A stretch of 11,744 nucleotides of DNA from a virus, in UHGV virus genome UHGV-0126733; one strand, written 5' to 3'. Under the pieces are notes generated by a model, which worked only from the letters and a program-made list of their open reading frames with translations, did no database searches and was not told the DNA's origin. Position numbers and translations under genes: made by a program. This document shows, one piece after another, positions 1-11,744 of the stretch; positions within the stretch are counted from its first letter, which is position 1; each line of letters begins with the position of its first letter.

Positions 1-635
1 CTTCCGATCTCCGCACAGTGGGGTGATGAACCATCACCGGGGTTACCAATCAGCGGTTCAAACCGCGCCCCATCCTCCGGACGGTTCATGTTTGAGGCGT
101 TAACCTCAATCCCGAACGCTTCCGTCAGCATGGGTGTGCGTTTACACATCAGTCGCGCCGGGCGAAAGACTTCCCACGCCTGTTTCTCTGTCGTGGCACC
201 GGAATACACTTCCGCGCCAAACTCGTTATCACAGGCAAAACAATACAGGGCAACACCGGCAGAGATTGCCGATTTGCCGTTCTTACGGGGGATTTCGGTA
301 TACACCTCACGGAAGCGGCGCAGCCGGGAGCCTTTATTGACCCAGCCAAACGCACAGCAGATCACAAAGAGCTGCCACGGCTCCAGCGTGATGGGCATCC
401 TCTTGAATGCCCACTCCCCCTTGGTGTGTGGCAACAGCTGAATAAATTTCGCGGCCCGTTCAGCCAGGTCCTTGTCGAAGCGGTAACGAAACGACTTACT
501 TTTTTCCGCCATCAGGTCATCAAGATGGCGCTGGCAGGCCTGAATCACAAACTGGCAGGCCACAATCTTTCCGCGCACGACATCACGGGCATACTGATTG
601 GCAGCATTTACGTTGGGGTAAGATTTCCGGCTCAT
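1..635 (-). CDS. Terminase large subunit, N-terminal part only (gene continues beyond window position 1)
   Basis: Reverse-complement translation from ATG (complement of 633-635) reads [49 protein letters not shown]... and stays open to the window edge. It contains a Walker-A-like EIPRKNGKS motif. The start overlaps the small-terminase stop in an ATGA arrangement. Not in the ORF track because it has no stop inside the window. Confidence 0.85.
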
Positions 636-1126
636 GACTCGATGATTTTCAGAAACGGGTTAGTGGCTTTCTTCTGCCCCGCCAGGCCAATCAGACGCTG
701 GCGGCTACTGGGGTCGAGTCCGAGCATTGCCCCCGTGCTGCTCATCTCGGACTCCTGTTCTTTTTTGGCGGTCAGCTCCGGATTTTTGACCATACCGCCC
801 ATTGCACCGGTGATGGTGTTGCCCTGTCTGGCAATATTTTTCACGGCACGCCGCCAGAACTCATAGGCCACACACCACCGCTCAAGCACCGCAAGGTCAG
901 TCACGCACAGCAGGCCCTGACCGCAGAGTTCTTTGGTTGTCAGTTGCCACATGATCGTGGCGAGAGGAAGCTCTTCTTCAGCGAACCACTCCGGTGGCTC
1001 AACACCTTTGATGGGCGTAAAAACAGGTTCATCTTTGTTCAGGGCTCGCTTGCCGGGGTTTCCGGCCAGCGCCTTGCGCGCCGTTGGCTTGGGGCGACGC
1101 CCGGAACGCCCCGCCGTTCCAGCCAT
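632..1126 (-). CDS. Terminase small subunit, P27 family
   Basis: N-terminus [34 protein letters not shown] is the hallmark of P27-type small terminases. The track ORF starts at a GTG (1135); I prefer the in-frame ATG at 1126, which has an AGGAG Shine-Dalgarno about 8 nt upstream. Stop TGA at 632-634 overlaps the TerL start. Confidence 0.85.
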
Positions 1127-1176
1127 ATGCGGCACTCCTGGTTAAATTTCATTTTTCGCGGGTATAAAAAAACGAT

Positions 1177-1225
1177 GGGGCGGGCAGTCCGGAAGACGTC
1201 AGGTCACAGAGATTTGACCCGCCCC
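1177..1225. other. GC-rich inverted repeat in the HNH-TerS intergenic region; candidate cos/packaging-site region
   Basis: GGGGCGGG (1177-1184) and CCCGCCCC (1218-1225) form an inverted repeat; a second pair GGTCA (1202-1206) and TGACC (1215-1219) overlaps the right arm by 2 nt. It lies immediately upstream of the small terminase gene, where HK97-like phages place cos. G/C-rich like the lambda cohesive end, but not identical. Confidence 0.25.
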
Positions 1226-1251
1226 TCCCCTCAGACAGTTGAGAATTATGA

Positions 1252-1602
1252 TCACTTTAGCCGTTCACGGGCCGTCTTCGCCTTATGGCACGGCCAGCAC
1301 AGGCTCTGCAGATTGCTGTCGGCATCTGTGCCGCCATGCGCTTTAGGGATGATGTGGTCAACAGTTTTCGCCTCACGCACCACACCAGCACGCAGACATA
1401 GCTGACACAGGCCTTTGTCACGCTTCAGGACACGCACGCGGATAACATCCCACTTCGAACCATAACCGCGCTGATGACGAGATTGTCCTGGCTTGTATTG
1501 CTTCCAGCCTTCGCTTTTATGGCTTTCGCAGTAGCCTGACGGGTCCGTGGTTGTAGAGCGGCAGCCGCGAACACGGCAGGCTTTTGGGATTCTAGGGGGC
1601 AT
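1252..1602 (-). CDS. Phage HNH endonuclease (terminase-associated)
   Basis: 116 aa with Cys-rich N-terminus (CRVRGC...C) and an HNH core: DHIIP, H-x-GG, N, and CWPCH. It sits directly upstream of TerS, as in HK97-like phages where HNH assists cos cleavage. ATG start; no obvious Shine-Dalgarno. Confidence 0.85.
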   Translation of the reverse strand: MPPRIPKACRVRGCRSTTTDPSGYCESHKSEGWKQYKPGQSRHQRGYGSKWDVIRVRVLKRDKGLCQLCLRAGVVREAKTVDHIIPKAHGGTDADSNLQSLCWPCHKAKTARERLK

Positions 1603-1652
1603 ATAAAAAATTTATAATAAGTAAAATAATAAAGAAAAATACTCAAAGGCAA

Positions 1653-2207
1653 TTATCTTGACTCAAATACAAATCTAGAAGAGATGAGCTTATCAAGCAT
1701 TTTCATAAGTAAATCCTTACTCTCACCACCATTTATATATTTATTAAAGTTAGACTCGAACTCATGCCAAACTTTTTCTAACTCAGTATTATCAAATAAG
1801 TGCTCTGTCGCAAACCATGAAGACTGGCAACAATCGAAAATACTCAAAAGTTCATCAAATCTTTTAACATTCTCTTCTCCCAACTCAATTTGCTGACTAA
1901 TAAGATCTACATCTTTAAATAGCCATTTCGCAATAACTTGCTCTCGTTCATCATTGAGTTGCTCGGGGTCAATATTGACAGGCATAAATAATAGAGCTGT
2001 CTTTAATTTCTTTAATGCATTCCTAAAATCTATTTTTACTTTTGTTTTCTCTTGTTCCCGCCACGTAAACAATGCCTTGAACGCCAAAAACAAAGTAACA
2101 ATAGTAGCTCCAGCACTCACCCAAGATGCAATCATTGCCCAACAAGCCCACTCAGCAGCAGCACGGTTTGCTACAAGTGTCTCATATGCAATATAATTTT
2201 CGTTCAT
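1653..2207 (-). CDS. Hypothetical membrane-anchored protein; AT-rich cargo gene (moron) between spanins and HNH
   Basis: 184-codon ORF with a GAGG Shine-Dalgarno 5 nt before the ATG. One N-terminal hydrophobic helix (approx. aa 20-45, AEWACWAMIASWVSAGATIVTLFLAFKALF) followed by a charged, helix-rich soluble domain. Very AT-rich relative to flanking phage genes. No family recognised. Confidence 0.6.
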   Translation of the reverse strand: MNENYIAYETLVANRAAAEWACWAMIASWVSAGATIVTLFLAFKALFTWREQEKTKVKIDFRNALKKLKTALLFMPVNIDPEQLNDEREQVIAKWLFKDVDLISQQIELGEENVKRFDELLSIFDCCQSSWFATEHLFDNTELEKVWHEFESNFNKYINGGESKDLLMKMLDKLISSRFVFESR

Positions 2208-2240
2208 TTTTACCTCACTGTTAATAGTGAGAGTATTGTA

Positions 2241-2269
2241 ACTAAAAGCATAATAACTAGAACAGTCAA
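2241..2269 (-). promoter_or_regulatory. Candidate sigma70 promoter for the 1653-2207 cargo gene
   Basis: On the minus strand: TTGACT (complement of 2264-2269), 17-nt spacer, TTTAGT (complement of 2241-2246). A 6-bp hairpin (2214-2231) lies between this and the start codon and includes part of the Shine-Dalgarno. Pattern match only. Confidence 0.3.
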
Positions 2270-2284
2270 ATAATAATATTTCAC

Positions 2285-2629
2285 CTAATGAATATTATTA
2301 TTCAAATGCAGATTGTACTTTTGCTCTCCTAACCTACGAAGATCAGACTTATCACGGTTACATAGCCCCAGTGCTGATAGCAGACTTACATTCAAACTAA
2401 GACTATCCCCATAAGTCAGAGGATTGGGTATAACTGGCTGTGGAGTTTCAGCGAGCAGGTTCGTCGGTAACGGCATCGTTGGAACCTGCACGTATACTGT
2501 CCGCGTACTTCCGCAACCGGTCAGCAGCGACATCAGGCACAGGGCGTGAAGCACAATCATCATCCGCAACAGCCACTTTGATATCTTCCTGGGCTCTCTG
2601 TGACTCCAGTGCGATCTGCTGTTTTGCAT
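2285..2629 (-). CDS. Rz1: Rz1-like outer-membrane lipoprotein spanin (o-spanin), overlapped architecture
   Basis: +1 frame relative to Rz. Lipoprotein signal with lipobox LLTG-C (Cys at codon 100 of the track ORF), followed by a proline-rich mature region (VPTMPLPTNLLAETPQPVIPNPL). Start is ambiguous: ATG at 2629 (GGAGG 9 nt upstream), TTG at 2569 or ATG at 2563. The ORF runs about 160 nt past the Rz stop. Confidence 0.6.
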   Translation of the reverse strand: MQNSRSHWSHREPRKISKWLLRMMIVLHALCLMSLLTGCGSTRTVYVQVPTMPLPTNLLAETPQPVIPNPLTYGDSLSLNVSLLSALGLCNRDKSDLRRLGEQKYNLHLNNNIH

Positions 2630-2840
2630 GCTGGTTAGCCTCCAGAACTGTATTGACGATTTGTAGTGATTGCAGGACGTTATTGGTAATGGCAGTTGCT
2701 GATTCAGCATTTCGTACAGCCTCATCAGCACGTTTCTTTTCGTACTGATATTTGCTGTAGTAGTGGTTGGCCGACCAGATGAAAGAACCAATGACAGTAA
2801 CGAAGAAACCAACGATAACCAGCTTATAGCTCAGCTTCAT
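2448..2840 (-). CDS. Rz: Rz-like inner-membrane spanin (i-spanin)
   Basis: 130 aa with an N-terminal transmembrane helix (KLVIVGFFVTVIGSFIW) followed by SANHY (lambda Rz has AVNHY) and a charged coiled-coil-like periplasmic region. Sits immediately after the endolysin, with a 17-nt overlap, and contains the Rz1 start in another frame. Confidence 0.8.
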   Translation of the reverse strand: MKLSYKLVIVGFFVTVIGSFIWSANHYYSKYQYEKKRADEAVRNAESATAITNNVLQSLQIVNTVLEANQHAKQQIALESQRAQEDIKVAVADDDCASRPVPDVAADRLRKYADSIRAGSNDAVTDEPAR

Positions 2841-3300
2841 TTACCACCCCACCAGCCTCTTTAAACCGGGCAATCAAATCACCGATTTTATGTTCATACT
2901 GACCATAACCTGCACCGGGTAACGACGCCCAGATATTGCTGCAACGGTCGATAGCCTGACGAATATCACCGCGATCAATCATCGGTAAAGCGCCACGCTC
3001 TTTAATCTGTTGCAGTGCCACAGCATCCTGGCTTTTGGGGGAGAAGTCTTTCAGAGCAAGCTGCTTACGGTAGGCATCCCACCAGCGTGAAAGAAGCTGA
3101 TAACGTCCGGCGGCTGTTGATTTGAGTTTGGGGTTTAGCGTGACAAGTTTGCGAGGGTGATCAGAGTAATCAGTAAACAGTTCGCCGCCAACAATAACAT
3201 CATAACCGTGATTACGTGTCGGTTGTCGCCCGTTATCCGTTCCTTCTGACCATGCCACCATATCGAGGAAAGCTTTACGCTGGGAATTTAGTACCTGCAT
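2824..3300 (-). CDS. R: Endolysin, lambda R-like lytic transglycosylase
   Basis: 158 aa; NSQRKAFLDMVAWSEGTDNGRQPTRNHGYDVIVGGELFTDYSDHPRKLVTLNPKLKS... is near-identical in pattern to lambda R as I recall it, including the catalytic Glu in WSEGTD. No N-terminal SAR/TM segment. AAGGAG Shine-Dalgarno 7 nt upstream of the ATG. Confidence 0.9.
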   Translation of the reverse strand: MQVLNSQRKAFLDMVAWSEGTDNGRQPTRNHGYDVIVGGELFTDYSDHPRKLVTLNPKLKSTAAGRYQLLSRWWDAYRKQLALKDFSPKSQDAVALQQIKERGALPMIDRGDIRQAIDRCSNIWASLPGAGYGQYEHKIGDLIARFKEAGGVVNEAEL

Positions 3301-3303
3301 AAA

Positions 3304-3630
3304 TTACTCCTTAGAGCCACCAAACTTATTACCGATTACTCTCATTGCAGCCCCACGAATAGCATCGACCCCGATTAGCCCAACGCCGCCACCAATGGCA
3401 ACAGAAAGAGATTTAGGCCATCCGACATACTCAAGAGCGGATGCAAAAGTCAGCGTCAGAGCACCACAGAGCAAAATCTCGAGCGTTTTTCGTTTCCAGC
3501 CCCCACCACCGCCAAAATATGCAATGCGCAAGCCAGCCATAACAATCGACATAATCACTGCGCCCAGCGGTGTGTCTCCACGCCACCAGCTCTGGACCAA
3601 CTCCAACCAGGTATTTGGGTTATGAGGCAT
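3304..3630 (-). CDS. Putative holin (about 3 TM segments), not lambda S family
   Basis: 108 aa immediately upstream of the endolysin. Three hydrophobic segments (LGAVIMSIVMAGLRIAYF, LEILLCGALTLTFASALEYV, LSVAIGGGVGLIGVDAI), a GGGGG motif and a charged C-terminal tail. The call rests on position and topology; the family is not recognised. Confidence 0.7.
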   Translation of the reverse strand: MPHNPNTWLELVQSWWRGDTPLGAVIMSIVMAGLRIAYFGGGGGWKRKTLEILLCGALTLTFASALEYVGWPKSLSVAIGGGVGLIGVDAIRGAAMRVIGNKFGGSKE

Positions 3631-3781
3631 TTGTAGTTATCTCTCACCTCGCTGATACAGCAGGTGCAAATTGAGGGAACATCATGTACCGCAAATCAGA
3701 AGCGGAAACGTAAAAGAGGCCGAGCCAATGGATAACTGCGGTATAGACCAGGCTCAACAAATAGCCGGGTCCAGAAACGAC

Positions 3782-3803
3782 AAACCCGCTCGACGGCGGG
3801 TTT
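3782..3803 (-). terminator. Hairpin about 150 nt upstream of the holin; candidate tR'-like late terminator
   Basis: Perfect 8-bp stem AAACCCGC / GCGGGTTT with a 6-nt loop. On the minus strand it is followed by GTCGTTTCTGG (moderately U-rich). Interpreting it as the Q-antiterminated terminator is inference from position. Confidence 0.3.
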
Positions 3804-4030
3804 AAGCTGTGTGGCGAAGTGACCACTCTTAACACGATACAATAGTTTTTGCGTACGCGTTAGCATTTTTGATGGAAGTTAATGGTTGTTAATCTTATAC
3901 TCAGTAAACAAAATTTATGCCGCCTTGAGCATGATGCGACATTAGGCACATGTTTGGATCTTCCTCGAAGATTCGTGCGGTAGCTATGCTCAAAATCCAA
4001 TCAGCTCATAAAACATACTATGGGTTTTAA

Positions 4031-4780
4031 ATGCTCATTCCAACATCTCTATCAAAACAACCAGTAATCGAAGCTGCTTTCGAAATGCGTTTTTCTAAAG
4101 AAACACAAATATCGGAAATAGTTCCAGGGTTTCTTTTTCACGCTCTAGGTTGTACAAAACCAGTAATTAGTTTACCACCCAGTCAAATACCTAAAAATGT
4201 TCGTGAGGGAGATGAACAATTACATTACGCAGTTGTCAGTCGCCTCGAAATCGAAGGGTACTATATTGGACTAAGTGACCATGGTGTTGTTGTATCCACC
4301 AGCACCAAATATCAAGGGTGGAGTCATTTTAGAGAAAAAATCATTCATGTATTAAATGAGCTTAACAAATTAAATTTAAATGACAACATCATCCGCTACT
4401 CATTAAAGTATGTAGATTTTTTCCCAAAAGAAGACGATTCTAATTTATTTGATAAGCTAAACGTCAGCTTAAATATGGCTGGCGAGTCTATGTCTAATTA
4501 TCCGATCAATATCAGAATCGATAAAAATGAAGGCGCATTTCTAAATATAATTCAAATATTATCTCATGCTTTAGTCATGTCAGATAATGGAGAATTTAAT
4601 AAAAAAGGACTAATCCTAGACATAGACAGCATTAGGCAAATCACTAATACTGATGAAATAGATAAGTTTAAAAACGAACCCAAAAAAATTCTTGATGATC
4701 TTCACGCCTGTAATAAATTAGCTTTCTTTAGTTGCCTTAAAGAGTCAACAATTCAAGAACTAGAACCATCCTACAAATAG
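4031..4780 (+). CDS. Hypothetical protein, first gene of AT-rich cargo operon (249 aa)
   Basis: Clean ORF, soluble (no signal peptide or TM segment), AT-rich codon usage. First of three co-oriented, tightly spaced genes. No catalytic motif recognised. Confidence 0.65.
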   Translation: MLIPTSLSKQPVIEAAFEMRFSKETQISEIVPGFLFHALGCTKPVISLPPSQIPKNVREGDEQLHYAVVSRLEIEGYYIGLSDHGVVVSTSTKYQGWSHFREKIIHVLNELNKLNLNDNIIRYSLKYVDFFPKEDDSNLFDKLNVSLNMAGESMSNYPINIRIDKNEGAFLNIIQILSHALVMSDNGEFNKKGLILDIDSIRQITNTDEIDKFKNEPKKILDDLHACNKLAFFSCLKESTIQELEPSYK

Positions 4781-4795
4781 AAATGGTGGTATGAT

Positions 4796-5140
4796 ATGTA
4801 TCCGTCTCATCATGTTTATCGAGCTCAACTTCAAGTATTAACTTTGGTTTTATATAGTCTGCATATAACTGCATTAACAGACATTGCCCAAAATCAACAG
4901 CATGGTCCTCAACAAAGTTTAATCGTCAAAAATCACGCTTTGGAGTATAAGTCTTCAACTACCGATTCAGTTCATTCCATCACACAAACATATAAAGCAG
5001 GGAGCACAATCTCAGTTGATCAAAGACTTGCAGTCTCGATGACAAACTTTTATGAAAAATTATCAACAAACCAGGTGTCTTTAGGCAGTGAAATAAATAA
5101 AGTCGTTCATGCTTCACTGTGGGATTTATACTTGGATTAA
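4796..5140 (+). CDS. Hypothetical small protein, second gene of cargo operon (114 aa)
   Basis: GGTGGT Shine-Dalgarno about 6 nt upstream of the ATG. Its stop TAA (5138-5140) directly abuts the GTG/ATG of the next gene, suggesting translational coupling. It fills the 360-bp gap between the flanking genes. No recognisable domain. Confidence 0.45.
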   Translation: MYPSHHVYRAQLQVLTLVLYSLHITALTDIAQNQQHGPQQSLIVKNHALEYKSSTTDSVHSITQTYKAGSTISVDQRLAVSMTNFYEKLSTNQVSLGSEINKVVHASLWDLYLD

Positions 5141-5143
5141 GTG

Positions 5144-5758
5144 ATGAGTAATAACATTTTTGATATCGAGAAATTCAAAGATCAAATTCCATATTATTTA
5201 ACAGCTCCTCAAAAAGAAGGGCTAATAAATGCACTTAGAGATTTCCCTGAAAACACTAACTACTACCTTAGCAATTATCATGATGATCTGAAAAATGCTG
5301 CACTTCAGGGAGATATATTTAAGGAGCTTACAGTATATTCAATTAAAGGGACTAAAAAAACACGAGGCATTATATTAAGCAACAGTTGCGATATAGATAC
5401 AAGTAATAATCGTGATGTGCCAATGCGTGCAGTCTTTGCTCCGTTAGTAAGTTTATCTAAGTTCGAAGCTATTCTTCTCTCCAACGGAGTTTCTAAGACT
5501 TCAATAGATAGCAAAATTGATGCTATAAGGAAGCAGTTAATTACTAATATTTTTTATCTTCCTGAATCAGACAACTTAGAAGAATGCATCGTTTTTCTTG
5601 ATGATGTATACCAATTACCAACGGAAGAATTACAAAAACTCTTGAATGATAAATGCAAAGCCATAACTTTAAGTCAAGTTGGTTTCTACATTTTACTATT
5701 CAAAATATCTATTCACTTTTGTAGATTCCATGAAAACATACAACGATTCGATCATTAA
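5144..5758 (+). CDS. Hypothetical protein, third gene of cargo operon (about 204 aa)
   Basis: ORF starting at ATG 5144 (track uses the GTG at 5141). AT-rich, with a hydrophobic/amphipathic stretch near the C-terminus (VGFYILLFKISIHF). Followed immediately by a terminator. Family not recognised. Confidence 0.6.
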   Translation: MSNNIFDIEKFKDQIPYYLTAPQKEGLINALRDFPENTNYYLSNYHDDLKNAALQGDIFKELTVYSIKGTKKTRGIILSNSCDIDTSNNRDVPMRAVFAPLVSLSKFEAILLSNGVSKTSIDSKIDAIRKQLITNIFYLPESDNLEECIVFLDDVYQLPTEELQKLLNDKCKAITLSQVGFYILLFKISIHFCRFHENIQRFDH

Positions 5759-5785
5759 GGCGGTACTACCGCCTTTTATTATTTT
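5759..5785 (+). terminator. Rho-independent terminator of the cargo operon
   Basis: GGCGGTACTACCGCC hairpin (5759-5773; 6-7 bp GC-rich stem) followed by TTTTATTATTTT (5774-5785). Begins 1 nt after the operon stop codon and overlaps the stop codon of the convergent Q gene. The reverse strand lacks a U-tract, so it is unidirectional. Confidence 0.6.
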
Positions 5786-6128
5786 ACACAAGTATACTTA
5801 CAACCCCCTCTATAAAACCGATTGCGGTTTGCAACTCCTTCCTAATAGTGCCATCAGAGCACCTTCTCTTTTTGGCAATAGTGCGTAATGAGATACCAAT
5901 AACAAAGTGGGATATGATGAGCTCATATTCCTCTGGTTTATACCTTCTCAACCGAGCCACACAACTGTCTATCATAATGCCTTCGTCATCATCACACTGA
6001 ATCCGTGACTTTTTGCCATGAGGTAAAAGCCCCTTGAAGCCTGCTGCTACCGGCTGCCAGTCCACACCACTGTTGTCTGCTGCAGCCCATGCTCCCCAGC
6101 GGTCCAATACTTCATACATATCACGCAT
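5784..6128 (-). CDS. Late-gene antitermination protein Q (QuuD / phage-82-type family)
   Basis: From ATG at 6128: MRDMYEVLDRWGAWAAADNSGVDWQPVAAGFKGLLPHGKKSRIQCDDDEGI...CSDGTIRKELQTAIGFIEGV matches the E. coli QuuD-type pattern as I recall it (ERWGAWAA, AAGFKGL, SRxQCxDDD, CSDG, IEG). The track ORF begins at an upstream TTG (6143); the ATG has GGAG 8 nt upstream. Confidence 0.85.
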   Translation of the reverse strand: MRDMYEVLDRWGAWAAADNSGVDWQPVAAGFKGLLPHGKKSRIQCDDDEGIMIDSCVARLRRYKPEEYELIISHFVIGISLRTIAKKRRCSDGTIRKELQTAIGFIEGVVSILV

Positions 6129-6146
6129 CAACTTACTCCACAAAAA

Positions 6147-7142
6147 TCAGGCCAGCACGCCAATTGCCAGCGCACGATCGATAAAACGAAATATCAGCTC
6201 CAGTTGGGAGCCATACTTCTCTTCAAATGCCACGGTATCCACATGCAGCTCGTCGTGATGCTTTCTGCACAAAGGCAGCACGAAGAGGTCATGCGCTTTT
6301 GTACCTATTCCACCCTGACCGTGGCCTATCAGGTGGTGGGGATCATCGGCAGGCTTTCCACAACATGCACACGGCTGCGTCTTAACCCAGCGCGTGTACT
6401 TTTCGTTAACCCAGCGGCGACGTTTTGGGCGTAACATAAAAGACTCCGGCGACTCCGGATCCACTTTCAGCGCCAGCACCTTTTTCGCTTTATCCTGGAT
6501 GATGCTGGTGGCAGGAACCGAAGGCACAAGATCACTTTCCCGGGTGACAGACGGCACAACAGGCTTCGGTAATCTCAGTGCCTTACGGGCTGCACTTTCC
6601 GGTAAGGCATCCGCCAGGTCATTACGAATCAGCCACCAGCACAGTTCCGGCATTGTCACAACGTGACTGTCATCAAAACCGAGATCCCGACGCACAACAG
6701 ACAACACCCAACGGGCACAGTTATCCGTTGCCATTGATTCCAGCCGCTCCGTGAACTGATCACGTAACTGATTATCGCAGTGCCAGCACAAACGGATTGC
6801 TCCCGGCGCGTGACGCATTGTGGTCATGTTCTCGCTGTGCCAGTCGGAATGAGGCCACTGACAACCTTTTTCACGAAGTAACCAGCTTTCAAGACATTCC
6901 ACGCCACCAGCACGACGGATCACCGCCTCATTGCGGAACACGCCCCGAACGGCAGGATCATCCGCCAGCGGTTGTGATGCCGCAGGAACGGCACCACTGG
7001 CAAAAGATGAATAACGTTCCGGCTCAGGCTCCAGCAGGACACGCCCCTGCATAAACAGGGGCATCAGCTCTGAACCTGGCCTGAACAATACGATCCCCAT
7101 ACGCGGGGCAATTTCAGGGGTCAGTAGTGCTCTCACGGTCAC
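6147..7142 (-). CDS. DUF968-type phage protein (YdfU-like) with C-terminal HNH/zinc-finger-like motif
   Basis: 331-codon ORF. The C-terminus has CACCGKPADDPHHLIGHGQGG...KAHDLFVLPLCRKHHDELH (Cys/His pattern). Occupies the position just upstream of Q. Start uncertain: GTG at 7142 is 1 nt after the upstream stop, and the first ATG is 14 codons in (7100). Confidence 0.7.
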   Translation of the reverse strand: MTVRALLTPEIAPRMGIVLFRPGSELMPLFMQGRVLLEPEPERYSSFASGAVPAASQPLADDPAVRGVFRNEAVIRRAGGVECLESWLLREKGCQWPHSDWHSENMTTMRHAPGAIRLCWHCDNQLRDQFTERLESMATDNCARWVLSVVRRDLGFDDSHVVTMPELCWWLIRNDLADALPESAARKALRLPKPVVPSVTRESDLVPSVPATSIIQDKAKKVLALKVDPESPESFMLRPKRRRWVNEKYTRWVKTQPCACCGKPADDPHHLIGHGQGGIGTKAHDLFVLPLCRKHHDELHVDTVAFEEKYGSQLELIFRFIDRALAIGVLA

Positions 7143-7143
7143 C

Positions 7144-7953
7144 TCAATGAACGGTATCGAGCAGCTTTAACAGCTCAGTGAATCGGGATTCGAAGAAATG
7201 CGGCTGCGTCTCGCGCGGATTTGCAGGACTGGTGATGTTCTTGCCGAACATGCAACCTTTCGCTGTCAGCGACCAGAATTTTTTGATGTTGTTAATCGCG
7301 GTACGGCTGTATCGTTCGCGCTGCTCGACGATCCCCAGTTTCACCATCTGGTGATATGCCTGATTAGCCGTCAGGCGGATACCATACTGTTTCAGCAGTG
7401 CACTCAGTGACAGTGTCGGGCGACTTGAGCCATCGTGTGCATCAGCAGGAGCATCAATGGCATAGCGCGGTGCCAGATTCGGTAAGCCAACAGCCTCCTG
7501 GAGTTTCTGACAGGCACCAAGCACTGAAGAGTTAGACAGGTTTAACTCCCTGCGCATAAAGTCCAGCAGAATCACTCCAGCCTGCATCTTGTCAGCAGCC
7601 TGCCCGGATAATTTTTCCGGTGCGCAGGTTACCATGTCGAAAGTACGGATCACCTTCAGATGGAATGACGGACTGATCCACATTGCATAGGCATACACCA
7701 GTTCCTTGCAGACATAAGTTCCCCGTTCATTTCCCCCATGAATCACACTCACCGGGTCAACACCCAAATTCTGGGTGTTGGTCAATTCATGAACAAGTTC
7801 AACAGTTTGTTGGCTGGAAAGAAACTTTCCTGGCTCCTTGGTTCTGGCATTTGCACCAGATGCTACTGCTGCGCGATGCAGATCGTTCAGGCTGTAACGC
7901 CCATAAACATCACGACGAACTTCAATACCATCAATAACCATCAGATTATTCAT
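7144..7953 (-). CDS. KilA-N domain protein (Roi/antirepressor-like)
   Basis: N-terminal region MVIDGIEVRRDVYGRYSLNDLHRAAVASG...GTYVCKELVYAYAMWISPSFHLKVIRTF fits the KilA-N/Bro-N DNA-binding fold pattern. GAGGAG Shine-Dalgarno about 9 nt upstream of the ATG. Confidence 0.75.
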   Translation of the reverse strand: MNNLMVIDGIEVRRDVYGRYSLNDLHRAAVASGANARTKEPGKFLSSQQTVELVHELTNTQNLGVDPVSVIHGGNERGTYVCKELVYAYAMWISPSFHLKVIRTFDMVTCAPEKLSGQAADKMQAGVILLDFMRRELNLSNSSVLGACQKLQEAVGLPNLAPRYAIDAPADAHDGSSRPTLSLSALLKQYGIRLTANQAYHQMVKLGIVEQRERYSRTAINNIKKFWSLTAKGCMFGKNITSPANPRETQPHFFESRFTELLKLLDTVH

Positions 7954-7972
7954 ACTTCGTTTCTCCTCTTAA

Positions 7973-8362
7973 TCAGGCGGCTGCACCCGCCGGTTTCTCA
8001 TACTTACTGATAGTGATCTCGACCTTCCCTTTCGGGATAACCGGTCCCCACTCCACCAGCATTCTTTTCACCTGTCTGTCGTCTTCCCACACACCCGCGT
8101 GGGTCAGGGCGTCAAACAGCGCCTTGTTATAGTTGTCCAGATCGCGGATCCGGTTATCCGGAGGAAACAACACGATCTCCACTGAAGCAGGTGCCGACGT
8201 TGGTTTCGGCAGACGACGTAACTGCTCAACTATTGCTGCGCACGCCGCGCTCTGAAATTTTCGCCCCGCCTCGCTTATCAGGCTCTTACCAGCAAATGCC
8301 CCTTTGTTGGGGTGTCGCCAGTACGTGTTCACACTGGGCGGGAAAGGAAGGATCAACTTCAT
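7973..8362 (-). CDS. rusA: RusA-family Holliday junction resolvase
   Basis: 129 aa; LPFPPSVNTYWRH near the N-terminus, the RDLDN motif, and FDALTHAGVWEDD match the RusA family. Start ATG overlaps the upstream stop (ATGA). Confidence 0.85.
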   Translation of the reverse strand: MKLILPFPPSVNTYWRHPNKGAFAGKSLISEAGRKFQSAACAAIVEQLRRLPKPTSAPASVEIVLFPPDNRIRDLDNYNKALFDALTHAGVWEDDRQVKRMLVEWGPVIPKGKVEITISKYEKPAGAAA

Positions 8363-8685
8363 ACTTTCAGGCCCCTCTCATGTAACCAGTGGGCTGCACG
8401 CAGCCTGGCGTTTTCCTCACCGGCAAGCAGTGCGCGGATAATCCCGACCGCCTCGCTGTCGTCGTCCTTCACTGCGGTATGAAGCGTGATCCCCCGGGCC
8501 ACGCCACGCTTTATCGTGATGACGCCTTTTTTCTCCAGTGCGCGAAGATGCTCCACGGCTGCATTCACTGAACGGTATCCCAGCATGGTTGCCACCTCCT
8601 GATTGGTTGGCAGAAAGCCACGCTCTTGCTGGTAAGAAATCAGAATATCCAGCACCTGCTGCTGGCATTGAGTTAACGTCGTCAT
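8359..8685 (-). CDS. LexA N-terminal DNA-binding-domain homologue lacking the S24 peptidase domain
   Basis: 108 aa. LTQCQQQVLDILISYQQERGFLPTNQEVATMLGYRSVNAAVEHLRALEKKGVITIKRGVARGITL aligns by eye along the E. coli LexA N-terminal winged-HTH (LTARQQEVFDLIRDH...[33 protein letters not shown]), with NAA-x-EHL of the recognition helix conserved. Too short to contain the Ser/Lys cleavage domain. ATGA overlaps at both ends. Confidence 0.75.
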   Translation of the reverse strand: MTTLTQCQQQVLDILISYQQERGFLPTNQEVATMLGYRSVNAAVEHLRALEKKGVITIKRGVARGITLHTAVKDDDSEAVGIIRALLAGEENARLRAAHWLHERGLKV

Positions 8686-9335
8686 GCCGCCATCTCCCTA
8701 ACCAGTTTTTCCGCCTGCTGGCGAACCTGCGCCAGAAACGCCTCACCACATGCCTCAAGTTCATCGCGCCCGATGTAGCTGATTGCCGGTCCCTTCCAGG
8801 TCTTGTCGAAAACAGCAATAGCACCAGCGAAGAAAGCGCCTGTCGGCACCTGCTTCTCATCCTTCGGGATAAACCAGGCAGGCAGTTCAAAACCAATACG
8901 CCCGCGAATAAAAGCAATATGGTCCGCATCTTCCGGCCACCACACTTCGCTGGTGGCAGCTTTGATCAGGAAAACATAGCGCCCACCCTTATCACGCATG
9001 GCACTGGCATGTTTCATGATGTAACGCATGCCGGTGATGTATTGCCCCTCATGCTGACTGGCGCGGCTGTATGGGGGATTACCAAAGGCAGCCCCTTTAA
9101 GCTCCGCAAGACGTTCTGACCAGTCATGCGCCAGCGCGTTGTCTTCCGCCGTGTAATACGCAGCACATTTGGCGTTATCACCGTCAGTGAACAGATCCAG
9201 AACAAACGGGCCAAACAGGGTGTTAATTCCCCAGAAAATGTTATCCGGCGTGCGCCACTGATCGCCCACTTCCTTCAGTTCATGGGCTGGTTTGTTCCGC
9301 AGTTCCACCAGCGCCTGGCAATATTTATTACTCAT
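8682..9335 (-). CDS. Phage DNA N6-adenine methyltransferase (Dam-like)
   Basis: Contains the NPPY catalytic motif in AFGNPPYSRA. Preferred start is ATG at 9335 (MSNKYCQ...) with GGGGG about 5 nt upstream; the track ORF begins at an upstream GTG (9368). First gene of the minus-strand early operon. Confidence 0.85.
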   Translation of the reverse strand: MSNKYCQALVELRNKPAHELKEVGDQWRTPDNIFWGINTLFGPFVLDLFTDGDNAKCAAYYTAEDNALAHDWSERLAELKGAAFGNPPYSRASQHEGQYITGMRYIMKHASAMRDKGGRYVFLIKAATSEVWWPEDADHIAFIRGRIGFELPAWFIPKDEKQVPTGAFFAGAIAVFDKTWKGPAISYIGRDELEACGEAFLAQVRQQAEKLVREMAA

Positions 9336-9601
9336 TAAGCCCCCACGTAATTCCCTGACAGATACCACTCTTCACCCGATGCAGCGCGCTTGCTGCTTTT
9401 CCGTAAGCACCGCTCCTTGTTGTTGGGGAATAACCAGGTCCACCTCGCCTGATGTGGCTAAAAGCAGGCACATAACAGCTAAGTATTTTCAACCAGAGAG
9501 AATCCTTAGCGTTGTGGTGAATGCGGCTCAGCGCACGCGGGTTAAGGTTGAGGCTGACAGTCGACCTTCTGTGGATACCCACCCGTCTGGTGTGCAACCT
9601 T

Positions 9602-9710
9602 CGCCAGGCACCGGGAGGCACCCGGCACCACAACTTTATGCTGTGTGTAGTCCTGGCGGTACCAGTTTGTACCCTTGCTTCCGGCTGGTACCGCTCTTTT
9701 TACAAAACAG
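9602..9710 (+). promoter_or_regulatory. Structured leader upstream of yfdP-like gene: nested stem-loops, terminator-like hairpin with U-tract, and boxA-like motif
   Basis: Perfect 10-bp inverted repeat GCGGTACCAG (9656-9665) / CTGGTACCGC (9685-9694) followed by TCTTTTT (9695-9701). An upstream stem CGCCAGG (9602-9608) / CCTGGCG (9652-9658) overlaps the terminator's left arm by 3 nt, so the two structures are mutually exclusive. It encloses a CCGGG-AGGCA-CCCGG hairpin (9611-9625). CGCTCTTTTTACAA (from 9692) resembles boxA (GCTCTTTAACAA). Confidence 0.4.
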
Positions 9711-9838
9711 AGAAGAGCATCACCGGACGACGGGCTCATAACCCAATCCATCCGGGCGGCTGCCACCGCAGGTGTTCTTCTCTGTTTTGTGGAGAAACCA
9801 ACCGACCTTGCAGGGTCGATATGATGAGGAGCAGCAAA

Positions 9839-10201
9839 ATGGCTAGCGAACGCAGTACTGATGTGCAGGCATTTATCGGGGAGCTGGACGGCGGCGTATT
9901 TGAAACCAAAATCGGCGCAGTTCTCAGTGAAGTCGCTTCCGGTGTGATGAACACGAAAACCAAAGGGAAGGTCTCACTCAATCTGGAAATCGAACCGTTT
10001 GATGAGAACCGTGTGAAAATCAAACACAAACTCTCATATGTTCGCCCGACTAACCGCGGGAAAATTTCCGAAGAAGACACCACCGAAACGCCGATGTATG
10101 TCAATCGCGGTGGTCGCCTGACTATTCTGCAGGAAGACCAGGGACAATTACTGACTCTTGCCGGTGAACCTGACGGAAAACTCCGCGCAGCAGGTCGTTA
10201 A
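9839..10201 (+). CDS. yfdP: YfdP-like hypothetical protein (120 aa)
   Basis: ATG at 9839 with GAGGAG 7 nt upstream. Size and position (immediately before the yfdQ-like and yfdR-like genes) match E. coli CPS-53 yfdP as I recall it. The track ORF from 9521 adds an Arg-rich, GC-rich N-terminal extension that looks non-coding. Confidence 0.6.
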   Translation: MASERSTDVQAFIGELDGGVFETKIGAVLSEVASGVMNTKTKGKVSLNLEIEPFDENRVKIKHKLSYVRPTNRGKISEEDTTETPMYVNRGGRLTILQEDQGQLLTLAGEPDGKLRAAGR

Positions 10202-10266
10202 TATCGTTCTTAATAAACTGATTATTTATCTCATCACTGAATATCTTTATATAGTGAGGACTTATT

Positions 10267-11091
10267 ATGTCTCAGAACTTAGACGCAACCGCAATTAATC
10301 AAATCCATGCCCTTATTTCTGCTCAGGGTGTTAATGAAATTATCAGTAAGATTGGTGCCGATGCTGTGGCATTGCCTGAGAATTTCCGCATTCATGATCT
10401 GGAAAAATTTAATTTAAATCGCTTCCGTTTCCGTGGTGCGCTTTCCACTGCCAGCATCGATGACTTTACCCGTTATTCTAAAGATCTTGCAGATGAAGGC
10501 ACCCGCTGCTTTATCGATGCCGATAATATGCGAGCAGTCAGTGTGCTTAACCTGGGTACTATTGATGAACCAGGTCACGCAGATAACACCGCCACTCTCA
10601 AACTGAAAAAGACAGCACCGTTCTCTGCCCTGTTGTCTGTTAACGGCGAGCGTAACTCCCAGAAGTCACTGGCAGAATGGATTGAAGACTGGGCCGACTA
10701 CCTTGTGGGCTTTGATGCTAATGGTGACGCCATTCAGGCAACAAAAGCGGCTGCGGCAGTCCGTAAAATCACGATTGAAGCAAACCAGACCGCTGATTTT
10801 GAAGATAATGACTTCAGCGGCAAACGCTCCCTGATGGAGTCTGTCGAAGCGAAGACCAAAGACATTATGCCAGTGGCATTTGAATTTAAATGCGTTCCGT
10901 TTGAAGGTCTGAAAGAACGTCCGTTTAAATTACGCCTCAGCATTATCACTGGCGATCGTCCTGTACTGGTTCTGCGCATTATTCAGCTGGAAGCGGTGCA
11001 GGAAGAAATGGCTAACGAATTTCGTGATCTGCTTGTTGAGAAATTCAAGGACAGCAAAGTAGAAACCTTTATTGGTACTTTCACCGCCTGA
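10267..11091 (+). CDS. yfdQ: YfdQ-like protein (DUF2303 family), 274 aa
   Basis: Clean 274-codon ORF with a GTGAGGA Shine-Dalgarno upstream. Size and operon context match CPS-53 yfdQ. Family assignment is from memory, not a search. Confidence 0.7.
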
Positions 11092-11103
11092 TTTCATTAC
11101 TGC

Positions 11104-11125
11104 AAATGCCCCTGCGGGGGCATTT
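11104..11125 (+). terminator. GC-rich hairpin between the yfdQ-like and yfdR-like genes (weak terminator or attenuator)
   Basis: AAATGCCCC-TGCG-GGGGCATTT, a 9-bp stem, followed by ATGGAAACG (poor U-tract). Likely partial termination or an RNA-processing/stability element. Confidence 0.3.
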
Positions 11126-11218
11126 ATGGAAACGTAATTTACTCAATAATCGCAGGATGGTGAGGGATTCTTTTTACCAGAATTCAGCGCGGTGCAGCGC
11201 ATATACGTGGAGAACAAA

Positions 11219-11744
11219 ATGTCATTTATTAAAACTTTTTCCGGGAAGCATTTTTATTATGACAGGATAAATAAAGACGACATCGATATTAACGATATCG
11301 CGGTTTCCCTTTCAAATATCTGTCGCTTTGCCGGTCATCTTTCACACTTCTACAGCGTCGCCCAACATGCGGTGCTTTGCAGCCAGCTGGTACCGCAGGA
11401 ATTTGCTTTTGAAGCGTTAATGCATGATGCAACAGAAGCGTATTGCCAGGACATCCCCGCACCACTGAAACGCTTTCTTCCTGACTATAAACGGATGGAA
11501 GAAAAAATAGACACAGTAATCCGTGAGAAATACGGGTTACCCCCGGTTATGAGTACACCCGTGAAATATGCCGATCTCATCATGCTGGCAACCGAACGCC
11601 GCGATCTCGGGCTTGATGATGGCTCTTTCTGGCCTGTACTGGAAGGTATCCCGGCAACAGAGATGTTCAACGTGATTCCACTGGCACCGGGCCATGCCTA
11701 CGGGATGTTTATGGAACGCTTTAACGAGTTATCGGAGTTACGCA
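11219..11744 (+). CDS. yfdR: HD-domain phosphohydrolase, YfdR-like 5'-deoxynucleotidase (C-terminal end runs to or beyond the window edge)
   Basis: ATG at 11219 with GGAG about 7 nt upstream. Translation MSFIKTFSGKHFYYDRINKDDIDINDIAVSLSNICRFAGHLSHFYSVAQHAVL...ALMHDATEAYCQDIP contains the H...HD...D metal-binding signature of HD hydrolases. Open to the end of the window, so not in the ORF track. Confidence 0.8.
   Translation, partial: MSFIKTFSGKHFYYDRINKDDIDINDIAVSLSNICRFAGHLSHFYSVAQHAVLCSQLVPQEFAFEALMHDATEAYCQDIPAPLKRFLPDYKRMEEKIDTVIREKYGLPPVMSTPVKYADLIMLATERRDLGLDDGSFWPVLEGIPATEMFNVIPLAPGHAYGMFMERFNELSELR

What the first reader, a model, noticed from the sequence alone, without database searches (positions are those of the whole stretch)
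1603..2400. Second AT-rich island: single membrane-anchored protein between spanins and HNH-terminase
The 184-codon ORF at 1653-2207 encodes one N-terminal transmembrane helix plus a charged helical domain. It lies in the slot that lambda uses for bor, between the lysis cassette and the packaging module. A sampled line here is about 32% G+C. It has a plausible own promoter (TTGACT-17-TTTAGT) and a strong Shine-Dalgarno, consistent with lysogen-expressed morons. Single-gene, membrane-anchored proteins in such slots are often superinfection-exclusion or abortive-infection factors.
Basis: partly seen in the sequence, partly recalled or inferred. Interest (0 to 1): 0.6.

Follow-up and report, generated by a model that had tools for sequence, protein, structure and literature searches.

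The report
Prophage cargo gene, membrane-anchored protein
This is a real, conserved 184-codon gene that some prophages carry as optional cargo between their lysis and DNA-packaging genes; it encodes a small inner-membrane-anchored protein of unknown function that may protect the host from other phages, though nothing here shows that.

Summary
A 184-codon ORF lies on the minus strand at 1653-2207, in a 25-38% G+C island between Rz/Rz1 and the HNH-terminase genes of an E. coli SfII/SfIV-like prophage. The region is 100% identical to ETEC H10407.

The gene is under purifying selection (dN/dS about 0.08). It belongs to an uncharacterised, Enterobacterales-only family (phrog_6169), with no significant Pfam, NCBIfam, PADLOC or PDB match. 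The protein has one TM helix, predicted N-out/C-in topology, and a cytoplasmic helical bundle with only generic fold matches.

Only 26 of 5,426 E. coli genomes carry it. Related prophages have this slot empty or filled with other single genes. Homologues sit after the spanin genes in eight of the nine gene arrangements examined, are AT-rich in every host checked, and end in an intrinsic terminator. Together these features fit a moron.

The conserved element is TACAAT (2240-2235). It is followed at once by a conserved hairpin (2235-2211) that sequesters the Shine-Dalgarno sequence. This suggests that late-operon read-through transcripts are translationally silent, while transcripts from the gene's own promoter are translated.

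A superinfection-exclusion or abortive-infection role is plausible but untested.

The parts
1653..2207 (-). ORF184 coding sequence (184 aa plus stop); member of phrog_6169, function unknown
   Evidence: Purifying selection. Identical to WP_001005132.1 of ETEC H10407.
2079..2138 (-). Codons 24-43: the single transmembrane helix. It is preceded by a conserved acidic 20-residue N-tail and followed by the conserved motif W49-R-x-Q52-E53-K-x-K56
   Evidence: Hydropathy and K+R counts over 29 family members: N-flank 1.0, C-flank 3.8, giving N-out/C-in. Invariant columns.
1656..2030 (-). Codons about 60-184: predicted cytoplasmic helical bundle, ending in the conserved R-F-V-F
2213..2216 (-). Shine-Dalgarno GAGG
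   Evidence: duplex -7.8 kcal/mol.
2211..2235 (-). Hairpin whose 3' arm is the Shine-Dalgarno and whose 5' arm is an anti-SD (CTCACT-attaac-AGTGAG plus an outer stem)
   Evidence: Folding energy -9.1 kcal/mol, z = -4.2. The structure is conserved in homologues: 89% of cells paired against about 40% when the partner is slid. P(SD paired) has a median of 0.98 in the family and 0.58 in 1,322 control ORFs.
2235..2240 (-). Conserved -10-like hexamer TACAAT. The T, A, A, A and T positions are invariant in 12 of 12 aligned homologues
   Evidence: Serratia homologues also have a matching -35 (GTGACA-17-TAAAAT, 10 of 12). In the window the -35 is poor.
2241..2269 (-).
   Evidence: The sequence is present. 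The scan does not list it, and it is not conserved in homologues.
2262..2309 (-). Long hairpin, almost entirely A-U pairs (about 17 bp core), spanning the Rz1 stop codon (2287-2285); role unknown
1603..1652 (-). 50-nt AT-rich spacer between the ORF184 stop and the HNH start. It has no terminator stem, whereas homologues have an intrinsic terminator here
2285..2405 (-). 3' end of Rz1/LysC, lying inside the AT-rich island. The right-hand mosaic junction with related prophages falls at about 2405
   Evidence: Alignment with E. coli FDAARGOS_1284. Annotation.

Best explanation
ORF184 is a moron, meaning an optional, horizontally exchanged cargo gene sitting in the late operon of a lambdoid prophage.

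The protein is a bitopic inner-membrane protein. It has a conserved acidic periplasmic tail of about 20 residues, one TM helix, a conserved basic juxtamembrane motif and a cytoplasmic helical bundle.

Inferred regulation: a weak promoter of its own (-10 TACAAT, 2240-2235) starts transcription at about 2228. That point lies inside the 5' arm of a hairpin that otherwise pairs with the Shine-Dalgarno sequence. Transcripts from this promoter would therefore be translatable, for example in the lysogen. Read-through transcripts from the Q-dependent late promoter would carry the whole hairpin and be translated poorly. This is the logic of IS10 'fold-back inhibition'.

Inferred function, the weakest step: in the lysogen the protein acts at the cytoplasmic face of the inner membrane against superinfecting phages, by exclusion or abortive infection. 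In this view the conserved N-tail and TM module is the constant working part and the cytoplasmic domain is the exchangeable specificity part.

What is shown: the gene, its selection, its cargo status, the predicted topology, and the conserved -10 and hairpin. What is inferred: the start site, the translational insulation and the anti-phage role.
For: Cargo status:
- The full insert is present in 26 of 5,426 E. coli genomes, while the flanking HNH and Rz sequences occur in 463 to 1,267 genomes.
- Alternative occupants of the same slot are nothing, an unrelated 197-aa TM protein, a GrlR-like protein, a 64-aa ORF, or a 28%-identical family member.
- The gene is 36-41% G+C in all six loci checked, against flanks that are mostly 50-58%.
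- Homologues sit between the spanin and TerS genes in phages with at least four holin types and three terminase types. One sits between tail genes.
- Homologues end in an intrinsic terminator.

Regulation:
- The TAnAAT hexamer is invariant and lies 0-5 nt before the anti-SD arm.
- The hairpin is conserved.
- SD pairing is far above that of control genes, Mann-Whitney p = 5e-6.
- Truncating the RNA at about 2229 reduces the fold to -2.4 kcal/mol.

Protein:
- One TM helix and the positive-inside rule over 29 plus 28 sequences.
- The N-tail, TM helix and 5' leader are shared with a second family (P0013, phrog_16957). Its C-terminal domain is an unrelated beta-sandwich.
- dN/dS is about 0.08.
Against: - No sequence or fold similarity to any known exclusion or defence protein.
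- In this window the -35 is poor, there is no terminator, and promoter-like sites are not enriched.
- Covariation in the hairpin is modest, with only 2 pairs changed on both sides. Family members are also not independent samples.
- The position directly after the spanin genes is kept even at 25-35% protein identity. That could instead point to a lysis-linked role.
- No expression or phenotype data were found.
Confidence: 0.4

Rival explanations
1. Lysogenic-conversion factor acting on the host rather than on phages. A small inner-membrane protein made in the lysogen would modulate envelope physiology, stress tolerance, signalling or virulence.
For: The same slot in related E. coli prophages carries a GrlR-family T3SS regulator. 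Lambda's occupant of the equivalent slot, bor, is a serum-resistance lipoprotein (my own knowledge). The moron features are as in the best explanation. The fold resembles the four-helix bundles of sensor kinases, although the matches are generic.
Against: There is no match to any virulence or regulatory family. The family occurs across commensal and environmental Enterobacterales, not only in pathogens. Exchange of cytoplasmic domains on a constant TM module is more typical of conflict systems.
Confidence: 0.25
2. Accessory lysis protein. A membrane-anchored regulator, such as an antiholin-like protein, a lysis-timing factor or a spanin modulator, would be made with the late genes and fine-tune host lysis.
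For: The gene is always on the late strand. In eight of the nine gene arrangements examined it lies directly after the spanin genes, even at 25-35% identity, and in L071 it starts only 32 nt after Rz. An N-terminal TM helix followed by a charged helical domain is the general build of holins, antiholins and i-spanins (my own knowledge). The SD hairpin could act as a timing device.
Against: The gene is absent from the great majority of E. coli prophages that share these same Rz and HNH flanks. It occurs with unrelated holin, endolysin and spanin types. One member lies between tail genes. It has its own conserved -10 and, in homologues, its own terminator. No holin, antiholin or spanin family matches in Pfam or PHROGs. 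The predicted N-out/C-in topology is the opposite of an i-spanin and of T4 holin T (the T and Rz topologies are my own knowledge).
Confidence: 0.15
3. Selfish or neutral passenger, such as an addiction-type membrane toxin kept silent by the hairpin, with no benefit to host or phage.
For: SD sequestration is typical of toxic small membrane proteins (my own knowledge). The gene has a sporadic distribution. No partner gene is conserved next to it.
Against: Strong purifying selection acts over the whole 184 codons across genera. The 135-residue soluble domain is conserved. No antitoxin or antisense promoter is conserved; an antisense promoter-like site occurs only in the window and in one homologue.
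Confidence: 0.1

Closest known systems
Lambda bor and other morons of lambdoid late operons (moron as defined in PMC2629481)
   Same: A single accessory gene in the variable slot after Rz/Rz1. Composition is atypical, it is present in some relatives and absent in others, and homologues carry their own promoter element and terminator.
   Different: There is no sequence relation. The product is a bitopic inner-membrane protein, not an outer-membrane lipoprotein. It is co-directional with the late operon, whereas bor is transcribed against it (my own knowledge). The copy in this window has no terminator.
P22 SieA superinfection-exclusion protein (PMC10883804)
   Same: A small (162-164 aa) prophage-encoded inner-membrane protein, carried as cargo in the late region and made in the lysogen. 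It is sufficient on its own to block DNA entry.
   Different: SieA has three predicted TM helices and the motif FxRYPxEAxxFNK. ORF184 has one TM helix, lacks that motif and gives no PHROG or Pfam match. SieA also sits in a different slot, the 'ant moron' before the tailspike gene.
IS10/Tn10 'fold-back inhibition' of transposase translation (Davis, Simons and Kleckner 1985, Cell 43:379; reference seen, content from my own knowledge)
   Same: A stem whose 5' arm lies upstream of the element's own start site pairs with the ribosome-binding site. Only read-through transcripts from outside are silenced.
   Different: Here this is an inference from the spacing of a conserved -10 and a conserved hairpin. 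No start site has been mapped, and no conserved antisense RNA equivalent to RNA-OUT is present.
phrog_6169 and phrog_16957 (PHROGs families of unknown function)
   Same: ORF184 matches phrog_6169 end to end (E = 1.3e-74). The sister family phrog_16957 (P0013 type) shares the 5' leader, N-tail and TM helix.
   Different: These are sequence clusters with no known function, so they name the family without explaining it.

Membership tests
Moron (independently expressed gene inserted in a phage operon) | Present in some and absent in other closely related phages, at the same position in an otherwise syntenic operon | tested here: met
   26 of 5,426 E. coli genomes carry it, against 463 to 1,267 with the flanks. 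The slot is otherwise empty or holds other genes.
Moron (independently expressed gene inserted in a phage operon) | Composition different from the surrounding phage genes | tested here: met
   25-38% against 54-57% G+C in the window. 36-41% against mostly 50-58% in homologous loci.
Moron (independently expressed gene inserted in a phage operon) | Own promoter | tested here: inconclusive
   A TAnAAT hexamer is conserved at -33 to -28, and Serratia homologues have a matching -35. The window's -35 is poor, the scan shows no enrichment, and no start-site data exist.
Moron (independently expressed gene inserted in a phage operon) | Own terminator | tested here: not met
   No terminator lies between the stop (1653) and the HNH start (1602) in the window. 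Homologues in Citrobacter, Serratia, Klebsiella and Kosakonia do have one.
P22 SieA-type exclusion proteins | Three (or four) TM helices and the cytoplasmic motif FxRYPxEAxxFNK (PMC10883804) | tested here: not met
   ORF184 has one TM helix and the motif is absent from its sequence. PHROGs returned only three families, all of unknown function.
Known anti-phage defence proteins (PADLOC-DB 2.0) | Significant match to a defence-system model | tested here: not met
   The best hit is CARF_TM at E = 0.021. Across 58 family members there are only scattered single weak hits.
Holins and antiholins | Match to a holin or antiholin family, and a role as the phage's membrane-lesion or timing protein | tested here: not met
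   No Pfam or PHROG holin match. The phage already has a lambda-S-type holin at 3304-3630. The functional part could not be tested with these tools.
i-spanin (Rz) | N-in/C-out type II membrane protein with a periplasmic coiled coil and a cognate o-spanin lipoprotein gene embedded or adjacent | tested here: not met
   Predicted topology is N-out/C-in. There is no embedded lipoprotein ORF. Rz and Rz1 are already present at 2285-2840.
SLATT domain (NF033634) | Score above the curated cut-off and two TM helices | tested here: not met
   16.4 bits against a cut-off of 41, covering only the TM region. The protein has one TM helix.
phrog_6169 | Full-length profile match | tested here: met
   E = 1.3e-74, residues 15-183 on profile positions 2-165 of 165.

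The most novel reading that the evidence does not exclude
ORF184 and its sister family would form a previously unrecognised, modular class of single-gene prophage immunity proteins. A constant module (periplasmic N-tail, TM helix and basic juxtamembrane helix) would be fused to interchangeable cytoplasmic domains, either a helical bundle or a beta-sandwich, that recognise different invading phages. The phage's own late transcription would be prevented from making the protein by an IS10-like hairpin that hides the ribosome-binding site in read-through transcripts only.
Probability: 0.2. Interest if true: 0.65.

Novelty: new member of a known kind. Interest (0 to 1): 0.35.

Why it matters
If the protein proves to exclude or abort other phages, it would add a compact, single-gene, membrane-anchored family to the known prophage immunity functions. 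The family is restricted to Enterobacterales. A naturally modular build would make specificity easy to study by domain swaps.

The regulatory arrangement is directly testable. It would explain how cargo genes embedded in a strongly transcribed late operon can be kept silent during the phage's own lytic growth. If neither holds, this is one more conserved hypothetical prophage gene.

Tried and rejected
- Protein family searches. Pfam, NCBIfam and PADLOC gave nothing significant on the protein or on 58 relatives. The SLATT_1 hit (16 bits), CoV_RPol_N and CTLH are all far below their cut-offs.
- Literature. There were no hits for the protein accession, the PHROG number or the palindrome sequence. 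Papers citing phage 118970_sal3 gave no functional data. HepS (PMC13043305) is an unrelated HEPN protein.
- Rfam found no family for the leader or for the palindrome.
- Antisense RNA in the manner of IS10 RNA-OUT. A + strand promoter-like site (TTGCTA-18-TATAAT, 2168-2197) is present only in the window and in one homologue, so I dropped the idea.
- 'All cargo genes hide their SD.' By eye many seemed to. A control showed that 56 other cargo ORFs do not differ from 1,322 ordinary ORFs (0.61 against 0.58, p = 0.13). The hairpin is specific to this family.
- The 197-aa TM protein occupying the same slot in FDAARGOS_1267 is not a distant relative (hhalign probability 1.8%).
- The upstream 40-nt palindrome is not a LexA, CRP or Fur box by inspection: the half-sites have the wrong orientation or spacing. 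It is not a classical terminator either, because it generally has no U-run.
- The search for related loci with the broad alignment failed because no stretch was conserved enough.

Full report
WHAT IS THERE. The window is part of a lambdoid prophage with HK97-type head genes, a P27-type small terminase preceded by an HNH gene, and a contractile tail. Bases 1500-2500 are 100% identical to E. coli ETEC H10407 and 97.5% identical to Salmonella phage 118970_sal3. All late genes run on the minus strand. They are the lambda-S-type holin (3304-3630), GH24 lysozyme (2824-3300), Rz/DUF2570 (2448-2840) with embedded Rz1 (stop at 2285), the 184-codon ORF (1653-2207), HNH (1252-1602) and TerS (632-1135). 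G+C falls from 54-57% to 25-38% across 1601-2400.

Comparison with a related prophage that lacks the gene (FDAARGOS_1284) places the left junction right at the HNH start. The right junction falls inside the 3' end of Rz1, at about 2405. The AT-rich island therefore contains the tail of Rz1 as well as the ORF.

THE GENE IS REAL AND BELONGS TO AN UNCHARACTERISED FAMILY. The protein matches phrog_6169 (unknown function) end to end, with E = 1.3e-74. Nothing in Pfam, NCBIfam or PADLOC reaches significance. The word-indexed search found 13 clusters, all annotated as hypothetical and all from Enterobacterales: Citrobacter, Enterobacter, Kluyvera, Klebsiella, Kosakonia and Serratia. An exhaustive HMM search of 1.84 billion cluster representatives found 122, many sharing only the first 80 or so residues. 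A profile search added Pantoea and Leclercia, and again none was named.

Selection is purifying. There are 7 synonymous and 0 non-synonymous differences between the E. coli and Salmonella-phage alleles. dN/dS is 0.07-0.09 at dS of about 0.65-0.75.

THE PROTEIN. There is one hydrophobic helix at about residues 24-43. Over 29 family members the 15 residues before it hold 1.0 Lys+Arg on average and the 15 after it hold 3.8, which predicts N-out/C-in. The sister family gives 1.1 against 4.4. Invariant residues cluster just after the membrane (A42, W49, Q52, E53, K56), at P76, and in the C-terminal bundle (W131, E135, Y157). The C-terminus is usually R-F-V-F.

CARGO STATUS. The full insert is in 26 of 5,426 complete E. 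coli genomes. The flanking HNH and Rz sequences occur in 463 genomes with the 1-kb query and 1,267 with the 1.5-kb query. In related E. coli prophages the Rz1-HNH slot has one of the following contents:
- nothing but about 290 bp of other sequence (FDAARGOS_1284);
- an unrelated 197-aa TM protein;
- a GrlR-family protein;
- a 64-aa ORF;
- in strain 181.1, a 163-aa member of this same family that is only 28% identical to ORF184.

Where the neighbouring genes carry Pfam annotation, eight distinct gene arrangements were examined, seen in 19 loci. In all of them the gene lies on the late strand between the spanin gene(s) and the small terminase or accessory genes before it. This holds for relatives at 25-35% identity. 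It also holds in phages with at least four holin families (Phage_holin_3_1, 2_1/2_3, 8 plus 3_7, and unannotated) and with Nu1/gpA, Terminase_2 or P27-type terminases. My own ORF listing of eight more distant viral loci included one exception: in L065 the gene lies between the major tail protein and the tail chaperone and tape-measure genes.

The gene is 36-41% G+C in all six loci checked, against flanks that are mostly 50-58%. In Citrobacter, Serratia, Klebsiella and Kosakonia it is followed directly by an intrinsic terminator. The window copy has no terminator, only 50 AT-rich bases before the HNH start.

REGULATORY REGION. However, TTTAGT lacks the A at position 2. The scan does not list it and finds no excess of promoter-like sites. 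The motif is also not conserved.

An alignment of 12 homologous leaders shows instead an invariant T-A-n-A-A-T. In the window this is TACAAT (2240-2235). In the wider set it lies at -33 to -29 from the ATG in most members. Serratia homologues add a good -35 (GTGACA-17-TAAAAT, 10 of 12). The window's -35 is poor.

Within 0-5 nt of this hexamer begins the 5' arm of a hairpin whose 3' arm is the Shine-Dalgarno sequence. In the window the hairpin spans 2235-2211, with an energy of -9.1 kcal/mol and z = -4.2. Across homologues 89% of cells are paired, against 38-47% when the partner is slid. Covariation is modest, with two pairs changed on both sides.

I ran a control of my own. It gave the predicted probability that the SD is paired:
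- 18 family members: median 0.98;
- 1,322 ordinary ORFs from the same loci: median 0.58 (p = 5e-6, though family members are not independent);
- 56 other cargo ORFs: not different from the control ORFs.

Sigma-70 transcription normally starts about 7 nt after the -10. The family's own start would then fall inside the 5' arm, at about 2228 in the window. An RNA beginning at 2229 folds at only -2.4 kcal/mol, with the SD free.

From this I infer, but have not shown, that own-promoter transcripts are translatable and late-operon read-through transcripts are not. This is the logic described for IS10 transposase (Davis, Simons and Kleckner 1985; reference seen, content from my own knowledge). No Rfam family matches. 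An antisense promoter-like site (2168-2197, + strand) is not conserved.

FUNCTION. Nothing found here identifies it. A defence or exclusion role fits several features: optional prophage cargo, a membrane anchor, domain swapping on a constant module, low G+C, and insulation from the phage's own late expression. There is no homology to SieA (three TM helices and a specific motif, PMC10883804), and none of the three PHROG families hit has a known function. No PADLOC model matches.

The persistent position right after the spanin genes keeps a lysis-linked role alive. The sporadic distribution, the variety of lysis cassettes, the tail-region copy and the gene's own -10 and terminator argue against that role. 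A host-directed conversion function, as for bor or for the GrlR-like occupant of the same slot, cannot be excluded.

My estimates are about 0.8 for the cargo (moron) status, 0.5 for the translational-insulation model and 0.35 for an anti-phage function. For the combined statement as written I give 0.4.

VERDICT. This is a new member of a known kind of element with an uncharacterised protein family. Interest is moderate to low, raised somewhat by the conserved -10 and hairpin arrangement and by the modular family.

Noticed in passing
L042:5923-5962, L064:5921-5960, L004:4921-4962; phage phi80 NC_021190 44298-44337 (L197:1901-1940); not present in the window: A roughly 40-nt imperfect palindrome, GGCATTACAGCAGGCATTCAcTGAGTGCCTGTGATAATGC, precedes most ORF184 homologues but is not specific to them. 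It usually begins right after the upstream stop codon. Within about 30-150 nt it is followed by some 65 different small ORFs by N-terminus, including HNH endonucleases, lipoproteins, small membrane proteins and many unknowns. It folds into a 17-20 bp stem, and its 3' arm contains TGnGATAAT, which resembles an extended -10. It generally has no U-run, no Rfam match, no annotation in phage records and no literature hit. It may be a generic junction element for cargo genes, acting as a promoter or operator, an RNA-processing site or a recombination linker.
   Followed up: partly
window 3900-5760 (+ strand ORFs 4031-4780, 4796-5140, 5141-5758): A second AT-rich cargo island (29-40% G+C) lies between the Q antiterminator and the holin, on the opposite strand. 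It holds a 249-aa TIGR04255-family protein (phrog_5464), a 114-aa ORF and a 205-aa protein (phrog_4575), all of unknown function and with no PADLOC match. ETEC H10407 has a KAP-family NTPase in this slot instead. The window therefore comes from a different prophage, even though 1500-2500 is identical.
   Followed up: partly
L075:652-1143 (-), E. coli strain 181.1, NZ_CP059907: The same Rz1-HNH slot in a related E. coli prophage holds a 163-aa family member that is only 28% identical to ORF184 and lacks the periplasmic N-tail. Deeply diverged alleles of one family thus alternate at one locus.
   Followed up: partly
L009:5001-5534 (Serratia marcescens), protein P0013: The sister family (phrog_16957) has the same leader, N-tail and TM helix as ORF184 but an unrelated C-terminal beta-sandwich (ApaG-like or Ig-like, pLDDT 88.8). 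It sits in the same slot between the spanin and terminase genes.
   Followed up: partly
window 2262-2309 (- strand): A long hairpin, almost entirely A-U pairs (about 17 bp core), is centred on the Rz1 stop codon (2287-2285), just upstream of the ORF184 promoter region. Its role is unknown. It lies further from the -10 than the GC-containing palindrome of homologues.
   Followed up: no
window 2168-2197 (+ strand): A good sigma-70-like site (TTGCTA-18-TATAAT, 10 of 12) lies antisense to the first codons of ORF184 and points across its start codon and SD. It is present only here and in the K. oxytoca homologue, where it arises from the N-Y-I codons, so it is probably fortuitous.
   Followed up: yes
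L010:3863-4147 (K. oxytoca prophage); L069:2668-3186: Cargo genes near ORF184 homologues include an Acb2/Tad1-hairpin (anti-CBASS/anti-Thoeris sponge) gene in the same lysis-terminase array. A KwaA (Kiwa) gene lies in the Q-holin slot. These slots therefore do carry conflict genes.
   Followed up: no

What the first reader, a model, noticed from the sequence alone, without database searches (positions are those of the whole stretch)
4031..5785. Three-gene AT-rich cargo operon in the Q-holin moron slot: candidate undescribed accessory or anti-phage system
Three co-oriented genes (249, 114 and about 204 aa) sit between antiterminator Q and the holin, on the strand opposite the phage late genes, and end in their own rho-independent terminator. 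This interval is where Stx phages carry stxAB and DLP12 carries nmpC. The DNA is much more AT-rich than the flanking phage genes, which indicates separate acquisition. Genes 2 and 3 abut (TAA directly followed by GTG/ATG), suggesting stoichiometric co-expression as in multi-component defence or toxin modules. I recognise no catalytic motif or known family in any of the three proteins. They have no signal peptides, so they are not Stx-like or porin-like.
Basis: partly seen in the sequence, partly recalled or inferred. Interest (0 to 1): 0.85.

Follow-up and report, generated by a model that had tools for sequence, protein, structure and literature searches.

The report
Conserved three-gene prophage cargo cassette
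Three tightly linked genes carried as foreign cargo in an E. coli prophage form a cassette, found unchanged in layout across many bacterial phyla and phages, whose last protein has the shape of a MazF/CcdB toxin; it is probably an uncharacterised toxin-type anti-phage module, but that is untested.

Summary
Three co-oriented ORFs (4031-4780, 4796-5140, 5141/5144-5758) at 30-38% GC lie between antiterminator Q and a lambda-family holin, on the opposite strand, and end in a hairpin plus T-run terminator.

They form a strictly conserved, mobile cassette. In 80 genomes from about ten phyla found through gene 3, genes 1 and 2 lie directly upstream wherever the contig allows. Lengths are near constant (about 249/110/200 aa) and the genes are translationally coupled, with no conserved fourth gene.

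In phages the cassette sits at known accessory-gene sites: Q-to-late-promoter in enterobacterial lambdoids, directly after CI-like repressors, beside integrases, and beside the P2-type portal.

- **Gene 1** is a TIGR04255 protein with a TBP-like double domain and no close solved structure.
- **Gene 2** is a small acidic protein conserved only at its C-terminus.

No PADLOC or Pfam hit and no paper was found.

Best reading (about 0.45): a tripartite toxin-antitoxin-like exclusion or abortive-infection module expressed in lysogens.

The parts
3872..3901 (+). Putative promoter of the cassette: ATGGAA (3872-3877), 18-nt spacer, TATACT (3896-3901). It points away from the late-promoter block.
   Evidence: (T/A)TGGAA-N18-TATACT is conserved in six enterobacterial copies whose proteins are only about 65% identical. 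It fell below the threshold of the consensus scan, so it is inferred.
3902..4030 (+). Conserved leader of about 130 nt with a hairpin at 3956-3974 (GGATCTT-CCTCG-AAGATTC), followed by the invariant block CGTGCGGTAGC.
   Evidence: Alignment and RNAalifold of 6 sequences: a 7-bp stem kept through G-U changes and one compensatory change. No Rfam match. With only six sequences the support is weak.
4031..4780 (+). Gene 1, 249 aa: TIGR04255-family protein with a TBP-like double beta-alpha domain. Conserved charged residues alternate along the strands (E18/R20; R122/S124/K126; R162; D197/D199).
4796..5140 (+). Gene 2, 114 aa: small acidic protein with a short hydrophobic N-terminal segment, a variable S/T/P-rich linker, and a conserved C-terminal region of about 45 aa (F..FY..L...QEPLG.EFE.VL..NLWDLY).
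   Evidence: phrog_5728. Alignments. Mean net charge is -6, mostly in the last 45 residues. SD-like GGTGG lies 6 nt before the ATG. Present in every locus examined.
5141..5758 (+). Gene 3, 204/205 aa: MazF/CcdB/Kid-fold core (about residues 55-193) with a 50-residue N-terminal extension (invariant IPYYLT). Invariant motifs are LQGD, SNSCD, N88/R90, FAP and S-x-HFCRFHE.
5757..5785 (+). Rho-independent terminator of the cassette (8-bp stem, 5 G-C pairs, T-rich tail). It starts 1 nt before the gene 3 stop ends, and its tail runs into the convergent Q stop at 5784.
   Evidence: Terminator scan and sequence.
3780..3868 (-). Flank: conserved late-promoter / Q-site / tR'-like block, including the palindrome GCGTACGC (3851-3858) and the hairpin 3804-3781. 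It marks the left edge of the cargo slot.
   Evidence: Conserved in the window, in Klebsiella prophages and in the LP50-1 prophage that carries a different cargo. Terminator-like hairpin on the - strand. Calling it the late promoter is an inference.
5784..6143 (-). Flank: antiterminator Q gene, convergent with the cassette. It marks the right edge of the slot.
   Evidence: PF06530 E 1.4e-44. Q lies 26-29 nt from gene 3 in all enterobacterial copies.

Best explanation
The three genes form a self-contained, horizontally mobile cassette. Temperate phages carry it as accessory cargo, transcribed from its own promoter and independently of the Q-dependent late operon.

The most likely function is a tripartite toxin-antitoxin-like module that gives the lysogen superinfection exclusion or abortive infection:
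- The MazF/CcdB-fold protein (gene 3) is the growth-arresting effector.
- The small acidic protein encoded just upstream (gene 2) holds it inactive through its conserved acidic C-terminal region, as MazE and CcdA do.
- The TIGR04255 protein (gene 1), with a conserved charged sheet surface, senses or regulates: it binds a ligand or nucleic acid, or modifies a partner.

Shown here: the gene structure, strict three-gene synteny, translational coupling, the fold of gene 3, the family of gene 1, the genomic positions, and the absence from the defence and family libraries searched. Inferred: expression in the lysogen, toxicity of gene 3, the neutralising role of gene 2, the role of gene 1, and any anti-phage phenotype.
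For: 1. Obligate trio. In 80 genomes found through gene 3, gene 1 is directly upstream in 79 (the other contig is cut off). Gene 2 lies between them in all loci checked.
2. Coupling. Genes 1 and 2 overlap by 8 nt in 66 of 82 cases, and the gap between genes 2 and 3 is mostly 7-11 nt.
3. No conserved neighbour. Phage integrase is the commonest flanking family, 5+5 of 293 neighbouring proteins.
5. Toxin/antitoxin-like conservation pattern. Gene 3 is the best conserved (45-50% identity across phyla). Gene 2 evolves fastest and is acidic with a low-complexity linker.
6. Accessory positions in phages.
   - Q-to-late-promoter slot in E. coli and Klebsiella lambdoid prophages.
   - 43-218 nt downstream of an S24 CI-type repressor, on the same strand, in VW-6S, L090/L091, L122, L124, L128 and L133; in L130 a 74-aa ORF lies between. 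This is the position of rexAB in lambda.
   - Beside integrases in L119, L123 and L129.
   - Beside the P2-type portal in Dobby, L125 and L134.
7. Bacterial copies lie beside TA and defence genes: ParE, BrnT, PemK/MazE, PIN and Wadjet.
8. It is almost absent from plasmids, 2 of 72,556 records, which argues against plain plasmid addiction.
Against: - No phenotype has been tested.
- Gene 3 shows no sequence-level link to MazF, PemK or CcdB.
- From motif matching by eye, not a structural alignment, the MazF catalytic Thr appears to have no conserved counterpart, although a basic residue (R/K74) sits where MazF R29 would be. Gene 3 is slightly acidic (net about -2), unlike typical basic MazF RNases.
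- Gene 2 has no recognisable DNA-binding domain, and its hydrophobic N-terminus is unexplained.
- Most bacterial loci are not obviously in defence islands.
- No complex prediction could be run.
- Brenes & Laub 2025 (E. coli prophage defence screen) is not in the library, so prior description cannot be fully excluded.
Confidence: 0.45

Rival explanations
1. A selfish addiction module only. The trio is a toxin-antitoxin-type stabiliser that prevents loss of the prophage or genomic island, with no role against incoming phages.
For: MazF/CcdB fold of gene 3. It is a stand-alone cassette scattered among unrelated genes and next to other TA pairs. Every copy examined is complete.
Against: It is nearly absent from plasmids, where addiction modules are common (2 of 72,556). 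It recurs at sites where phages keep lysogen-expressed exclusion genes, such as directly after cI. Stabilisation and defence do not exclude each other.
Confidence: 0.15
2. A non-toxic lysogenic-conversion function. The three proteins form an enzyme or ligand-binding complex that changes host physiology (stress response, metabolism or regulation), and the MazF-like fold of gene 3 serves as a scaffold or binding domain.
For: The MazF catalytic residues are not clearly kept and gene 3 is not basic. Gene 3 has its own invariant Cys/His motifs (SNSCD, HFCRFHE). Gene 1 has a conserved charged sheet face and weak resemblance to guanidino-kinase/GCL catalytic domains. Many bacterial loci lie among housekeeping genes.
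Against: I know of no non-toxin function for the MazF/CcdB/ToxN fold (my knowledge, not tested here). The sporadic spread across about ten phyla and the prophage accessory sites are typical of conflict systems. The AT-rich cargo lies in a slot that holds different cargo in related phages.
Confidence: 0.25
3. A phage-benefit function used during the phage's own life cycle, such as counter-defence or control of the lysis-lysogeny decision.
For: It lies in the immunity region next to the repressor in several phages. 38 IMG/VR viral contigs carry it.
Against: Many copies lie in bacterial chromosomes with no phage genes nearby. In lambdoids it is transcribed opposite to, and insulated from, both early and late phage operons. 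Only 92 of 5,426 complete E. coli genomes carry it, and closely related prophages hold other cargo in the slot, so it is not core to the phage.
Confidence: 0.08
4. Chance ORFs or decayed remnants in AT-rich DNA.
For: None beyond the lack of Pfam domains.
Against: There are hundreds to thousands of homologues with conserved order, lengths and motifs, confident structure models, and 92 E. coli copies that are intact at >=99% identity.
Confidence: 0.01

Closest known systems
MazEF / Kis-Kid / CcdAB type II toxin-antitoxin systems
   Different: There is no detectable sequence homology. Gene 3 is twice the size, with a 50-residue N-terminal extension and its own invariant Cys/His motifs, and it is not basic. 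Gene 2 has no AbrB/RHH DNA-binding domain. A third, larger TIGR04255 protein is obligatory.
Tripartite TA systems (HigBA-SecB TAC, PaaR-PaaA-ParE, HipBST, MqsRAC)
   Same: Three co-transcribed components, in which one modulates a toxin/antitoxin pair.
   Different: None of these uses a TIGR04255/TBP-like protein or a MazF-fold toxin of this type. The comparison rests on my knowledge of those systems. Homology to PADLOC models was tested and not found.
Lambda RexAB and other exclusion genes in the cI operon
   Same: Same position: directly downstream of, and co-oriented with, the CI-type repressor in at least six diverse prophages. This implies expression in the lysogen.
   Different: No sequence or fold relation to RexA or RexB. 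There are three proteins instead of two. In this window the cassette is in the Q slot, not the immunity region.
ToxIN / AbiQ / CptIN type III abortive-infection toxins
   Different: Those toxins are held in check by repeated antitoxin RNAs. No tandem RNA repeats are evident here, and the upstream partners are proteins.
Opposite-strand cargo between Q and the lysis genes, such as nmpC in DLP12, and stxAB in Stx phages
   Same: The layout matches nmpC: cargo between the Q homologue and the holin, on the opposite strand.
   Different: nmpC is a porin. stxAB lies downstream of the late promoter and is expressed with late genes (my knowledge). This cassette is upstream of the late-promoter block and is transcribed away from it.

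Membership tests
TIGR04255 family (NCBIfam) | Whole-protein score above the curated cutoff of the TIGR04255 model | tested here: met
   Gene 1 scores 96.4 bits against a cutoff of 30, E 2.3e-27, covering model positions 2-251 of 252. RefSeq annotates it the same way.
MazF/PemK/Kid endoribonuclease family | MazF/CcdB SH3-like barrel fold | tested here: met
MazF/PemK/Kid endoribonuclease family | Sequence-profile membership (Pfam PF02452 PemK_toxin, or similarity to solved MazF/Kid chains) | tested here: not met
   No Pfam hit for the window protein or for any of 74 homologues at E<=1. A profile search of PDB sequences finds no MazF, Kid or CcdB. hhalign against a neighbouring PemK gives probability 0.1%.
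MazF/PemK/Kid endoribonuclease family | Catalytic Arg in the beta1-beta2 loop and Thr/Ser after the conserved Pro (E. coli MazF R29/T52) | tested here: inconclusive
   From motif alignment by eye, R/K74-G75 may correspond to R29-P30. After P100 the consensus is hydrophobic (I/L-I/V), with no conserved Thr or Ser. No structural superposition was available.
MazF/PemK/Kid endoribonuclease family | Growth inhibition by RNA cleavage, neutralised by the cognate antitoxin | not testable with these tools
   Needs expression and RNase assays.
CcdB gyrase poisons | Sequence membership, plus the C-terminal GyrA-binding residues | tested here: not met
Known or candidate anti-phage systems in PADLOC-DB v2.0.0 | A match of any component to a PADLOC protein model | tested here: not met
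   No hit at E<=1 for the window trio, and none at E<=0.1 for divergent copies from Dobby, Symbiobacter and L090.
Late-operon morons of lambdoid phages (stx type) | Located downstream of the late promoter/tR' on the late-gene strand, so that expression depends on Q | tested here: not met
   The cassette is on the opposite strand. The conserved late-promoter/terminator block lies between the cassette and the holin, and only 26 nt separate Q from the cassette terminator.
Prophage accessory ('moron') cargo | Own promoter and terminator, atypical base composition, presence that varies between related phages | tested here: met
   Terminator. Conserved promoter-like element. GC 0.30-0.38 against about 0.5 in the flanks. 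92 of 5,426 E. coli genomes carry it. A different cargo sits between the same flanks in LP50-1.

The most novel reading that the evidence does not exclude
The trio is a previously undescribed family of three-component immune system. A TIGR04255 protein (a TBP-like / guanidino-kinase-like sheet with a conserved charged face) detects infection and controls a MazF-fold effector. That effector has lost the RNase catalytic set and uses a new invariant Cys/His site (SNSCD plus HFCRFHE). This would be a new biochemical activity for the MazF/CcdB fold and the first function for the TIGR04255 family, which has about 4,000 clusters at 50% identity.
Probability: 0.2. Interest if true: 0.8.

Novelty: new variant of a known kind. 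Interest (0 to 1): 0.6.

Why it matters
If the cassette is a defence or exclusion module, three things follow.
- It would give the first function to the TIGR04255 family (about 1,100 trio-type and about 4,000 total clusters at 50% identity) and to three PHROG families of unknown function.
- It would add a three-part architecture to the toxin-type immune systems.
- It would show that the gap between Q and the late promoter in enterobacterial lambdoid prophages is a cargo hotspot equivalent to the cI-downstream site and the P2 hotspots.

The cassette is common in Klebsiella pneumoniae prophages and present in 1.7% of complete E. coli genomes, so it could affect phage-therapy host range. It is small (1.9 kb with its native promoter) and easy to test.

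Tried and rejected
- Pfam, PADLOC and PDB-sequence searches of all or some of the three proteins gave nothing useful except TIGR04255 for gene 1.
- hhalign of the gene 3 profile against a neighbouring PemK found no relation.
- An apparent gene 2-gene 3 fusion in L044, which would have been evidence for interaction, is a 1-nt frameshift in a contig_N-named MAG contig. Rejected.
- The idea that gene 2 is a classical secreted or membrane protein is not established. Its hydrophobic segment has a median of only 15 residues, and many copies have no N-terminal positive charge.
- Neighbour analysis (293 flanking proteins) showed no conserved fourth gene and no obvious defence-island signal.
- A fold search of gene 1 against viral structures gave only weak TBP-like hits. 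The afdb50 library was not available.
- The leader region has no Rfam match.
- Literature searches found nothing for TIGR04255, IPR026349, the three RefSeq accessions or the PHROG ids.
- DefensePredictor's Table S3 lists 'TIGR04255 family protein' in a table whose column meanings I did not verify. I do not count this as evidence.
- Brenes & Laub 2025 could not be read.
- The late-region palindrome TGCGTACGCGT is absent from DLP12, so it is specific to this Q type.
- The 184-aa moron at 1653-2207 is not a phi80 Tai homologue.

Full report
**The observation**

The window holds three co-oriented + strand ORFs at 4031-4780 (249 aa), 4796-5140 (114 aa) and 5141-5758 (205 aa from GTG; 204 aa from ATG 5144). 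They lie between an antiterminator Q gene (5784-6143, - strand, PF06530 E 1e-44) and a lambda-family holin (3304-3630, - strand, PF05106). GC falls to 0.30-0.38 over the cassette, against 0.46-0.57 on both sides. A hairpin plus T-run terminator lies at 5757-5785. The gene 2 stop codon TAA is followed at once by GTG ATG, and an SD-like GGTGG precedes gene 2.

**Where the cargo sits**

Only 26 nt separate the Q stop codon from the cassette terminator. A block at window about 3780-3868 contains the palindrome GCGTACGC and a terminator-like hairpin on the - strand (3804-3781). This block is conserved in the window, in Klebsiella prophages that carry the same cassette, and in E. coli LP50-1, which carries a different two-gene cargo on the same opposite strand between the same flanks. 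I take this block to be the late promoter, Q site and tR' region; that is an inference.

The cargo slot therefore runs from about 3869 to about 5790, between Q and the late promoter. stxAB lies downstream of the late promoter, so the stx comparison does not hold. The DLP12 nmpC comparison does hold: nmpC is also on the opposite strand between quuD and essD.

Just inside the slot, six enterobacterial copies share a promoter-like (T/A)TGGAA-N18-TATACT (window 3872-3901). They also share a leader of about 130 nt with a hairpin at 3956-3974 that is kept through G-U changes and one compensatory change. The leader has no Rfam match.

**Distribution**

- The 1,955-bp region occurs in 92 of 5,426 complete E. 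coli genomes, always complete and at least 99% identical.
- A 65%-identical copy occupies the same slot in Klebsiella pneumoniae lambdoid prophages, which have a different holin family and lambda-type head genes. Its gene 1 protein is on at least 750 contigs.
- A profile of gene 3 finds relatives in 144 of 185,579 species-level genomes. These span Alpha-, Beta- and Gammaproteobacteria, Desulfobacterota, Cyanobacteria, Acidobacteriota, Gemmatimonadota, Bacteroidota, Myxococcota and Muiribacteriota.
- In the 80 loci fetched, gene 1 lies directly upstream in 79; the remaining contig is cut off. Gene 2 lies between them in every case checked, including loci the weak gene 2 HMM missed.
- Genes 1 and 2 overlap by 8 nt in 66 of 82 cases. 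The gap between genes 2 and 3 is mostly 7-11 nt.
- No fourth gene is conserved. Among 293 flanking proteins the commonest family is phage integrase (5 upstream, 5 downstream), and the rest are heterogeneous.
- The cassette is nearly absent from plasmids: 2 of 72,556 records.
- A profile of gene 1 finds 1,115 clusters at 50% identity with E<=1e-30 and 4,176 with E<=1e-3. The trio type is thus a large branch of a wider TIGR04255 family.

**Position in phages**

38 IMG/VR contigs carry the cassette. Across these and the GenBank phages it occupies recognised accessory sites.
- Enterobacterial lambdoids: the Q slot.
- Directly downstream of an S24 CI-type repressor (43-218 nt, same strand): VW-6S, L090/L091, L122, L124, L128 and L133. 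In L130 a 74-aa ORF lies between. This is the position of rexAB in lambda.
- Next to an integrase at the prophage edge: L119, L123 and L129.
- Next to the P2-type portal: Dobby, L125 and L134.

Bacterial copies lie near ParE, BrnT, PemK/MazE, PIN and Wadjet genes.

**The proteins**

*Gene 2* is conserved only in its C-terminal region of about 45 residues (F..FY..L...QEPLG.EFE.VL..NLWDLY). It is acidic, with a mean net charge of -6. It has a variable S/T/P-rich linker and a short hydrophobic N-terminal segment with a median of 15 residues.

**Interpretation**

The characterised members of the MazF/CcdB/ToxN superfold that I know of are growth-inhibiting toxins (my knowledge of those families). 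Several features fit a toxin-antitoxin-type module:
- a small, fast-evolving acidic protein encoded immediately upstream and translationally coupled;
- strict three-gene linkage;
- sporadic spread across phyla;
- recurrence at sites where temperate phages keep lysogen-expressed exclusion genes.

Such a module could serve as superinfection exclusion or abortive infection, with the TIGR04255 protein as sensor or regulator. I put this at about 0.45.

The rivals are:
- pure addiction (0.15), weakened by the near absence from plasmids;
- a non-toxic conversion function (0.25), supported by the apparent lack of clear MazF catalytic residues and by gene 3's own Cys/His motifs;
- a function in the phage's own life cycle (0.08);
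- chance ORFs (refuted).

**Novelty**

There is no PADLOC v2 hit for this copy or for divergent copies, and no Pfam domain for any of the three proteins. No paper in the searched library names TIGR04255, its InterPro id, the RefSeq accessions or the PHROG ids. The DefensePredictor paper and a domain-centric discovery paper do not describe it. One relevant paper, Brenes & Laub 2025, is not held.

I classify the cassette as a new variant of a known kind (toxin-type prophage accessory or defence module). It deserves a direct test, which is cheap: a 1.9-kb clone.

Noticed in passing
window 1653-2207 (- strand): A second AT-rich (GC 0.32-0.38) single-gene moron of 184 aa with a TM-like N-terminus, between Rz/Rz1 and the HNH/small-terminase genes. 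It matches phrog_6169 (unknown function), with only sub-threshold hits to SLATT (E 0.007) and PADLOC CARF_TM (E 0.02). An identical copy is in Salmonella phage 118970_sal3. The slot upstream of the packaging module is where Tai systems sit in phi80, but phi80 gave no hit.
   Followed up: partly
window 3902-4030 (+), hairpin 3956-3974: A conserved leader of about 130 nt upstream of gene 1 in enterobacterial copies, with two hairpins kept through G-U and compensatory changes (six sequences only). It has no Rfam match and may be a cis-regulatory element.
   Followed up: partly
window 3850-3860: TGCGTACGCGT, containing the 8-bp palindrome GCGTACGC, is invariant in all phages with this Q type, whatever their cargo. 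It occurs once in the window and is absent from DLP12. It is probably part of the late promoter or Q-binding region.
   Followed up: partly
L009 2124-3124 (E. coli LP50-1): The same Q-to-late-promoter slot holds a different two-gene cargo (87 and 246 aa), also on the opposite strand, with no Pfam match and no meaningful PADLOC match. This is another uncharacterised candidate.
   Followed up: partly
L092/L094/L096 13737-15524 and L093 14037-15068 (Klebsiella prophages): The same Klebsiella prophages carry further variable cargo between the replication genes and dinI: DUF7380+DUF4209, DUF5677, and a reverse transcriptase. This looks like a second accessory hotspot.
   Followed up: no
window about 9370-11100: To the right of the N6-adenine methyltransferase the window goes straight to yfdP/yfdQ-like genes. 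The otherwise identical APEC E123 prophage has about 5 kb of early genes there (PerC, Rha, YmfL, repressors). This prophage copy therefore seems to have lost its immunity region.
   Followed up: no
L044 7668-8615: An apparent gene 2-gene 3 fusion in an alphaproteobacterial MAG is a 1-nt frameshift, probably an assembly error and not a natural fusion.
   Followed up: yes

Follow-up and report, generated by a model that had tools for sequence, protein, structure and literature searches.

A gene of the window, the whole 11,744-nt stretch of viral DNA analysed here, encodes a phage protein that joins the DNA-binding head of LexA to a tail of its own. It lies at 8359–8685 on the minus strand, starts with ATG, stops at 8359–8361 and specifies 108 residues in the open reading frame list. 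We show that its winged helix-turn-helix (wHTH) is derived from a gamma-proteobacterial LexA and that the Pfam and NCBIfam searches detect no S24 peptidase domain in the 108 residues, which also lack the Ser119/Lys156 dyad. RecA-stimulated self-cleavage is thus impossible. By its sequence, the gene looks like a LexA gene severed just past the cleavage site and then fitted with a new end. Its occurrence is ordinary and already annotated, as it is a member of the PHROG 362 family.

LexA_DNA_bind (PF01726) is the sole Pfam domain of the protein, with residues 1–65 matching the 65-position model at E = 1.8e-17 and 63.3 bits over a cut-off of 23.7. The LexA equivalog model TIGR00498 gives 65.5 bits, below its cut-off of 110.95, and is matched at only positions 1–91 of 203. 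Hence, the protein is LexA-derived but is not LexA. A CARF match at E = 0.0016 in the PADLOC output reflects generic wHTH similarity, and neither the protein nor the neighbouring unknown genes have a defence-system match there.

The wHTH spans residues 1–68 (8482–8685, minus strand) by AlphaFold2, Foldseek and phmmer. In the AlphaFold2 model, built from 12 family members with a mean pLDDT of 80, it consists of helices at 6–22, 28–35 and 40–52 and strands at 56–58 and 66–68, followed by a disordered linker at 71–75. Foldseek superposes residues 1–68 on E. coli LexA (3jso and 1lea) with an rmsd of 1.0 Å over 67–69 residues at 48–50% identity, the matched 3jso chains including DNA-bound ones, and phmmer matches PDB LexA chains at E of about 1e-14. 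The preliminary description had assigned a LexA wHTH to the protein and had reasoned that 108 residues cannot hold the autocleavage domain. Both assignments are borne out, the former by the PF01726 match and by the alignment and superposition with the LexA N-terminal domain that it had put forward as a check, and the latter by PF01726 standing alone with no S24 domain.

The recognition helix, SVNAAVEHLRALEK, occupies residues 39–52 (8530–8571, minus strand) in the alignment to E. coli LexA. Its string S39-V-N-A-A-V-E-H-L-R-A-L is identical to that of E. coli LexA at 9 of 12 positions and contains the NAA-x-EHL pattern that the preliminary description had pointed out. The DNA-contacting residues of LexA are S39, N41, A42, E44 and E45 (PMC3091678; PMC13416735), and the protein has S, N, A, V and E there, so that four of the five are kept and E44 is replaced by V. 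The wing residues R-G-I are also shared with E. coli LexA. LexA reads operator positions 14–18, of which CAG is essentially invariant (PMC5999292), and positions 41, 42, 44 and 45 are different in the cyanobacterial LexAs, whose operator is another one (PMC13416735).

The same residues behave unevenly across the family. Among 142 tail-bearing members, S39, N41, A42 and, in the wing, R64-G65-I66 hardly ever change. E does not occur at position 44, where V, A, N, L, F and T are found instead. At position 45, 81% of the divergent members have E or D and a Klebsiella subgroup has L, the protein linked to dinI in Klebsiella having L44-L45. One SOS box is common to all host species of the family. 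Since the host box is constant and positions 44 and 45 vary, the family is unlikely to be held to the host operator. Strict SOS-box mimicry by the protein is accordingly uncertain, since selection for likeness to LexA should have kept these positions fixed.

The C-terminal residues 74–108 (8362–8466, minus strand) form a family-specific helical hairpin in the AlphaFold2 model, with helices at 74–87 and 93–103, and make a putative dimerisation or partner-binding module. The pattern EA..hhRALLA.E..AR.RA..WL...G is kept in homologues of 37–49% identity from Cronobacter, Klebsiella, Salmonella, Atlantibacter and Kosakonia. A tail profile searched against the PDB and single tails searched against Pfam found no relative beyond chance-level matches. 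The hairpin probably stands in for the C-terminal dimerisation domain of LexA, in an oligomerising or partner-binding role.

Homology to LexA does not stop at the wing but continues across the hinge and reaches the region of the cleavage site. The phmmer alignment with E. coli LexA ends past the hinge, at LexA residue 86, and pairs ...IIRALLAGE of the window protein with ...VGRVAAGE around the Ala84-Gly85 cleavage site of LexA. Ala88-Gly89 thereby aligns with Ala84-Gly85, and the protein ends about 20 residues beyond that position. This Ala-Gly is predicted at a helix end by AlphaFold2, has no catalytic domain in cis and is not kept in the divergent members.

Compared with E. coli LexA as a whole, the protein keeps the wHTH fold, most of the recognition helix and S39, N41, A42 and E45. 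It differs in that the S24 peptidase/dimerisation domain gives way to a 35-residue hairpin, that V replaces E44, that its score falls short of the TIGR00498 cut-off and that it is encoded by a phage in a nin region.

The gene is tightly set between two others on the minus strand. Upstream, dam encodes a phage N6-adenine methyltransferase (PF05869, E = 1e-45; TIGR01712, E = 1.7e-76) at 8682–9335, boundaries that follow the RefSeq annotation of the APEC E123 prophage while the open frame reaches a GTG at 9368. Downstream, rusA encodes a RusA Holliday-junction resolvase (PF05866, E = 1e-14; PHROG 34) at 7973–8362. The stop TGA of dam overlaps the start ATG of the LexA-like gene as ATGA at 8682–8685, and its own stop TGA overlaps the start ATG of rusA at 8359–8362, both read as tcat on the plus strand. 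The translational coupling to Dam and RusA by ATGA overlaps, as proposed earlier, is thus seen at both ends. A Shine-Dalgarno motif AGGGAG (8694–8699, minus strand) precedes the ATG by 8 nt, within the 3′ end of dam.

Both junctions are ATGA in all 33 distinct junction contexts among the relatives. In the phages without the LexA-like gene, dam is joined directly to rusA by the same ATGA, so the gene is a discrete cassette. The AGGGAG motif serves rusA in the phages without the cassette.

In the relatives, the gene order is PerC, Dam (not always present), LexA-like, RusA, KilA-N protein, DUF968 and Q. In SfV-like lambdoid prophages, the cassette occupies the delayed-early (nin) region, which separates the replication genes from the late-gene antiterminator Q. 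A Pfam search places Q at 5784–6143 of the window. The cassette position is kept in E. coli, Shigella and Cronobacter, and the Cronobacter homologue has the same neighbours. Of 83 loci, 80 have the rusA start at +323 and 63 have dam.

The Klebsiella homologue is arranged differently. It is preceded by dinI and closely followed by DUF968 and the lysis genes, in a 12-kb locus where no repressor or replication genes were found. It stands in an apparent operon behind dinI, with a perfect SOS box over the −10 element of the dinI promoter. Autoregulation of this homologue at the dinI box was considered and is weakened by the L44-L45 of its recognition helix.

The family is widespread. The gene is found in 2,222 of 5,426 complete E. 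coli genomes, at up to four copies each, under the annotation 'LexA family transcriptional regulator'. It is carried by 61 GenBank phage records including SfV (orf42), SfII, SfIV, cdtI, mEp460 and the Stx2a, Stx2c and Stx2k phages, and by at least 575 IMG/VR contigs, where the relatives returned are all at least 96% identical. Identity to SfV orf42 and its relatives is 93–100%. PHROG 362, labelled 'transcriptional repressor', is matched at E = 6.3e-57 by residues 1–108 against positions 1–106 of 106, and a Stx-phage pangenome lists the family as pham 237 without functional comment (PMC8136144).

The window protein belongs to this one family of PHROG 362, SfV orf42 and pham 237, which it matches over the full length, in the two-helix tail and in the neighbours, namely PerC and Dam upstream and RusA downstream. 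Nothing substantive separates the window copy from the rest of PHROG 362 except that its host prophage lacks the immunity region. We found no experiments on the protein in the full-text literature. We take the gene to be absent from E. coli K-12, where CPS-53 presumably keeps the neighbouring remnants only, and this absence may explain the lack of study.

Selection on the gene is evident from 121 full-length copies in the retrieved loci, which represent 82 distinct nucleotide alleles. The pN/pS ratio is 0.084 overall, 0.048 in the wHTH and 0.13 in the tail, and none of the 82 alleles is disrupted. Judged from these alleles, the gene is shown to be maintained under strong purifying selection, and a degenerating pseudogene is rejected on both counts. 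The protein sequence of the window is identical at three other loci, one of them in the apparently complete APEC E123 prophage, where the 100% identical copy is WP_032235543.1, a 'LexA family transcriptional regulator'.

The window itself carries a damaged prophage. BLAST against the intact APEC E123 prophage places a deletion junction at 9415/9416, where about 4.7 kb has gone. This stretch comprises the genes for a cI-like repressor, a cro-like protein, Rha and ymfL, the replication genes and most of PerC. In its place stand 238 bp (9416–9653) that SfIV-like phages normally carry to the left of their immunity region. The deletion of the cI, cro and replication stretch removes both early promoters.

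The promoter annotated for dam in SfV, the sole annotated internal one, has its −35 element replaced at the junction, and a consensus scan of 8300–10300, which covers 1.6 kb upstream of the gene, found no sigma-70-like promoter. The downstream part of the nin block is intact in the window and the upstream part is deleted. The preliminary description had placed the gene in the phage early operon. That holds for the family, but in the window the 9415/9416 deletion has decapitated the operon. The window copy may be silent unless it is read from some other promoter.

We searched the window and the related phages for SOS boxes. No exact CTGT-N8-ACAG occurs in the 11,744 nt, and the one-mismatch matches number 5 against 4.07 expected by chance, none with an AT-rich spacer. 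A position-weight matrix from 20 E. coli boxes, the scores of which are approximate, gives a top score of 8.8 bits in the window as against 13.2 bits or more for genuine boxes (13–27 bits). The exact, one-mismatch and matrix scans together confirm the earlier by-eye impression of no canonical box in the intergenic regions and extend it to the whole window. No SOS box was found in the Cronobacter relative either.

Strong boxes are present in other related phages. The DNA methyltransferase gene orf48 of SfV, located between Q and the lysis genes, has the canonical box TACTGTAAAAATAAACAGTG at codons 3–9 with 22.5 bits. The gene for the cI-like XRE-S24 repressor has the box TACTGTTTTT(A/G)(C/T)ATACAGTA in its linker-coding part with 23–27 bits, an example from the related phages being TACTGTTTTTACATACAGTA. 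From their sequences, these two boxes could be targets of the LexA-like protein.

The orf48 and cI-gene boxes occur together with the LexA-like gene in 29 of 35 and 27 of 32 loci, respectively, among those with enough flank, and each box is present in less than half of the loci bearing the gene. As the gene is present in about 90% of the nin regions of the SfV-like type anyway, the co-occurrence was rejected as functional evidence. It follows from the shared lineage of the nin region.

The GIL01 gp6 is the only characterised truncated LexA homologue and is the closest characterised analogue of the window protein, although distantly related. This truncated homologue from a Bacillus tectivirus is an activator of the late promoter P3, is 44% identical to the host LexA and binds not the box of that LexA but GaCACAn-nTGTGaC (PMC6182141). 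Both are small temperate-phage proteins with a LexA DNA-binding domain and no peptidase, and gp6 shows that such peptidase-less heads can be functional regulators.

Their differences are considerable. BLASTP between the two gave no local alignment at E ≤ 100. The gp6 truncation is of separate origin, from a Gram-positive LexA, and its 66 residues end at the wing with no tail, whereas the window protein has the hairpin tail. The lysogeny repressor of GIL01 is the host LexA, whereas the intact relatives of the window prophage encode cI-like S24 repressors of their own. Moreover, gp6 is an activator and not a competitor at SOS boxes.

An isolated N-terminal fragment of LexA keeps specific but weaker operator binding. 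The lexA Ind− mutants such as S119A embody the same principle that we propose for the phage protein, as their RecA-resistant LexA head keeps the SOS operators repressed after damage. Such mutants and the N-terminal fragment are laboratory constructs, whereas the window protein is a naturally occurring, diverged paralogue and has a tail of its own. Cells with lexA(Ind−) are reported to be unable to induce SOS (PMC2577331).

Our preferred reading, well possible if still short of probable, is that the LexA-like protein serves as a damage-insensitive repressor at LexA-type operators. The hairpin at 74–108 would dimerise the protein, and the dimer would bind palindromes with CTG-type half-sites, which would resemble SOS boxes and quite possibly be genuine ones. 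It would be insensitive to damage because RecA-aided cleavage is impossible. Being made with Dam and RusA once the early operon is on, that is, when the host LexA is destroyed, it would re-impose repression on the LexA-type operators of the phage, the co-resident elements or the host.

The 1.0-Å superposition on LexA, the LexA-like recognition helix with S39, N41, A42 and E45, the tail kept down to 37% identity, the purifying selection and the universal ATGA coupling favour this surrogate repressor, and so do the strong SOS boxes of the related phages and the Klebsiella homologue behind an SOS-box promoter and dinI. Against it stand V44 in the window protein, the variable positions 44 and 45 in the family, the different palindrome of gp6 and the lack of any SOS box in the window and the Cronobacter relative.

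Alternatively, the protein would be a transcription factor private to the phage, with a drifted LexA head that reads an operator found only there and leaves the host SOS regulon untouched, a distinctly possible reading that we nevertheless find doubtful. It would turn a phage promoter on or off, for instance to time the late or accessory genes. The gp6 precedent, with its own palindrome and activation of P3, speaks for it, as does the regulatory neighbourhood with PerC, the KilA-N protein and Q. The pairs at 44 and 45 vary among V-E, A-E, N-D, L-L and others under a constant host SOS box, which fits operator co-evolution with the phage. However, no candidate operator was found, and the genes of the conserved block abut or overlap with almost no intergenic DNA between them. 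Lambdoid late genes, which Q governs by antitermination, require no activator, and the recognition helix of the E. coli group is still that of LexA at 9 of 12 positions, with S39, N41, A42 and E45 kept.

The protein might instead be a decoy or modulator rather than a sequence-specific regulator, acting mainly through protein contacts of the tail or the hinge remnant, with RecA filaments, the catalytic domain of the host LexA or cI, a protease adaptor or RNA polymerase as example partners. The tail is conserved, selected and without known likeness, the LexA homology extends through the hinge with Ala-Gly at the position of the cleavage site, and GIL01 gp7 and DinI are known phage modulators of LexA or RecA. 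The Ala-Gly is, however, predicted to be helical and is not conserved in the divergent members. Furthermore, constraint is strongest in the wHTH (pN/pS 0.048), where the residues that read DNA (S39, N41 and R64-G65-I66) hardly vary. This is expected only if DNA binding matters, and we regard the decoy as very improbable.

For the window alone, the gene could be a silent passenger of a defective prophage, its protein not made and having no current role in the source strain. The deletion of the repressor and replication genes together with both early promoters, the loss of the −35 element of the annotated internal promoter and the lack of any promoter-like site within 1.6 kb upstream in the scan fit such a state. 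Yet the frame is intact, its product is identical to those of intact prophages, the family is clearly functional by its pN/pS of 0.084, and a consensus scan leaves room for read-through or weak promoters. We consider this silence unlikely.

In its boldest form, the surrogate repressor would be a RecA-proof LexA present in about 41% of complete E. coli genomes. Its hairpin dimer would re-occupy the SOS boxes after damage and shut the SOS regulon and the LexA-controlled rivals while the host LexA is still being destroyed. We hold this extension to be rather unlikely. If it is true, the rivals shut off would be such as colicin operons, antirepressor-controlled prophages and dinI-type morons. The SOS-boxed methyltransferase gene of the phage itself and its cI-internal site would be repressed as well.

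The protein makes an easy experimental target with its 108 residues, soluble fold and clear reporter assays. If it reads its own operator, it would be another phage-specific regulator and a second, independently evolved case of the gp6 principle. If it binds SOS boxes, the DNA-damage response of E. coli would have a built-in brake in the form of a very common prophage gene. Mutagenesis, antibiotic tolerance and colicin release would then be affected, and so would the choice of which co-resident prophage is induced, including the Shiga-toxin phages.

Relative to the intact prophage of APEC E123, about 4.7 kb is missing at window 9415-9654. The absent segment comprises most of PerC, the replication genes, Rha, ymfL, the cro-like gene and the cI-like repressor gene, and the 238 bp at 9416-9653 is a stretch that in SfIV-like phages is usually found left of the immunity region. 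An identical junction is found in a prophage of E. coli ACN001, which is more degraded and has lost the LexA-like gene too. The exact arrangement of the window at 9415-9654 occurs in none of the complete E. coli genomes of the collection searched.

A near-perfect 20-bp SOS box, TACTGTATGTAAAAACAGTA, lies within the linker-coding part of a cI-like XRE-S24 repressor gene in the APEC E123 locus (L001, 14611-14630) and in another related locus (L009, 5546-5565), and scores 25.8 bits, an approximate value from a matrix built on 20 E. coli SOS boxes. At least 120 IMG/VR stretches contain this linker-coding part of the repressor gene. An internal promoter and a roadblock are both possibilities for such a box.

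On the same approximate scale, a strong box of 22.5 bits, TACTGTAAAAATAAACAGTG, is located in phage SfV at 34170-34189. It takes up codons 3-9 of orf48, a DNA methyltransferase gene that lies between Q and the lysis genes, and at least 120 IMG/VR stretches carry this box. In the window, the position of this methyltransferase is occupied by three genes at 4031-5758 (+), between Q (5784-6143, -) and the holin gene (3304-3630, -) and oriented against the late transcript. In RefSeq the first is assigned to the TIGR04255 family and the remaining two are hypothetical; Pfam and PADLOC matched none of the three, which look like a moron cluster. A 184-aa ORF at 1653-2207 (-), flanked by the HNH endonuclease and spanin genes, is also hypothetical in RefSeq and had no match in Pfam or PADLOC.

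Further SOS-boxed morons were seen at L004 18278-18586 and L005 205-819, both in phages that encode the very same LexA-like protein. The first type is a dinI-like gene with tandem boxes before it and an adjoining integrase gene, and the other encodes a 162-aa protein preceded by three boxes.

In a Klebsiella prophage (L084, 5361-6393), the 130-aa homologue P0265, whose cluster holds 1,017 sequences, comes after dinI, whose promoter, TTGAAC-17-TATACT, overlaps a perfect SOS box of roughly 27 bits. The recognition helix of P0265 has L44-L45 at LexA contact positions. No repressor or replication genes were found near it in this 12-kb locus, where a PARIS-like pair (AAA_15 + DUF4435) is encoded upstream.

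In three other phage loci (L249, L255 and L308), dam and rusA are joined directly via the same ATGA overlap, and the LexA-like gene is precisely absent. These junctions show gain or loss of the LexA-like gene as a cassette at overlapping start and stop codons.
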